A DNA stretch of 64,000 nucleotides from an uncultured bacterium (GTDB taxonomy: Bacteria; Zhuqueibacterota; QNDG01; DTFT01). Numbering within the stretch: the first letter of the stretch is position 1; each line of letters starts with the position of its first letter. The translations under genes were made by a program, and so were the position numbers. This document shows, piece by piece, positions 1-64,000 of this stretch. Below the pieces are notes generated by a model. It saw only the letters and a list, made by a program, of their open reading frames with translations. It was not told where the DNA came from and ran no database searches. Where the stretch lies: NCBI GenBank assembly GCA_963736115.1, contig CAVTNR010000012.1, positions 288,001-352,000 of the forward strand, written 5' to 3'.

Positions 1-1329
1 GCCCGAAAGCACCCGGATCGGTTTGAATACGTCGTCCCCGGTGAACTGGAATATGCCGAGCACGTTGCGCACGCGCTGGGGAACGGTGTCGGACGCGCAC
101 GCCATGGCCTCCTCGATCACCGTCTTCTCCATGTCCAGCGAGTCGACCTGGTGCTGGGAGTACATGCCGGTCACGACATTCGTTCCAAGCGCGGATTGTC
201 CCTTCTGCGGCTTCAGCTCGCCCCGGATCAGCCGGGTGAGCGTGGTCTTGCCCGCCCCGTTCTCGCCCACCACCGCGATCTTGTCCCCCCGGTAAATGGA
301 GAGGTTCACGGATTCGAGCACCCATTCCTCGCCATACTTGAAAGACAGGTCCCGCATGTGCAGGACATCCCGGTAACTCGGCTTTCCGGACCGGATCCGG
401 AAGGACCAGGACCGCCGCTCTTCCGGCAGTTCGATCCGCTCGATCTTCTCCAGCTGTTTAATGCGGCTCTGCACCTGGGCGGCCTTGGTGGCCTTGTACC
501 GGAAACGGTCGATGAAGACCTGCTGGCGCGCCAGCTCGTCCTGCTGTTCCTTCCAGCGCTTGCGCAGGAGCTCGGCCGCCTCGTCCCTGGCCTTCTCATA
601 GTCCCGGTAATTGCCCGTGTAATGCGTGAGCCGGCCCCGGTCGAGCTCGTGAATTTCGTCGGCCAGGCGGTCGATGAAGAAGCGGTCGTGCGACACGAGA
701 ACCACACTGCCGCGGAACGAACGGAGGTATTGCTCGAGCCATTCCAGGGAGGGCAGGTCCAGGTGGTTGGTGGGCTCGTCGAGGAGGAGAAGCTCCGGTT
801 CAGACAGGAGCAGGCCGGCCAGAACCGCGCGCATGCGCCATCCGCCGCTGAATTCAGGGAGCGGCCTTCCGAAATCGGACGGGGTGAATCCCAGGCCCGA
901 CAGGATCCCCTTGGCCCGGTGCTCGATGCCGTACCCGTCCAGCGCGGTGAAACGGTGCTCAAGGTGCCCCAGCCGGTTCAGGGCGGCGGGATCGTCGGAC
1001 ATTCCCTGTGACAATTCGTGGTGAAGAGTCCGGATCTCCGATTCGATGCGGCTGAGTTCCGTCTGGCTTTGCATCACGGTTTCGAGGAGCGAGCCGCCGC
1101 CGCAGGCCGTTTCCTCCTGGGGCAGGTACCCGACGGCCGTCCCCCTGGGCATGACAATGTCCCCGCGGTCCGGCTGGAGGTCCCCGTGAATGATGCGGAG
1201 CAGGGTCGTTTTTCCCGCGCCGTTCGGCCCGATCAGCGCCATGTGCCGGCCCGGGTGGATCATCCACTCGACCCCGTCGAGCAGACGGCGTTCAGCGATG
1301 GAATAGTGCAGGTCGCGGATCTGTATCAT
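1..1329 (-). CDS. ABC-F family ATPase (Uup/YheS-like), 3' end beyond window
   Basis: Manual translation from ATG at 1329: MIQIRDLHYS...GPNGAGKTTLL (Walker A). The frame stays in register to position 1 (LGIFQFTGDDVFKPIRVLSG, second ABC signature). Absent from the ORF track because it runs off the window. Confidence 0.92.
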   Translation of the reverse strand, partial: MIQIRDLHYSIAERRLLDGVEWMIHPGRHMALIGPNGAGKTTLLRIIHGDLQPDRGDIVMPRGTAVGYLPQEETACGGGSLLETVMQSQTELSRIESEIRTLHHELSQGMSDDPAALNRLGHLEHRFTALDGYGIEHRAKGILSGLGFTPSDFGRPLPEFSGGWRMRAVLAGLLLSEPELLLLDEPTNHLDLPSLEWLEQYLRSFRGSVVLVSHDRFFIDRLADEIHELDRGRLTHYTGNYRDYEKARDEAAELLRKRWKEQQDELARQQVFIDRFRYKATKAAQVQSRIKQLEKIERIELPEERRSWSFRIRSGKPSYRDVLHMRDLSFKYGEEWVLESVNLSIYRGDKIAVVGENGAGKTTLTRLIRGELKPQKGQSALGTNVVTGMYSQHQVDSLDMEKTVIEEAMACASDTVPQRVRNVLGIFQFTGDDVFKPIRVLSG

Positions 1330-1397
1330 GAAGGCCTTTCGGTCTCTTCCAAAGCCGCCTCCCCTTTCTCATGCCGATCGGGGCGGTCGTGCCTTCG

Positions 1398-1426
1398 AAT
1401 GTACGCAGGACGCCCTGGAATGTCAA
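1398..1426 (-). promoter_or_regulatory. sigma70-type promoter for ABC-F gene
   Basis: Minus strand TTGACA-N17-TACATT. Confidence 0.65.
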
Positions 1427-1433
1427 TAGAATC

Positions 1434-1472
1434 AAAAAAGAACCCCGAGGCTGAAAGCCCCGGGGTTCTTTT
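1434..1472 (-). terminator. intrinsic (bidirectional) terminator after groEL
   Basis: AAAAGAACCCCGAGGCT-GAA-AGCCCCGGGGTTCTTTT hairpin flanked by A/T tracts. Confidence 0.85.
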
Positions 1473-1492
1473 GATAGCATGAAACGCCTGAC

Positions 1493-3136
<1,644 letters not shown>

Positions 3137-3171
3137 TTAATTGGATGTAATGCCGGAAACAAGCCGGACGG

Positions 3172-3456
3172 TCAGACCACCGCCAGAATGTCGCTCTCCC
3201 GGATGATCAGGTATTCCTCGTTGTCGATCGTCACTTCAGTGCCGGAATACTTGCCGTACAGCACCGTGTCCTTGACCTTCACGGTCATGGGGACGAGCTT
3301 GCCGTCATCGGAAATACGGCCCGGGCCGGCGGCCATGACTTCGCCCTTCTGCGGCTTTTCCTTGGCTGTGTCCGGGATGATGATTCCGCCCTGGACCTTT
3401 TCATCGGGCTCTGCGGCTTTAATCACGACCCGATCGGCCAACGGTTTAATCTTCAT
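3172..3456 (-). CDS. groS: co-chaperonin GroES
   Basis: [29 protein letters not shown]; upstream of groL. Confidence 0.99.
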
Positions 3457-3503
3457 GGATTCCTCCTTGATGCTGGTGTGAGGGACCTATACATGTCCGC
3501 GGA

Positions 3504-3530
3504 CTGGCAAACCGAAACGCGGACTGCTAA
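3504..3530 (-). promoter_or_regulatory. degenerate CIRCE (HrcA operator)
   Basis: Minus strand TTAGCAGTC-N9-GTTTGCCAG versus consensus TTAGCACTC-N9-GAGTGCTAA, between promoter and groS. Confidence 0.6.
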
Positions 3531-3543
3531 CGAAAACCTGTAT

Positions 3544-3571
3544 AATATACTTATTTTTTTGGAAATGTCAA
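3544..3571 (-). promoter_or_regulatory. sigma70 promoter of groES-groEL
   Basis: TTGACA-N16-TATATT on minus strand. Confidence 0.7.
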
Positions 3572-3666
3572 GAGGAAAATATTTTATTGGTAATAATCAG
3601 GGGGGCTGATTGATATCTGCATTATTAACAGATACTTAACAAAAATAAAGCCGGTCGAACGAAAAT

Positions 3667-6600
3667 TTACCGGATCAATATCATTTTTCTGGTTTTATGA
3701 CTTCCTGCTGTCTCAAACCTGCAGAAATAGACTCCTGAAGGGTATTGTTCCGCATGCCAGACCACGGAATAACGTCCAGCCTGGTATTTCCCTTCAGCCA
3801 GCGACTCAAGTCCGCGGCCCGCGGCATCGACCACGGTGACCCGGATGAAGGACGCGGCCGGAAGCGTAAATCCGATCCGCGTCGAAGCATTGAACGGATT
3901 CGGGAAATTGCTCTCCAGGATGAAATCGACCGGCCCTGTCCCTGGCGATGACGCGACATCCGCGGTCCAGTCGTCCGTTCCGGGGGATCCCCCCGGGTAT
4001 TTCGAAACCGCCCAGTATTCGGGCTGTTCGGGATCACCGGACGCGGTCGGATCCGCGGGAACAAGAGAATGCCCTGTTCCGTCCGCTTCAACCGGCCATG
4101 GGCTCTTGTCATTGTACCGCACATCGATCACCGTGTCGCCCGAAGCGTCCACGAACGCAAGCCGCTCGCCCCCGTTGTCCAGCTGGCCCGTATACTCCCC
4201 GAACGGCCCGAATCCGTATCGACTCTGGAATGCGGCCGCGTTCGAAGCCAGCACCATGAACGCGCCGGGCGCCAGCACCGCGCCTGCGGGAAAAACGTAA
4301 TCCACGCCCCGAACCCAGGACGCGCCCGTCAGCGTGATCGGCGACGACCCCGTGTTCTTCAGTTCCAGAAACTCGAACTCCCGGTCGTCCAAATCCCCCT
4401 CTCCCAGCGCATGGTAGTGGATCTCCGTCAAAGCCAGGCCGGATATCCCCACCCCCGCGTTCACCGCGAGTTCGTGAAGGGCGCTCCACACCGTCCCGTC
4501 CAGCACCCGGCTCTTCAGAACGCAGTTCCCGGGGACCGTCACGGCCGCGTCGTCCCCGCCGTTCATGGCCGACGAATTTACGGCGCCGCCGATGAGCCGG
4601 GGATCGGATCCGTCCAGCGTGTAGTAGATGATTCCCTTTCCGCCCGCGTTCACGTTCAAAAGACGGATGGCGGAGCCGGCCGGCAGGTTCACGCCGTCAT
4701 CCGGAATGTCCGATCCCGAACTGCTGTACGCCGGCGGGTCAATGGCCGGGTACAGGTTGTCTTTTTTCAGTTGACCCAGCACAACGCCGGTCCGGTCGGA
4801 GAAAAAGGTGTTGAGAACCCAATCAACCGCGGGCTGCCAATCCTCATCCTTTGTCCTGGGCGGATGCACTTTGGCGTCGCCCCACCGCGCTGATTCCGCG
4901 ATGATAGCCGTTTCGATGGCCTCGGCCCGTGCCGCGAAACGGGCGCGGGACGCGTCGCGTGTCAGTGCGCCATGATTGAAGAAGTGACGGTAGGCCCGGT
5001 CCGCGAAGAGCAGGCGGTACTCGGCGTTCTCCGAGAGCCGCTGGTGCAGCCACTGGGGATTGAATGTATCCCGGCTGCCTCCCGGATACGGACCGGTGCG
5101 GTCGTATCCGTAATCGGAATGCTCGCTGTACCGCGGGTCCATCAGGGTGTGTTCGGCATCGTGACAATAGTAGGTGAAGCCCGTCCGGCCGATCCGGTTG
5201 TACACCGCGTAGAAGTTATTCGGACTTGAATTCCCGCCCCAGGCGGAAACGGGCGCGTCGAAGTTGCCTGTGTAGAAAATGACGAGCATGTAGTCGATGA
5301 GGTTGACCGGATCGACGAAAACCGGGTACGTCCAGTTGACGGATCCGTCCGCATTCCGGCCCAGCGCCTTGAAATAAAGGGAATTGGTCTTGAAGCCCGC
5401 CACGGTCAGCGACCAGAGCCGCTGAAAGGCATCGACCGTTCCATCCGTGGCCTCATAGGCCAGTCCGTACTGGCGGGCGACCTTGATTACATCGTAATCG
5501 TCCCTGTCCCCGCCGAAATAGGATTCCGCGAAAGAGGCTTCGGAACGCTCCTGCGTCTCATACAGGCCCCAGTACATGCCGTTGAGAAAGAGGTGGTAGG
5601 GCCGGGTGCGCGTGTACGGCTGTCCCATGTCGCGCTGGCAGTCGCGCGAAAACACATCGCGGATGAATGTGCAGATGTGGCCGCTGAAATTTTTCATACT
5701 CCAGGAATAGTTCTGCGAAGTACGCAGGTCAACGCCGTCGAAGGAAGACACGCCCTCGTCCTGGAACAGGGGATAGTCCAGCTTGCCCTTCCCGTATTCA
5801 TCCCGGAAGAAGAAGCGGAAAGCCAGTTTCAACTGCTGGTCCGTGCCCGAGGCCTGGCGGCTCCACCCGCCGCGGATGCGGAGGCCGCCGTTGATCTGGA
5901 ATCCTTCCTCCATCCCCCGGGGGTCATAAAGCTCGATCGACGCGGCCCTTTCCCATTCGATGCCGTGTTCGGCCGGATTGACGTAAATGCCCGAGTCCGG
6001 ATTGAACAGGCTGCCCGGGTCCGCGGCGACACAGAGCACGGGAATCGAGCGGAGCGCGTCGTCGATCAGGTCCCTGTACCGGCTGTCATTCACCACGTCC
6101 GGATCCATGTTATAATCGAATTGCCGGCCGTTCACCGGATAGAAAGGCCAGTCGCCTCGCGGGTCGGCCTGGGTCCGGACCCGCTCCGGGAAGATGTAGG
6201 TCTGGCCGCCTGTCTGCGTGACCTGCGTTCCATTCACGGACGCGAGCGCCCGGACCACGACCGCGGGCGTGAGGCCCCGTCCGTCCGTTGAAGCCGGGTC
6301 GACACGGATGACCGCGGGTGATTCCGTTTCACGTGCATTGAGACTGGTCCGCGGATCGGAGCCGTCCAGGGTGTACCGGATGATCGCATTCGCAGAGTCG
6401 CTCCACACCGTCAAATCGAAGGCGGATGCGTAAAAACCGTGCGGGACGGAAAAGGAGGGACTGCCGGGCAGGGAATCCAGGGGCGGAGGAGGAGGGCCCG
6501 CCGGAACGAACGCGAAGTAATTGATATTGTAGCTCGGCGCCAGGGCCGTGAAACGCATGACCGCGGTCCCGGCCGCGAGTTCTACGTCCGGGACGTCGAC

Positions 6601-7020
6601 CCATGCGTACACCTGCCAGTTGCCCGTGACCGGAACGGTCACGGACGAACGGACCGTTTGATTGTTGACGGTGATGCGGAAACGGCCCTCGCCGTCCTGG
6701 GCTGCCGCCCGGAACCGGATCGTGTAGTGGCCCGCGGCCTTGACGTCGATCGTGTACTCCACGTATTCGCCGGTCTGCACATACCCGATGTTGTAACCGC
6801 CCTCTCCGCAGTCTTCGACGTCCACGCCCTCGCCGGTTCGGTACCGGCCCCCCTGGTTCGCCGCGTCCGCATCGTGATAGGCCGTGCCTTCGCCGCCCGT
6901 ATCAAAGTCCTCCGCCTGCACGGTGCCGGGCACGGGCCAAGCCGTCCCACCATAGGGCGCCTGCTGGGCGGAGGCCGTGACAAAGGCCGTGAAAAAGACT
7001 GCAATGAGAAGTGGCTTCAC
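3667..7020 (-). CDS. secreted multidomain protein: CBM6 + chitobiase/Fn3-like + CotH kinase-like + lamin-tail domain + T9SS-like C-terminal domain
   Basis: Signal peptide; VQAEDFDTGGEG (CBM6), YTLDGSDP, LRIRGGWS...LNGMYWGLY...ER (CotH), LTEIHYH...EFLELKN (LTD), NFPNPFN...SGVYFCR (CTD). Confidence 0.85.
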   Translation of the reverse strand: MKPLLIAVFFTAFVTASAQQAPYGGTAWPVPGTVQAEDFDTGGEGTAYHDADAANQGGRYRTGEGVDVEDCGEGGYNIGYVQTGEYVEYTIDVKAAGHYTIRFRAAAQDGEGRFRITVNNQTVRSSVTVPVTGNWQVYAWVDVPDVELAAGTAVMRFTALAPSYNINYFAFVPAGPPPPPLDSLPGSPSFSVPHGFYASAFDLTVWSDSANAIIRYTLDGSDPRTSLNARETESPAVIRVDPASTDGRGLTPAVVVRALASVNGTQVTQTGGQTYIFPERVRTQADPRGDWPFYPVNGRQFDYNMDPDVVNDSRYRDLIDDALRSIPVLCVAADPGSLFNPDSGIYVNPAEHGIEWERAASIELYDPRGMEEGFQINGGLRIRGGWSRQASGTDQQLKLAFRFFFRDEYGKGKLDYPLFQDEGVSSFDGVDLRTSQNYSWSMKNFSGHICTFIRDVFSRDCQRDMGQPYTRTRPYHLFLNGMYWGLYETQERSEASFAESYFGGDRDDYDVIKVARQYGLAYEATDGTVDAFQRLWSLTVAGFKTNSLYFKALGRNADGSVNWTYPVFVDPVNLIDYMLVIFYTGNFDAPVSAWGGNSSPNNFYAVYNRIGRTGFTYYCHDAEHTLMDPRYSEHSDYGYDRTGPYPGGSRDTFNPQWLHQRLSENAEYRLLFADRAYRHFFNHGALTRDASRARFAARAEAIETAIIAESARWGDAKVHPPRTKDEDWQPAVDWVLNTFFSDRTGVVLGQLKKDNLYPAIDPPAYSSSGSDIPDDGVNLPAGSAIRLLNVNAGGKGIIYYTLDGSDPRLIGGAVNSSAMNGGDDAAVTVPGNCVLKSRVLDGTVWSALHELAVNAGVGISGLALTEIHYHALGEGDLDDREFEFLELKNTGSSPITLTGASWVRGVDYVFPAGAVLAPGAFMVLASNAAAFQSRYGFGPFGEYTGQLDNGGERLAFVDASGDTVIDVRYNDKSPWPVEADGTGHSLVPADPTASGDPEQPEYWAVSKYPGGSPGTDDWTADVASSPGTGPVDFILESNFPNPFNASTRIGFTLPAASFIRVTVVDAAGRGLESLAEGKYQAGRYSVVWHAEQYPSGVYFCRFETAGSHKTRKMILIR
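4081..4743. repeat. ~660 bp near-identical direct repeat, copy 1 (copy 2 at 7536-8198)
   Basis: Direct comparison: identical except four small clusters of substitutions; offset 3455 bp. Confidence 0.9.
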
Positions 7021-7121
7021 GAAAATTCCTTTCCGGATGACCCTGCCCTAAAACCGTTTCCGCGGTCAACGGCTGAGCATTTCAGGCAACCGCCTGGACC
7101 TGGAGGAAACGGCCATGCCGG

Positions 7122-10100
7122 TTATTTGACCAGCAGCATTCTCCGCGCCTGCACTTCGTCCCCGAATTCCAGCACACACAGGTAAACACCCGCTGAAAGT
7201 CCGGATGCATCCCAGCGCACACTGTGCGGCCCGGCCGCGTAATGCCCAGCCGCGAGCACGGCCGCATGCCGGCCCAGCACGTCCGTCACCCGCATCCGCA
7301 CGAATCCCGCTTTCGGAAGCGTGAACCGGATCAAGGTGCCGGGGTTGAAGGGGTTGGGAAAATTCTGGCTCAGCGAGAAGGTTCCGGGAACCGCCGGATT
7401 GCTTCCATCAATCCCCGAGGCCGAATCATCCGCGCCAGGCGAACCGTGAACCCGGGCGGAGGCGATCCAGTATTCCGGCAGGGACGGATCGCCCGCGGCG
7501 GACAGGCTTCCGGGAACCAGGGACTGGCCCGTGCTGTCCGCTTCAACCGGCCATGGGCTCTTGTCATTGTACCGCACATCGATCACCGTGTCGCCCGAAG
7601 CGTCCACGAACGCAAGCCGCTCGCCCCCGTTGTCCAGCTGGCCCGTATACTCCCCGAACGGCCCGAATCCGTATCGACTCTGGAATGCGGCCGCGTTCGA
7701 AGCCAGCACCATGAACGCGCCGGGCGCCAACACCGCGCCTGCGGGAAAAACGTAATCCACGCCCCGAACCCAGGACGCGCCCGTCAGCGTGATCGGCGAC
7801 GACCCCGTGTTCTTCAGTTCCAGAAACTCGAACTCCCGGTCGTCCAGTTCCCCCTGCCCCAGCGGATGGTAGTGGATCTCCGTCAAAGCCAGGCCGGATA
7901 TCCCCACCCCCGCGTTCACCGCGAGTTCGTGAAGGGCGCTCCACACCGTCCCGTCCAGCACCCGGCTCTTCAGAACGCAGTTCCCGGGGACCGTCACGGC
8001 CGCGTCGTCCCCGCCGTTCATGGCCGACGAATTCACAACGCCGCCGATGAGCCGGGGATCGGATCCGTCCAGCGTGTAGTAGATGATTCCCTTTCCGCCC
8101 GCGTTCACGTTCAAAAGACGGATGGCGGAGCCGGCCGGCAGGTTCACGCCGTCGTCCAGTATGTCCGATCCCGAACTGCTGTACGCCGGCGGGTCAATAT
8201 CCGGGTACAAACCGTCGTCCATGAGCTGGCCGATCACAATGTCGCTCCGGCCGGGAAAGAACTCGTCCAGCACCCAGTTCACGGCCGGGAGCCAGTCGTC
8301 ATCGCGCGTGCGCACGCCCCACCACATCTTGGCATCGCCCCAGCGAGCCGATTCCCCGATGACGGCCTGGTCGATTTCAGCGGCACGCGCCGCCAGCCGC
8401 TCCCGGCACTTTTCCGCGGTGAGCGCGCCGTGGTTGAAGAAGTGCCGGTAGACCCGGTCCGCGAACTGCAGGCGGTACTCGGCATTCTCCGACAGCCGCT
8501 GGTGCAGCCACTGCGGGTTGAATTTGTTCATCTGTTCCCCGGCCGGATACGGCCCGGTGCGGTCATACCCGTAGTCGCTGTTCTCGCTGTAGCGCGGGTC
8601 CATGATCGAATGCTCCGCGTCGTGCGCGAAAAACCGGAATCCGGACCGTCCGATCCGGCTGTAGATGCCGTAAAAATTATTGGGACTCATGTTGCTGTGG
8701 AAAGCGGTCACAGGCGCGTCAAAATTGCCGGTGTAGTAAATGACGAGCAGGTAATCGGCGAGATTGACCGGATCCACATAAACCGGATAGGACCAATTCT
8801 CGGAGCCGTCCGGGTTTTTCCCCTGCACACGAAAATAGGCCGCATTCGCCCCGAATCCATCGACCGCCCTGGTCCAGAGATCGTTGTACGCGCCGAGACT
8901 GCCGTCCGTGGCCTCGATGTCATACTGAAACTGATCGATGGCCACCTTCACCACGTCATAATCATCCTTGCCCCCGCCGAAATAGGACTCGGCGTACGAC
9001 GCCTCGGGCCTTTCCTGGGTCTGATACAGGCCCCAGTACATGCCGTTGAGGACCAGGTGATAAGCCCGGCTCCGCGTGTACGCCTGCCCCATGTCCCTCT
9101 GCGTGTCCCGCGAGAACACATCGCGGATGAAAATGCAGGCGGTTGAGTTCTGGTAGCTCCAGGAATAGTTCTGCGCGCATCGCAGATCCACTCCGTCGAA
9201 CGAGGACACGCCTTCGTTCTGGAAGAGCGGATAGTCCAGCTTGCCTTTCCCGTATTCCTTTTTAAAGAACAAGCGGAACGCGTGCTTGAACTGGCCGCCG
9301 TATCCGGTGGGGACGCGGCTGTAGCCGCCGCGGAGCCGGAGCCCCGCGTTGAGCTGAAAACCCTCCTCCAACCCACTGGGATCGAAGAGCTCGAGCGAGA
9401 CCGGCCTTTCCCATTCTTCGCCCCGGCCCATGGGGTTGACGTAGATTCCCCTTTCAGCACCGAAGAGGTTGTCCAGTTCAGTGTTGATGCACACGGTCGG
9501 AATGGACTTGAGCGCCGGGATGAGCTTGTCGCGGTACCGGCTGTCGTTCAACACGTCCGGGTCCATGTCGTAATCGAGTATTTTGTCATTGACCTGGTCC
9601 GTCGGCCAGTCCCCCCCGGATGCGTCTGCGTCTTGACCGCGTTTTCAAAAACATAGGTCTGACAGCCCGTCCTTGTGAGCGGCCTTCCATCCACAGCCGC
9701 GTAGGCCCGCACAACAACCGCGGGCGTAAGGGCCCTGCCGTCCGTGGAAGCCGGATCGATGCGGATGACCGCCGGAGACGCCTTCTGCCGGACCGTGGCG
9801 CTGAACCGCGGATCCGAGCCGTCCAAAGTGTACCGGATGACGGCTCCGGTTGAATCGCTGGACACGGTCAGATCGAACGGGGATGTGACAAAGCCGTGCG
9901 CAACGGAATAGAACGGGGAACCCGGAAGGGACTCGTCCTCGATTTCAAGGGACACAGTGTCGGATACGGCTGTGTCGCCGGAGTTGTCCGTCGCGACCGC
10001 GATGAAGGCGACTTGCACGGGCTGGAACGGGGTCCAGACCCACTCCCAGGGCGCGGACGCGTCCGCGCCGAGCGAAACGCCGTTCCCGAACAGTTCGACC

Positions 10101-10750
10101 CGCGTCACGCTCCCATCCTGATCCGAAGCTTCGGCGCGCAGCGCGATCGGCGTGCCCACCGTGAACGCATCCCCGTCATGCGGCCACACGATGGACACCT
10201 GGGGCGGCACGGAGACGCTCTCCTTGACGAACTGGAAATAATTGACGTTGAAATTGGGAGCCGTAATTTCGACCCGCATGACCTGCGGACCGGCATTCAG
10301 GGACACACCCGGTATGTCCACCCAGGTCCAGGTCTGCCAGCCGCCGGTCGACGGCGCTGTCCGAATCCCGCTGACGTCCAGGCCCCCGATCCGGATGCGG
10401 AATCCGCCTGGATCGCCCTGGGCGGCCGTGCGCACCCGTATCGTGTAGGTTCCCGCCATGGCTGCGGAAAGCGTGTATTCCATCCACTCGTCGACCTGCA
10501 TGTAGCCGACATTGAATCCGCCCTCTTCGCAGGCCTCGATGTCCACGCCCTCTCCCGGCCTGTACTGGCCGCCCTGATTGGCTTCTTCTATGTCGTGATA
10601 GGCGACGCCCTCTCCGCCCGAATCATAATCCTCGGCCTGAATGATGCCCGGCACAGGCCGGGCCGTTCCGCCGTAGGGCGCCTGCTGGGCGAACAGAACA
10701 CCCGCCCACAGAAAACATACGAAAAGGATGCGCGGGAAAGCATTTTTCAT
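7122..10750 (-). CDS. paralogous secreted CBM6 + Ig + CotH kinase-like + LTD + T9SS-like CTD protein (one frameshift at ~9612)
   Basis: ORFs 9548-10750 and 7122-9566 join at a G7 run (THPGG|DWPTDQVN matches paralog DPRGDWPFYPVN); probable sequencing error. Confidence 0.82.
7536..8198. repeat. ~660 bp near-identical direct repeat, copy 2
   Basis: Matches 4081-4743. Confidence 0.9.
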
Positions 10751-10854
10751 GACGGAATCATCCTCTGAGCTTTAAATGGACATGAGATGAAAAGGCGGGA
10801 CGGTCCTTCGGGCGGGAATGCGGACGAGGTCGGCATTCTCACGGAGTGGAAGGG

Positions 10855-12002
10855 TCACTTGCGCGGCGGCACGCCCCATAGGAGTTTCCTGCGAAGCAGG
10901 TCGAAAAAATCGTGGTCCTCGAACGTGAGCCAGTGCACGGGTTCCGGAGCGCGCCGGATCACGACGACCGTGTCGTTCGGCACGTCCATGTGGATCTGCC
11001 CGTCGATGGACAGCTTCGCCGTGTTCCCTGCGGATTCCACGGACAGACGCACGGTCGACGCCCCGTCGAGCACGGTCGGCCGCGCGGACAGGGAGTGCGG
11101 GCAGATGGGAGACAGGAGGATGGATTCCAGGGTCGGCACGACAATGGGACCGGATGCGGAAAGGGAATAGGCCGTTGATCCCGTGGGCGTGGCCGCGATG
11201 AGCCCGTCCGACCGGAAGGTGTGGAAGGGCCTGCCGTCGACCTCAACCTTGATGCGGATGATACGGGGGCTTCCCCGCGGTCGATGACCACGTCGTTCAG
11301 GGCGCGGAAGACACGCCGCGTTCCGTCCGGCCCGGTACTGGTCTCGGCTCTCTCCTCCGCTTGAACCGCGGTCCGCTGCGCGGATGAAAAAGACACTTTC
11401 GCCGGGACCTCGGCTTGCGCCTCGGTTTCGGCCCCGGATTTCGTCGTGCCTTGGATCCCCGTCCGCTGCGCGGATGAAAAAGACACGTACGCGGGGGTTT
11501 CGGCCCCGGCTGAAGCCGGGAGTTGCACATTACCAAAAGCCCCGGGTTTCATTACACCTTGGACCCCCGCGTACGCGGGGGTTTCGGCCCCGGCTGAAGC
11601 CGGGGCCTCAACTTCCAGAGCCATGCGCTTTTCGATACGGTACTTCCCGGACAGGACCGCTTCCATCCTCGGCAGGAGTTCCTCGGCCGGCACTTCGGCG
11701 AGAAAACCCAGGCTTCCGAGGTTCACGCCGAACAGGGGCTTTTCCGCCCGGCCGATCAGCCGCGCGGCATTGAGCATGGTGCCGTCCCCGCCCATGGCCA
11801 CTACCAGATCGCAGGCTTCTCCGAAGGACGCCTCAGGAACGGCAAACGCGTTCGACGCGTCCGGCCGAAGCAGGCGGACCTGCTCTTCGGTGAAAGCCGC
11901 CCGGATGCCGCGGCCGTCGAGCCAGGGCAGAAAGGGATTCAGTATTTCGGCCAGCCGCGCCTTGCGCGGATTGACGAATATCCCGACCGTCTTCAGAATC
12001 AC
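10855..12002 (-). CDS. nadK: NAD kinase with ~95 aa in-frame repeat insertion (1-nt homopolymer frameshift at ~11274)
   Basis: GGDGT, GVNLGSLGFL, ALNDVV, DGLIAATPTGSTAYSLSASGP after frame correction, SPICPHSL; GTG start overlaps dxs stop. Confidence 0.92.
11361..11605. repeat. cluster of REP-like palindromic repeats inside nadK, including two identical 24-nt units (11372-11395, 11462-11485)
   Basis: CGTACGCGGGGGTTTCGGCCCCGGCTGAAGCCGGG twice; TCCGCTGCGCGGATGAAAAAGACA twice. Confidence 0.9.
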
Positions 12003-13858
12003 GGCCGCACCGCTTTCCGTATCGCCGCGGCCACGGATTCGGCATCCAGTCCGGTCTGGAGGAACAGATCCTCCAGGCATCCGTGCGGGACGAACCGGTC
12101 GGGCAGGGCGATCCGTCGCACCCAGCAGTCGGGCAGGTTCATTTCAGACAATGCCTCGGAGACGCCGCTTCCGAATCCGCCGACCCCGGTGTTGTTTTCC
12201 AGGGTGAACAGCACGGGAATGGACCGGGCCGCCTCCTCCAGCGCCTGCCGGTCGACGGGTTTGACGAACCGCGCATTGACGACACGCACCGACAGCCCGT
12301 CGCGCTCCAGACGTCCGGCCGCTTCGAGCGCGACCTGAACCATGTCGCCGACCGCGAACACGGCCGCGTCGCGGCCCTCGCGAACCGTCTCGGACCGGCC
12401 GATCGGGATTTCCGTGAATCCGGACTTTTCCGGAAGGCCGAGCGTCTCTGAGCGGGGATAGCGCACGGCGACCGGACCTGGGTGCCGTACTGCTGTGTAG
12501 AGCATGTCGCGGAATTCGTTCTCGTCCTTCGGCGCCATCACCACGAGGTTGGGGATCATACGCAGGTAAGTGAGGTCGAAGGATCCGTGATGGGTGGGCC
12601 CGTCCTCTCCGACCAGCCCGCCGCGGTCCACGGCGAACACGACCGGCAGGTTCTGAAGGGCCACGTCGTGGATGATGGAATCAACGGCACGCTGAAGAAA
12701 AGTCGAGTATATCGCCACAACCGGCCGCAGTCCCCGCCTCGCCAGCCCGGCCGCGAAGGTCACAGCATGCTGTTCGGCGATGCCGACATCGAAAAACCGG
12801 GACGGGAAGCGCACCGCGAATTCGCAGAGACCGGTTCCGTTGGCCATGGCCGCGGTAATGGCCGTAATCGATGGGTCCGACTCCGCGAGTTCGATGAGCG
12901 TCTTGCCGAACACGTCCGTGTACGATGGATTGGACCGGGGAGGAGTTTTTCCCGTATCGAGGCAGAACGAGGAAATACCGTGAAACCGCGTGGCATCCTC
13001 CTCCGCGTACTTGTAGCCCTTCCCCTTGGTCGTCATCACGTGCAGGAGGATGGGGCCGTGGAGCTTGCGGATCTCCCGGAGAATCCAGAGCAGTTCCGGC
13101 AGATCATGTCCGTCGACCGGCCCGAAGTACCGGAAGCCCAGCCGCTCGAACAAGCCGCTGGGGACGAGCAGGGCCTTGATCACCTCGTCGAGCCGTCGCA
13201 CGGAGCGGCGGAGAACACCCGACCGGTGAGTCGCATGCCACAGGACGGTCTTGACGCGGTTGTAGGCCGGCGCCGCGATGAGTTTGTTCAGGTACCGGGA
13301 CAGGGCGCCGACATTGGGCGCGATGGACATGGTGTTGTCGTTGAGCACGACAATCAGGTCGCGCTTCGCGGCGCCCGCGTTGTTCAGGCCCTCAAAGGCC
13401 AGCCCGCCCGTCATCGCGCCGTCTCCCACCACTGCGATGACGGAGTGGGATTCGCCCTTCAGGTCGCGGCCCGCGGCGAGGCCGAGCGCGGCCGAGATGG
13501 CCGTCGAGGCGTGGCCGGCGCCGAATGCGTCGTATTCGCTTTCCGTGATTTTGGGGAATCCGCTGATGCCGCCCGTCTGGCGGAGGGTGTGGAAGCGGTC
13601 CCTGCGGCCCGTGAGGATTTTGTGAATATAGGCCTGGTGCCCCACATCCCAGACGATCTTGTCCTCAGGCGCGTCGAACGCGGCGTGCAGGGCGATAGTG
13701 AGTTCGATCACGCCCAGGTTCGGCGCCAGGTGGCCGCCGGTGCGGGAGACGGATTCGGTGACGAATTCGCGCAGCTCGTCCGCGAGCCTTTGCAGGTCCG
13801 TGATGTCCAGCGATTTGAGGTCCCGGGGGGACTGGATGGTGTCGAGAATGCGGCTCAT
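11999..13858 (-). CDS. dxs: 1-deoxy-D-xylulose-5-phosphate synthase
   Basis: GGHLAPNLG, WDVGHQAY, GDGAMTGG, DVGIAEQHA, DGPTHHG; start MSRILD. Confidence 0.98.
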   Translation of the reverse strand: MSRILDTIQSPRDLKSLDITDLQRLADELREFVTESVSRTGGHLAPNLGVIELTIALHAAFDAPEDKIVWDVGHQAYIHKILTGRRDRFHTLRQTGGISGFPKITESEYDAFGAGHASTAISAALGLAAGRDLKGESHSVIAVVGDGAMTGGLAFEGLNNAGAAKRDLIVVLNDNTMSIAPNVGALSRYLNKLIAAPAYNRVKTVLWHATHRSGVLRRSVRRLDEVIKALLVPSGLFERLGFRYFGPVDGHDLPELLWILREIRKLHGPILLHVMTTKGKGYKYAEEDATRFHGISSFCLDTGKTPPRSNPSYTDVFGKTLIELAESDPSITAITAAMANGTGLCEFAVRFPSRFFDVGIAEQHAVTFAAGLARRGLRPVVAIYSTFLQRAVDSIIHDVALQNLPVVFAVDRGGLVGEDGPTHHGSFDLTYLRMIPNLVVMAPKDENEFRDMLYTAVRHPGPVAVRYPRSETLGLPEKSGFTEIPIGRSETVREGRDAAVFAVGDMVQVALEAAGRLERDGLSVRVVNARFVKPVDRQALEEAARSIPVLFTLENNTGVGGFGSGVSEALSEMNLPDCWVRRIALPDRFVPHGCLEDLFLQTGLDAESVAAAIRKAVRP

Positions 13859-13860
13859 GC

Positions 13861-14103
13861 CTATTGGATCAGCTCGAGTTGGGGGGATCCGTCCTCTCCC
13901 TTGACCAGTTTCCGGAGCCGTAATTCCGCGTCCTGAAGCCGATCGGCGCAGATCTTGGCGAGGGCCATGCCCTCCTCGTACGCCTGGAGGGATTCCTCGA
14001 GCGTCGCGTCTCCGCTTTCGAGCTTCTCGACGATGGCCTCCATGCGTTCGAAAGCCTGCTCGAACGTCATCGAAGCGGGGGTCTGGGATCGGGTCGGTTT
14101 CAT
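13861..14103 (-). CDS. xseB: exodeoxyribonuclease VII small subunit
   Basis: TFEQAFERMEAIVEKLESG..TLEESLQAYEEG; between xseA and dxs. Confidence 0.95.
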   Translation of the reverse strand: MKPTRSQTPASMTFEQAFERMEAIVEKLESGDATLEESLQAYEEGMALAKICADRLQDAELRLRKLVKGEDGSPQLELIQ

Positions 14104-15347
14104 GTTTCCAGGGACTCCACTCGGCCGAGAACGGCGCCTTCCGAGAACCGGATGCGCACGCCCTCGGCGGGTTCGAGTTCCGACGCGCGGGTGACGATGC
14201 GTCCGTCCTTGAGCCGCGAGGTGATGCTGTAGCCGCGCCGGAGAACCGCCTCAGGATCGAGCGCGGAAAGCCGGCCGGCCGCGGTTTCGAGCTTCGCACG
14301 GCGGCCGCGGATGGTCTCCAAGGCCGCGGTTTCAAGCGAGCGGGCCGAGTCGTCCAGCCTCTGCCTCAGTTCGCGGATCCGCTCCCCCGGCACGCGAAGC
14401 CCCCACCGGCCGCGCAGGTTCGACACCCGCTCAACCCGCAGGCCGATGCCGTCCGAAACGAGCCGGCTCACGCGGCCCGCCAGGACGCGGATCCGTTCCT
14501 CCAGTTCCCGCCTGTCCTTCACCACCAGCTCGGCCGCGGCCGAAGGCGTGGGCGCCCGGAGGTCGGCCGCGAAATCGCAAATGGAAAAATCAGTCTCGTG
14601 CCCCACCGCGGAGACGACGGGAATTGCGGATCCGGCGACGGCGCGGGCCACCGCCTCTTCATTGAACGCCCAAAGGTCCTCGAGGGATCCGCCGCCCCGG
14701 CCGACGATGAGCACGTCGATTCCGCCGAGCGCGTTCAGCTCCCGTATGGCGGCGGCCACATCTTCAGCCGCGCCCGCTCCCTGCACCGCGGCCGGCCGGA
14801 GCACCACCTCCACCCAGGGCGCCCGCCGGCCGATGACGCTCAGCATGTCGCGGAGCGCGGCCCCGCTTTCGGAGGTGACGATGCCGATCCGCCGGGGGAA
14901 TTCGGGGATCGGCTTCTTGCGGTCCTCGTCGAACAGTCCCTCTCCGGCCAGCTTGCGCTTCAGCGCTTCGAACGCGGCCTGCAGGGCGCCGATGCCCAGG
15001 GGCCTCAGCCACAGGGTGTCAAGCTGGTATTTCCCCTGCCGCTCGTACACAGTGAGCGTGCCGAACGCCAGCACATGGTCGCCGTCCTTGGGCTGAAAAG
15101 CGAGGCCGCTTGCGCGGCCGCGCCAGAGCACGCAGGCGATCTGGGCTTCGGCGTCCTTGAGCGAAAAATAGAGATGGCCGGAAGTGTGCCGTTTGAAATT
15201 GGAGATCTCGCCCTCCACGGCGAGCGGGGCGAACCCCTCGTCGAGGGCGCGCTTGATTTCGCGCGTGATCTCCCGGACAGAATAAACCCTCCATTCGGAG
15301 GGTTTTGAGGCGGATTCGAAATCCTCTTCCGGACCGATGTCGATCAT
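14100..15347 (-). CDS. xseA: exodeoxyribonuclease VII large subunit
   Basis: GEISNF..HTSGHLYFSLKD, GRGGGSLEDL, VSAVGHETD, RAPTPSAAAE. Confidence 0.97.
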   Translation of the reverse strand: MIDIGPEEDFESASKPSEWRVYSVREITREIKRALDEGFAPLAVEGEISNFKRHTSGHLYFSLKDAEAQIACVLWRGRASGLAFQPKDGDHVLAFGTLTVYERQGKYQLDTLWLRPLGIGALQAAFEALKRKLAGEGLFDEDRKKPIPEFPRRIGIVTSESGAALRDMLSVIGRRAPWVEVVLRPAAVQGAGAAEDVAAAIRELNALGGIDVLIVGRGGGSLEDLWAFNEEAVARAVAGSAIPVVSAVGHETDFSICDFAADLRAPTPSAAAELVVKDRRELEERIRVLAGRVSRLVSDGIGLRVERVSNLRGRWGLRVPGERIRELRQRLDDSARSLETAALETIRGRRAKLETAAGRLSALDPEAVLRRGYSITSRLKDGRIVTRASELEPAEGVRIRFSEGAVLGRVESLET

Positions 15348-15439
15348 CGAATCTTCTTTTTATGTCGGTTCTTGCGCAGGCGTTTCTTGCGCTTGTGCGT
15401 GGCGATCTTGTGACGCTTGCGTTTACGGCCGCAGGGCAA
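15344..15439 (-). CDS. small basic ribosomal protein bS22 (AURKAIP1/COX24/mS38-like)
   Basis: TTG start, MPCGRKRKRHKIATHKRKKRLRKNRHKKKIR*, strong RBS AAGGAGG; below ORF-track size cutoff. Confidence 0.9.
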   Translation of the reverse strand: MPCGRKRKRHKIATHKRKKRLRKNRHKKKIR

Positions 15440-15460
15440 TGCTCATCCCTCCTTTCGGGA

Positions 15461-15826
15461 TTATTCTTCTATAAAATAACGATCCAATTCGGTGAAGAGT
15501 TCGGTCTGGCTGGCGGGCACGCCGGCTTCGGATTTCTCCCCGTCGCTGAGCCCGCGGGTGACGGCCGCCTTGATCTGGGGCGAGGGCTTGAAATCCGGGA
15601 CAATCCGGTCGGGGATGTGCATGACCACCCCGGTCTTGGGATTGGCCACGACCTTCTTACGCCTCCGCCTCAGGCAGAAGGTGCCGAACCCCCTCAGCTC
15701 GACGTGCTCGCCGCTCTGAAGGGCGAAGGTGATCATCGACAGAAAACCGTCCACCACCGCGGCCGTTTCTTTGCGGGTCAATCCCGTTCCCTTGGCGATG
15801 CGGTCGACGATGTCGGCTTTGGTCAT
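15461..15826 (-). CDS. HU/IHF family DNA-binding protein
   Basis: MTKADIV...VELRGFGTF...NPKTG...PDFKPS; acidic C-terminal extension. Confidence 0.95.
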   Translation of the reverse strand: MTKADIVDRIAKGTGLTRKETAAVVDGFLSMITFALQSGEHVELRGFGTFCLRRRRKKVVANPKTGVVMHIPDRIVPDFKPSPQIKAAVTRGLSDGEKSEAGVPASQTELFTELDRYFIEE

Positions 15827-15867
15827 GCGTCACCTCCCCGGTTTCGGGATGAGACCGGTTGGCTGCT

Positions 15868-16806
15868 TCAGGGCATCCGGTAGGCCAGGCGCGCCCCTCC
15901 CAGGTGGCGTAAAATCCCTTCCGTCTGCTGGAACAGCAGATCGAACAGCGTGATGCGCCTGGAACGCCAGCGGATCAGCTCCGGCTCGCCTTTGATTTTC
16001 CCCATTCGGCCCGCGATGCGTATGGCATCGCGGTAATCCCCGAGCGTGTCCACCAGTCCGATTTCCAAAGCCTGCCTGCCGGTGAACACGCGGCCGTCCG
16101 CGATGCCGAGAACGGCTTCCCGGTCGAGCCCCCGCTCGGCCGACACCACGTCCACGAACTGGCCGTACGCGTCGTCGATCCACGACTGGAGATAGGCCTT
16201 GTCGGCCTCGGTCAGTTCGCGGTAGGGCGATCCCGAGTCCTTGAAACGGCCGCTTTTCAGCGTTTCGAACTTCACGCCGATTTTATCGAGCAGTTTCTCC
16301 GCGTTCATGAATTCCGCGATGACGCCGATGCTGCCCGTGGTGGTTCCGGGATTGGCCACGACCGTGTCCGCGCCGCAGGCGGCGTAATACCCGCCCGACG
16401 CGGCCACGGTGCCCATCGACACCACGACCGGCTTGCCGCCGTCGCGCACCCGTTTCGCGGCCTCGTATATTTCCTGCGAAGGGGCCACGTATCCGCCCGG
16501 ACTCTCGATGCGGAAGACGATGGCCTTGACGCTCTTCTGTTTGCCGAAGGTTTCGAACTGCTTGACGATGCGTTCGGAACTGTAAATCGGTCCCAAGAGT
16601 TCCACAACGCCGACGTTGCCGCTTCCTTCGGAGAAGCCGACAGTCTCGGCGGAGCGGTTTCCGGAAACCCGGGCCGCCATCCAGAGAATGGCAATGATAA
16701 AAGCGGCCGCAATGCAGAGACCGATGATCCAGTCCCGCCTGGAACGCGAGGTTCCTGAGGCCGCTGTCTTTGCGCCCGTTTTTGTGGTTGTCCTGTTTTG
16801 AGGCAT
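15868..16806 (-). CDS. sppA: signal peptide peptidase SppA (S49, 36K type)
   Basis: IESPGG, AASGGYY, TTTGSIGVI, ADGRVFTG, GLVD. Confidence 0.95.
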   Translation of the reverse strand: MPQNRTTTKTGAKTAASGTSRSRRDWIIGLCIAAAFIIAILWMAARVSGNRSAETVGFSEGSGNVGVVELLGPIYSSERIVKQFETFGKQKSVKAIVFRIESPGGYVAPSQEIYEAAKRVRDGGKPVVVSMGTVAASGGYYAACGADTVVANPGTTTGSIGVIAEFMNAEKLLDKIGVKFETLKSGRFKDSGSPYRELTEADKAYLQSWIDDAYGQFVDVVSAERGLDREAVLGIADGRVFTGRQALEIGLVDTLGDYRDAIRIAGRMGKIKGEPELIRWRSRRITLFDLLFQQTEGILRHLGGARLAYRMP

Positions 16807-16818
16807 ATCTATCCTTAT

Positions 16819-16847
16819 ATTTTAATGAAATCTATCGTAAAAGTCAA
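16819..16847 (-). promoter_or_regulatory. sigma70 promoter of sppA operon
   Basis: TTGACT-N17-TAAAAT. Confidence 0.7.
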
Positions 16848-17028
16848 ACATAAAAAGGTCCTTCTTTATATAAAAGGCCCGTCCGGCTGAGAGATGACGG
16901 GTCAATATGGCCGAATGGGCCCGGCTTGCCACACTCATCTATTAATATAATCAAGCAATTGCGGGCATAACAGGGTTGCTGAATTTTCTTTTATCGCATA
17001 ATTAACAGATACTTGCGTTGCTATGGAT

Positions 17029-17067
17029 AAAAAAAACACCTCCGAATCGTCTGTAAATTCGGAGGTG
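17029..17067 (-). terminator. intrinsic terminator
   Basis: CACCTCCGAAT...ATTCGGAGGTG stem with T8 tract on minus strand. Confidence 0.85.
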
Positions 17068-17099
17068 GTTCAATTATCCTGATTTCCGGTCCAGAAGGA

Positions 17100-17819
17100 T
17101 CAGCCTTCCGGTTCCATGAAAAAATTGACGATAATTCTGGTCACAGGCGACATTTTCGCCACAATGACCGTGTCCCTGTATCCGGGACAGTGCGCCCGCA
17201 GGGGGATCGTATTGGCTTTCAGCCGGAACGAATACTGACCCCAGTCGTCCGTGTCCAGCAGGCTGTCCCCCACAAACACTTGTTTTTCATTCCAATCGAA
17301 AAGAGGCTCTTTCTGCTGAATCGTCGCGCCCGTGGCTTCGTCGTATATCTGCTTGGCGTCCCACAAGGCCTTTCCAGGATTCACGGTCAGAGAATCGCGC
17401 CAAATGACCGCGTGATGGAATTCGCCTATGGCGCGCTTTTCCGTTACGTCCGGGCTGAGCGTGAAATCCAGGAGAACGTCACTCCCCTTACCCACCTGTA
17501 TGGTCAGTACGGTATCCCGGTGGTTCAGGGCGGCTCCGGTCAACGTGTAGGTTCCCGGTTCCAGGGACGCGATGCGGAACGCGCCCGTTGCGTCCGCGGA
17601 TGCCAGAAGCTTGTTCCCGTCGAACACCCATGCGGGTCGTCCGACCGCCATATTCGTCAGGCTGTTCCGAAGAACTCCATGGATCGAGCCTTTTGTGTTC
17701 TTCGATTCCGTCGGATTGTCGCAGGCAACAAATGCAAAAGTCAGGGCGGACAGGAGCAGAACCGCCGGACCCTTTATTGTTCGAATTCGATTTGCAGTCA
17801 TTATGCCGCTTCCCTTCAC
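17100..17819 (-). CDS. lipoprotein with carboxypeptidase-regulatory-like (transthyretin-like Ig) domains
   Basis: Lipobox FVAC; GSIHGVLR...GAFRIASLEPGTYTL. Confidence 0.7.
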   Translation of the reverse strand: MKGSGIMTANRIRTIKGPAVLLLSALTFAFVACDNPTESKNTKGSIHGVLRNSLTNMAVGRPAWVFDGNKLLASADATGAFRIASLEPGTYTLTGAALNHRDTVLTIQVGKGSDVLLDFTLSPDVTEKRAIGEFHHAVIWRDSLTVNPGKALWDAKQIYDEATGATIQQKEPLFDWNEKQVFVGDSLLDTDDWGQYSFRLKANTIPLRAHCPGYRDTVIVAKMSPVTRIIVNFFMEPEG

Positions 17820-19717
17820 TTCGCCATTACCATTTTTCTTTCCGCTCTGAACGAACGGCCCTCTGACTGCGCCGTGATCCGGCAGATATACACGCCCGTC
17901 GGAACCGGGGAGCCGTTGTCATCCAGGCCGTTCCATTGCCTCGACCGCTCGCCCGGAACATCCGTGCCTTCGAACAGCGTGCGGATTCTGCGGCCCGTTG
18001 CGTCGTACACGGTCAGCCGAACTTCGGATACTGCGTTCAGGTTGTACTGGATCGTGGTCGACGCGTTGAACGGATTGGGATAATTCGGTTCCAGGCTGAA
18101 CCCCCGCGGACCGCCGGATCCCTCGGGCCTTTCCAGGACCGGCGAAATCACGTTGGTGGACAGCTCGATGCCCGTGTTCAGGCCGAGATTCCGGGAGTAC
18201 TTTTTGTCCACATCGTTGTTCCAGTGCTCGTGCGCGCCCATGCTGGCGGGCATCGGAATTCCGTCATGATCCGGATCGTACGACAGGCCGGACGGCCAGT
18301 TGTTGGAGTCCGCGGCCTGGTGCAGGTAATCGTCCGTGCCAGCGAAATGCGGGAACGGCCCCTTGTTGTCCGTGGCCGGCGCGCCTTCGGTCGGATGGTC
18401 CGCGTCGAACTCCTTGTACAGAAAATCGAAACACACGGATTCGACCGCGACCTGATCCTGCGAGAGAAAGAGGGAATTGGGCCAGTCATTGTTGAAGGGG
18501 GTCATTTCCCACTTGACCGCCGGATGGCCCCAGTTGACCGAGCTCCAGAGTCCGTCCACGAGGATGAGAAGCGTCTTGAGTCCCAGGTCCTTATGTCCCA
18601 TGAAGTCCACGAAGCTCCTGTAAACCCCGTACTCGCCGTTGTTGACTTCGCCCCCGCCTTCAGTGGCCGGCAGGCTCGGGTGCAGGTGCCAGGCGCCTCC
18701 GGTGAAAGCGCCGAGGGAACCGAAATGGTTCTTGCATGCGATTGAAATGCCGGACCGGTGATGCTTTTTGAAGACCGGGAGGTTGATCAGGTAAGCCGCG
18801 TCCACGTAAGTCTGCGGCACCTTGTCCTCGAATGATCCGTCGCTGGCGAATAATCTGGGACTGCTCGAGGCTGTGACCGAGGTCATCCCGGGCCCGGAGC
18901 CCCAGTACTTCACATTCGGGTAGACGTCGTGGAGTTTGTTGTAGGTGGCGGTGTTCATGCCCACGTTCGTATCGCCGATGTGAATGTCGGCCTGGGCCAC
19001 GCCGACGACATCGATGAGCTGACCCAGGAGGGCCAGACAGACCTGCGGAGACGTATTGATATTGGCGTCCCTGCGGGAGCCGTTGTTCAAGCCGTTGAGA
19101 TTGATCTTGATCACGAACTTTTCGCCCGCTGTGTATCCCACATCACCCTTGCCGCGCTGCTGATTGAAGTGCCGGATAAGGGCGTTCCATGCGGCCGCAT
19201 CGCTCTCCTGCCCCGTCAGTCTCAGCATACCCTCGGACAGCATCTGATTGACGACCGCCTGGTTGGTGTTTTCATCCGAGTACCAGTAATCCCCGTTCGA
19301 ATTCTTGCAGGTCTCGTCCGTGGCCGCGGGGTTGTGTATCCACGCCACGCGCCCGGGATAGATGCCCGTGCCCGTGCCCATCGGGAGGTTCGGACCTTCC
19401 AAAGTGGTCGTCAGCGACGCGCGGCTCTCTGCGGGCCGGGAAAGTTGAGAGACAAGCGCCAGGGTCACGGCCGCCGCAATCGCAAAACCGGCCAGAACCG
19501 TGCGCGACTGGACCATGAACTGGCGCGCCTTCTTAAAGAGAAGAACGGAGCCGAACAGGCCCATGACATAGACAACGAATGCGGAGGCCAGGGGCGCCGC
19601 TGCTTTCATGCACGGATACTGCGCGCGGCTCGGTTTGGGGATAACCCGGATCAGGAACCAGAGCAGGGATGACAGTCCGAGTACCGGAAGGAACAGATTC
19701 TTGAAGAGTTTTTTCAT
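17816..19717 (-). CDS. DUF362-domain protein with FlgD/T9SS-like C-terminal domain
   Basis: WFLIRVIPKPSRAQYPC N-terminus, IKINLN, INLPVFKKH..GISIACKNHFG, NYPNPFN...WNGLDDNG..VPTGVY. Confidence 0.8.
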   Translation of the reverse strand: MKKLFKNLFLPVLGLSSLLWFLIRVIPKPSRAQYPCMKAAAPLASAFVVYVMGLFGSVLLFKKARQFMVQSRTVLAGFAIAAAVTLALVSQLSRPAESRASLTTTLEGPNLPMGTGTGIYPGRVAWIHNPAATDETCKNSNGDYWYSDENTNQAVVNQMLSEGMLRLTGQESDAAAWNALIRHFNQQRGKGDVGYTAGEKFVIKINLNGLNNGSRRDANINTSPQVCLALLGQLIDVVGVAQADIHIGDTNVGMNTATYNKLHDVYPNVKYWGSGPGMTSVTASSSPRLFASDGSFEDKVPQTYVDAAYLINLPVFKKHHRSGISIACKNHFGSLGAFTGGAWHLHPSLPATEGGGEVNNGEYGVYRSFVDFMGHKDLGLKTLLILVDGLWSSVNWGHPAVKWEMTPFNNDWPNSLFLSQDQVAVESVCFDFLYKEFDADHPTEGAPATDNKGPFPHFAGTDDYLHQAADSNNWPSGLSYDPDHDGIPMPASMGAHEHWNNDVDKKYSRNLGLNTGIELSTNVISPVLERPEGSGGPRGFSLEPNYPNPFNASTTIQYNLNAVSEVRLTVYDATGRRIRTLFEGTDVPGERSRQWNGLDDNGSPVPTGVYICRITAQSEGRSFRAERKMVMAK

Positions 19718-20050
19718 TGAAAACCTCCTGTGGTGAAGAAAGCCTCGGCGGCCCGTTCAAACGGGGTCGGCCGGTCCGGATGGACCGTACCCCCTCCCCG
19801 CCAGGCATTCCGCGAATGAGTCAATTTACTGATAATTCCAGGAAAAGCAAGGTAAAAAAATGTAAAAAAGACATTGAAAAATATGGGGTTATAAAGCAGA
19901 AAAAGGCCCGAGATCTTATAACCTCAGCCCTTCATCTGATGACAATAGGAATCATCACTATTTGGAGGACATTTTATATGGTGTGGCTCATTCGAATTAC
20001 TCGCTCCCAGAAGGTCCCCTTCTTCCGTTCAGTAAAATCATGTGACCGTA

Positions 20051-20113
20051 AGAAAAACGCCGGCGCACCCGGGCTGCCGGAAGGGAGGCGGTTGTCGGAT
20101 GCGCCGGCTTGTT
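20051..20113. terminator. long hairpin terminator after beta-propeller gene
   Basis: GCCGGCGCACCCG...CGGATGCGCCGGC with A-tract on the left. Confidence 0.6.
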
Positions 20114-20122
20114 AAAGCCCTC

Positions 20123-21925
20123 CTATCGGAGGAGGGTCATTTTCCTCGCCCAGACACGCGGCTCGCCGTCCGCCAGTACGGACAGCCGGCATACGTACAA
20201 GCCGGATCCGGCCGGACGCCCCGCGTCATCCATCCCGTCCCAGCGGACGGAATGCACGCCGGCTTCGACCGTCCCGGCCGCGAGCGTCCGCACGCGGCCG
20301 CCCCTGGAATCAATCACTTCCAGGCGGACCGAAGCGCGCTTCGGAAGCGCGAATGATACGGCCGTCTCCGGATTGAAGGGATTCGGGTAATTGGCGTTCA
20401 ACCCGAATTCCGAAGGAACCGCGCCCCCGTCCGTTTCCACTGCGCTCGGGCCGACGATCCGAAACTGATAGATCTTGGTGCCGGAATTCGCCGTGAGATT
20501 GTATTTGGAGCTGAAATTCACCAGAAAGCTGTACCGGGTCTTCCGTACGGTGGAAGGATCGATGGCCGCGGTCACGGTTTTCGTTTCGCCGGGCCCCAAC
20601 GCGAAACGGGTCTCGGACAGGACGATCGCGTTCGCCTTGACGAGAGCGGAGCCCATGGTCAGGCTCAGGGTCACGGAATCCGGTCCCGCGCCCTGGTTGA
20701 CGAACTCGAACGGCACGTCCACAATGCCGCTGTCCGAGGGAATGTCCCCGAGCTGGATGGTGGCCGGGTCCGCGAAGCCCGTTTTCGGAGACTGCTGGCT
20801 CGTGAACACGGCCGGGTCGATGGCGTACACAAAACCGCTCGAACACCCGAAATACACTTTCCCATCCGAGAGTACGGGCGAAGAATGCACCTGGCCGCCG
20901 CAGTCCATCTTGTACACCGCCGCTCCGGTCGCCTTGTCGAGCGCCCACAATCCGCCTCGAGTCTCGTGCGTCTCCCAGCCGGTGCCCGCGAAGACATAGT
21001 CTCCGGCTGCCAGCGGCCGGCCGTATACGCGGCCGTCCACGCCTCCAACCCACTTCTGCGTGCCGTTGTCCGCGTTAATGGCGATGACATAGCTCTGGTT
21101 CGAACTGCCCAAATAGAACACGCCGTCGTACAGGACAGGCCCGCCCATGGCCCACAAAGCGGCCGGGTCTCGGTACATCCACTTCTTCTCGCCCGTTTCC
21201 GCGTCCAGCGCGATCAGGTAGGTATGCCGGCCGCCGAAATGCACCTTGCCGTCATGGATAATGGGTTCCCACTGGATGAGATTGACCCAGCTGTATGTGC
21301 CGTCGAGCCGCGTGTCATAGGCCCAGAGCCGCTCGCCCGTGACCCGGTCGAACACGTGGAGCACGCCGTCCCAGGTGCCGACGTAAATCTTGCCGTTGTA
21401 AACGGCAGGCGTCGTTTCGACCGTGGACCGGTCGTCCGGCGCCTGGCAGTGGAGAACCTGGTTTCCGGTCGCGACTTCGATTCCGAACACTTCGCCGTTC
21501 TCCGAACCGATATAGGCGATTCCGTCGACGATCTTGGGAGAGGAATGGAAATCGTCATAGGGGTCGTTCCGCTCCACAACCGGCGCCTCGGACAGCCGGG
21601 TTTTCCACAGCAGGCCGCCCTGTAGGTCGAGACCGTACAGGTGATTCCCGCTTTCGAAGCAGAGCGTTCCCTCGTGGAGCGCGGCTGTCGAGTAGATCTG
21701 GTCGTCCGACTTGAACCGCCACTGTTCCGCGCCGGTCGCAGCGTCGAGCGCGTAGAACACGCTGTCCACACTGCCGATGTACACGATGCCTTCATGGATG
21801 AATGGCGTGGCATACACCTGACTGTTCGTCTTAAACCGCCAGACCAGGGGATCAGCCGAAAAGACGGACAAGGCCGGCAGCAGCAGGCAGGCCCATAAGA
21901 CGAACCGGTTGATCGAGTGTCTCAT
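20123..21925 (-). CDS. PQQ-like (BamB-type) beta-propeller secreted protein with FlgD/T9SS-like CTD
   Basis: Repeated YALDAATG..W blades; signal peptide from MRHSINR; NYPNPFNPET...WDGMDDAG. Confidence 0.85.
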   Translation of the reverse strand: MRHSINRFVLWACLLLPALSVFSADPLVWRFKTNSQVYATPFIHEGIVYIGSVDSVFYALDAATGAEQWRFKSDDQIYSTAALHEGTLCFESGNHLYGLDLQGGLLWKTRLSEAPVVERNDPYDDFHSSPKIVDGIAYIGSENGEVFGIEVATGNQVLHCQAPDDRSTVETTPAVYNGKIYVGTWDGVLHVFDRVTGERLWAYDTRLDGTYSWVNLIQWEPIIHDGKVHFGGRHTYLIALDAETGEKKWMYRDPAALWAMGGPVLYDGVFYLGSSNQSYVIAINADNGTQKWVGGVDGRVYGRPLAAGDYVFAGTGWETHETRGGLWALDKATGAAVYKMDCGGQVHSSPVLSDGKVYFGCSSGFVYAIDPAVFTSQQSPKTGFADPATIQLGDIPSDSGIVDVPFEFVNQGAGPDSVTLSLTMGSALVKANAIVLSETRFALGPGETKTVTAAIDPSTVRKTRYSFLVNFSSKYNLTANSGTKIYQFRIVGPSAVETDGGAVPSEFGLNANYPNPFNPETAVSFALPKRASVRLEVIDSRGGRVRTLAAGTVEAGVHSVRWDGMDDAGRPAGSGLYVCRLSVLADGEPRVWARKMTLLR

Positions 21926-22023
21926 ACTGAACCTCGCAGACTTGGATGACCTAAACGTGGAAAACCGCCGCATGGCCTGCTTTCCGTGAACGCCTGCAAG
22001 ATAGAAAAACAGGAGGTCTTTGT

Positions 22024-22047
22024 CGTCCGACTGCATGAAGTCGAACG
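22024..22047. promoter_or_regulatory. inverted repeat, putative operator for adjacent AraC regulator
   Basis: CGTCCGACT-N6-AGTCGAACG upstream of the beta-propeller gene. Confidence 0.45.
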
Positions 22048-22171
22048 CGGTCGCGGAGTTCTGCTCGAGCGTCAGCGATGGACAAAAGGAAGAACGGCCG
22101 CTTCGGAGAATCGGTTTAGTTCAATGATATTAGTGGATTGGAGGGTACAGCGGACAGATAACCGGATGCTT

Positions 22172-23302
22172 TTAATTCGATCGGAGAAAATCCGTGGGCG
22201 TCATGCCGGTATACCGCTTGAACGCGGTGTTGAAAACCGACTTGGAATTGAAACCCGCTTCCAGAAGCACTTCCAGGACGGATTTGCCCTGTTCACGGCC
22301 TTCCCGGAGCATGCGTTTCGACTCCTCAATGCGCCGCCGGTTCACATAGTCGAAAAAACTCTGGTTCAGGGACTCGTTCAGAATCTGGGACAGGTAACGG
22401 GGCGGAATGTTCGTCTTGCGCGCCAGAACCGGCAGGGTCAGCATGGGATCCAGATACGGCTTCTGATCCCGCATGACCTGTTCGAGCTGATCCAGATACT
22501 GTTTTTTCTGTCCGTCCGTCAGGCCGGATCCCTGGTATTTCGGCTTATCTTCGACTCCGAATTCAACTGCCGGCTGACGCATGCTCTTGAAAAAAATGAG
22601 CTGGATGGAAAACAACGCCACAATCATGGCCGCATTGGCGATGGCCACCGATCCGTAACCGGTCAGGCTGTGATGGATGTAATAAACCGTGTCGAAACTC
22701 CAATGCGCGAGGTATCCGAAAAGGACCACGTTGAGCCAGGAAAGATTATGGCGCTCGATCGTGGACATGGAGTTCCGAATGTCCCGTCTGTACCGGGCCA
22801 GCTCTCTCAGGCACAGGAGAATGTAGGCCAGAATCAGCCCCTGCATCAACGCGCAATGGACGCGGTATTCGGTGAGGGACAGAGCACTGAAAGTTTCCAC
22901 CAGCACGCGTTTCACTGCCGGTGAACGGAGGTCGAATCGGCCGGACATGAATGCCAGATGCGCCACGAAGGGAAGCGCGTGGAGGGCAACGGCCGGCCGG
23001 AGCTGAAATTCCTTGTGGGTGATGGATTTCGTGTACAGGTACAGCAGGGGGCCCCACAGATACACGAAGGATTCGCCGAACCCGACAATCTGGATGAAAG
23101 GCGGCCGCTTCCAGACGCCGAGGAGGATGAGCATCAGGTTGCCGATGGCGACGCTTTCAGCGAAGAGAAAGGCCGCCAGGTTCCGGTTCGACACCGGATT
23201 TTCGGTTTTGCGGATCAGGAGGAAAAAGGCGAAGAAGATCAGCTGGATCCAGGTGACGCCGCTGATCAGCGTGAGTACGGAATATCCTGTGGTCCCTTCC
23301 AT
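22172..23302 (-). CDS. membrane-anchored AraC-family transcriptional regulator
   Basis: Multiple N-terminal TM helices; C-terminal YLSQILN...FFDYVN...AGFNSKSVFNTAFKRYTGMTP. Confidence 0.92.
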   Translation of the reverse strand: MEGTTGYSVLTLISGVTWIQLIFFAFFLLIRKTENPVSNRNLAAFLFAESVAIGNLMLILLGVWKRPPFIQIVGFGESFVYLWGPLLYLYTKSITHKEFQLRPAVALHALPFVAHLAFMSGRFDLRSPAVKRVLVETFSALSLTEYRVHCALMQGLILAYILLCLRELARYRRDIRNSMSTIERHNLSWLNVVLFGYLAHWSFDTVYYIHHSLTGYGSVAIANAAMIVALFSIQLIFFKSMRQPAVEFGVEDKPKYQGSGLTDGQKKQYLDQLEQVMRDQKPYLDPMLTLPVLARKTNIPPRYLSQILNESLNQSFFDYVNRRRIEESKRMLREGREQGKSVLEVLLEAGFNSKSVFNTAFKRYTGMTPTDFLRSN

Positions 23303-23310
23303 GTGCTGAT

Positions 23311-23339
23311 AATATAGAAGGATACGGGATCAATGTCAA
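23311..23339 (-). promoter_or_regulatory. sigma70 promoter, near-leaderless AraC transcript
   Basis: TTGACA-N17-TATATT ending 9 nt before the ATG. Confidence 0.7.
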
Positions 23340-23341
23340 GT

Positions 23342-23378
23342 GGAAGTGCGACACACCTTGTGGGGGCGTCGCACTTCC
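23342..23378. repeat. REP-like palindrome
   Basis: GGAAGTGCGAC-N15-GTCGCACTTCC, 11-bp perfect arms. Confidence 0.55.
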
Positions 23379-23435
23379 GTTGTTTTAATTATTGAAGGCC
23401 CTCCAATCGAGGCTCAGCCCTGATCAAGTCACGGA

Positions 23436-24891
23436 TCAGATCACGTTCAGTTTTTCAAGTTCCTTCACGGCCGTATGCCGGAAAAATCCGCTGTCGAAGC
23501 CGGTATCGTTGAAGTGGATCACCGTGTCGAAGCACTCCCGGGCAATCGCTTTATCTCCCTTTTTCGCAAAGGCCAGCCCTTTGTAATAAAAATTGCTCGC
23601 CCAGCGCTTGCTGGTCTGATCGAAGTCTTCGATCGCGTCATCGTATCGTTTTTCGCGCATGGCGACCAGACCTGCCAGTCCGTGCCATCCCTGCATGTCT
23701 GTTGGACTTTCGGGTGGTTTCGGCATACTTTTTATACTGTTCGGCCTTGGTTCTGGCTTCCGCAGCATCCCCCTTCGCCACCGCCAGTTCGACCTCTCCG
23801 ACCAGGACAATGCTGAGAGCTCCCTCCTTGGCCGGACCAGAAAGAATCGCGGATTTCCGGACAAAGTCCCTGGCCTGCCTGTACTGCCCGGCCGCTTCCA
23901 CGAGCCTGTTTCGTGACACGTCGATTCGTGCAGAGCATGAAGTATGCGAATGGAACGGAGCTGTCATACTGCAATTTCTTGAGAACGGAGATGTTCCGGC
24001 TGAAATCCTGCTTTGCCTCATCGGGCCTTCCTCGTACAGATTGATCATCCCGTTCAGATAGTGGACATCGTATTGCACGTACGGATCGGAAGTGAGAGAG
24101 GCCAAATGCATGACCTTTTCCCGCGCCTCTTCGAATTTTCCCAGGAGGCATAAATTGGTGACCAGCCCGCTGTAGGAACCATAGAAATCGGGTTTAATGG
24201 AAAGAGCCTTCTGGTATTCATCGATGGACTCTTGAAATTTTCCCTGTTTCAAGAGGATTTCGGCGTAACTGTCATGGCTATTCGGATCCATCGGGGCCAT
24301 TTCCATATACACTCGCAGAGATTCTTCAGCTTCCGCGGGATTTCCCAGATAAATATTACTGTATCCCATCATGTTGTAAGCGAGTGCGTACTTTTTATCC
24401 AGTGCGATGGCTTTTTGAAATTCGCCGATCGCGTCCTGATACTGCTGCCGGGAAAACAGGAATAGGGCCATCTGAGCGTGAGCTCTCTTGTCCTCAGGAT
24501 AGAGTTCGAGCAGTTTTCGCGTGTGTTCCTCTATTTTCACGGGGTCGCCGTTCTGTCCGGCCTGGGCGATCAGTATGTACAGTTTCTCGCCTTCCGATAC
24601 CTTGTCGAGGGACTGCACGGCCTTCTCCAGATAGCCACGGTGATTTTCAGCGCCCAAGCTGTACAACGCGAGATTCGCCTGGGCGAAATCCGGGTCCTTT
24701 CCGATGGCTTTTTTCATCAGACTGATTGCCTCGATTCGCTGACCACTCTCCATCCTTTCACGGCCCTGGATGAAAAGGTCCCTGGCTTCCGCGGATACTG
24801 TAGTGATCGGAATTTCCTTTTTCTTCGACCCGCATCCGGCCATCAGACAAATGCCGGCCGCTAACAGTAAAAATGCAAACCTGGATTTCAT
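23436..24891 (-). CDS. tetratricopeptide-repeat lipoprotein (three frameshifts near 24025, 23930, 23710; pseudogene or errors)
   Basis: Lipobox MAGC; TPR patterns AIGEFQKAIALD, SIDEYQKALSIKP; C-terminal TPR continues in ORF 23436-23864. Confidence 0.7.
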
Positions 24892-25309
24892 GTGATATCC
24901 TCCCCTTTTTTCCGTTGATGATCCGGTTCCCCTTTTTATAAGCATGGGTCTGATGCTCTGTCCCGCGACCCGAGCGTCAAATGGTATTTCGATCCTCCGT
25001 CTCCAGTACCTGCAAAAACCAGCAATGGCGCCTCTATGGAGGATGGCGCGCCCTTTGAAGTGCGTGTTGCTTTAGCGACTGGTGGTCAGACCGCCTGACA
25101 GAAAAGACATTCTTTCTCGTCACATCGGAGTTCATGAAGGATTCCAGTACGCCAATTCAGCGGGAGGTAATAGACTTCGGTCTTTTTAATCCATCAATGT
25201 CTTCAGATTACTGTAAATATTCCAGTTGCTACAGGAGGCTCTGAAATGGGCCTGCTTGCTTTCGTCTCAAATAATTGTTTTTACTTAATTAATTTTGTAT
25301 ATGCGGGTA

Positions 25310-25435
25310 ATTCACGAAGGATGAGGAATCAATCGGCTTCAGGAATCAGGATCAGGAAGGTGATTTCAACGGGGATGGATGGATTCGGAAGGGATGCCGC
25401 GTCGTCCCTCCGTTCAGGACAGCGATTTTTTTATT
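25310..25435 (+). ncRNA. candidate GGA-repeat (CsrB/Rsm-like) small RNA
   Basis: 11 GGA in ~100 nt including 4 CAGGA, AT-rich upstream region, 3' hairpin and T7 tract. Confidence 0.3.
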
Positions 25436-25643
25436 TATTTACTATATTTAAACTAAAAGATATTCGGTAAAAGTCAAGCGAATATTGATGGCCCGCACCG
25501 GGCCGCGTATTCGAGGCTGGATGATTGGGATCGGATATATTTCGATCCGCGTGCTTATATAGGTGTTTAATCGCAAAATGAATCAATTTTTGTGAACGCC
25601 GATACGACTTCGTTTTCCGGCTCTGCCGCGTCCCCTGCTTCGT

Positions 25644-27107
25644 TTACTTTTCCCTGCCTGTCAGGATGTCCTCCAGACGCTGCCGTTTCACGTAGTTTTC
25701 AAATCGGAAGGACTCAGCCAGCGCGATCAGCTCTTTTTCCGACAGATTCCTGAACAGGCCGCAGTATTCCGGCAACAGCGCTTCGGATATCAGAATATGC
25801 CTGACCAGCTGGCGGATATGCCTATTCGGACCGGACGGGTAGGGATCGAATCCGGGGAACTCCTCTTTGAACATCTCCTCGATCGGCGCCATGATCGGGC
25901 GGATATGCTTATCGCTCGATCCCCAGGCATCCGCGCCCAGCGAATCCTTTCTGGCCAGGAATCGTGAAACCAGTTTCATGTAGGGCGTATCCGCTTTCTG
26001 ATGCAGAATGGCATGAAGCCCCATATCCTTGTACAACCAGATGCACCAACTCGCTCCGTATTTGTTAAAATAGGCCAATTGATCCTTCAGCACCCGGTAC
26101 CGGGTCTCGTCTTCCTTCGGATCGCCGGTATAGAGCGGGCCGAATTCACCGACCCAGATCGGGACCTTATTGGATAACATGAAGTCGCTCTTCTGGAGGA
26201 AAACCTGTTCCAGGGAGTCCTTGTCGATGTACCGGCCGTCGATGACGCCCGGATACTCGCCTCCAAAACCCGGCCGCGCGTAATCGTGATTGGTATACAC
26301 GACATTGTCCCATACTTCCGTAAACGAACTGAAATCCCTTGCATATCGATCGCCTTCCAGGAACAGAATGTGGTCCGGATCGACCTTTCGCACGGCATCG
26401 ACCAGGCGCCTGTAATACGGAAAAACTTTCCTGCCGGTGGGATCTGCCGGCTCATTGATCAGATCATAGCCTGCCACCCACGGTTGATCCCTGTAACGTG
26501 CGGCAATCGCCTCCCACAGGTTCAGCGCCCGGTCCTGAAAGTCCTTGTGCTTCCAGAACAGGGCGACATGGGTCGGATTGTCGCTGTGCCAGTGCTGATT
26601 CTGGAATCCCGGCAGGGCGTGCAGGTCGATGATGGTGTAGATTTGATGCCTGGCGCACAGCTCGATCACCCGGTCCAGGTGCTCGAATGCGCCTTCCCGG
26701 ATGACCCGGGGATTCATGTCATCTTCAAAAAGATGGTAATTGATGGGAATGCGGATCAGGTTCATTCCCAGGCTGTGTATGTATTCCGCATCCGGTTCCG
26801 TGAAGTAGTTTTTCAGGAAAACATCGAAGTAAAGATTGTACTTTTCCGGGCCCAGCGCCTCCAGAAGCCCCTCCCGCATGGCTTCTTCATTGGCTGGATA
26901 TCCATTGATAAAATTCTCCATGTGCAGCATGCCGCCGAGTCCGAAACCGCGCAGGACGACCGGGTCTCCCTTCGTGTTGACGATTTGATCGCCCGAAACC
27001 GAGAGTCTGGTCTCGCCGCCCATGCCCGGTTTCTGCGTCCAGCCGCTTTCCGAGAACAGAAAGATCGTCAGGATGGCAAGCACCGGACATAATTTTGTGC
27101 GTTTCAT
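25644..27107 (-). CDS. glycoside hydrolase family 5
   Basis: NLIRIPINY, IIDLHALPG, YDLINEP (acid/base), PIWVGEFG (nucleophile); signal peptide from MKRTKL. Confidence 0.92.
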   Translation of the reverse strand: MKRTKLCPVLAILTIFLFSESGWTQKPGMGGETRLSVSGDQIVNTKGDPVVLRGFGLGGMLHMENFINGYPANEEAMREGLLEALGPEKYNLYFDVFLKNYFTEPDAEYIHSLGMNLIRIPINYHLFEDDMNPRVIREGAFEHLDRVIELCARHQIYTIIDLHALPGFQNQHWHSDNPTHVALFWKHKDFQDRALNLWEAIAARYRDQPWVAGYDLINEPADPTGRKVFPYYRRLVDAVRKVDPDHILFLEGDRYARDFSSFTEVWDNVVYTNHDYARPGFGGEYPGVIDGRYIDKDSLEQVFLQKSDFMLSNKVPIWVGEFGPLYTGDPKEDETRYRVLKDQLAYFNKYGASWCIWLYKDMGLHAILHQKADTPYMKLVSRFLARKDSLGADAWGSSDKHIRPIMAPIEEMFKEEFPGFDPYPSGPNRHIRQLVRHILISEALLPEYCGLFRNLSEKELIALAESFRFENYVKRQRLEDILTGREK

Positions 27108-27234
27108 ATGGATTCTCCTTCTTGATTGGCTGGGATACAAGCCTGCCTGAGAAATGGCATTGATGAATAATCCAGGATACTCCGATCGCACCGGGGTTCC
27201 GCCCCGGTGCGTGTCATCATGGAGGGCTCCGCCC

Positions 27235-27790
27235 TCCGAACCACCAGCCCTCTTGAACGGCTACATAGGTGATGTCCGAAGTCCAGACCTTGCCAGGCTG
27301 ATCAGTCGTGAAATTTCGATTCAGAAGATTGGGAGCAATCGGTAAATCATGACCGCTATCCGTAGTGACCCTGAATCTGCGTTTAATCGATGCGGAAATG
27401 CCATTTTTACGCATGATTCTCGCTATCCGTGGACGACTGACCATGACTCCTTCATCTCTCAGGCAACTCATGATTCGTGGACTGCCGTATGTTTTTCTGG
27501 TCCCTTGGTGAATCGTTTGAATTCGTTTAAGCAGTCTCTCGTTTTCAGTGGCCCGACGGCTTGGGACTCGATGAAGCCAACTGAAGTAACCGCTTGGACT
27601 GACTTTCAGTGCCTGGCAGATCTTGGTGACAGGGAAATCTTTCTGGTTTTCCCGGATAAACCCATATTTCAGGAACTTTCTCTCGAAAAAAAAGCCAAGG
27701 CTTTTTTTAAAATGTCCCGTTCCATTTTTGTGTCCGCCAGTTCTTTCACCGAATCACCAGTGTCTGAATCGCCCGGCCCGGAATTGTCAC
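27235..27790 (-). mobile_element. IS3-family transposase remnant (end of OrfA + first half of OrfB)
   Basis: ERDILKKALAFF with A7G frameshift window; KYGFI...YGSPRI...TTDSGH..IAPNLLNRNF...WTSDITY; truncated at both ends. Confidence 0.88.
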
Positions 27791-27799
27791 CGGAAAGAA

Positions 27800-29251
27800 C
27801 CGCTTGTTGAATTCGACCTGAAAGCGCACCGGCTTGTTCTCCCTGATTCAAGAACCGCCAGAGCAATCGATCCGTCCGCGTTTTGACAAGCCGCAGCCAT
27901 CAAATCCTCGGACTCTGAGTCGAGGCCGATCCGCCTGCGCCCCGGGCCGTATGAATTTGCTGAAATGCGCCATCACATAATAGAGGGGCGTGTAATAAAC
28001 CGTATCCGTTTCGGGATCGGCCAGCACCGGCGCGACGCACCAGTTCTTTTTATGGTTGGGTCCGCCCTGAAAATCGAGCACCATGTTCCAGTCGATCCAG
28101 CCCGTCAGCCAGCTGTTGAGTCCCCCGATGATGTCCCGGGCATACCGGTAAACCGGCACATAGGGCGGATGTTTGTCCCTGTCCGCTTCGACAGCCCAGA
28201 AAAACCCCCAATCAGTGGCTTCTTTGTTCCAGTACCATTCATCCTTCAGCCATACACCGGCCGGTTCATCGTTGCCCACATTGTCGATACAGCCTTCGGT
28301 ATGCATCAGCATTTGATCGGGATACTTTTCATGAACCGCGTTCAGAGCATCCGGATACCAGTCCGTTGTGCTGCTGTACCAGTGCACTGCCGTGCCCCAC
28401 ACAACATCGGCCAGATCGGGATCGTCGAGCATGGAGGCCCATTCCTCGAGTTCATCCCGGTTCTGATCGTAAATGAGAATCTTGACGTCCAGACCGTCTT
28501 TCTTGAACTGCGGGGCCAGATGCGATTTGACGAAATCCGCCTCGGTCTGAGGCGTGAAAATCATACTCTCCCACTGCCCGCCGTTGCCGAGAGGCTCGTT
28601 CTCAACGGTCACACCCCAGATGGGAATGCCCTGCGTTTGATACGCCTGAATAGTTTTTGCGAAATACAGCGCCCAGGTTGAATAATATTCAGGCTTTAAG
28701 GATCCGCCGAACCAATCCTCATTGTCCTTCATCCAGGGCGGCGCGGTCCACGGCGAGGCCAGGATTTTGAATCCATCTTTGGATGCTTTCATCGCATCCT
28801 GAATGAACGGAATGAGATCATCCATGTCTTCCTGTATGCTGAAATGCGCAAGGCCCGTATCGCCTGGAATGGTATCATAGCTGTAGGGGGTCAGGGAAAA
28901 ATCGCAGCTGTTGATGTGTGTGCGGGTGAGGCTGTATGCCGCGCCGTCCGGACTGAAATAGCGCCGGATCACTTCCGTCCGTTTGGCTTTGCTCAATTTC
29001 GAGAGCACATAAGCCGAAGATTCCGTGAAAGCCCCGCCGAAACCCGTTATCTGCTGATATTGCCGGTCAGGATGAATCACCAAAGTGGCTCGTTCGGGAT
29101 CTCGTGTTTCAATAGCGGCAACTCTTCCTTTATCAACCAGCTTGTCGCCGGCTTGGGAAGTCTGATAAATCCGAAGCGCTTCTGATTCCCGGGAACATGA
29201 CAAAAGAATCGTTGCGGACAGAAGGAAGAGGGTCGCGGTGATACTTTTCAT
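27800..29251 (-). pseudogene. glycoside hydrolase family 30 lipoprotein, C-terminus frameshifted and truncated at IS3 remnant
   Basis: GFGGAFTES, ASPWTAPPWMK, TVENEP, HTEGC, WIDWN, HFSKFIRPGA; several indels after 27940. Confidence 0.8.
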
Positions 29252-29359
29252 GATGATTCTCCCGTTTTACCGTCTAAGATTTTTTGCAATTTATTTAAAT
29301 GTCAATTCGTTTTATCCCGCGGGAGGTCTGATCAATTCTTTGTATTGTGTGGCACTGCC

Positions 29360-29472
29360 TTTTAGCAGTGCTTCTCTTCCACGTTGACCTCCAGTTGTGT
29401 GAGCACTGGTAATAATTAAATCATAAAACTGCTCACTTGAAACGGGGGCCAAAATAGGAGCTTCAATTGGCA
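29360..29472 (-). other. possible highly decayed attC site (distal end of array)
   Basis: Imperfect inverted repeat (GTGAGCA/TGCTCAC, TTGACCTCC/GGGGGCCAA) just after the last cassette gene; cores degenerate. Confidence 0.3.
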
Positions 29473-29501
29473 ATTTAATTATTTATGAATTATCGATTTG
29501 A

Positions 29502-30056
29502 TCACAATTTACGCTGCGGAAACAGGTAGTATTCAATCCCTAAATTGAAGCTGATATTTGTAAATGTATAGCTATTGGTTCTGAGAATAAAAGTATGTGG
29601 TCCTACTCTGAAATCGATTCTTTTTGATAGTAACCACTTTTTATCCATTCCAAAATCAACGGCATACCCATCCTCTATAAAATCACCTTGTTTATTCCAG
29701 CTATTGGAAAAATGCGTGGTTCCATAAGCTCCGGATAAATGGAAACTGATACTGCTTTGCGTACTATACGCGAGTCCGATACCATATGCATCAAGATTAA
29801 TATATCGATACTTTTCGCCAATATTTTTTTTGATAAATCCGCCAAATTCACTGAAAGACACAGCGTATTTATCCGCAAAGCCCCATCCAATTGCATGATT
29901 TTTTGTGACGATCGTAAAGCCGGATTCATTGATAGTGTTAAATTCTTTCATAAAACCGGGGCCAAGGCTGAATCTCAGGAATGGGCCTTTTTGCGCTATC
30001 ACATGATTTGACGAGAAAACGATCAAGCAAAACAGGATTGTTTCCTTAAAACGCAT
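29502..30056 (-). CDS. hypothetical secreted outer-membrane beta-barrel protein (integron cassette)
   Basis: Signal peptide, alternating hydrophobic strands, aromatic C-terminal strand GIEYYLF; AT-rich; RBS AAGGAG. Confidence 0.65.
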   Translation of the reverse strand: MRFKETILFCLIVFSSNHVIAQKGPFLRFSLGPGFMKEFNTINESGFTIVTKNHAIGWGFADKYAVSFSEFGGFIKKNIGEKYRYINLDAYGIGLAYSTQSSISFHLSGAYGTTHFSNSWNKQGDFIEDGYAVDFGMDKKWLLSKRIDFRVGPHTFILRTNSYTFTNISFNLGIEYYLFPQRKL

Positions 30057-30133
30057 CATATACTCCTTCGGTTTATTTATCGGAATTATTGCTTTTCCAT
30101 GAGCCATATTTTTGTATCTCAAGGAATTAACTT

Positions 30134-30255
30134 TTCCAACGCAAGCATGTGCGGCGCAACCCTAATCGTTTTTCTTGTCTACATATTATGTAGTGATCCA
30201 TCAATTATTAAAATTATACGTTCGGGTTGCGTCCAGCAATTTACAGGGGTTGGCT
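30134..30255 (-). other. attC site (partly degenerate)
   Basis: Minus strand AGCCAAC...GGACGCAACCC...GGGTTGCGCC...GTTGGAA; overlaps the DUF1003 stop codon. Confidence 0.7.
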
Positions 30256-30946
30256 ATTTCATTTTATTTCGCAACTCTTCAAGTATTTCAATTTGAATTT
30301 CCTGAATCTTGATCATTTTTGACCATTGGTCTAATAGTAAATGATCCACTTTCTCATGAAGTGTACGAATCTCAATTTCAGATTTAAGATTGACCTTGTA
30401 ATCATTTTCCGAACGTATTCTGTCTTTTTTCTCCTGCCTGTTTTGGCTCATCATAATAATTGGAGCTTGAATTGCGGCTATGCATGACAGAATCAGGTTC
30501 ATTAAAATAAAAGGATAAGGATCAAAAGGCTTTTTTAATACAACATAACTGTTAATTGCAATCCATAAAAATAGAATTATAAAAAATATAATAATAAATT
30601 TCCAACTTCCGCCAAAAGACGCTACTTTGTCTGAAATCGAATCACCTATTCTTAATTTCTCTTTAATTGAAATATTTATATTCTCCGCAATTAATTCATT
30701 ATTGTTAATGCTTTTGATTACATCTCTTTCTAGTTCTTTGATGTTTGTACTTTCATCATTGATAAGTTTAGCAATATACTTTTCACGGTATGAATAATAA
30801 TCGGATTTACAGATAGTTTTACTGTCATTCCAATCAGGAAAATCATATAAAATAAGATTTTCAATTTCCTGTCGAATTCCATGGCCACTAATGATATCGT
30901 CTTGAGGAAAATCTTTTCGACAAACATGACACGTTATACTGACCAT
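30254..30946 (-). CDS. DUF1003 membrane protein (integron cassette)
   Basis: FGGSWKFI, FDPYPFILMNL, AAIQAPIIMMSQNRQ...DYKVNLKSE; AT-rich. Confidence 0.9.
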   Translation of the reverse strand: MVSITCHVCRKDFPQDDIISGHGIRQEIENLILYDFPDWNDSKTICKSDYYSYREKYIAKLINDESTNIKELERDVIKSINNNELIAENINISIKEKLRIGDSISDKVASFGGSWKFIIIFFIILFLWIAINSYVVLKKPFDPYPFILMNLILSCIAAIQAPIIMMSQNRQEKKDRIRSENDYKVNLKSEIEIRTLHEKVDHLLLDQWSKMIKIQEIQIEILEELRNKMK

Positions 30947-30969
30947 TTTCGGCCTTTCTGTTTTAATTT

Positions 30970-31064
30970 ATCTAATGTGAAAAAAACTGGTGCGCACTCA
31001 AACGATAATAAGCGGTTTGAAATTCATGGAGCGAGTGCGCATCCAGTTCGTTTCAGGGTAAGCC
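30970..31064 (-). other. degenerate attC site
   Basis: Minus strand GGCTTAC...AACTGGATGCGCACTC...GAGTGCGCACCAGTT...ATTAGAT; both cores mutated (AAC to TAC, GTT to ATT). Confidence 0.7.
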
Positions 31065-31091
31065 AAAATTATTTACGTATACTTTTGACAA

Positions 31092-32102
31092 TCACCGCAT
31101 CAGCTGTCTAACGCCGGCGCAGATGCGCTGTTTGTTGGGGAGACTTTGGTCCTCAAGGTGACGGGCGTAAGGGATGGTTGTTTGGGTGCAGACACGGGCA
31201 TACTTGCAGGATATGCCGGCCTCCAGCACTATCGCGGACAATTCTCCTGAAAGACCAAAGCCCTCGTAATCTTCATCCACCACTAACAAGTGCATAGTCC
31301 GTGCGACTGCTTCGCAGACTGCCGTTTTATCTATCGGAGAGACAGTCCGCAAGTCCAGCACACCTGCTGAAATCCCTTCAGTCTCAAGCATTTGCGCGGC
31401 TTCTAAAGCGCGGTGTATGCCTACACCAACACTGACGATTGTCACATCATCTCCAGGGCGTCTAAGGGCAGCTTTACCGATGGGAACGGGTTCCCACTTT
31501 TGAGGAACAGTGTTTTTCGCCCCTTCGGCAGGAACATCATACTGAACCGTGCGGCGCCCTCCTGATCCCAAGAATTCAAGCCAAATCTCAGAGAGGAGTT
31601 TATGTTCAAGGAAGATGACTGGACCATCGTGCTCTAGAGCGGCCAGCATAAGGCCGCCCGCGTCGGCTGGCGTCGATGGAACCAGTACAGTCAGCCCCGG
31701 GATATGCGCCAGCCAACCCCACAGAGACTGCTCGTGCTGTCCACCGTCGCCATAACCACCGCCACAAGGCACACGCACCACGATAGGCGCCGTCCATTTA
31801 CCGCCTGAAAACGCTTCGACTTTAGCGGCATGGTTGAGCAGGGCATCCATGCACACTCCGAGGAAATCAACCATGTACATTTCCACGACCGGGCGTAATC
31901 CAGCCATTGCGGCAGACACGCCGGCCCCTAGAAAGGCGCTTTCGCTGATAGGGGTACCCCGCACACGTCCAGGTCCAAATCGCACGACCAGGTTACGTCG
32001 CAGCAACGGTGTGTCTTCGCCAAAAAGAATAATACGGGGGTCATCCGCCATGGCTTGGGCAAGTGCATCATCAACGGCCTGCGTAAAAAACATGGTTCTC
32101 AT
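31092..32102 (-). CDS. ThDP-dependent 2-oxoacid/acetoin dehydrogenase E1 beta subunit (cassette)
   Basis: TPISESAFLG, GLRPVVE, GGQHEQS, PSTPADAGGL, FLEHK, DLRTVSPID. Confidence 0.92.
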   Translation of the reverse strand: MRTMFFTQAVDDALAQAMADDPRIILFGEDTPLLRRNLVVRFGPGRVRGTPISESAFLGAGVSAAMAGLRPVVEMYMVDFLGVCMDALLNHAAKVEAFSGGKWTAPIVVRVPCGGGYGDGGQHEQSLWGWLAHIPGLTVLVPSTPADAGGLMLAALEHDGPVIFLEHKLLSEIWLEFLGSGGRRTVQYDVPAEGAKNTVPQKWEPVPIGKAALRRPGDDVTIVSVGVGIHRALEAAQMLETEGISAGVLDLRTVSPIDKTAVCEAVARTMHLLVVDEDYEGFGLSGELSAIVLEAGISCKYARVCTQTTIPYARHLEDQSLPNKQRICAGVRQLMR

Positions 32103-33127
32103 AACGGCACCTCCACCCACGCAGAGGCAAGCACGTTGCTTATCTCTTTCTCAACCTGGTCTTCCAGCTCCTGCAAACGGTCCGGGTCCGACTTCAGGGT
32201 TGTGCGCGCATACCGGACCGGGTCATTGGCAGAATCCTGGCGTGGATCGCGCACTGTTGAGAGCACCGCCGCAAGAACGGTTTTCAGCCCTGCCAAGCGT
32301 TCGGGTAAAGCAGCCCCGCCACGACTTAAGAATGATTGTGTGAGCGGAACGGCGATACCGGGCATTTCTCTGAGCGGATCGCGCACAATCCTTAACAGTT
32401 GATAGCCCAAGAAATGGCCTTCGAAATGTACGCATCGGGCATGCAGGAAGGTCGGCCCCTGACCGGAACGGGCGAGTTCAATCGCCCCCTTGGCAGCCTC
32501 CCACACTGCGGACACGTCGTAACCGTCCACTTCAACAGCAGGGATGCCCAGCCCGCGCGCTCGTTCATTCAAATTCCCACCAGTCACCTTTACGGACTGG
32601 GTGGTTATAGACCAGCTGTCATCCTTGCAGACAAACAACACGGGCAAATTCCAAGCCGCAGACAGATTCATCGATTCCATCAACATGCCCTGGTTCATTG
32701 CCCCTTCTCCGAAAAATGCAACGGCAATTGCACCTGGGTGTAAATATTGTGCCGCTAACGCAAAGCCTGCCGCAGTTGGTCCCGCTGCGCCGACGATCCC
32801 TGAAGAAGCGGCCAGAGTTTCTTTCGAAAAGAGGTGCATATGCCCACCCATGCCGCCGCACAGCCCGTCTGAACAACCAAGCAGTTCACGCAGAATAAGA
32901 AAAGGGTCTATGCCTCGCATGACCAAAGCTGATGTGCCACGGTGATCTAATGCCATTGCATCACCTTCACGTAAATGGGCAACAACGCCCGCAATAATCG
33001 CTTCTTCGCCTGTTCCAAGATGCATCTCGCCGGAAATCAACCCGTCGTGCCAGAGTTTGGCAATGGCTTCTTCAACTAAACGGCTTTTCAGCATCAACGT
33101 ATAAAGCGACCATAAATCAGGTGGCAT
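32099..33127 (-). CDS. ThDP-dependent dehydrogenase E1 alpha subunit, atypical (cassette)
   Basis: MHLGTGEEA, HRG, GGHMH, FFGEGAMNQG...WNLPVLFVCKDD, VDGYD, GPTFL. Confidence 0.9.
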   Translation of the reverse strand: MPPDLWSLYTLMLKSRLVEEAIAKLWHDGLISGEMHLGTGEEAIIAGVVAHLREGDAMALDHRGTSALVMRGIDPFLILRELLGCSDGLCGGMGGHMHLFSKETLAASSGIVGAAGPTAAGFALAAQYLHPGAIAVAFFGEGAMNQGMLMESMNLSAAWNLPVLFVCKDDSWSITTQSVKVTGGNLNERARGLGIPAVEVDGYDVSAVWEAAKGAIELARSGQGPTFLHARCVHFEGHFLGYQLLRIVRDPLREMPGIAVPLTQSFLSRGGAALPERLAGLKTVLAAVLSTVRDPRQDSANDPVRYARTTLKSDPDRLQELEDQVEKEISNVLASAWVEVPL

Positions 33128-33155
33128 AAATTCCTCTCTATCAACATCAATTGGC

Positions 33156-33213
33156 GGCTAACGCTCCGGTTCAGCGACGGCGGTATGCCGTCCGCTGGAA
33201 CCGGTTGTTAGCT
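33156..33213 (-). other. attC site (58 bp, canonical)
   Basis: AGCTAACAACCGGTTCCAGCGGACGGCATACCGCCGTCGCTGAACCGGAGCGTTAGCC: RYYYAAC-like...GTT cores, L boxes with extrahelical bases. Confidence 0.93.
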
Positions 33214-33265
33214 GACCATTATTTTACCATACTCTCAGAAGCCTTCGAAGACGTTTATCATACGA

Positions 33266-35624
<2,359 letters not shown>

Positions 35625-35631
35625 CATATTC

Positions 35632-36414
35632 TTATAGATTGCCCCATAAACCTCCATTCATCGTCACACGCGTATTCTCTTTTTTCTCGGATTCAATGTC
35701 GGTAAAGTGACCATGTCCAGGATAAACTATTGTTTTATCAGATAGAGATAAATATAATCTGCGTACAGATTTAACAATATCTTCTTTTGGGCCACTTCCA
35801 GGTAGATCACGCCGTCCGACAGTTCGATAGAATAAAACATCTCCGGATAATAAAATATTCTGTGTGTAAAAACAAATGCTCCCACGGGAATGACCGGGAG
35901 ATAAAAATGTTTTAATTTCTAACTCCCCCAAGCTTAATGTCTGATTATCAAATAATTCGATATCCGGCTTCCCAAGAAGTGATAATTTAAAATTCATCAA
36001 TTCAACTGTGCTTGGAGATTTTTTCATTTCTTCTACCATAGAAGAATCAAGCTTGCTTTCCCATGCTTCATATAGTTTTATATCTTCATGCTCTTCGCGT
36101 GAAAAACATATTTTTACTTCAGGGTATCTCGCCATTATGGCTGGCACACCATAAACATGATCTACATGACAATGTGTACAAAATATATATTTTAACGTTA
36201 GGTTTTTATCAATAATTATTGTTAATAAAGAATCTATCGAACCCCCTACGTCAAACAAAGCTGCCTCTTTACTGTGAGCATCGTACAAGAGATAACAATT
36301 TGTTTTAATTAATCCAGTAACTTGATAATTTAGAATATATTTTTCCTGAGATAAACAGAAATTCGATAAGAAAAGTACCCAAAATAAACTTGTAAAAATA
36401 TATCGTTTTTTCAT
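35632..36414 (-). CDS. secreted metallo-beta-lactamase-fold hydrolase (glyoxalase II-like), integron cassette
   Basis: THCHVDH, PGHSRG, SGD, YPGHG; signal peptide; AT-rich. Confidence 0.9.
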   Translation of the reverse strand: MKKRYIFTSLFWVLFLSNFCLSQEKYILNYQVTGLIKTNCYLLYDAHSKEAALFDVGGSIDSLLTIIIDKNLTLKYIFCTHCHVDHVYGVPAIMARYPEVKICFSREEHEDIKLYEAWESKLDSSMVEEMKKSPSTVELMNFKLSLLGKPDIELFDNQTLSLGELEIKTFLSPGHSRGSICFYTQNILLSGDVLFYRTVGRRDLPGSGPKEDIVKSVRRLYLSLSDKTIVYPGHGHFTDIESEKKENTRVTMNGGLWGNL

Positions 36415-36441
36415 ATCCTTCTCCCTACCTTTTACCTTTTG

Positions 36442-36535
36442 GTATAACGGGCTAATCAATGGTTTTGCCTCAAATGATTTTAAAAAGCCTTATGAGATGG
36501 AACGAGGCAAAATCCATTGCATTAGCGGGTTAGAA
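36442..36535 (-). other. attC site (94 bp), first in array
   Basis: TTCTAACCCGCTAATGCAATGGATTTTGCCTC...GAGGCAAAACCATTGATTAGCCCGTTATAC with two extrahelical bases. Confidence 0.9.
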
Positions 36536-36549
36536 ACATTTTTATTATT

Positions 36550-36740
36550 GAAGCTCCCCGCCGCCCGCTTCGCGGGACCAAGCTATTATATGCCTTCTGT
36601 TTGAAGGCAAGCGGCGGGGAATCTTCTATCTGTAGAGAAGAGGCATCTTATATTCGCTCGCTTACCCCGGGGCCCGCTGCGCGGGATCAAGCTATTATAT
36701 GCCTGCTTGTTGAAGACAAGCCCCGGGGAATGCGCTCGCT
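36550..36740. repeat. REP-like palindrome doublet, each hairpin carrying a 44-nt insertion (36564-36607, 36673-36716)
   Basis: Empty sites TCCCCGCCGC-AA-GCGGCGGGGA and CCCCGGGGC-AA-GCCCCGGGG; inserts 38/44 identical. Confidence 0.85.
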
Positions 36741-36899
36741 GTCAGATTCACATTCATCGACAATGATTTCCACTGTTTTAAACCGCTTGTTATTCTCATT
36801 GTCGATGCAGTACCGCAGGCAGACGAAACGGTCACCGTAAAATTCCATCCACTTCTTCGAGCCGGGCCGCCCCGGCGGTACCCTTTTGACAATATGCAT
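36687..36899 (-). pseudogene. small hypothetical protein downstream of intI, probably truncated at the palindrome doublet
   Basis: PGRPGSKKW..FYGDRFVCLRY...KRFKTVEIIVDE resembles (from memory) a family found beside integron integrases; reads into repeat DNA after ~50 aa. Confidence 0.55.
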
Positions 36900-36973
36900 A
36901 TCTGTTTTTCATGCGTTTGGACCTCCCCGGCGCGCTCCGGTGCAACGATCTGGCGGAACCCGGGGTTGACCCT

Positions 36974-37948
36974 CTATAAATCGTACGCTGGGCTTTTCAC
37001 CCCCAGGCCCCCGCGGTTCAGAACGTGCGTATAAATCTGCGTTGTGGCCACGTTCTCGTGGCCGAGCAGTTCCTGAACCGTCCGGATGTCGCTGCCCCGC
37101 ATCAGAAGGTGCGTCGCGAACGAATGGCGCAGGCTGTGGGGGCCGGCATGCTTCAGTATGCCGGCGCCGCGGATCGCCTGCTTCACGGCCCTTTGAAGAA
37201 CGGTCCCGTCCAGATGATGCCTTCACCTGATCCCGCTTCGCGGATCGATTGAAATCTGCCGCGCGGGAAAAACATACTGCCACGCGAATTCCTTCGAGGC
37301 ATTTGGATATTTGCGTTCAAGGGCGTACGGCATATAAACCGATCCGGTTCCTTCCATTAAATCCTTTTCATGAAGGTTCTTCACTTTCACCAAATGATCC
37401 TTGAGAGGGGCTGCCAGTCTCTCGGGAAGCATGGTGACCCTGTCCTTGAACCCTTTTCCGTCATGAACGGTGATCTGGCGATAGTCAAAATCGATGTCCT
37501 TCACCCTGAGCCGCAGGCATTCCATCAACCGCAATCCGGAACCATACAGGAGCATGGCCAGGATCCAGGCTGTGCCTTTCAATCGACTCATGACCGCCTT
37601 GATTTCGGCGGGCGAGAAGACGACCGGCAGCTTCCTGGGCTTTTCGGCCCATATCAGCTCCAGGTCCCCGATCTTCTTTTCAGAACGTGTTTGTAGAGGA
37701 AAATGACCGCGCAAAGCGCCTGATTCTGGGTCGAGGCTGAAACGTTCCGGCGCACGGCCAGGTGTTTCAGAAATTCGTTGATCTGGTGTTCCCCCAGGTC
37801 CGAGGGATCCCGGTTTTCGTGAAACCTGACGAAGCCGGCCGCCCATCCGAGATAGGCGGTCTCCGTCCTCAGGCTGTAATGCATGGCCCTCAGCACGGCC
37901 CGCATCTCGCCCATCCAGAGGGGGATTTCCGGGGATTGAACGTCCATA
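36974..37948 (-). pseudogene. intI: integron integrase (frameshift ~37680, in-frame TGA at 37223-37225)
   Basis: [30 protein letters not shown], IntI patch [49 protein letters not shown]. Confidence 0.95.
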
Positions 37949-38265
37949 CGGAAGTGTCTCCGCTTTTTTCCGCGAAGCAGCCCCCGATGCGCCGTTGATC
38001 CTGCCTGCCCGACCCGCCACGGTATCTCCTGAATACGAATGCACGGATGCGTTCGGACGGGAATGAACAAAATTTTCGATTATTTTATCGACTCAAAAGC
38101 GTGCATGCCTGCCTGAAAAAGGCGGGTGAAATTCCCCGTCTGACGGCGCCCGGCTGCGCCGCTGTCCGTTAGGAATGATTGAATAAACTCCCTGACATCG
38201 AACGGCATGAATCCCTCCCGTTGCGAGCCTGAGGATGGAAAACCCGGAGATTAATTAGTTGTCTT

Positions 38266-38294
38266 AATATAGAACGCCTTAAAGAATAAAACAA
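38266..38294 (-). promoter_or_regulatory. putative sigma70 promoter toward intI/array
   Basis: TTGTTT-N17-TATATT, same -10 as other promoters in the window. Confidence 0.45.
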
Positions 38295-38318
38295 GAAAAA
38301 CTTTGGCGTTCAAATGCG

Positions 38319-38354
38319 AAAAAGAAAAAGCCCCGGGACACGGCCCTGGGCCTT
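38319..38354 (-). terminator. intrinsic terminator after GH130
   Basis: AAGCCCCGGG...CCCTGGGCCTT stem with T-tract on minus strand. Confidence 0.7.
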
Positions 38355-38415
38355 AAAAATAATACGATTTGGGTCAGCTGTTTCGGACGATCTCAATCTT
38401 TGCGGCCATGGGCGT

Positions 38416-39606
38416 CTACCGTTTCTTTTTGAGAATTTCGAGATTCCTCGCGATGAGTTCGTTCCTCTGCGCCACGCAGGCCGCGGATCGGAGGGGATCC
38501 GGGGGCGTGTTCCGGCAATAGTCCAGGAGCTTTTCCACCGTTGTCGTTGCCACGTGCATGCGGGTGTCGGACGATCCGTAGTAGATGAGCACCCGGCCGT
38601 CCGGCCGTGCCACCCACCCGTTACTGAACACCACGTTCGACACGTCCCCGACCCGCTCCTCGCCCTCGGGCGCGAGAAAGTACCCGCCCGGCTTCCGGGT
38701 GACCCGCGTCGGGTCATTCAGGTCCGTCATCAGCAGATACAGCACGTAGCGGAGCCCGGCGGCCGTGTTCCGCACGCCGTGCGCCAGGTGCAGCCAGCCT
38801 TCGGCTGTTTTGATCGGCGCGGGCCCCTGCCCGTTCTTCACCTCATTGACGGTGTGATAGACCTTCGGGTCGATGATGGTTTCATCGGGGATGGAAGCGT
38901 GTTCGATGGACTCCGACAGGCCGAATCCGATGCCGCCGCCCGATCCGGTGCTGATGAATTCGTCCATGGGCCGTGTGTAGAAAGCGTATTTCCCATTGAC
39001 GAACTCCGGATGCAGAACCACGTTCCTCTGCTGGGGCGACGGGCTCCGGAGGTCGTCGAGCCGCTCCCAGTGCTCGAGATCGCGCGTGCGCGCGATGCCC
39101 GCCTGGGCCGTGGCCGAGGACTGGTCCGCTTGAGGCGCCTTGGGATCTTTCCGCTCCGTGCAGAACACGCCGTATATCCAGCCATCCTCATGGCGAACCA
39201 CCCGCATGTCGTAGACATTGACGTCCGGGTCGTCCGTTTCGGGCATCGAGATGGGAGTGTCCCTGAACCGGAACCGGTCGATTCCGTTCGGGCTCTCCGC
39301 GACAGCGAAGAACGACTTGCGGTCCGCCCCTTCGACCCTCACCACGAGCGCGATTTTCCCGTTGAATTCGATTGCTCCCGAATTGAACGCCGCGTTGATT
39401 CCCAGGCGCTCCATGAGGTGGGGATTGGACGCAAAATCGAAATCGTACCGCCAGAACAACGGCGTGTGTTCCGCGGTGAGCGCCGGGTATTTGTACCGCT
39501 TGAACACGCCGTTCCCGCCGGCCAGGGGCGGGTTGCGGCGCTGGATCAGCGTCTCGTGCCGGAACCGGAGCGCGGCCATCGCCCGTTTGAACTGGTTTCG
39601 GTTCAT
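38416..39606 (-). CDS. GH130 4-O-beta-mannosylglucose phosphorylase-like
   Basis: [67 protein letters not shown]. Confidence 0.92.
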
Positions 39607-39639
39607 GATCCTCTTTTCTCCGTCATGCGGACCCGGGCC

Positions 39640-41481
39640 TCAGTCCGAGAGCTTGTTCCACCAGGTCTTCTTCAGGATCAGGGAGGTGATGACGAGCACT
39701 GCGACCGCCTCGAAGAAGGGCGCCGCGCTGCGGATCACCAGGTAGACCGGGATCAGGATCAAACAGGTCTGCCAGATGATGCCGATCACGACATTGAAGG
39801 CGTCGCGCTTGAAATTCGCGTCGGATTTGAACTTGGGATCGGCCTTCACGACCTTATCGTGAATGGGTTTCCAGAAACCCCACGGCCGCACCTGCTTGTA
39901 GAACTGCATCAGAATCTTGTCGTCCTCGGGCCTGGTCAGAAGCGTGCCGAGGACGCACCCGGCAGTGGATAGAACGAGAATGACCGGGAACGAGTACAGG
40001 GCGTACAGGTTCGGCACGATCTCCGGGTAGACCCAGAGGTAGAGACCCGGGAACTTCGACAGCAACAGCGCCGCCGCGATGCCCGTGGCCATGCCCCAGA
40101 AATAACCGTACCCGTTGAACCGCCACCAGTACCACTTCAGGATGTTGGCCGCGGTGTACCCGCCCCACAGGGCCGAGACGATCCACTGCGTGACCTGGTT
40201 GATGTCCCTGGCGTGGAGCCCGAAGAAAATGCCGATGATGACAAACGCGAACGACACGGCGTAGCTCAGCCAGATCAGCTTCCGGTGCGAGGCATTGGGG
40301 TTGATGTAGCGTTTGTAGATGTCATTCACCACGTAGGCCGGGGCCGCGTTGACCGTGGCCGCGAACGTGGACATGAACGCGGCCAGAAGGCCCGCCAGCA
40401 CCAGGCCGAGGAGCCCGGCTGGTATGAAATTGCCCAGTACATACGGGAGCACCTTCTCGAAATCGATTCCCGTGCCCATGGCATTGAGCTGGGGACTGAA
40501 AAAGACGAGCGCCATGATCGTAATGCCGGCGATCATGAGGTAGCGCGTGGGAAACAGGCAGAGGGAGACGAACCAGCTCATCTTGGACGCTTCCTTCGGA
40601 TTCTTCGTTGCGAGCACCCTCTGCATGTCGTAATTGGGCGCAGGCCCCGCGAGGCTGACGAGTATGCCCTTGAAGAGCACCATCATGAAGAAAATGGTGA
40701 AGAGCGAATACCCGTCCTCCGCGATCTTCATGTTCACGCTCTGAATCAGCCCGGACCAGTCAAGGTTCAAATTCCACCCGAAGAAGACGTTCTTCCATCC
40801 TTCAGGCACGGCCGACGCGACCGCTTCGGGCGACGTCCTCATGATGGCCACGATGCCCACGCCCACGCACGACACGGTCATGACCACGAACTGGAGCAGT
40901 TCCGTGACCACGACGCTGTACATGCCGCCCGCCACCACGTACACGGACGTGAGCAGCATCAGGCCGGCCGCGTACCAGTTGCCGTTGGTGACCGGATCCG
41001 CGGAGAACTGCCAGGGCAGGAACATGGCCGCGAACTTGCCCACGCCCGCGAAGTCGTAGGCGATGAATCCGATCACGCTGACCAGGGCGAACACCACCAC
41101 GCTGAGATGCGACAGCACCGCGCCCCTCCCGGTTCCGAACCGGGTGTCGATCCATTCCGCCCCGGTCATGACGTTCGAGCGCCGCATCCATTTCGCGAGA
41201 AACACCATCAGGAAGATCTGGTTGAACACGGGCCAGAGCCACGGAATGAAAATGGACTTGAGGCCGTAGACGAAGGTGATGTAAACCAGCCACATGGTGC
41301 CCGTGATGTCGAACATGCCCGAGGCGTTCGACACGCCGAGTATCCAGTAGGGCAGTCCCTTATCGGCCAGAAAGTACGAATTCAGGCCCTTGGACGCCTT
41401 TTTGGTCAGAATAAAACCGATCATAACGGTCAGAATCAGGTAGACGATGATGATGCCGATGTCGACCGCACCCAGTTTCAT
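39640..41481 (-). CDS. sodium:solute symporter (mannoside uptake context)
   Basis: YFLA...SNASGMFDITG, QRVLATK, GLLAAFMST; ~14 TM; adjacent to GH130. Confidence 0.9.
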   Translation of the reverse strand: MKLGAVDIGIIIVYLILTVMIGFILTKKASKGLNSYFLADKGLPYWILGVSNASGMFDITGTMWLVYITFVYGLKSIFIPWLWPVFNQIFLMVFLAKWMRRSNVMTGAEWIDTRFGTGRGAVLSHLSVVVFALVSVIGFIAYDFAGVGKFAAMFLPWQFSADPVTNGNWYAAGLMLLTSVYVVAGGMYSVVVTELLQFVVMTVSCVGVGIVAIMRTSPEAVASAVPEGWKNVFFGWNLNLDWSGLIQSVNMKIAEDGYSLFTIFFMMVLFKGILVSLAGPAPNYDMQRVLATKNPKEASKMSWFVSLCLFPTRYLMIAGITIMALVFFSPQLNAMGTGIDFEKVLPYVLGNFIPAGLLGLVLAGLLAAFMSTFAATVNAAPAYVVNDIYKRYINPNASHRKLIWLSYAVSFAFVIIGIFFGLHARDINQVTQWIVSALWGGYTAANILKWYWWRFNGYGYFWGMATGIAAALLLSKFPGLYLWVYPEIVPNLYALYSFPVILVLSTAGCVLGTLLTRPEDDKILMQFYKQVRPWGFWKPIHDKVVKADPKFKSDANFKRDAFNVVIGIIWQTCLILIPVYLVIRSAAPFFEAVAVLVITSLILKKTWWNKLSD

Positions 41482-41702
41482 GACATTTCTCCTGGTTGGA
41501 CGGATGAGATTGCGTAATAGCCCGTAAAGCGGATAGTATTTTCCGGGAATGAAAGCACAATATAGCGATTCACTCAGAAAAAATCAACCGCAATCGTTTG
41601 CGGAACCCTGATTTCCCATAAAACCATTTAAAACAGCGGAATTTAAGATCATTTCTCGCAAAATACTATAAATTTGAAGTTTATCAGTGTCGGATACTCG
41701 TC

Positions 41703-41767
41703 CCTCTCCGCTTCCCCGCTTCCCCGTTTCCGTCCCGCTTCTCCGTCACTCCGTCACTCCGTCACTC
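41703..41767. repeat. octamer tandem repeats (CTTCCCCG x2, CTCCGTCA x3 and variants)
   Basis: Read directly; overlaps the stop codon of the upstream flippase gene. Confidence 0.8.
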
Positions 41768-42763
41768 TTTCCCCGGTTCTGTTCCGAACGGATTTTCGAA
41801 AAGGAAAGCCCCTCGGAAAAGAAATAAACCAGACCCAGGGCTGTAATTGGGATGTACTGACTCAGGTGGTACAGGATGGAAAAGCTCAATGCCTGCGGCC
41901 TGGGTACGCCGAACAGTTCGAGGCTGATAACGGATACGAACTGTATGGTACCCACGAATCCGGGCGCGGATGGCGCAGCGACACCGATGCACAGGATGAC
42001 CAGAACGAAGACGGAGGCGGCCAGGGGCAGGTGAATCCCCGCGGCCATGACGCCGAAATGCAATGACAGCGCCGGAAAAACCCAGAGTGCCACGGAAAGC
42101 GCGGACGCGGCAACCACGGATTTCCAGTCGCGCAGCATGTGGAGCCCCTCCGCGAACGACTCGAGAAAGCCGAGCGCCCGGGTCCGCAGGGCCTGCGGGA
42201 AGGGCCGGAGCATCGCTCCGAAGAATCCGAGTACGGCTCCGGTTTTCGTTTTCAGCGCGATCAGCAGGCCGAGCATCAGGCCGACGGCCCCGAGAGAAAC
42301 CAGGCTCGCCTTGCGGAGCCAGCCCGGAAAAGGCAGGTCCAGGAGTCCGACCGTCACGAGCAGGAAGAGGAGAACGGTGATGCCGTCGAAAAACCCGCTC
42401 CAGGACAATGGTGGCGAATGCGGCGGACACCCGGACGCCGGTTTTCCTTCCGAGCACGAGGGCCCGCACGAACTCGCCGATACGCGCCGGAAGCAGGTTG
42501 TTGGCCATGAAACCGATCATCGTGGAGGGAAACAGGTCCTTCATGCGGACACGAGCCAGCGGCCTGAGGAGCACGCCCCAGCGGACGCACCGGATCCAGA
42601 GTCCGACGAAATTCGCGGTAATGGAAGGAATCAGCCAGACGTAACGGGCTTCCGAAAAAGCCCGGCCCACGTCCCGCAGGTCCGCTTTGCGAAAGGCCAG
42701 CCAGAGAAACAGGCCGCTGATCAGGACGCCGGCCCATAATTTCCAGTCCCGGACTCGTTTCAT
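41746..42763 (-). CDS. lysylphosphatidylglycerol-synthase TM-domain (UPF0104/AglD-like) flippase, frameshift ~42393
   Basis: RW..LL, GFMANNLLPARIGEFVR, LERVFD after correction, PSAPGFVG. Confidence 0.85.
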
Positions 42764-44169
42764 TTCAGCGCCGCCCATTGCGTCCTGATTTCAGACAGTG
42801 ACACCGCCCGAAAAGCCAGCAGGGCGGCGGCGTACACGGCGACCGCGGCCGGGACGGCCAGGAGAACGGCCGACCCGGTCGTGGCCGAGAGAAAGACCGT
42901 CATGACGGCAGTCGCGGCCAGCACCCTGGGCCAGACGGCCCATTCCGTGATCCGCACCAGCCGCGCCAGCGCCCACCCCATCGCCGGCAGGAACATGCAT
43001 GCTTCCGTGATCAGGGTGGTCCAGGCCGCGCCCATGAAGGAGAAACGGCCGATGAGCAGGATGTTGAAAACGATGTTGCAGGCCAGCGCGCCGGCCTCGA
43101 AGGCGAGAAACAGGCGCTGGCGGTTCACCGCGTTGTACAGGCTCGCCAGATAGACATTGAAAAAATTCAGCGCCGCGGCGAAGGCCAGCACGCGGAGAGC
43201 CGCCGAGGCGGTGGCGTACCGGACATCCGCGAGCAGAAGAATCAACCGGTCCGCGGTGAGGAGCACGCCGGGGACAAGGGGCACCGCGATCATAAAGAGC
43301 ACCTTCAGTCCCAGCGTAAAAACCCGTGAGGTCTCCTCCCGGTCGGCGGACACGGCGGAAAGACGCGGGAAAAAGGCGGTCGCGAAAATCATCGGGATCA
43401 GGTTGGTGAAGCTCATGAGCTTCTGGGCCGCGCCGTACAGGCCCACGGCCGCGTCGCCCCGCATCTGCCGGAGAATGGGAACGGAAAGCTGGCCGTATGA
43501 ATAGGTGACGAACAGGGCCAGTCCGAACGGAAGCGATTCCCGGAACAGGCGGCCGCTCCGACGGACGTCCATCCGCGCGTCCGCGGGATGGAAGCGGCGG
43601 CGCAGAATCAGGAGGGAAAGTCCCAGGGAGACGGCTCCGGCCAGCGCAAAGCCGAGCGCGAAGGGAACGAGACCCAGACGGGCGCGGACGGCGGCCACGC
43701 AGAGCGCGGTCGACAGCGTCTTCTCGACCAGGATGGTCAGCGTCTCGTACTGCATGCGTTCGTGGCCGCGGAACACGGCGAAAACGAGCTGGGTGAACGA
43801 CGAGCTGAGCCCGTATACGGCCACGATCCAGATCACGCGAGTCGTTTCGGCATCGGGCTTTGTCAGGGTGGTGTAGATTCCGAGAAAAGCGAAGCTGATC
43901 GGAACGAGGAGAAGCTTGAGGCCCATCGCGCCCGCCAGAACGGACCTGCTTTCCGCGGGCCTGCGGGCGATGTCCCGCGTGACCAAAGTGGTGACGCCGA
44001 AGTCGTCGAACAGGAGGACGAAATACATCAGGGTCATGGCCAGGGTGTAGACCCCGAATCCCGATTCGCCCAGGCCCACCGTGGCCGTCTTGAACAGGAT
44101 CAGGGCCATGAGCATCTGCCAGCCCTGGGTGAGGGCGCTGAAAAAGGTGTTGCGGAAAAGCCGGGTCAT
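42760..44169 (-). CDS. Wzx-type polysaccharide flippase
   Basis: NTFFS...LGESGFGVY, DFGV, VGLYGAA, FFPRLS, MGAAWTT; 12-14 TM. Confidence 0.9.
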   Translation of the reverse strand: MTRLFRNTFFSALTQGWQMLMALILFKTATVGLGESGFGVYTLAMTLMYFVLLFDDFGVTTLVTRDIARRPAESRSVLAGAMGLKLLLVPISFAFLGIYTTLTKPDAETTRVIWIVAVYGLSSSFTQLVFAVFRGHERMQYETLTILVEKTLSTALCVAAVRARLGLVPFALGFALAGAVSLGLSLLILRRRFHPADARMDVRRSGRLFRESLPFGLALFVTYSYGQLSVPILRQMRGDAAVGLYGAAQKLMSFTNLIPMIFATAFFPRLSAVSADREETSRVFTLGLKVLFMIAVPLVPGVLLTADRLILLLADVRYATASAALRVLAFAAALNFFNVYLASLYNAVNRQRLFLAFEAGALACNIVFNILLIGRFSFMGAAWTTLITEACMFLPAMGWALARLVRITEWAVWPRVLAATAVMTVFLSATTGSAVLLAVPAAVAVYAAALLAFRAVSLSEIRTQWAALK

Positions 44170-45161
44170 GTCCGGGGCCTTCGGCGGGGTTCCGGCGCGG
44201 ACGGCGGCTTTTCAGCCGCGATGAACGCGCAGGATACGTTCAGGTCTTCATCCGTCAGGGACGCGAACCGCCGGGCGAGCCGGTTGCGCGTGATGCCGGG
44301 CGGGCCGGACCGCGGGATCACGTCCAGAATCCTGAATCCCTCCCGCTCGAGCAGACGAATGTGCACGGAGAGGGGCTCCCGGTTGATCAGATAGGGCCGT
44401 TTTCCGCGGATCAGCGACCAGGCGGAATCCGGAACGCCCCAATGGCCGTTCCACGACCGCGTGAGACCGTGACTGCTGAAATCCACGACATGAGACATGC
44501 GTCCGCCCGGCTTGAGCCACAGGCGCATCGCCCGATAGGTGGCCTCGAGATCATTCACATGCTCCAGCACGGCCTGTGACAGAATCATGTCCGCGGAAGC
44601 GTCCCGGATCACGTTCGGATCCGTCCAGGGCGCGGCATACCGGATCATTCCGTTCCCGCGCTCCGCTCCCGCGCTCCGGACCGCCTGCCGGATGCGGCTG
44701 ATTCGCTCCGGGTGGAGATTCGCATCGAGTCTCTTGCCGGGAAAAAGCGGATCCGGAAAACGGTAGGAGTCGAGCCCCGGCATCACATCCGGAAATTCCG
44801 ATTCACCTGGAACGCCTGCCCGGTCGCGGAAAAGGCCGGTCAAGGCGTCCAGAACCGTTTCATTCCGGGCCGTCTCCGCGTAGCGGATGAAGTCCAGGGC
44901 CATGACCTGCTCCGCCCCGCTGAGGAGGGCCGCCAGGCCGACGCCGAGCGAATCGCCCGGCCCGATCTCCGCCACGGTAGCCGGCACTTCCCGCAGGCCG
45001 AGCCGGACATGCTGAACCCAATGCCTCAGCCAGACGGAATAGCAGTAGCGCGCCGAAACCGTGCCGCCTGTTCCGCGCCTGCGCCAACGGGTCACGCCTG
45101 GGATGAAAGTGGCCGCTCCGTACAGAAGCGGTCCGGGTCGGATGTCGAGTTTTTTTATCAT
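44166..45161 (-). CDS. class I SAM-dependent methyltransferase-like protein
   Basis: AEIGPGDSLG, DMILSQAVLEHV, LKPGG. Confidence 0.8.
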   Translation of the reverse strand: MIKKLDIRPGPLLYGAATFIPGVTRWRRRGTGGTVSARYCYSVWLRHWVQHVRLGLREVPATVAEIGPGDSLGVGLAALLSGAEQVMALDFIRYAETARNETVLDALTGLFRDRAGVPGESEFPDVMPGLDSYRFPDPLFPGKRLDANLHPERISRIRQAVRSAGAERGNGMIRYAAPWTDPNVIRDASADMILSQAVLEHVNDLEATYRAMRLWLKPGGRMSHVVDFSSHGLTRSWNGHWGVPDSAWSLIRGKRPYLINREPLSVHIRLLEREGFRILDVIPRSGPPGITRNRLARRFASLTDEDLNVSCAFIAAEKPPSAPEPRRRPRT

Positions 45162-45229
45162 CTTGAGAGTCAAGCAATTTACATAAAAATCAACCGGGAA
45201 GCAAAAGATAAAATACCGCCGGATGAACG

Positions 45230-45262
45230 CAAGAAGCCCCGCCGACTGGGCGGGGCCTCTTG
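45230..45262 (-). terminator. intrinsic terminator
   Basis: CAAGAAGCCCCGCC-GACTG-GGCGGGGCCTCTTG. Confidence 0.75.
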
Positions 45263-45304
45263 AACATCGGTTCCCTTTCCGCGGTCAGCCGGCCGCGGCA
45301 CCCA

Positions 45305-47230
45305 TCAATGGACCGTGGTGACGCGGACGTCCTGCGGCGGCGCAGGCGGCGTGGTGTCGTATCCCGAAACCGGGCCTTTGTACACGAACCGGATCGCGTC
45401 CGAAAGGACGATTCCCGAAGTGTTGTTCGTGATCGTGACCTTTCCGGTTCTGCCCTTGGCGAACGGGAAAACGCCCAGCCTGTTCCACTGCCCGAAATTC
45501 CGGGTCTGGTTGATCGTAAAGGATGTGTCCTTTCCGGAGCAGACGAGCCGCGTCGGGACATTGGCCGAAAGCGGAAAGCTCGTCTCCGAGGAGCCGCGGT
45601 AGCCGTGCCATTCGGAGACCTCGTACATGCCGGGTGTTCCGATCGTGGGCGTGTACACGGCCGCGTTCTCCCCGCTCCCCGGCGGGCTCCAGGCGAATCC
45701 GTCCGGCTGGAAAGACGCGTAATTGCGGTCCGTATAAAATGCGTAAAACTTGCCGCCCTCCGAGCTCAGGACCCACCCCCCCGTGTACTGAACCGGATCC
45801 GACCCGGGCGAAGTCTGGTTGTTGACGTGATTGTCGACGATGATGGGCGTAATAAGCGTCCGCTTCGTCCGGAAGAGAAGCGCGCCGTCGCCGAACACCT
45901 CGGGGTCGCTCCAGACAGCCGCTTTGATATCTCCATCCATAAAAACCGGATTGGCGTCCGTCACCTGCTGTCCGTTGTTCCGGTCCGGGTCCTGACCCCC
46001 GAGAAAACGGTAGACCGCGCCGCCCCCGGCCGGATCCACAGCCGCCAGTTCCGCCGCCGTCACCGTCTGGTCGAGGCCCGAGGCGTTGCAGATACTGATG
46101 CCGTTGTCGAAGAACCGGACCCAGACGCCGCTGGCCCAGGGCGTGGACGCGAGCGGTTTACCCGAGAGTTTGACGGGCGCGGCCAGGGGGTATCCGAGCA
46201 ATCCCTTGGCCTCGAATTCGTCGTAGATGTGCACGTTGCCGTGGTGCCCCAGATTGTTTCCCTCGTCCACATAGAAGAAGGACTGAGACAGCAGGCAGGT
46301 CGCCAGTCCGTACCGTACGGACCGGTAATTGTTCTTGTAGGGTTCGACCGGAAAATTCTCCCAGAAAAACCGGTGCGCGGAGTCGAAGATGTTGAGGGTT
46401 GGCTTCTTCTTGGTCGTGGCGGCGTCGGCATAGGCGTTGATCCAGTACCCGAAGGGGCCGTTGTAGAAGGGGAAATCCTCGAAAACGCCTCCGTTCACAT
46501 TGGGCCAGGGCACGCCGCCGATCTGCACCACGATGTATTTCAGGCCGGGGATCTGGTATTCCCGCTCGTGATAGGCGTGAACGGCGCGCCACCAGACCGC
46601 ATTGACGGAATCCACGCCGCCCCATTCATCCTTGTCCGCGGTGCCGTTGTTGTTGAAATCCCCGGTCCGTGCCTGGGACCAGCCGGGATTGTTCCACCAC
46701 CAGTCGTGCCAGACGCCGTCGAATGCCGTGAAGTCCACATGCTCCTTCACCCAGCGGAGCGCGAAATCAGTGTACCGCACCGCACCCTGCCCGTCTCCCC
46801 GGTCGACGGTCGGGCAGTACGGCGAAATGTTCATCTGGTAGACGTCGTTCCACAGCTGGAAGCGCTGTCCCGAAACATCGTGGTAGAACCAGGCCTCGGG
46901 CAGGTTCTGGACCCCGTTCAGCAGGAGCCGTTCGTTGATGAACATGGCGGTCGTGGCCAGCATGATCACGTTCGGATTCTGCGCCTTGTATTTCCGGGCC
47001 TGATCGGCGTTCGGCGTGATCGCGATGACGTCGAAGGGCTTCAGAATGTCGAGACTCGCGTGGGTCTGTCCGCTGAACGTGGTGATGCCGAACCGCGGGT
47101 AGGGCGGGTTGAAATCCTGGGTCCGGGCGCCGGGAGCCGCGGTCAGGATCAGGGCCGCGAAACCGGACGCGAATGCCCGGTGGAGCCGGACGGCCCGGCT
47201 GTTCCGTTCAGAGAATGACATCCGATTCAT
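45305..47230 (-). CDS. secreted putative glycoside hydrolase (TIM-barrel-like) with golvesin-like C-terminal domain
   Basis: Signal peptide; FDGVWHD, VNGGVFEDF, IYDEF, VWVRFFDNG; IIVDN...GMYEV..W..INQ..NFGQWNRLGVF...SDAIRF. Confidence 0.65.
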   Translation of the reverse strand: MNRMSFSERNSRAVRLHRAFASGFAALILTAAPGARTQDFNPPYPRFGITTFSGQTHASLDILKPFDVIAITPNADQARKYKAQNPNVIMLATTAMFINERLLLNGVQNLPEAWFYHDVSGQRFQLWNDVYQMNISPYCPTVDRGDGQGAVRYTDFALRWVKEHVDFTAFDGVWHDWWWNNPGWSQARTGDFNNNGTADKDEWGGVDSVNAVWWRAVHAYHEREYQIPGLKYIVVQIGGVPWPNVNGGVFEDFPFYNGPFGYWINAYADAATTKKKPTLNIFDSAHRFFWENFPVEPYKNNYRSVRYGLATCLLSQSFFYVDEGNNLGHHGNVHIYDEFEAKGLLGYPLAAPVKLSGKPLASTPWASGVWVRFFDNGISICNASGLDQTVTAAELAAVDPAGGGAVYRFLGGQDPDRNNGQQVTDANPVFMDGDIKAAVWSDPEVFGDGALLFRTKRTLITPIIVDNHVNNQTSPGSDPVQYTGGWVLSSEGGKFYAFYTDRNYASFQPDGFAWSPPGSGENAAVYTPTIGTPGMYEVSEWHGYRGSSETSFPLSANVPTRLVCSGKDTSFTINQTRNFGQWNRLGVFPFAKGRTGKVTITNNTSGIVLSDAIRFVYKGPVSGYDTTPPAPPQDVRVTTVH

Positions 47231-48375
47231 GTTGCACCTCGCGAGAGAAGAAGTTCCTGATACAATGCATGAAAAGCGTCCACTTGCCGGTCGACCCCGT
47301 GTCCGCCGACCGCCCGCCGCCGGGCTTCCCGCCCCATGCGTTTCCGGAGCCGGGCGTTGCCGGCCAGCTTCAGCAGGGCTTCCGAGAGCCGCGCCGGATC
47401 GCGGGGCGGCACGAGCAGTCCGGTGACGCCGTCTTCCACAACCTCGGGCGTCCCGTCCACGGCCGTGGCCACAACCGGCCTGCCGCACGCCATGGCCTCG
47501 AGCACCGCGTTCGGAAGCCCTTCGTACAGGGAGGGCAGGACAAAAACATCGAACGCGGCCAGCAGAGCCGGCACATCGTCGCGGAAACCGAGGAACCGGA
47601 CCCGGTCCCCGATTCCGAGACTGCGGGCCTGCGCCTCCAGCGATTCGCGCAGTGGCCCGTCGCCCGCGAAAACGAATTGCAGGTCCGGCCTGCGCCGGAG
47701 CGCGGCCGACGCGGCTTCAAGCAGGAACCGGTGACCCTTTTGTTCGGTGAGCCGGGCGATGACGCCGAATACCGTGCCCTTGTCCGTCAGGCCGAGTCCG
47801 CGGCCGCGCCGGCCGGCGCCGGCCGGCATGGGTCTGAATCGGTCCGTGTCCACGCCGTAGAGAATGGCCCGCGTCTTTGAAACCGGTACGCGGCGCTCCT
47901 CCGAAACCTGGCGCCGGATGGCCTCCGAAACCGCGACCGAAAGCGAAAACCACTTCGACGCGAGCCGGTACGCGGCGAGATGAAGAGGGCCGTACGGCTG
48001 GGTGACGGCTTCCCACGACACGACGGCCTTCACGCCCGTCAGCCGCGAGGCTGCGGCCCCGATCACATCCGCGTAGAACAGCGTCGTCTGCACCAGATCA
48101 ATTCGCTCCTCGCGGATCAGCCCGGCGACCCGCCGGATCAGGCCCGCGTCCCAGGCGCGCCGCTTGGGATACACCGTCACGCGGTCCGCGGCTTCCCGGA
48201 ACCGTTCTTCCAGAACCCCGCCCTGGCCCACGGAACAGACCACGCAGCGGTAGGCGCCCGGAAAGCGGATCCGGAGCCGTTCCACCAGCTCCAGCAGTTT
48301 CAGCTCGCCCCCGCCGGGGGCGAATCCGTTGACAATGAAAAGAACGCGGGCCGGTTTTCCGGCATCGGCTGTCAT
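47227..48375 (-). CDS. glycosyltransferase family 4
   Basis: GGGE, QKGH, FLGFRDDV, PSLYEGLPNAVLEAMACG. Confidence 0.93.
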   Translation of the reverse strand: MTADAGKPARVLFIVNGFAPGGGELKLLELVERLRIRFPGAYRCVVCSVGQGGVLEERFREAADRVTVYPKRRAWDAGLIRRVAGLIREERIDLVQTTLFYADVIGAAASRLTGVKAVVSWEAVTQPYGPLHLAAYRLASKWFSLSVAVSEAIRRQVSEERRVPVSKTRAILYGVDTDRFRPMPAGAGRRGRGLGLTDKGTVFGVIARLTEQKGHRFLLEAASAALRRRPDLQFVFAGDGPLRESLEAQARSLGIGDRVRFLGFRDDVPALLAAFDVFVLPSLYEGLPNAVLEAMACGRPVVATAVDGTPEVVEDGVTGLLVPPRDPARLSEALLKLAGNARLRKRMGREARRRAVGGHGVDRQVDAFHALYQELLLSRGAT

Positions 48376-48399
48376 CCGAATCCGATCTCCGGCTTCCGG

Positions 48400-50244
48400 T
48401 CAGCGCACATTCACGCCGGTCGGCGCGGCGGGTGGAATGGCGTCGTCTCCCGCGGCCGTATCCGTCCAGGTCCAGGCGCTGAAGTCGTATGTGCGCTGGC
48501 GGCCGTGGCGCTTGACGATCATTTTATTCCCCTCCCAGCGCACGATCGACTGATTGCGGTAATCGACGGTCTGGATGCGCTGAAACGGATAGGGCCAGAC
48601 ATAGGAATAATCGGCGTCGCCCGGCCGAGTGACTACGGCGTCCCAGTCCTGCTTGCCTGGCAGAACCTTGCAGCTGATCTTGTTGCCCCGGCTCGTGGTA
48701 TAGCTCCAGACCGCCAGTGAGGCGCTCCCGCGCACGGCCCGCTTGAAGTCGTCCCAGGTGGCGTAATCGGCGCCTTCAATGCCGACCTCCATGCCCGACA
48801 CCTTGTTGACGGTGTCCCGGATCACGGCCACCATGGTCCGCCCTTCCTTGAAGAACTGCCAGGACCCCTCCTTCTGATTGAGGTCCCAGGCGTTCGGGGA
48901 AACGGCCTGGTGCCATTTGTATCCCCAGCTGAACAGGGCGTTCCGGTACTGGAAACCGTATTCGCCCTGGGTGATGTATGTCTCGCCCTGGGCGGGTGTG
49001 GAGGTGCCGCCTCCGGTGTCATAGGTGTTGATCCAGGAGATGAAAGGCGTTCCCGCGTGATTGAACGATCCGGGCGTATCCGTGGACTTGACGCAGAGCT
49101 GCCATCCCGCGCCGACGCGGCCGCCCAGATTGTAGAACTTGGTGACATAGTTCCATTTGCCCGTGTTCGTGCAATAGACGATGCTGTTGTTCAATTCCAT
49201 GTTGATGTGGTGGTAATTGTCGGGCTCGTCGTTCAGGTCGATGGCGTCCCAGATCACGTCCGGGAGGCGGTAATCGGAAGCCAGCACGGAGTAGCTGGGC
49301 TCGTATCCCGTGGCCACGGCCCCTTCGAAGAAGAAGTCCCAGTAAAAACGCGTCCGCCCGCCGTAAATCGTGACGTTGTAGACGCGGCCCAGCGCGCCGC
49401 CCCAGTGATTGCCGCTGTAATCCATTCCGGATTCCAGGAACATGAAATCGAGCATCATCCGGGCCTTCTTTTTCATGGTTTCGTCCAGCGCCAGATCGTA
49501 CAGGGCCCAGTAGGCGTAGACCAGGCACCAGGTGTAATGGGGGCTGTCGAACTCGGCGTTTCCGCTGGAGACCCACCGATCCATGAAGTAATAGATGTAA
49601 TCGCTGGCCAGCTGATAGGCGGGATAGGTGTTGCCGGGCGTGTACGTGCGGCCTCCCCAGCTGAAGGCGTAAATATTGGTCGTCGGCGGAGGATTGTACG
49701 ACCAGGTGACATTGGCCGACTTGTAATACTGCGCCCAGAGATACCGGCCCACCATGTCGAACATCCGGCTGTTCTCGGAGCCGGGACTGAAATCGCGGGA
49801 GGTGATGGCGTTGCTGTAGACGGTCTGGATGAAGAGACGGTCCGCGCTGGTGAGAACGCTGTTGTACTCCAGGTACATGTAGATCAGCGCGAGATTGGCG
49901 TACCATTCGCCGAAATACCACGCGTATCCGTACGTGGGGTAGCCGCTGGCCGACCAGGTGGTGCCCCAGCAGCGGATGATCTTGCTGATGACCTCGCTGA
50001 CGGGCCGGTATACGCCGCCGACGTCCTTCACCTGCTGGGTGGGACTCATGGTGCCGTTCCGGATTTTTTCGAGCCACCCCCACACGCGCTCATGGTACAT
50101 GAGCAGGGTTTCGCCGTCGGTGGAGAGGTAGTGGCTCTTCTTGGCCTGAAACACCTGTTCCTGGGTCATCGCGGCCCAACCGGTTCCCGCGGCGGCCAGC
50201 AGACTCAGCGCCAGTATCCCCCTGATGGTGCGACGCATCCTCAT
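48400..50244 (-). CDS. secreted hypothetical protein (possible lyase-like alpha/alpha + beta-sandwich)
   Basis: Signal peptide; Trp/Tyr-rich; GSENS..M and GNAEFDSPHY segments; C-terminal DDAIPPAAPTGVNVR. Confidence 0.7.
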   Translation of the reverse strand: MRMRRTIRGILALSLLAAAGTGWAAMTQEQVFQAKKSHYLSTDGETLLMYHERVWGWLEKIRNGTMSPTQQVKDVGGVYRPVSEVISKIIRCWGTTWSASGYPTYGYAWYFGEWYANLALIYMYLEYNSVLTSADRLFIQTVYSNAITSRDFSPGSENSRMFDMVGRYLWAQYYKSANVTWSYNPPPTTNIYAFSWGGRTYTPGNTYPAYQLASDYIYYFMDRWVSSGNAEFDSPHYTWCLVYAYWALYDLALDETMKKKARMMLDFMFLESGMDYSGNHWGGALGRVYNVTIYGGRTRFYWDFFFEGAVATGYEPSYSVLASDYRLPDVIWDAIDLNDEPDNYHHINMELNNSIVYCTNTGKWNYVTKFYNLGGRVGAGWQLCVKSTDTPGSFNHAGTPFISWINTYDTGGGTSTPAQGETYITQGEYGFQYRNALFSWGYKWHQAVSPNAWDLNQKEGSWQFFKEGRTMVAVIRDTVNKVSGMEVGIEGADYATWDDFKRAVRGSASLAVWSYTTSRGNKISCKVLPGKQDWDAVVTRPGDADYSYVWPYPFQRIQTVDYRNQSIVRWEGNKMIVKRHGRQRTYDFSAWTWTDTAAGDDAIPPAAPTGVNVR

Positions 50245-50459
50245 GAGAATTTCCTCCGGATCGTTGCGGCTCCGCCGGCGGCGGAGCGGAATGAACAAAC
50301 TGAACCTCTAAATGGTGAACCGATGACGCCCGAACCGGGTTCCGCGGGAACCGGCCGATGCGGCCTGAAACCCGCGGAAAACGTTTCGTCCGGCCGCGGA
50401 CGGCCGAGGCGCGTCTCCGGGTTGGATGACCTTTCGGATGCCGGTCCGCCTGCCTCCGC

Positions 50460-51713
50460 TCACGGCCGGCTTTTCCCCCGGTCGATCAGCTCCCGGTAGA
50501 TGCCGGACAGCTCCCGGTAATGATGCTCCGGCGAAAAGAGTCTTTCGGCTTTGCGCCGGCCGGCCCGCCCCATGGCGGAGAGCCCGCTCCCGCGTCGGAC
50601 AAATTCGGAGAGGCGCCGGCCGAGGGCTTCGGCGTCACCGGCCGGGTACAGAGCGCCGTCCACGCCGTCCGAGATGAGCTCCGGTATGCCGCCCATGGCC
50701 GCACCGATGACCGGCTTCGCCATGGCGAACGACTCATAAATGACCAGCGGCGAGTTCTCGTGCCATTCGGACGGCACCACGACGAAACCCGCGCCGTCGA
50801 TCGTCTTTCTCAGTTTCTCCCCGTCAAGACGGCCCGCGAAACGCACCTGCTTGAGGCCCCGTTCGGATGCGAACGCTTCGAGCTCAGCGCGTTGCGGCCC
50901 TTCGCCTGCGATGACGAGCGGCCATTCGAATCCGGTTTCCACGGCCCGGAGAAGGGTTTTCAGGCCCTTCTCCGCGGACAGCCGCCCCATGTACAGGCCA
51001 TAGCGTCCCGGCCGGAACGAAGGGCGGTACGCGGAGAGATCGATCGTATAGGGCAGGTGCCGGATCCGGTCCCGCCGGATGCCGCCCTGCTCGAGCTTGC
51101 GGCCCATGAACCGGCTCGGCACGAGAAAGCGGTCGATGCCGCGTTCGTAGAACCGGCCCGCCTTGTGGAACGACGTTTCAGCCGCAAGCAGAAGCGTCGC
51201 CCAGAACGAATCCTTGTGACACCGCTCCGCGAGCGCGCGGCAGTAGAATCCGCCGAGACATTTCTCGCAGACCCGGTTCTGGCCCATGTGGTAGAGGCGG
51301 TAGGTCGGGCACACCAGTTTGTACGTGTGAACCGTCTGCACCACGGGGATGCCCGCCCTCCGCAGGACCGGGAGTATCGAGGGCGAAATCTGATGATCGA
51401 TCATGTGCAGATGCGCGATGTCGGGCCGTGTGTCCCGGACCAGGCGCGCCAGCCGGTCCGCGGCCTGGGTCGACCAGAAGATGCGGCCGAGGGACCGCAG
51501 GCCGACCCGCGCCTTCTGCGCCGGTCCCCGCGCGTCGAATTCGATGCGGTCCACGAAATACCGGGCATACGGCGTCTGGAAATTGTCCGGATGCTTCATG
51601 GAAAAAGGAATGACCGTATGGCCGTTCGCCTCCAGCACGGCCTTCAGGTCGAAGAAATACCGTTCCGCTCCCCCCCGAACGAAATAATATTTGTCGGACA
51701 GGAGCACTTTCAT
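50460..51713 (-). CDS. glycosyltransferase family 4
   Basis: RGGAERY, GRLSAEKG, PSEWHENSPLVIYES, GGIPE. Confidence 0.93.
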   Translation of the reverse strand: MKVLLSDKYYFVRGGAERYFFDLKAVLEANGHTVIPFSMKHPDNFQTPYARYFVDRIEFDARGPAQKARVGLRSLGRIFWSTQAADRLARLVRDTRPDIAHLHMIDHQISPSILPVLRRAGIPVVQTVHTYKLVCPTYRLYHMGQNRVCEKCLGGFYCRALAERCHKDSFWATLLLAAETSFHKAGRFYERGIDRFLVPSRFMGRKLEQGGIRRDRIRHLPYTIDLSAYRPSFRPGRYGLYMGRLSAEKGLKTLLRAVETGFEWPLVIAGEGPQRAELEAFASERGLKQVRFAGRLDGEKLRKTIDGAGFVVVPSEWHENSPLVIYESFAMAKPVIGAAMGGIPELISDGVDGALYPAGDAEALGRRLSEFVRRGSGLSAMGRAGRRKAERLFSPEHHYRELSGIYRELIDRGKSRP

Positions 51714-52408
51714 GGGGACTGCTTGAACGCCTCCACATAGAGCGATTCCTCGGGCCGGTTGTCCAGCATTCCGGCGTCGGGGGTGACTCCCTGGCGGTAC
51801 GGCCGGCGCTGGACTTCCGCGAATCCGCCTTTTTTCAGCGCGTCCGTCAGGAGTTCCTCGTCGTACAGGTAACGGTGATAGGTGTAGCCGTCCTGTTTCG
51901 ACTCATTGAAGAAATATCCGAGAGAAAGGCGTTTCTCGCCCTTCCGGTAAAGGTCCATGGCATGCGACAGGTCCGGCACGGCCACGCGGAAAACGCCGCC
52001 CGGCTTGAGCACCCGCACCGCCTCCCGGATCAGCCGTTCCGCCTCGTCCCGGTGCAGATGCTCGAGGAGGTGGGAGGCATACAGAAAATCCACGCTTCCG
52101 TCCCGGAACGGTATTCCATAGGTCAGATCATGATGGATATACCGGTTGTCTTTCAGGATGCGCGTATACGCATCCCGGGTGAACTCCTGATTCGAGGTCT
52201 GGATGACGCGATACAGCCAGTGGATCACAAAATCAGGCCATGTGGAAAAAAATGCCCGCAGGTGCCCGTCCACATTATACCAGCCCGGAGCGACATGCAG
52301 ACCCGCCCCGAGGTTGACTTTTACAACCCCTTGATCGGGTTGAATTTGACGACCCCGTTTCAGCCAGGTAATCGCCTGCGTCAATTTATCGTGTATCATT
52401 TTGAGCAT
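51710..52408 (-). CDS. SAM-dependent methyltransferase (type 11-like)
   Basis: VNLGAG, HDLTYGIPF, SHLLEH, LKPGGVFRVAVPD. Confidence 0.85.
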   Translation of the reverse strand: MLKMIHDKLTQAITWLKRGRQIQPDQGVVKVNLGAGLHVAPGWYNVDGHLRAFFSTWPDFVIHWLYRVIQTSNQEFTRDAYTRILKDNRYIHHDLTYGIPFRDGSVDFLYASHLLEHLHRDEAERLIREAVRVLKPGGVFRVAVPDLSHAMDLYRKGEKRLSLGYFFNESKQDGYTYHRYLYDEELLTDALKKGGFAEVQRRPYRQGVTPDAGMLDNRPEESLYVEAFKQSP

Positions 52409-52469
52409 ATGATAACCCCTTAATTATGATGCAATTTTCCTGCCAGATTTTCGAAAAAAGGAGGGGATT

Positions 52470-53855
52470 TCAGGAAAGCGAATCGTCCTTGACCGGGGAG
52501 GTCCCGGCTGGGCCGGCTTTGCCGCGGAGCATCCGGGCCTGCTCGGCCCGGTTGAGTATGTTCTTCGCGGCCAGCAGCATGCCGCTGTACAAACAGATCT
52601 GGTACATCAGCGAATACTCATGGATGTCCGGACCGGCCATGAGAAAAATCATCATGGAAAGAATGCCCCCCAGAATGCCCATGGTCATATGAATGATGAA
52701 GGGGTGGCCGAGCCTGTGGTTCAGCAATTTCCAGAGGACGAACAGGATGCTCAGGAACCAACCAACAAAGATAATGCCGCCCGGGATCCCGAGCTCGGCG
52801 GCGATGAGCAGATAGGAATTGTGCACCATCCAGGCCCAGACATAGGCGAGATAATGCGTTTTTTCCTCCGGGGTCAGATAGTCCCAGGCGTTCTCCTGGT
52901 AATTGCCGAGGCCCACGCCGTTCACCGGGTGATCGCCGATCATCCGGTAGGCGACCTGGTATTGCGAGATCCGGGATTCATAGGAGTCATGCCGGCCTTC
53001 TCCGAACTGGTCCAGTATCTGGGTGTGATACCGGAACAGAAAAGCCGCCAGGAACAGAAACAGAACGGCGGAGGTCCACTTCACCTGCGACCGCAGGCGG
53101 TGGCGGATGGAACTCAGGAGCGCGACGAGCACGAATCCCGAAACCGCGCCGATCCAGGGACCGCGGGCATAGGTGGTGTACAGGGCGATCACGCCGAATA
53201 CGGACACCGCTCCGTAATACGCGGTCCAAGCGATTTTGGAGGGTTTGTAGTACAGAAACATTCGGAGCCCGAGGCTCAGCGCCATGGCCAGGTAATTGGC
53301 GTAAAAGGCGGGAACATAAAACGTGCCGAACGTCCGCCAGTCCACGCGCCACGAAGGCCGCTCCCCGAGGAACCAGACCCCCAGCGCGCCGAACTTCCAC
53401 TGGTAGACGCCGAGCAATGCCTCGATCAGCAGGCCGGCCAGCATGCCGTTCACGACGAGCCGCAGGTCCCGCAGATCACGAATGTTGTGGACCAGCACGA
53501 TGATGAGCAGATATCCCCGCATGTATTTTGAAATCTCGGCAACGGCCCAGCCGGGCTGTTTGCTCCAGGCGGCCGACAGCAGGCCCAGGGCGATGATGGC
53601 CAGCAGAAAGTGCCCGATCGGCGGATGCGAGAGCTTGACCCGCCTGCCGGAGAGCAGGCTGGCCACCAGCAGGGCGAGTAGGGGAAGGTCCGCCAGCATC
53701 AGCCCCGTGTAATGGTAGAATACCCACCCCGAAGTGAAAACGTACACGAACGATGCCAGCCCCAGAAAGTAGCGCCGCACGTCCTTCAGAAACAGGGGCA
53801 CCACGGCAAACAGCCCGAGCGAGAAAATCAGATAAATTATTTTCGAGGAATCCAT
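52470..53855 (-). CDS. O-antigen ligase/Wzy polymerase family protein
   Basis: TYARGPW, SRISQYQVA..MIGDHPVNGVGLGNY, VHNSYLLIAAELG. Confidence 0.9.
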   Translation of the reverse strand: MDSSKIIYLIFSLGLFAVVPLFLKDVRRYFLGLASFVYVFTSGWVFYHYTGLMLADLPLLALLVASLLSGRRVKLSHPPIGHFLLAIIALGLLSAAWSKQPGWAVAEISKYMRGYLLIIVLVHNIRDLRDLRLVVNGMLAGLLIEALLGVYQWKFGALGVWFLGERPSWRVDWRTFGTFYVPAFYANYLAMALSLGLRMFLYYKPSKIAWTAYYGAVSVFGVIALYTTYARGPWIGAVSGFVLVALLSSIRHRLRSQVKWTSAVLFLFLAAFLFRYHTQILDQFGEGRHDSYESRISQYQVAYRMIGDHPVNGVGLGNYQENAWDYLTPEEKTHYLAYVWAWMVHNSYLLIAAELGIPGGIIFVGWFLSILFVLWKLLNHRLGHPFIIHMTMGILGGILSMMIFLMAGPDIHEYSLMYQICLYSGMLLAAKNILNRAEQARMLRGKAGPAGTSPVKDDSLS

Positions 53856-53857
53856 GC

Positions 53858-55130
53858 CTACCTGCTTGAACGGGTTCGCCCGCGAAGCCCGCGGAGCGGG
53901 GGGATACGCACCGCCGCGGCCGACGCGAACAGGATGAGAAACGGAATCAGGGGAATGCGGTACCGCGGCACGAAATGAACGGCCGAATAGAGAAGCACCG
54001 CGTATGCGAAAAAGCCGGTCAGGGGAAGCCAGAGCCGCCACTGACGCCGCGTGATCCAGAGGCCCGCGGCTCCCAGGACGAGAAGGGGATAATAGAAGAA
54101 GCCGAGCGCCGCAAGAACGAGCGGATTCACGGGCCGGCTTCTGCCGGTCGGGACATTTTCATAAATTTGAAAAATCGTCCGGAAGGCCTTGCTGAGGCAT
54201 ACCTTTATCCAGCCGAGCGGCCGGCCGCGGATGTTCCGGATCGCGTCCGCGATGAGCATGCGATCCTTTTCGGTTTCCGATTTCGCGCCCGCGGTGAGCG
54301 CCGTAATGGCTTCAGTCGATTCGCCGTGTCGGTACCGGCCGCCGCGCGGAACGTCGCTTCCGATCCAGATCTCCGCGCCCGCGCCCGTGGTCACCGGAAT
54401 GAATTCATGGAAGACCAGAGCGTTCCGGACCGTCCAGGGCAGGATCACCGCGGCCATGACCGCGGCCATCAGGATGAACCGCCTCCACCGGGCCCGGAGT
54501 CGGCGGTCGAGCAGGCAGAGCGCGAACAGAAAACCCGGGAAAAAGATAGAGGAGATTCCGGATCAGGACGCTGAGGCCCAGGAACAGGCCGGCCAGGGCC
54601 CAGTCGCGCCGCTTGTCGTCCCGGAAAGCGTCCAGCAGAAACCGGAAAGCGACCGCGGCCGCGAGCATGAAAAACGTTTCCGTGTACAGGTATCCGGTGA
54701 TCACGATCAGCTCCGGATAGAACGCGGTCCAGGCCGCGGCCAGCAGAGCGGCCCGATCCCCGAGGGTGCGCCGTCCGGTCGCGAAAACGGCCCACGGGAG
54801 CAGACCGCCGGCAATGGCCTGGATGATTTTAACGGCGAGCGCATGGAATCCGAACAGGCCGTAGACGCCGGCCAGAAAGGCGGGATAGAGAGGCGGCGCG
54901 AAGGCCGTGGGCCTCCGGACATACTCCCAGAACGCGTGCCGCTCCAGCATGAACTTCGCGACCCGGTTGTAGCGCACCGAATCCCCGAGGTCCTGCTCCG
55001 TGAAGCCGGAGAAGAACAGCACGAAGACCAGCCGGATCAGAACAGCCGCCGCGATGATCCACAGGAGCCGCCGGCCGGTCCGAGCCGCTTCCGCGGCCGG
55101 CCGCCCGGCGCTTTCGGACGCGTGCGTCAT
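53858..55130 (-). CDS. GT-C fold (ArnT/PMT-like) glycosyltransferase, frameshift ~54530
   Basis: DSVRY, PPLYPAFL, YTETFF, PWTVRN, VPRYRIP; two ORFs join at a T run. Confidence 0.85.
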
Positions 55131-55525
55131 GAACGGGCCTTTCGGCGGCCGGCCGGCCGTTTCCGGCCGGCGGACCGGCCGGCGGCCAGGCGGTCCACCT
55201 CCTCGCGCAGAAGGGCGATCTCCTGCGCGAGCGTCTTGTTCTGGCTGGTCAGGGTCGAAAGCACCACCGAATAATGGAGGGCGATGACCAGTCCGCAGAA
55301 GACCGCGGCCGCGAACAGGGCCGAGGGCGGGTAGAAAATCCCGATCCATGCGGCAAAGCCCTTCAACAGCTGTGTCCACACCGAAAGCACCACCATCACC
55401 ACGGCCGAGGCGATCCAGAGAATGGAGTACTTTTCCTGAAGCCGGTTCTTCCGGATGAGCTGGAAGATCACGGCCAGGAGAATGACCCCGAGGCCCAGGG
55501 CGGCGATTGTCATGCGGGTCTGCAT
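55127..55525 (-). CDS. DUF2304 membrane protein
   Basis: LIRKNRLQEKYSILW, GIFYPPSALF, LAQEIALL; next to GT2. Confidence 0.88.
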   Translation of the reverse strand: MQTRMTIAALGLGVILLAVIFQLIRKNRLQEKYSILWIASAVVMVVLSVWTQLLKGFAAWIGIFYPPSALFAAAVFCGLVIALHYSVVLSTLTSQNKTLAQEIALLREEVDRLAAGRSAGRKRPAGRRKARS

Positions 55526-55532
55526 AATCCCT

Positions 55533-56255
55533 CTATCGGTTGGTTCTGGCCTTGAAACAGTCCACGAATATCGCGAGCAGGACCTTGATCATGTAATAGA
55601 CCGAGCGGAACGAGGAGATGGAAGAGCGGCCGTGCCCGCGCTCGCGCATGCGGATCGGCACCTCCCGGATGCGGAACCCGTTGCGGCCGAGCAGGACCAC
55701 CGATTCCGGCTCGGGATAGTCCTGCGGGTAATGCTCCGACAGAAAGGCGAGCGCCTTCCGGTTGTAGGCCCGGAACCCGGATGTGTTGTCCGTAATGGTC
55801 TGACCCAGCACCCATGAATTGACGCGCTCGAAAACACGCGTGCCCACCCGTCTCAGCCGCGTGGTCGTATACCCCCCGGCGCTCAGGAACCGGGAGCCGA
55901 TCACGACGTCCGCTCCGTCCGGCCCCAGGGCCGCGAGCAGGGCCGGGATTTCGGACGGCACGTGCTGTCCGTCACCGTCGACCTGCACCGCGGCATCGTA
56001 CCCGTTCCGCACCGCGTAGCGGAATCCGGTCTGCACCGCGCCGCCGATGCCGAGATTGTAGGGCAGGCGGACCACGGTCGCGCCAGCCGCGGCCGCCTTC
56101 TCCGCGGTCCGGTCCGACGATCCGTCGTCCACCACCAGCACGTCAACGGCCGGCCGCACCGCGAGCAGTTCGCGGACCACGTCCGAGACGCCGCCGGCTT
56201 CATTGAAGGCGGGGACCACGGCAAGCACGGCCGGAGCCGGGGCTTTCCGTTTCAT
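55533..56255 (-). CDS. GT2 polyprenol-phosphate glycosyltransferase (DPM-synthase-like)
   Basis: PAFNEA, VDDGSSD, NLGIGGA, DGDGQH, GSRF, DNTSGFR. Confidence 0.92.
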   Translation of the reverse strand: MKRKAPAPAVLAVVPAFNEAGGVSDVVRELLAVRPAVDVLVVDDGSSDRTAEKAAAAGATVVRLPYNLGIGGAVQTGFRYAVRNGYDAAVQVDGDGQHVPSEIPALLAALGPDGADVVIGSRFLSAGGYTTTRLRRVGTRVFERVNSWVLGQTITDNTSGFRAYNRKALAFLSEHYPQDYPEPESVVLLGRNGFRIREVPIRMRERGHGRSSISSFRSVYYMIKVLLAIFVDCFKARTNR

Positions 56256-58177
56256 GGTCCCTCCTCCCCCGGCGCCGACGGTCCCGCCGGCTCGACGCGG
56301 TACACCACCGTGCGTATCCCGCCCGGCTGGTCGGACGCGTACACAAGACGGAGTCCCTCGGGCGGCCCGCCCTCCGTGAGGAGAGGCGCGAGATTGGGGA
56401 ACCAGAACAGGGTTCTGGAACTGAACACCATGTATTCCACGCCCCGGTTCCGGGCATAGGCCAGGTTCCTGGAAACGTCGTCATAGGAGAAGGACGCGCC
56501 CTTGCGCATGTCATACTGGCCGGCGTAAAAGTCCACAGCCTTGTTGAGGCTCATCAGAACCGGCGGCCGGCCGTTCTCCCGGAGCAGCCAGCGGCCCGCT
56601 TCCTTCAATTCGACGGGGTCCGCCCAGGCGCCGGTTGAATCGGTCCGGATGCCGGCCAGACGCGCGGTTTCAGGCAGCAGGCCGAAAACGAAAATCACGG
56701 CCGCGGTCGCAAAGGCCGCGGCCCTTCCTGCAACCGCGGAACCGGTATTCCTGCTTTTCCGCTGAGCGAAACGCCTCGGGAAGGAATCGGACAGAAAATG
56801 CGCCGTTCTTTCCGCAACGAAAACAGTTCCCCGCCCGATCCACGGCAGCATGAGCGGAAAAAGGGGCAGAAAATACCGTTCATTCACATGGAACATCGGG
56901 ATCACGGCCAGCCAGAAAAACGCCGGAAAGGCCAGACCGTAAACCGCGAAATCCCAACGCCGGAAATCGGAAACGCCTCCGAGCAGACCGGCCGCGAAAA
57001 GCGCCAGCAGCAGGGCCGAAAAAAGCTGGGGAATGAACTGCTTGAGGACGCGGTAATAATTCTTCGCGAACTTGACAGCGGTCTGCGAGAGTGGAATCTC
57101 GGCAACGCGTTCACGGCCGCCCTCCACGGCCGCCAGTTCCCGGAGCGTGCCGGAATGATACGCCATGTCCACCGGCAGATGCCGGTTGTCCGGCGTCAGG
57201 TGATAGAAGGGATCCGGGTTGGATTCGTCCTGGAAATAGACCGCGGACTCGAACTGCTGGTTCACCGAGCCCTTGGACGACAGGGTCCACGCGCCTGTCT
57301 CGGCGCGCAGATAAACCCAGTACGGCGCCGCCAGAATCAGGAATCCGGCCGACGCGCATGCCGCGGCCGCGATCGCGCGGTTGCGGGCCGGAGAGCGGAA
57401 CAGGAAGAAGAAAAACGCGGCCGCCAGAAAGACCAGGAGAAATCCGATGCCTTCAGGCCGGACGAGATACGCCGCGCCCCAGAGGAGACCCGCACCGGCT
57501 GCATGGAGTCCCGGGTTCAGCCTTTCAAGAATCCCGGACGGATGTCCGGGCCCCGTCCGGTCGGTCATGCGGCCCCGAAGGACGGGCTCCGGCTTCGAAC
57601 CCGTTCCGCGGCCGGTTTTCCCGCCCGCGGTCAGCGCCTTCCATGCGATCCAGATCCCTCCCAGTCCGAGAGCGGAAAACAGGGATTCGGGCATGACATT
57701 GGTGGAGACGAAAGCCAAAGGCGGGTAAAAGGCCGCGAATCCGGCCGCGATCAGAGATTCCTTTTTCCCGAACAGGACGCCGGACATGCGGAACACCAGC
57801 CATACGGTGACGCATGCGGACACCAGGTTCACCAGCCGGCCCGCGGTTTCCAGGTCTCCGGTCAGAGGCTTGAAAAAAGCGATTACCAGCGGAAAAAAAG
57901 GCGGCCAGTACGGATGCAGAAGCCCGGTGAACCCGCGCTCGAGAAAGGATCCGGCCAGCCGCAGGTAATGGGGCTCGTCAAAGCTCACCGCCTGCCTGAA
58001 TGCGAGAATGAGCACGATGCGGAAAATCGCGGCGCCGAGCAGAATGGCCGCGGGCCGGGTGTCGATCCCGGCGAATGGCCGGGCCGGGACGGACGCATCC
58101 CGCTTCGCGGCTGGGACGGGACGGACCGGCCGCTGTGCGGGCCCTGTCCCGGTTTTTTTTCGAACGATGGACTTCAT
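56252..58177 (-). CDS. GT-C fold (ArnT/PMT-like) glycosyltransferase
   Basis: FDEPHY, WPPFFP, MPESLF, YLVRPEG, NERYFLP. Confidence 0.85.
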   Translation of the reverse strand: MKSIVRKKTGTGPAQRPVRPVPAAKRDASVPARPFAGIDTRPAAILLGAAIFRIVLILAFRQAVSFDEPHYLRLAGSFLERGFTGLLHPYWPPFFPLVIAFFKPLTGDLETAGRLVNLVSACVTVWLVFRMSGVLFGKKESLIAAGFAAFYPPLAFVSTNVMPESLFSALGLGGIWIAWKALTAGGKTGRGTGSKPEPVLRGRMTDRTGPGHPSGILERLNPGLHAAGAGLLWGAAYLVRPEGIGFLLVFLAAAFFFFLFRSPARNRAIAAAACASAGFLILAAPYWVYLRAETGAWTLSSKGSVNQQFESAVYFQDESNPDPFYHLTPDNRHLPVDMAYHSGTLRELAAVEGGRERVAEIPLSQTAVKFAKNYYRVLKQFIPQLFSALLLALFAAGLLGGVSDFRRWDFAVYGLAFPAFFWLAVIPMFHVNERYFLPLFPLMLPWIGRGTVFVAERTAHFLSDSFPRRFAQRKSRNTGSAVAGRAAAFATAAVIFVFGLLPETARLAGIRTDSTGAWADPVELKEAGRWLLRENGRPPVLMSLNKAVDFYAGQYDMRKGASFSYDDVSRNLAYARNRGVEYMVFSSRTLFWFPNLAPLLTEGGPPEGLRLVYASDQPGGIRTVVYRVEPAGPSAPGEEGP

Positions 58178-59091
58178 GAAAGAGGTCTCCATTGTCCCGC
58201 GGCTTCCATCTGCCCTCGGACGATTTTCAACGCCTCCTCGGCGGACGAAAGCGTGAAACCGAATTCGGCTTTCAGCTTTCCGGAATCCAGGCCGGAACGG
58301 AGCGGACGGGGCGCGGGCTGTCGGAAGGACGCGCTCGTCACGGGCCGAATGAGCGAAGCGTCCAGCCCGAACACGGACGCGGCCTTGACCGCGAAATCGT
58401 ACCGGTTCAACCATTCCGACCCGGCCGTGTGGTACAGGCCCGAGGCGCCGCGATCCACCAGCAGGAGGACGGCCCGCGCCAGGTCGTCCGCGAGCGTCGG
58501 GTGGCCGACCTGGTCGGTGACGATGGAAACCGGCTCCCCGGCCGACAGCTTGCGGACCAGCCACGTGACGAAATTATCCCGTATCCCCGGGGCGAAACCG
58601 AACAGCACCATGGTCCTCGCGATCACCGCGTCCGGGAGCTCGGTCCGAACGGCCCGCTCGCCTTCGAGCTTGGTCCGGCCGTAATGGCTGAGGGGATTCG
58701 TCTCATCCGTCTCGGTGTAGGGGCCCGCGGTTCCGTCGAACACGTAATCCGTGGAAATGTGCGCCATCCGCAGTCCCTGTTTCCGGCACGCGGCCGCGAC
58801 GTTCCGGGCGCCGTCCACGTTGACGGCCCATGATTCCTCCCGCCGCGTTTCGCATCCGTCCACGTCCGTGAACGCTGCCGTGTGGATCACGGCGTCCGGA
58901 CGCGTGCGCTCCAGAACGCCCGCGACCTGTTCCGCGGAGGTCACGTCGCACCGGGCATAGACTTCCGCGGAGGACCCGGCGGCCGGGCTTTCCTGGATGT
59001 CCAGCGAAACGGCGCGGAACCGGGATGCGGCCGCTTCCAGGACCTTCAGTCCCAGCAGGCCGTTTCCGCCCGTGACGGCCAGCGTCTTCAT
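58174..59091 (-). CDS. rfbD: dTDP-4-dehydrorhamnose reductase
   Basis: TGGNGLLG, AAFTDVDGCE, ISTDYVFDG, YGRTK, DQVGHPT, APRP. Confidence 0.93.
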   Translation of the reverse strand: MKTLAVTGGNGLLGLKVLEAAASRFRAVSLDIQESPAAGSSAEVYARCDVTSAEQVAGVLERTRPDAVIHTAAFTDVDGCETRREESWAVNVDGARNVAAACRKQGLRMAHISTDYVFDGTAGPYTETDETNPLSHYGRTKLEGERAVRTELPDAVIARTMVLFGFAPGIRDNFVTWLVRKLSAGEPVSIVTDQVGHPTLADDLARAVLLLVDRGASGLYHTAGSEWLNRYDFAVKAASVFGLDASLIRPVTSASFRQPAPRPLRSGLDSGKLKAEFGFTLSSAEEALKIVRGQMEAAGQWRPLS

Positions 59092-60188
59092 CGCTTGCCC
59101 GACAGGGAGCGGAACAGCCGCTCGTACTGCGCGGCGACGCCGTCCCATGAATACCGCTCTTCCGCGCGCCGCTTCGCCGCCCGGCCGTAGTCCCGGACCT
59201 CGGAGGGCCGCGCCAGCATTCTCTGCATTTTGTCGGTCAGCGAGGGGACATCGGACGCGCGGAAATACTCGCCCGCGTTCCCCAGCACCTCGCGGTGCTC
59301 CGGCACGTCGTTGGCGAGAATGCAGTTGCCGTGCGCCATGGCTTCGATCAGGGCCGGATGCGTGCCCCCCACCTCGGTGGCCTGGATGTAGGCGTAGGCG
59401 TGCGATTGGAACTCGCGGTAGCCCCGGCCGAACACGTATCCCGTGAACACGATCCGTTTGTCGGCCGTGGCCTTCAGCTCCCGGATGTAATCGGAGCTGA
59501 AGGGCGCGTCGCCCACGATCACCAGGCGGCGATCCGTAGCCACCCGCTCAAAGGCGCGGATCACGGCCAGGGCGTTGTTCTCCGGCTCGAGCCGGCTGAC
59601 ATACAGAAAATACCGGCCCGGCCTGACACCGAAGCGGTCAAGCGCGCCCGTGGTTTTGATCCGCTCCGCCTGCGCGCCGTAGGGGATGAAGACGCTTTCG
59701 CGTCCGAACCGGCTCAGGTAGTACTGCCGCACCACCTCCGCGTCCGTCACCACCGCGTGCGGAAGCAGGGTCGACAGGTATTCGGACATGCGGTACACCG
59801 CGCGGCCGAAAGAATTCCACTTGGCCCTCTGCCACTCCAGACCGTCGACGTTGAGGGCGACCCGGTGACCGGTCAGCCGCGGCCCGATCGTGCAGATGGC
59901 GTTCGCGCTGTTGCAGAACAGCAGAGCGTCGTACCGGCGCCACATGACGTGGCCCGCGGACAGCGCCGTGTGCACGGGCGTATCCAGGTACTTGTGCATG
60001 AGGGTCGGCAGAAGAACGAGCCGGACGCCGCGGTACCGCCTGTCTTTGGTCCGGATGTAATTCGAGCGGCCGTACACGGTCACGTCATGCCCGCGTTCGG
60101 CCAGACGCACGGACAATTCCTCCGCGAAGGTCTCGAATCCGCCGTAATTCGCCGGTATGCCCCGGGTTCCGAGAATGGCGATGCGCAT
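59088..60188 (-). CDS. glycosyltransferase family 4 (DUF1972-type)
   Basis: GTRGIPANYGGFETF, NVDGLEW, RLEPENN, VGGTHPALIEAM. Confidence 0.92.
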   Translation of the reverse strand: MRIAILGTRGIPANYGGFETFAEELSVRLAERGHDVTVYGRSNYIRTKDRRYRGVRLVLLPTLMHKYLDTPVHTALSAGHVMWRRYDALLFCNSANAICTIGPRLTGHRVALNVDGLEWQRAKWNSFGRAVYRMSEYLSTLLPHAVVTDAEVVRQYYLSRFGRESVFIPYGAQAERIKTTGALDRFGVRPGRYFLYVSRLEPENNALAVIRAFERVATDRRLVIVGDAPFSSDYIRELKATADKRIVFTGYVFGRGYREFQSHAYAYIQATEVGGTHPALIEAMAHGNCILANDVPEHREVLGNAGEYFRASDVPSLTDKMQRMLARPSEVRDYGRAAKRRAEERYSWDGVAAQYERLFRSLSGKR

Positions 60189-60200
60189 GCGGCGGCCTCC

Positions 60201-61643
60201 CTATGCCGATTCCGGAGGCGGGGACGGCGCCGGGCCCGGAGACCGCGAAAAAATCTTCAGGTCGTCGCGCCGCAGTTCGCCCGTGGCCAGCAGAATGCCG
60301 GCGAAAGCGGCGGTTCCCGCGGCCCCGGCCGCGATGAACCACGGCCCCCGGACGGGCAGAAAGAACAGGCAGATCAGAAGCCCGGCGGTCGCCAGCCCGA
60401 TGCGGCCGATCGAGGCGGGACCCGGGAAGGCCGCGTATTTGCGGAGCACGTCGGCCGCGCCCCAGACGCAGGCGAGTCCGATGGAGACCAGCGCCGCGTA
60501 GGCCGGGCCCCGGGCGCCGAGCCGGGGCGCCAGAACCGCGATCAGGACCAGGTCGACGGCCACTGAAGCGGCCGCGATTTTGGAGGCCTGACGGGGCCGT
60601 CCGTCCGCGCTGATCAGAGTCAGGAGCATGTTCAGCACGGCCATGGCCGTCATGGCCAGGACCAGAATGCCGAGCAGAGGCGCCGCGGGCAGATACGCGT
60701 CCGGGAACAGAAGGAGCAGGATCTCCCGCTTGTACACGGTTATCATCACGCAGAGGGGAATGAGCATGAACGCCGCGAACCGGACGGCGTTGGCAATGGT
60801 CCGACCCGCCCGTTCGACCGCGCCCGAGGCAAGCGCCTCGGAAATGACCGGCATGAGTACGGCCGAAAGCCCGGCCAGGCCGTAATAGGGAATTCGGGAC
60901 AAAGTCGCGGCCACGTAGTAATGCCCGCTGGCCTGGTCCCCGAAAAGAGTCCGGACCGACCAGAGATCGACGGACATCAGCAGTTGGGTCATCAGGGAAT
61001 ACAGGAGCGCGGGCAGTGCGAAGCGGACCAGTTCACGGCCGTACGCCGGCGGCCGGACGCGGCGGTCGTCCACCAGAGCCCAGGCGAAGGCAAGGGAAAG
61101 GGCGGAACCGAGAATATTGCCCGCGAATGCGGAGTCCAGAGCCGGATGAAGCCGGTACAGCAGGATAATGGAACCGAGCTTGGCCAGGCCGTAAAATACG
61201 TAACAGACGCCCTGCCTGCCGAATGCGCGCCTGCCGTTGTGATACGCGACGATCAGGTGGAAGAATCCGTAAAAAGGCAGGTTCAGGAAAGCCAGCCGGA
61301 AATACGGCGTCAGATGCGGATCCCTGAAAAAACCGGCGAAGAGCGGCGCGGCCAGGACGAGCAGAACCGTCAGGCCGAGAGTCACGGCCGCCTGTATCCG
61401 CAGCGCGGCCTGGAGTATGGAACGGGATTCGCTTTCATGCGCGGACGTGTACTTCTGCACGGCGAACGGCAGTCCGGTGATGACCAGAATCTCGATCCAG
61501 AGCAGGACGGTCATTACGGTGCCGTAATCGCCGAAGGACCCCAGGGGGAACCAGCGCGCGAGAACGAGATTGAGACCGTACCCGGTGACGAGAATGGCGA
61601 ACCATCCGGCCATCAGGTACAGGGCGCCCCGCTTGAGGTTCAC
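60201..61643 (-). CDS. second Wzx/MATE-like oligosaccharide flippase
   Basis: LARW...FGDYG, GLPFAV, SGHYYVA, 12-14 TM; GTG start overlapping upstream stop. Confidence 0.85.
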   Translation of the reverse strand: MNLKRGALYLMAGWFAILVTGYGLNLVLARWFPLGSFGDYGTVMTVLLWIEILVITGLPFAVQKYTSAHESESRSILQAALRIQAAVTLGLTVLLVLAAPLFAGFFRDPHLTPYFRLAFLNLPFYGFFHLIVAYHNGRRAFGRQGVCYVFYGLAKLGSIILLYRLHPALDSAFAGNILGSALSLAFAWALVDDRRVRPPAYGRELVRFALPALLYSLMTQLLMSVDLWSVRTLFGDQASGHYYVAATLSRIPYYGLAGLSAVLMPVISEALASGAVERAGRTIANAVRFAAFMLIPLCVMITVYKREILLLLFPDAYLPAAPLLGILVLAMTAMAVLNMLLTLISADGRPRQASKIAAASVAVDLVLIAVLAPRLGARGPAYAALVSIGLACVWGAADVLRKYAAFPGPASIGRIGLATAGLLICLFFLPVRGPWFIAAGAAGTAAFAGILLATGELRRDDLKIFSRSPGPAPSPPPESA

Positions 61644-63292
61644 GGACGGCCCTCCGCATCCTTCGGCCACTTGAAGGTCAGCACGGTGCCGTTCGCCGTG
61701 GCCGCGGCAGGACCCAGGCGCTCCGTCAGCCAGGCGCGGACATCAGGCGTGATATGGGCCGTGTTCTCGAAGTGGAAGGACGTGACGAGAATCCACCCGC
61801 GGTCACGGCCCTCCACCAGGGCCCGGAGCGAATCGAGGGAAGCGACGCAGGGCACGCCCGCGTACACATCCAGAATGCGGCCCCGGCCGTCCTTCGAAAA
61901 ATTCTCCATGACGGACTGTTCGGCGACGGCCCGGTTCAGGCACCAATCGGAACGGAGACCGTAGTAAAGCGCGGCCTGCGGCAGGCTGGTGATCACGCAA
62001 TCACCCTCCTGCATCGCGGCCCGGGCGGCCGCGGACGCCTCGCGCCATTCCTCGGGCGTGACCGCGGTGTTGGTGACGCCGTCCGGCAGAAAGGGGATGT
62101 GCGCCGTGATGCGGAGCCAGGGCGAGATGATAAAAACGGAACACGCGGCCGCGGCGAGCAGAAAGCGCGCAGGCCGGCGGTCCTTTCCGATCCGTTCCAG
62201 CTCGCCTTCAACCAGCCGGACGAATCCATAGGCCGCGATCATGAGAAAAAACGGATACACGAAAAACAGGTACGTCGGCTCGCGGTGACTGAACACCAGT
62301 GTCAGCATGGCCAGGGGCGCGGCGAATAGGCACCAGACCAGCCAGCCGCCGCGGACCGGCCTGGAGATGAGCATCAGCGTGCCGATGAAGAACAGGGCCG
62401 CCAGCGGAAAGCGCTGTCCGGAGACAAGAAAGTCGAGCAGAAGCGTCCGGATCCGGGCCGCGGATTCACCGGCCGCCCAGGGCGGCGTATAAAACAGAAA
62501 ATAAGATGCGGTCGATCGCAGTCCCGGAAGCAGAAGCAGGGCCGCGGCCGAGGCGAGGATGGAAAGCGCGGCCGCGATCGTGTATTTATTCAGGAGCCGG
62601 TTCCGGCCCCTCGCGACCGAACCTTCAACCGCGGCCGAGGCGAACCAGTACAGAAGAACGCCCGGCAGGAGAAGCGCGACCAGGGGATGGACCCAGAAGA
62701 AAGCAGTCGCGGTCAGAACAACGAATCCCGCCAGCCACGGCAGGGAAAGACCTTCACCGCGAATCCGCTTCAGCAGGCTGGACGCAACCCGGCCCGGTTC
62801 GCTTTTCTTCTCGAAACCGTTCAGGAACATCCACGCAAGGCACAGTGTCACAGCCTGCAGGAGGGTGTACATGCGGGCGGTGCGGGACCATCCGACCTCG
62901 AAGTGAGAGAATGCGACAAAGAAAGCGGTGAGCAGACCGGTGTTCGTCCCGAATAAGCGGCGGGCCAGGCTGTACGCGATCCAGATGGACAGGATGCCGA
63001 ACAGGGCCGACGGAAGCCGCGTCGCCGCTTCGTTCATCCCGAACAGGCGGTAGGTCAGGGCCGTGGTCAGGGTCAGCGCCTGGGCCCGGCCGTCCTGCTT
63101 GCCCGATGGAAAGAGGTCCTTCCCGGCCTCATTCCAGGACCGGGCGGAGAAATGCGTGTTGAACTCGTCGACCCAGAGGCTGGCCGTGCCCAGGTTCCAG
63201 AGGCGGAGAAAGCCGCCCGCTGCGAGCAGACCGGCCAGAATCAGGATGCGGATAGTCCGGTTCTCCGTTGTCCATCGGACGGATGGGTTCAT
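61640..63292 (-). CDS. GT-C fold (ArnT/PMT-like) glycosyltransferase
   Basis: LRLWNLG..SLWVDE, RLPSALFG, SRTARMY. Confidence 0.88.
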   Translation of the reverse strand: MNPSVRWTTENRTIRILILAGLLAAGGFLRLWNLGTASLWVDEFNTHFSARSWNEAGKDLFPSGKQDGRAQALTLTTALTYRLFGMNEAATRLPSALFGILSIWIAYSLARRLFGTNTGLLTAFFVAFSHFEVGWSRTARMYTLLQAVTLCLAWMFLNGFEKKSEPGRVASSLLKRIRGEGLSLPWLAGFVVLTATAFFWVHPLVALLLPGVLLYWFASAAVEGSVARGRNRLLNKYTIAAALSILASAAALLLLPGLRSTASYFLFYTPPWAAGESAARIRTLLLDFLVSGQRFPLAALFFIGTLMLISRPVRGGWLVWCLFAAPLAMLTLVFSHREPTYLFFVYPFFLMIAAYGFVRLVEGELERIGKDRRPARFLLAAAACSVFIISPWLRITAHIPFLPDGVTNTAVTPEEWREASAAARAAMQEGDCVITSLPQAALYYGLRSDWCLNRAVAEQSVMENFSKDGRGRILDVYAGVPCVASLDSLRALVEGRDRGWILVTSFHFENTAHITPDVRAWLTERLGPAAATANGTVLTFKWPKDAEGRP

Positions 63293-64000
63293 TTAATTTT
63301 TCCCTCTTTGGATAGGCTCGGATTCTCAGTGCTCAGCCCGGAACGGTGCGGACCCCGGATGAATCCCCAGGTGTACCACAGGAGACCCAGGAAAATAGGG
63401 GGATACAACGCGACATACTGCAGAAACAGGCGGCGGTCCGATTTCAGGAACCGCAGACCGATGGCCGCGGTGCGGAAAGCCGGGATGAAAACGATCAGGA
63501 ACGGCCACCGGATCAGGAAATGGCCGTGGCGCCGTGTGAGCCGCCGCGTCTCGGATGCGCCTTCGCCCAAAGCGGTCTGGTTCCTGAGGAAATGCAGGAA
63601 TCCGGTCCGGTTCATGTGCGTGATCCGCGCCTCCGGCACGAAACGGATGCGGTGGCCCAGGGCCCGGGCCCGGTCGCAGAAAATGGTGTCCTCCCCCTTC
63701 ATGAAATCCGGGAACCCGCCGACCGCATCGAACACCGGCCGTTCCACGCCGAGATTGCACGAGGGCAGGGCGCCGATCTCCCGCCCGGGCATGCCGGGAT
63801 TGATCTCGTTGAATTCCAGAAGGTATTCGGCCGTGCCCACCCCACTGCGGGGCGTGCCGTTCGCCACACTGCCACCCGCCACCCGGTACCCGCTGATCAC
63901 GGTTTTCCACAACCGGTCCAGCCACTCGACATCCGGGATGCAGTCAGTGTCCGTGAAGCACACCACCCGGCCAAGGGCCATGCGACCGCCGATGGTCCGG
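63289..64000 (-). CDS. glycosyltransferase family 2 (5' end beyond window)
   Basis: FTDTDC (DxD), SCNL, VGGF, GED. Confidence 0.85.
   Translation of the reverse strand, partial: RTIGGRMALGRVVCFTDTDCIPDVEWLDRLWKTVISGYRVAGGSVANGTPRSGVGTAEYLLEFNEINPGMPGREIGALPSCNLGVERPVFDAVGGFPDFMKGEDTIFCDRARALGHRIRFVPEARITHMNRTGFLHFLRNQTALGEGASETRRLTRRHGHFLIRWPFLIVFIPAFRTAAIGLRFLKSDRRLFLQYVALYPPIFLGLLWYTWGFIRGPHRSGLSTENPSLSKEGKIK

Follow-up and report, generated by a model that had tools for sequence, protein, structure and literature searches.

Evidence for decay of a sedentary chromosomal integron with reverse layout in an uncultured, probably KSB1-type bacterium

In canonical sedentary chromosomal integrons, such as the Calditrichia integron L025 or the Vibrio-type arrays, the integrase gene intI is divergent from the cassette array (17 of 18 sites in L025 lie on the opposite strand). 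The 64,000-nt stretch of DNA analysed here (hereafter the window) shares with them the IntI family, the attC structure and the cassette logic, whereas its intI and cassettes are co-oriented, with the array 3' of the integrase gene. A first-pass annotation of the sequence had proposed either a reverse integron in a KSB1-like lineage or a secondary rearrangement. As detailed below, the locus very probably represents a decaying reverse (inverted-integrase) integron, chromosomal and sedentary, in an uncultured bacterium whose probable placement in a KSB1-type phylum agrees with that annotation.

The integrase gene lies on the minus strand, as first annotated, from an ATG at 37947 to a stop codon at 36974. 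Matches to the integron integrase profile TIGR02249, translations and alignment with intact relatives identify it as a pseudogene. Its C-terminal piece scores 346.8 bits (model positions 88-312), above the curated cut-off of 265 bits, and its N-terminal piece 86 bits (positions 4-81), as compared to 443 bits for the IntI of an intact relative. The encoded tyrosine recombinase carries the IntI-specific extra segment, and the catalytic motifs are otherwise retained. Two lesions interrupt the frame. Near 37676 a one-base deletion causes a frameshift: the A run at 37680-37677 lacks one base relative to the intact genes of L007 and L008, and contigs of relatives have the extra base at 37676. Further downstream, an in-frame TGA (37225-37223) has arisen by substitution, both relatives having AGA. 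The L007 and L008 integrases, 90% and 88% identical to that of the window, are both intact at 324 aa. A profile search of the genome found no second integron integrase; the pseudogene is the sole one, and the genome's two Xer-type genes score far under the TIGR02249 cut-off. As the genome is 87% complete, a working intI might lie on an unassembled piece.

The recombination platform is damaged as well. Next to intI on its 3' side, on the same strand, lies the remnant of a conserved 115-aa gene, here called orfX, of which about the first 50 codons persist (36746-36899). The remnant was delimited by alignment, by tblastn (81% over residues 1-59) and by a profile match (positions 1-59 of 112). Homology to the relatives breaks off near 36746, and beyond this point the minus strand carries one copy of a repeat of about 204 nt that is dispersed in the genome (36547-36750) and consists of two structured modules, each about 65 nt long. 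By blastn the repeat recurs dozens of times, on most of the genome's contigs (97.8% identity over 181 nt on C8, for example, and 95.6% over 204 nt on C10), and its contig depth is very high in two sediment metagenomes. In relatives, the attI core (TAA..GTTA) follows orfX by 114-218 nt in 21 of 23 spacers; in the window no attI was found, its place and that of the remaining orfX being occupied by the repeat. A 262-nt contig of at least 99% identity covers 36720-36981 but enters the repeat by only about 30 nt, short of the 31 letters required on each side of a position. The repeat's array-side join is covered by no independent contig.

Beyond the repeat, the minus strand carries five or six cassettes. 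The first attC site (attC1, 36442-36535; R'' TTCTAAC, R' GTTATAC; fold z -3.64, detector score 18) is the sole remainder of the cassette preceding cassette 2. The latter (35506-36447) encodes an MBL-fold hydrolase (ORF 36459-35632; Lactamase_B, 75 bits) and ends in attC2 (35624-35500). We considered a metallo-beta-lactamase resistance gene and rejected this assignment, since the product scores 38.8 bits against NCBIfam bla_class_B_core (cut-off 100) and 28.9 bits against the subclass B3 model (cut-off 240). Its best NCBIfam match is the hydroxyacylglutathione hydrolase model, also under cut-off; by sequence the product is glyoxalase II-like and unconfirmed as a beta-lactamase. Cassette 3 (33162-35505) carries the catalase-peroxidase gene katG and attC3 (33213-33156; z -6.94). 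An extra G near 34975 splits katG into two ORFs (35462-34932 and 34978-33266), which match NF011635 at positions 3-162 and 156-724 of 725 in two frames. Cassette 4 (30976-33161) encodes the alpha (33127-32099) and beta (32120-31092) subunits of a 2-oxoacid dehydrogenase E1 (E1_dh, Transket_pyr, Transketolase_C and NCBIfam matches). Its site, attC4 (31064-30970; R'' GGCTTAC, R' ATTAGAT; hairpin z -5.69), is degenerate, the GTT and AAC core triplets being both gone. Cassette 5 (30140-30975) encodes a DUF1003 membrane protein (30946-30254; Pfam, 146 bits), has a local GC of 0.32, and ends in attC5 (30255-30134; R'' AGCCAAC, R' GTTGGAA; z -3.77, detector score 11.5). A possible sixth cassette (29385-30139) comprises an ORF for a 206-aa secreted protein with no Pfam or NCBIfam match (30122-29502) and a candidate site (29475-29385) that does not fold as an attC (z -0.75). 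GC content per kb varies from 0.32 to 0.61 along the array, the genome's contigs being at about 0.6. At the array's far end lies a remnant of an IS3-family transposase (about 27790-27240, minus strand; Pfam HTH_21 and reading of the sequence). The intI pseudogene, the replacement of attI by the repeat, the katG frameshift and the loss of the attC4 cores, hence the death of this copy, had all gone unnoticed in the first-pass annotation.

In the intact form, as seen in relatives, host genes, intI, orfX, a palindrome-bearing spacer, the attI core and the attC-ended cassettes follow one another on a single strand. As expected from its family, IntI would recombine the folded bottom-strand attC of an incoming cassette with attI; because attC is joined to attI, new cassettes would insert beside orfX, oriented as intI and orfX are transcribed, and promoters upstream of attI would presumably read them. 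The window copy would be past capture, owing to the deletion and nonsense codon in intI and to the genome-wide repeat that stands in place of the entire attI and all but the first third of orfX; the attC4 lesion, the katG frameshift and the IS3 remnant would reflect further decay. Given these lesions and the lack of another integron integrase in the genome, the cassettes would form a frozen array. With five attC sites and no functional intI nearby, the array is in effect a CALIN (an array of at least two attC sites that lacks a functional integrase nearby) beside an intI pseudogene. Pseudogenes account for about a third of the intI genes found in genomes (PMC2426708), and pseudogenes next to CALINs are described (PMC4889954). 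The window resembles such CALINs (Cury et al. 2016, PMC4889954) and the "pseudo-integrons" of Nemergut et al. 2008 (PMC2426708) in having an array without a working integrase, with the frameshifted and stop-bearing intI within 10 kb and an IS remnant near. It differs from them in that decay stages can be aligned at one locus in four congeneric genomes.

Might the integron be functional nonetheless, still capturing cassettes, with the A-run frameshift, the TGA and the katG frameshift being assembly errors, or the TGA being read through? Both indels fall in short homopolymers (the A run, and a GG near 34975), the catalytic motifs are kept, and the window stretch was found in no sequencing run in which the indels or the junctions of the repeat might be checked (best share of sampled words, 0.11). 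However, the TGA is a substitution, attC4 has lost both core triplets, and the loss of attI together with two thirds of orfX, a difference on the 400-nt scale, is no base-calling error. Furthermore, the two host genes flanking intI encode 396 and 613 aa, exactly as in L007, so the assembly is not generally indel-ridden. We therefore consider the functional reading improbable, and the lesions likely to be real rather than assembly errors.

Comparison with congeners places the decaying integron at a shared chromosomal locus. On the 5' side of intI, a GH130 gene (39606-38416) and a sodium:solute symporter gene (41481-39640), together spanning 38416-41481 on the minus strand (Pfam), recur in that order in both L007 and L008, and it is these two genes that have equal lengths in L007. 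In both of these loci intI is intact and in the same place and orientation, orfX follows it, and the contigs end in ...AAGGTTA(TA) 145-147 nt past orfX. Beyond the array, the variable region is bounded on the minus strand by a GH30 glycosidase gene (29251-27848; region 27240-29251; Pfam Glyco_hydro_30), which, like the array cassettes, was not found in the three congeners searched. It is followed by a minus-strand GH5 cellulase gene (25644-27191; Pfam Cellulase) with 88-90% DNA identity to genes on G030:C20 and G029:C229. In G030 the GH5 side terminates in an attC (35.3 bits) whose strand agrees with that of the window's sites. In G029, about 3 kb separates the GH5 gene from the spacer that elsewhere precedes intI; this interval contains two attC sites and lacks both intI and orfX. 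The integrase gene is intact in G028 and G030, broken in the window genome and fully deleted, together with orfX, in G029. The label sedentary denotes here this shared chromosomal locus with differing cassettes, and not the criteria of Cury (a frequency of 100% within the species, or over 19 attC sites).

These comparisons also speak to an alternative in which the array is foreign and came to lie behind a normally divergent integrase, either because intI was recently inverted or because the 204-nt repeat gave rise to a chimeric assembly. The repeat's many copies make a false join possible in principle, and it is the array-side join that has no independent cover. Against this, congeners keep the orientation of intI, orfX and attI at the same locus, the GH5 flank is joined to same-strand attC sites in G030 and G029, G029 links both flanks directly through a small array, and the layout is common in the phylum. 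Either origin is thus very improbable, and the secondary rearrangement envisaged by the first-pass annotation finds no favour either, since congeners and many phylum members share the arrangement. For the same reason, the reverse layout appears from these sequences to be ancestral at the locus. The four genomes outline how a working reverse integron can become an orphan array, which bears on the origin of the many CALINs found in genomes.

The assignment to integrons rests on the sites as much as on intI. Five intergenic hairpins (attC1 to attC5) lie 3' of minus-strand ORFs, with fold z-scores of -2.6 to -6.9 that were equalled by none or one of 200 shuffles (folded as the window's plus strand). 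Taken together they show the attC hallmarks of R''/R' cores, an imperfect L''/L' stem and extrahelical bases on one arm; in 5/5 the extra bases occupy the arm predicted for cassettes whose top strand is the minus strand. A covariance model, R1, trained on 24 attC sites from five canonical integrons and independent of the window, matched three of the five, on the minus strand only: attC3 (33215-33154, 49.7 bits, E 2.7e-11), attC1 (36536-36440, 29.0 bits, E 1.2e-5) and attC2 (35626-35498, 27.2 bits). The next match in the 64 kb scored 12.5 bits (E 0.4), and the plus-strand reading of the best site 9.1 bits; attC4 and attC5 had no R1 match. Neither the detector nor R1 found any attC-like sequence 5' of intI. 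Inverse cores match the opening of their own cassette at 7/7 positions for MBL (GTTATAC/GTATAAC), 6/7 for katG (GTTAACT/AGCTAAC) and 6/7 for E1 (GTTAGCC/GGCTTAC). The strand and position of the sites, the lack of sites on the 5' side, the core matches and the co-oriented layout had all been proposed in the first-pass annotation, and hold. That the hairpins are ordinary terminators or chance palindromes beside a Xer-like recombinase is barely conceivable: attC4, attC5 and the sixth candidate are weak, and the detector reports 58 sites at scores of at least 12 in the 3.34-Mb genome (about 1 per 58 kb), yet three of these fall inside 3.4 kb of the array, intI exceeds the cut-off that the Xer-type genes miss by far, three sites reach 27-50 bits with strong strand asymmetry under a model trained elsewhere, and cores pair with the openings of their own cassettes.

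The reverse layout is widespread in the phylum. Besides the window, L019, L090, L089, L088 and L140 have intI on the strand that is the top strand of the cassettes, and their arrays lie 3' of it; by covariance model, attC sites downstream of and co-oriented with intI occur in G089 (on a 786-kb contig), L019, L089, L088 and L140. Among 93 IntI matches over cut-off in 167 genomes of the phylum, orfX lies 3' of intI on the same strand, the layout of the window, in 33 (including one locus from the unpublished genome G158) and 5' of it on the same strand in 6; in 54 no orfX occurs within 1.5 kb. A first quick IntI tree grouped 15 rows with an SH-aLRT of 94, a clade not recovered once 19 sequences were added. 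In a 102-row quick tree, the reverse integrases of another phylum, that of L021, fell inside a 46-row clade (SH-aLRT 86) that also contains canonical rows. The fewest layout changes on the tree were one (21 rows with attC sites seen) or four (63 labelled rows). In a 251-genome sample of that other phylum, G375, G185, G235 (complete, about 2.8 Mb) and G301 have the reverse layout with attC sites of about 66 nt, and are probably Treponema-like.

Reverse integrons were first reported from Treponema denticola (Coleman et al. 2004, as cited by PMC7691350 and PMC3607928), and the first-pass annotation took them to be known mainly from that genus. This is too narrow: according to PMC3575428 and PMC4889954, the "inverted integron-integrase group" (Boucher et al. 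2007) is one of three recognised IntI groups. The window belongs to this known type (PMC4889954, PMC3575428, PMC3607928), so the original reading was right in kind but not new; what the window contributes is a further phylum and a clear case of integron decay, not a new principle. Like T. denticola-type reverse integrons, that of the window is chromosomal and sedentary, with attC-ended cassettes. In the T. denticola type, according to PMC7691350, attI and then the first cassette come immediately downstream of intI; in contrast, the window's clade has the 115-aa orfX between intI and attI (in six cases 5' of intI), and the window copy is dead. Only 3 of the 251 genomes sampled from the other phylum have orfX.

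The predicted orfX product comprises two small alpha/beta domains. It matched no Pfam or NCBIfam family and no solved fold, and we found no description of it in the literature. Homologues form 2823 representative clusters (E up to 0.001) and occur in several phyla, including KSB1, Calditrichota and Neomarinimicrobiota. The gene adjoins intI, and when it is 3' of intI or alone it is followed by the attI core after a spacer of about 115-220 nt (in relatives) that carries three to five palindromic repeats. We tentatively suggest that orfX is an undescribed platform component in a large group of environmental integrons, perhaps a DNA-binding accessory factor or regulator that controls attI recombination or transcription into the cassettes; the palindromic repeats are its candidate target because of their position alone. 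If orfX does take part in recombination or cassette expression, the three-part definition of the platform (intI, attI, Pc) would be incomplete for a large share of environmental bacteria, and orfX with its palindromes would constitute a directly testable system. In the canonical integron L025, orfX is divergent from intI and sits between intI and the array, into which it points. It also heads arrays that lack intI, as in G022 (94% complete; four orfX matches, no IntI) and in a second array of the window genome (C12:104000-114121), whose first cassette has an R'' (GCCGAAC) complementary to the site GTTCGGC.

The integron lies on contig C12 (288001-352000) of a 3.34 Mb, 87%-complete genome in 31 contigs (G000), in a variable stretch flanked on both sides by host glycan-utilisation genes, all on the minus strand. 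On the intI side these are a sodium:solute symporter (41481-39640) and a GH130 gene (39606-38416), on the far side a GH5 gene (27191-25644). Between the two blocks, GC content calculated per kb varies between 0.32 and 0.61. The integrase gene (intI, 37947-36974, minus strand) is found in two pieces, an N-terminal one (38070-37654) matching positions 4-81 of the NCBIfam model TIGR02249, and a C-terminal one (37681-36974) scoring 346.8 bits against a cut-off of 265. It is the only gene of the integron-integrase family in this 87%-complete genome, the two other matches being of the Xer type and far under the cut-off. The cassettes carry an MBL-fold hydrolase gene (under beta-lactamase cut-offs), a frameshifted katG (cassette 33162-35505, minus strand), a pair of E1 alpha and beta genes, a gene for a DUF1003 membrane protein and, possibly as last cassette, a gene for a secreted protein (206 aa) without a known family.

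The first-pass annotation had placed the array 3' of intI and on the same strand. To begin with the sites, intergenic hairpins follow the minus-strand ORFs at 36535-36442 (attC1), 35624-35500 (attC2), 33213-33156 (attC3), 31064-30970 (attC4) and 30255-30134 (attC5). When the plus strand of the window is folded as DNA, the z-scores of the five range from -2.6 to -6.9, and the unpaired extra bases fall in the 3' arm in all of them. The extra bases of an attC mark its strand: their presence in the 3' arm of the folded plus strand is expected where this strand is the bottom strand that recombines, with the minus strand as the top strand of the cassettes. Our own attC detector likewise called the top strand minus at 5/5 sites. 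In control arrays of canonical design, with divergent intI, it placed sites on the strand opposite intI in 17 of 18 cases (locus L025), 12 of 12 (L056) and 6 of 6 (L035).

A covariance model was trained on 24 attC sites from five canonical integrons (Acidobacteriota, Verrucomicrobia, Neptunomonas and a proteobacterial MAG). RNAalifold gave these sites the textbook attC structure, namely an R''/R' helix, an L''/L' helix and two unpaired columns in the 5' arm, and 16 of the 20 consensus pairs show compensatory changes. Searching the whole 64-kb window with filters off, this model matched three sites strongly (49.7, 29.0 and 27.2 bits), every one on the minus strand; the next-best match reached 12.5 bits (E 0.4) and the best plus-strand site 9.1 bits. 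The same unfiltered search of the window gave no match for attC4 or attC5. The former reads GGCTTAC...ATTAGAT where AAC...GTT is expected, and is therefore degenerate. Beyond the last ORF, a sixth candidate lacked an attC fold in the folding test. Rfam, which holds no attC model, gave no relevant family for the whole window at the gathering threshold or for 29000-38400 at E up to 1. A scan demanding R''/R' complementarity inside one site found attC3 alone; the criterion was wrong, because in an array the next cassette contributes to R' and makes it a hybrid, and was later relaxed. Inverse cores do fit the opening of their own cassette, as first noted, at 7/7, 6/7 and 6/7 positions, and neither detector nor covariance model placed an attC on the 5' side of intI. 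Altogether, the consistent strand of the sites, the matching inverse cores and the lack of any site 5' of intI confirm the co-oriented array.

A secondary rearrangement had been proposed as one explanation of this layout, and a recent inversion or a misassembly was considered. Two genomes of the same genus, G028 and G030, carry the locus on contigs (L007 and L008) in which the symporter (613 aa) and GH130 (396 aa) genes lie upstream as in the window, followed in both by intI, orfX (a 115-aa gene) and attI in this order. Contig C20 of G030 has the GH5 flank at 90% identity to the window; some 4.7 kb past it, 120 nt from the contig end, the covariance model finds an attC (35.3 bits) on the window's strand. 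A further congener, G029, yielded no IntI and no orfX match in a genome profile search; on its contig C229, only some 3 kb separate the GH5 flank from the spacer otherwise found 5' of intI, and this interval has two attC sites. The comparison thus describes one locus in four congeners, in which the platform is intact (G028 and G030), broken (window genome) or deleted (G029). With flanks, gene order or attC strand shared among the congeners, neither inversion nor misassembly is likely.

The window's own copy carries several lesions. The intI genes of L007 and L008 are intact (324 aa), their products being 90% and 88% identical to the window IntI. Aligned with them, the window gene has one base fewer in the A run at 37680-37677, and a TGA at 37225-37223 where both relatives have AGA. 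In the relatives, orfX lies 3' of intI and is followed by about 145 nt in which motifs recur; ...AAGGTTA(TA) is the end of both contigs. Homology of the window with these contigs is lost within orfX, after some 50 codons, near 36746. At 36750-36547 lies one copy of a ~204-nt repeat that is present at dozens of places in the genome, and attC1 starts 12 nt after it. Hence, the rest of orfX, attI and the first cassette except its attC are gone. Further along, katG is split over two reading frames, one matching profile positions 3-162 and the other 156-724 (of 725), and an IS3 transposase remnant lies at the far end of the array (~27790-27240). None of the sequencing runs searched contains the window stretch (best share 0.11); three of them returned contigs of the relatives and many copies of the 204-nt repeat. 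The damage to intI, attI and katG points to decay of this integron copy. As a documented decay series the locus is of moderate interest.

The co-oriented layout is common to the congeners and to other members of the phylum, and the reverse integron reading is correct. In a sample of 167 genomes of the phylum, IntI was matched in 83 (E up to 1e-40). Of the IntI matches, 93 exceed the cut-off; orfX lies immediately 3' on the same strand in 33 of these (one of them from the unpublished genome G158, which is included in these counts) and 5' on the same strand in 6; the remaining 54, many of them at contig ends, have no orfX within 1.5 kb. Where the contigs extend far enough, the covariance model matched attC sites 3' of intI and in its orientation, in G089 (on a 786-kb contig), L019, G150, G058 and G278. 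In a quick IQ-TREE analysis of 83 IntI rows, the window forms a group with L007 and L008 (SH-aLRT 100). A wider clade of 15 rows (SH-aLRT 94) contains this group and takes in every one of the 13 rows with orfX 3' of intI (the window and 12 loci). The 15-row clade was not recovered after 19 IntI from a second phylum (that of locus L021, below) were added; orfX-bearing rows then fell in four neighbouring groups within a 46-row clade (SH-aLRT 86), which also includes canonical rows and rows of unknown layout. The fewest layout changes on the tree number 1 when the labels are the 21 rows with attC sites observed, and 4 when 63 rows are labelled, partly from contig breaks. A single origin of the co-oriented layout is possible on these trees.

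The statement that reverse integrons occur mainly in Treponema proved too narrow. An "inverted integrase group" is already recognised as one of three broad IntI groups (PMC3575428), hence the layout was known, and the group was found to be paraphyletic (PMC4889954). In a second sample, 251 genomes of the phylum holding locus L021, IntI exceeded the cut-off in 24, and co-oriented arrays with attC sites of about 66 nt were seen in G301 and in three complete genomes, each of about 2.8 Mb (G375, G185 and G235). We infer that these four are Treponema. Only 3 of the 251 genomes have orfX, which agrees with T. denticola, where the first cassette directly follows intI (PMC7691350). The window's reverse integron is thus of a kind already known, and the window copy is a relic.

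The main interest lies in the conserved module of orfX, palindromes and attI, which merits separate study. At 114-218 nt after orfX, 21 of 23 spacers contain a conserved core, TAA..(T/G)GTTA, preceded in most spacers by 3-5 lineage-specific palindromic repeats. In the phylum sample, 32 of 71 orfX matches have no IntI beside them; of twelve such cases fetched, 8 point outward, 63-955 nt from a contig end. In L025, a canonical integron of Calditrichia, orfX is divergent from intI and directed into the array. The protein has no Pfam family at E up to 1, and its 70-aa remnant from the window matched nothing in NCBIfam; in a set of 1.84 billion proteins, it has 2823 representative clusters (E up to 0.001). 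Its predicted model is confident (pLDDT 91) and has two domains. Against the PDB, this model had no Foldseek match at E up to 0.001, and the best hit in a wide VIA-align search (Z 4.0) was under the level counted meaningful. The ESM Atlas gave weak, below-threshold leads to DUF5710 for residues 54-115, and a predicted complex with IntI (score 0.01) speaks neither for nor against an interaction. Within a literature search mostly outside subscription journals, no paper was found that describes an orfX-like gene, treats integrons of KSB1, Calditrichota or Marinimicrobia, or links DUF5710 to integrons.

G022 (94% complete) has four orfX matches, on contigs C122, C55, C18 and C11, with palindromic repeats and the attI core after at least two; IntI was not matched in this genome (E up to 1e-40). 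Locus L009, whose record title reads uncultured Cytophagia bacterium, belongs to G170, which is the same as G050 (identical orfX coordinates on C36, C243 and C47). The genome set used here groups G050 with the window genome's phylum, so the NCBI label disagrees.

The window genome has a second cassette array (G000:C12:104000-114121, locus L087), which lacks intI and starts with a full-length orfX followed by an attI-like site. Its first cassette encodes a RelE/ParE-type toxin-antitoxin pair and has an R'' (GCCGAAC) complementary to a GTTCGGC site after orfX, which is therefore marked as the attI crossover. Two attC sites of the array are matched by the covariance model. The cassettes beyond the first carry, among others, B12-binding/radical SAM pieces, genes for an aquaporin, PEMT and a BD-FAE hydrolase, DUF3788 and HXXEE. 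Clusters of attC-like sites also occur at C16:745-4011 (three sites; GC of this contig is low, 0.54) and C22:117371-118569 (two sites), with bulges all on the same arm and cores resembling RYYYAAC/GTTRRRY; they are probably further orphan cassette arrays.

The dispersed repeat at 36547-36750 comprises two modules of about 65 nt whose outer stems differ by compensatory changes (CCCCGGGGC/GCCCCGGGG vs CCCCGCCGC/GCGGCGGGG). It has no Rfam family and can be likened to a MITE or REP element. Its dozens of genome copies include C8:149957-150137 and C10:75505-75708, and the depth of contigs bearing it is very high in two sediment metagenomes. The katG cassette, at 2.3 kb, encoded a full-size catalase-peroxidase and has a host-like GC content; both it and the neighbouring two-gene E1 cassette are large for cassettes. 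The IS3-family remnant (27240-27790) comprises the last part of OrfA and the first part of OrfB, with an HTH_21 domain, and is truncated by another short dispersed repeat (27184-27237); a 92% identical copy is present in the congener G029, on contig C280.

Follow-up and report, generated by a model that had tools for sequence, protein, structure and literature searches.

Gene-less units of 44-46 nt occupy hairpin sites of other palindromic repeats in an uncultured Zhuqueibacterota lineage

Introduction

Insertion sequences of the IS200/IS605 family transpose by a "peel and paste" mechanism. IS1397 and ISPpu9 are full insertion sequences with transposase genes, belonging to the IS3 or IS110 families. 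Mosaic repeats are another kind of small bacterial element: the pneumococcal BOX repeat holds a 45-nt boxB repeated 0-8 times, and ERIC and Correia repeats occur in long and short forms.

According to the sources cited here, IS1397 and ISPpu9 target REP hairpins (PMC1525189, PMC12288879), and REP/REPIN elements are handled by RAYT (TnpA-REP) Y1 HUH enzymes (PMC3116915, PMC3333891, PMC8266576, PMC6006769), whose genes are described as typically single-copy (PMC5581495). For IS200/IS605 and at least one RAYT, the cut site is reported to be set by complementarity to a guide at the foot of a hairpin, and in a Marinomonas RAYT two guide bases select a dinucleotide (PMC8266576, PMC6006769). Cleavage and strand transfer are what the cited parts of the RAYT enzyme work show; they do not extend to natural integration sites (PMC8266576). 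The spread of REPs and similar hairpin repeats, and their choice of landing sites, are still poorly understood. In the full-text literature (supplementary REP catalogues aside) we found no gene-less block of about 45 nt described as nested in REP hairpins.

Here we analyze a window of 64,000 nt (C12:288001-352000) from an uncultured bacterium whose genome assembly (G000) comprises 3.34 Mb in 31 contigs, with 60% G+C and 87% completeness. A first-pass annotation of the window had reported 44-nt inserts in both hairpins of a palindrome doublet and proposed a structure-targeted micro-transposon, with a duplicated three-way-junction motif as the alternative. Below we compare this locus with its paralogues, with related genomes, and with the systems above.

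Results

Two units interrupt one palindrome doublet

The host element, H1, is a two-hairpin repeat without terminal inverted repeats at window positions 36550-36745 of the forward strand, and it is bordered by ATT on the left (36547-36549) and on the right (36746-36748). Sequence reading and folding place the 5' arms of its hairpins at 36555-36563 and 36665-36672. The CAAG loops with their 3' arms, at 36608-36620 and 36717-36728, are in addition supported by matches to the joined flanks, and the linker from hairpin 1 to hairpin 2 (36621-36664) was delimited by sequence reading and comparison with other copies. Each GC-rich palindrome is interrupted, one base short of the end of its 5' arm, by a 44-nt unit in the same orientation as these features: unit 1 at 36564-36607 (nhmmer E = 2.0e-13) and unit 2 at 36673-36716 (nhmmer E = 7.8e-14).

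By direct reading the two units agree at 38 of 44 positions and differ at the other 6, despite their dissimilar host arms, and each opens with a 13-nt mini-hairpin of a 5-bp stem and a 3-nt loop (36564-36576 and 36673-36685), both as first reported. In unit 1, Y15 is the C at 36578, C16 lies at 36579, G43 at 36606, and R44 is the G at 36607; unit 2 shows a compensatory double change, with T at 36687 for Y15 and A at 36716 for R44. The junction is ambiguous by one C at both hairpins (G^C or GC^), again in line with the earlier reading. Folded as single-stranded DNA, the filled hairpins form three-way junctions (z = -5.0 and -4.0). Across the window the mini-hairpin motif, allowing at most one mismatch, was observed 9 times against 2.74 ± 1.73 expected, a count reached in 0 of 100 shuffles.

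The first-pass annotation had held that removing 36564-36607 and 36673-36716 would restore two palindromes. These palindromes are real rather than hypothetical, as the doublet is present without inserts in this genome and at locus L029, in another genus and family of the order. The L029 doublet consists of exactly the two palindromes predicted, and a fully empty doublet lies near C27:116633-116750 of G000. The joined flanks of unit 1 match C28:94728-94776 (98% over 49 nt) and those of unit 2 match C28:106696-106755 (98.3% over 60 nt).

Other features surround the doublet. A separate 9-bp inverted repeat (TTTTGCCTC ... GAGGCAAAA) occupies window positions 36462-36512, between the doublet and the start of a gene for a metallo-beta-lactamase-fold protein. 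To the right, a small ORF is shorter than in the related genomes G001 and G002, where the frame continues, and beside it PF00589 (tyrosine recombinase) matches in part, over profile positions 23-86 of 172; these two features involve window positions 36687-36899 and 37223-38044 (minus strand). The contigs of G001 and G002 both stop at one common sequence there (loci L025 and L026). The window doublet abuts a decayed mobile region.

A conserved family of units

An nhmmer profile of the 45-nt unit gave 197 matches at E<1 in the 3.34-Mb genome, 156 of them at E<1e-3 and 107 full length; the exact mini-hairpin motif matched 100 times. The first-pass annotation had named three outcomes that would speak against it (no further copies, copies apart from host hairpins, or no empty form of the doublet anywhere), and none of these was observed: copies are many, nearly all lie at hairpins, and empty sites exist. 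The units are 44-46 nt long. In the consensus, a GC hairpin (positions 1-13) is followed by A14, Y15, C16 and AAGC, so that AYCAAGC follows the hairpin, then by a variable AT-rich stretch of about 15-20 nt and by TTGAAG-R44-C45, the unit itself ending in TTGAAGR. A promoter in the AT-rich part was considered and dropped by eye, the hexamer spacing being too short.

Among 44 distinct units from several genomes, 89.5% of the hairpin cells are paired, and the hairpin is kept by compensatory changes, for example CCCGC/GCGGG to CCGGC/GCCGG. The 5' hairpin is always present, whereas a 3' hairpin is confined to one subfamily, which includes unit 1. Similar units (at least 93% identical) formed 159 pairs, in which the flanks were both unrelated in 12, unrelated on one side in 86 and related on both sides in 61. 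Close neighbors are often convergent (24 of 55), and in the pairs compared the two units belong to different subfamilies. Searches of Rfam with the window, 40 variant loci, the host doublet and the hosts of other genera returned no family for the unit or its hosts; elsewhere they gave only chance-level matches and an RNase P fragment.

Three truncated units were also seen in this genome (C3:123408, C30:30287 and C12:265686). In two of them the mini-hairpin alone stands between the host arms, and the third stops after some 32 nt; either decay or imprecise events gave rise to them.

Filled and empty sites differ by one precise block

Of 131 full-length units, 92 have joined flanks that match an uninterrupted paralogue across the junction (BLAST within G000). 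In 77 of 88 filled/empty pairs of at least 90% identity, one block of 44-46 nt made up the difference: 22 pairs differed by 44 nt, 41 by 45 nt and 14 by 46 nt. A single block of 41-50 nt accounted for 85 of the pairs. Microhomology at the junction amounted to 0 nt in 20 pairs, 1 nt in 32 and 2 nt in 16; with 68 of the 88 pairs at 0-2 nt, there is no target duplication. The inserted block runs from the hairpin, in some cases preceded by an additional pyrimidine, through TTGAAGR, and under that framing the 3' flank begins with C. R44 is the last or last-but-one base of the block.

At G^CAAG sites, the first hairpin of H1 was filled in 31 and empty in 19 copies (n=57), and the second was filled in 20 and empty in 14 (n=44). 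A second doublet family showed 8 filled and 7 empty at one hairpin (n=17) and 5 filled and 7 empty at the other (n=17). Among 29 doublets scorable at both hairpins, 6 were empty at both, 7 filled at the second only, 4 at the first only and 12 at both, with no association (Fisher p = 0.27); the two hairpins of the doublet are filled independently. End to end, the H1 copies of this genome form a ladder of about 112, 156, 201, 246 and 288 nt, corresponding to 0-4 units with a step of about 45 nt.

The first-pass annotation had called for a search for empty-site orthologues. Neither the genomes of the genus nor the sediment runs and the JGI metagenome contigs yielded a filled/empty pair of orthologues differing by a single unit, and no sequence of the same species came to light in those runs and contigs. 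Between species of the genus, intergenic DNA does not align, and the single-unit comparisons are therefore all between paralogues. An apparent 44-46 nt length difference within the genus, at C12:418741, turned out to be such unalignable DNA. At the window locus, the left side is not syntenic in G001 and G002, whose contigs both end there. Three sediment DNA runs cover only small shares of the window region. Contigs from these runs include a joint from which exactly 36673-36716 is missing, but its shorter side spans only 22-34 nt; such joints come from paralogues or relatives and not from the same locus. A query of JGI metagenome contigs with the neighboring metallo-beta-lactamase-fold protein found only a relative of 29% identity.

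Unrelated hosts and at least three placement modes

Besides H1, the hosts in G000 comprise the second doublet family, a nested-hairpin repeat, REPs that flank RAYT genes, and the hairpins of other units. Units sit in the REPs flanking the RAYT genes on contigs C2 and C19, two of the three RAYT genes in this genome. In four other genera, the unit lies in an unrelated AT-rich palindromic repeat, directly after the first hairpin of that repeat, and filled and empty copies within one genome differ by an exact 45-nt block. Occupancy of this host was 16 filled and 9 empty in G026 (n=25), 4 and 7 in G023 (n=11), 2 and 3 in G028 (n=5), and 0 and 4 in G005 (n=4). In G026 (L037-L043) and its relatives, long GC-rich palindromes of the GCCTGCCCGCC..GGCGGGCAGGC type come after the AT-rich host palindrome, and the two make up a further composite repeat family, present in many near-identical copies.

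The rule proposed at first, insertion between the last G and C of the 5' arm, holds for the window pair and is one of at least three placement modes. In that mode the unit lies within the 5' arm, one base before the loop (G^C), on either host strand; in the second it stands at a hairpin's 5' foot and mostly runs opposite to the host; and in the third, seen in one REP class, it follows the loop. The 5' flanks end in ..CCG, ..GGG, ..GAAC, ..TTC, ..CCT and others, and the framing chosen leaves a single flanking position constant, the C that opens the 3' flank. Relative to GC skew in 25-kb windows, the units show no bias of orientation overall (68 units on the G-rich strand and 74 on the other), GC skew being only a proxy for replication direction in an assembly of 31 contigs. 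Per placement mode, the corresponding counts are 20/47 and 35/14, and these opposite biases of the two main modes follow from the orientation of the host elements.

The host doublet is itself mobile

In the related genome G002, a whole H1 with three units is inserted at L101:1072-1442 (contig C163). The empty counterpart of this site is contiguous, and apparently coding, in G003 (L100:1282-1482, contig C57) and in G001 (L099:3117-3317, contig C19). ATT stands on both sides of the G002 insertion, and a single ATT is found in the empty site; H1 copies in G000 likewise have, as a rule, ATT at their left border and ATTC at their right. The insertion in G002 against the contiguous sequence in G001 and G003 indicates that the host doublet itself moves, and its units ride along when it does. 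H1 resembles a transposase-less IS200/IS605 derivative or a REPIN. A search of G000 for a gene-bearing H1 or a full-length insertion sequence with H1 ends found neither, with one pair of ends 4078 nt apart, and among the RAYT loci sampled none is flanked by the host doublet.

Two positions of the unit covary

Across 141 units, Y15 and R44 combine as C-G in 93, T-A in 42, T-G in 3, C-A in 2 and T-T in 1 (Fisher p = 1e-29). Their mutual information (0.66) is the highest of all column pairs in 118 full-length units. The neighboring pair C16:G43 is invariant. In the 44 distinct units from several genomes, Y15:R44 was paired without exception (25 CG, 18 UA and 1 UG), and among 453 pattern matches in 11 unit-bearing genomes 14 read T..G and 5 C..A, some of these exceptions being chance matches. 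By analogy, the Y15/R44 pairing recalls the pairing of guide and cleavage site in HUH Y1 enzymes, the scale and the logic being alike.

Distribution across genomes

A gapped unit pattern was counted on both strands, with a reversed-pattern control giving 0-2 matches. The four genomes of the genus held 140 (G000), 103 (G001), 81 (G002) and 65 (G003). Seven further genomes of the order held 21, 16, 6, 6, 5, 5 and 5, and the remaining 20 held 0-3. The unit family thus reaches high numbers in the genus and lower ones elsewhere in the order. In 136 genomes of the phylum outside the order there was no enrichment (maximum 4, with 2 in the control of that genome); these include the unpublished G158 and G162, on which the null result does not depend. 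The genome of locus L029 (G017) has many empty doublets and only 2 pattern matches, and host doublet and unit are decoupled across genomes.

RAYT genes and the search for an enzyme

RAYT genes were found at E<=1e-5 in 30 of 31 genomes of the order, in 26 of which they pass the family cut-off. They are unusually numerous here, at about 250 matches across the order and as many as 17 in a single genome; G000 has 3 (C19:57396-57962, C2:71373-71945 and C17:75009-75827). A transposase flanked by the hairpin, which the first-pass annotation suggested looking for, was absent from the 32 distinct RAYT loci sampled among the approximately 250 matches. At one of these 32 a full unit does lie within about 1.5 kb, where it occupies the REP belonging to that RAYT.

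No close orthologue of any resident RAYT turned up in unit-bearing genera other than this one: the C19 protein is found within the genus only (72-75% identity), that on C2 in G001 only, and that on C17 nowhere else. A RAYT lineage common to all unit-bearing genomes was sought with these three proteins as queries and did not emerge. The C19 RAYT is the only resident one common to all four genomes of the genus, and the tip of its REP resembles the unit hairpin, making it a weak lead for the enzyme of the unit. G000 has no TnpB-type domain (PF07282) and, for the classical IS200 transposase, nothing above its cut-off. As this genome is 87% complete, a gene missing from the assembly is possible either way.

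Discussion

The unit shares features with REP/REPIN elements, being a short, high-copy, gene-less hairpin repeat whose hairpin is kept by compensatory changes; a short motif next to the hairpin foot may, as in those systems, be complementary to a cut site. The same genome encodes RAYTs accompanied by their own REPs, and repeats occur within genes, as in nadK; the intergenic location of the unit was checked at the window locus. Unlike REPs, the unit has no GTAG or CGTC tag, reading TTGRT at the tag position while the RAYT-flanking REPs of this genome do carry GTAG, and no RAYT gene in the sample is flanked by inverted copies of it. Where a REP is a plain palindrome, the unit adds to its hairpin a 30-nt tail whose 3' end is conserved, and it is nested within other REPs with clean empty sites. 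Unlike the arms of a REPIN, the convergent units compared combine different subfamilies.

Like IS200/IS605 elements and their transposase-less derivatives (PATEs), the unit lacks terminal inverted repeats and target duplication, has precise ends and a subterminal hairpin, and pairs its terminal bases with bases beside that hairpin. It differs from them in having one obligatory hairpin rather than two, a length of 45 nt rather than hundreds, no fixed 4-5 nt target at the 5' side, a varying placement and no strand bias relative to GC skew. The putative guide moreover lies on the other side of the hairpin, 3' of it on the strand whose paired bases end the unit, whereas in known HUH Y1 systems it is 5'. 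The unit homes to repeated palindromes like IS1397 and ISPpu9, but is gene-less and 45 nt long. Like BOX, ERIC and Correia repeats, its hosts are mosaics whose length varies by a discrete internal block; in those repeats the block stays within one element family, whereas the unit occurs in several unrelated hosts and several genera. A MITE was rejected, since the ends CCCGC.. and ..TTGAAGR are not inverted repeats and there is no target duplication. An integron attC site was likewise rejected, with no unit match between C12:98552 and C12:180318, the span of the cassette array on this contig. Without GTAG or a flanked RAYT, with one hairpin and no fixed target, and with neither terminal inverted repeats nor duplication, the unit is assigned to none of REP, PATE or MITE.

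It is well supported that the unit comes and goes precisely, without target duplication, at the hairpins of other repeats. The blocks in the window are very probably copies of a discrete insertion module that entered unrelated hairpin sites. The micro-transposon first proposed is partly supported: a discrete, gene-less family at hairpin sites with empty counterparts is borne out, and the searches found neither a transposase flanked by units among the sampled RAYT loci nor an orthologous pair for a single unit. Taken whole, the best explanation is a gene-less module of 44-46 nt that uses hairpin-junction sites and is handled in trans by an HUH Y1 enzyme, to which we assign a probability of about 0.5. 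Under this scenario, a hairpin-binding enzyme of the RAYT or IS200/IS605 kind would bind the 5' hairpin of the unit and handle it as single-stranded DNA. The 3' cut would be located via pairing of Y15 and C16, beside the hairpin, with G43 and R44 at the unit end, and the strand would be rejoined at exposed hairpin junctions, either stem/loop or stem/foot, of other hairpin-forming repeats. That a RAYT-like HUH enzyme moves the unit as single-stranded DNA by means of the Y15/R44 pairing is close to an even bet, perhaps slightly less. Much of the copy number probably comes from units riding along as host elements multiply.

A bolder form of this reading, which we put forward tentatively, is that the unit may be a self-contained single-stranded DNA transposon of about 45 nt with its own hairpin, two-base guide and cut site. 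Homing to stem junctions in other hairpin elements, it would be a hyperparasite of REP- and PATE-like repeats that borrows a RAYT-type enzyme in trans. If so, it would be among the smallest mobile elements known and would offer a natural system in which hundreds of filled and empty sites reveal both how RAYT enzymes choose their targets and what guide rule they follow.

A different possibility is that the unit is a functional module rather than a transposon, acting either as a structured segment of RNA or as a site on DNA at which an architectural protein binds. It would be selected at the tips of hairpin repeats and spread passively with its hosts and by recombination or gene conversion. Several observations fit such a module: filled sites retain the outer host stem and fold into a three-way junction; the unit subfamilies correlate with host class; and key positions are conserved across genera, although intergenic DNA is otherwise unalignable even within the genus. 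As H1 moves whole with its units, much of the spread needs no mobility of the unit itself. The stretch ATCAAGCTATTA resembles the IHF core consensus, a putative likeness that we count on this side. Against the module, two thirds of the copies read ACCAA rather than ATCAA. Recombination between homologous repeats, moreover, does not explain identical boundaries in non-homologous hosts. For an RNA fold, a long-range pairing of only 2 bp besides the hairpin is weak, the window and 40 variant loci gave no Rfam match, and the public reads list no RNA run covering the region. We consider a functional module of this kind unlikely.

Alternatively, the unit could be a mobile insertion moved by other means than an HUH Y1 enzyme, such as polymerase template switching at extruded hairpins or an unrecognized recombinase. 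No HUH gene is linked to the unit, and its sites are structural, being hairpin junctions with no fixed sequence. The 3' flank often resembles part of the unit (CAAG, or an arm like CCCGC), and in G025 a different insert of about 20 nt is found at the same place in hairpin 1 of an H1-type doublet. Against such a mover, the boundaries are constant within a base or two in unrelated hosts, with microhomology of mostly 0-2 nt; the Y15:R44 covariation would have no role in simple template switching; and HUH Y1 genes are unusually abundant in this order. We regard this route as improbable too.

A fixed, duplicated three-way-junction motif with compensatory changes in its closing stem and no insertion history, the alternative offered with the first-pass annotation, does accord with closing stems that differ compensatorily and with the fold of both filled hairpins, but it is contradicted by the empty doublets in G000 and other genera and by the unit in unrelated hosts, and the ladder of 0-4 units together with the independent occupancy of the hairpins excludes it.

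The unit family provides clean filled and empty sites, spread over several unrelated hosts and genera, along with the 0-4 occupancy ladder, and its two-base covariation can be tested directly by compensatory mutation. Small hairpin repeats can evidently be layered, since the two-hairpin element that contains the units moves as well. In terms of annotation, the family explains a large share of the intergenic repeat structure in this uncultured lineage.

The different insert in G025 lies at L033:77-115 (contig C267), and the hairpin 1 site of the host doublet may accept other small inserts.

Two 24-nt pieces within nadK (window positions 11372-11395 and 11462-11485) had been grouped with the window units. 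They share the mini-hairpin, but the unit profile finds neither of them (no match at E<1), and by eye only the second lies in a clean palindrome. The nadK-like ORF on the minus strand (10959-12080) contains an extra segment of about 90 residues made of palindromic repeats (window 11290-11560), in which the 24-nt hairpin piece occurs twice, translated as VSFSSAQRT. This ORF also seems to run on in another frame (10855-11139), a possible frameshift or assembly error.
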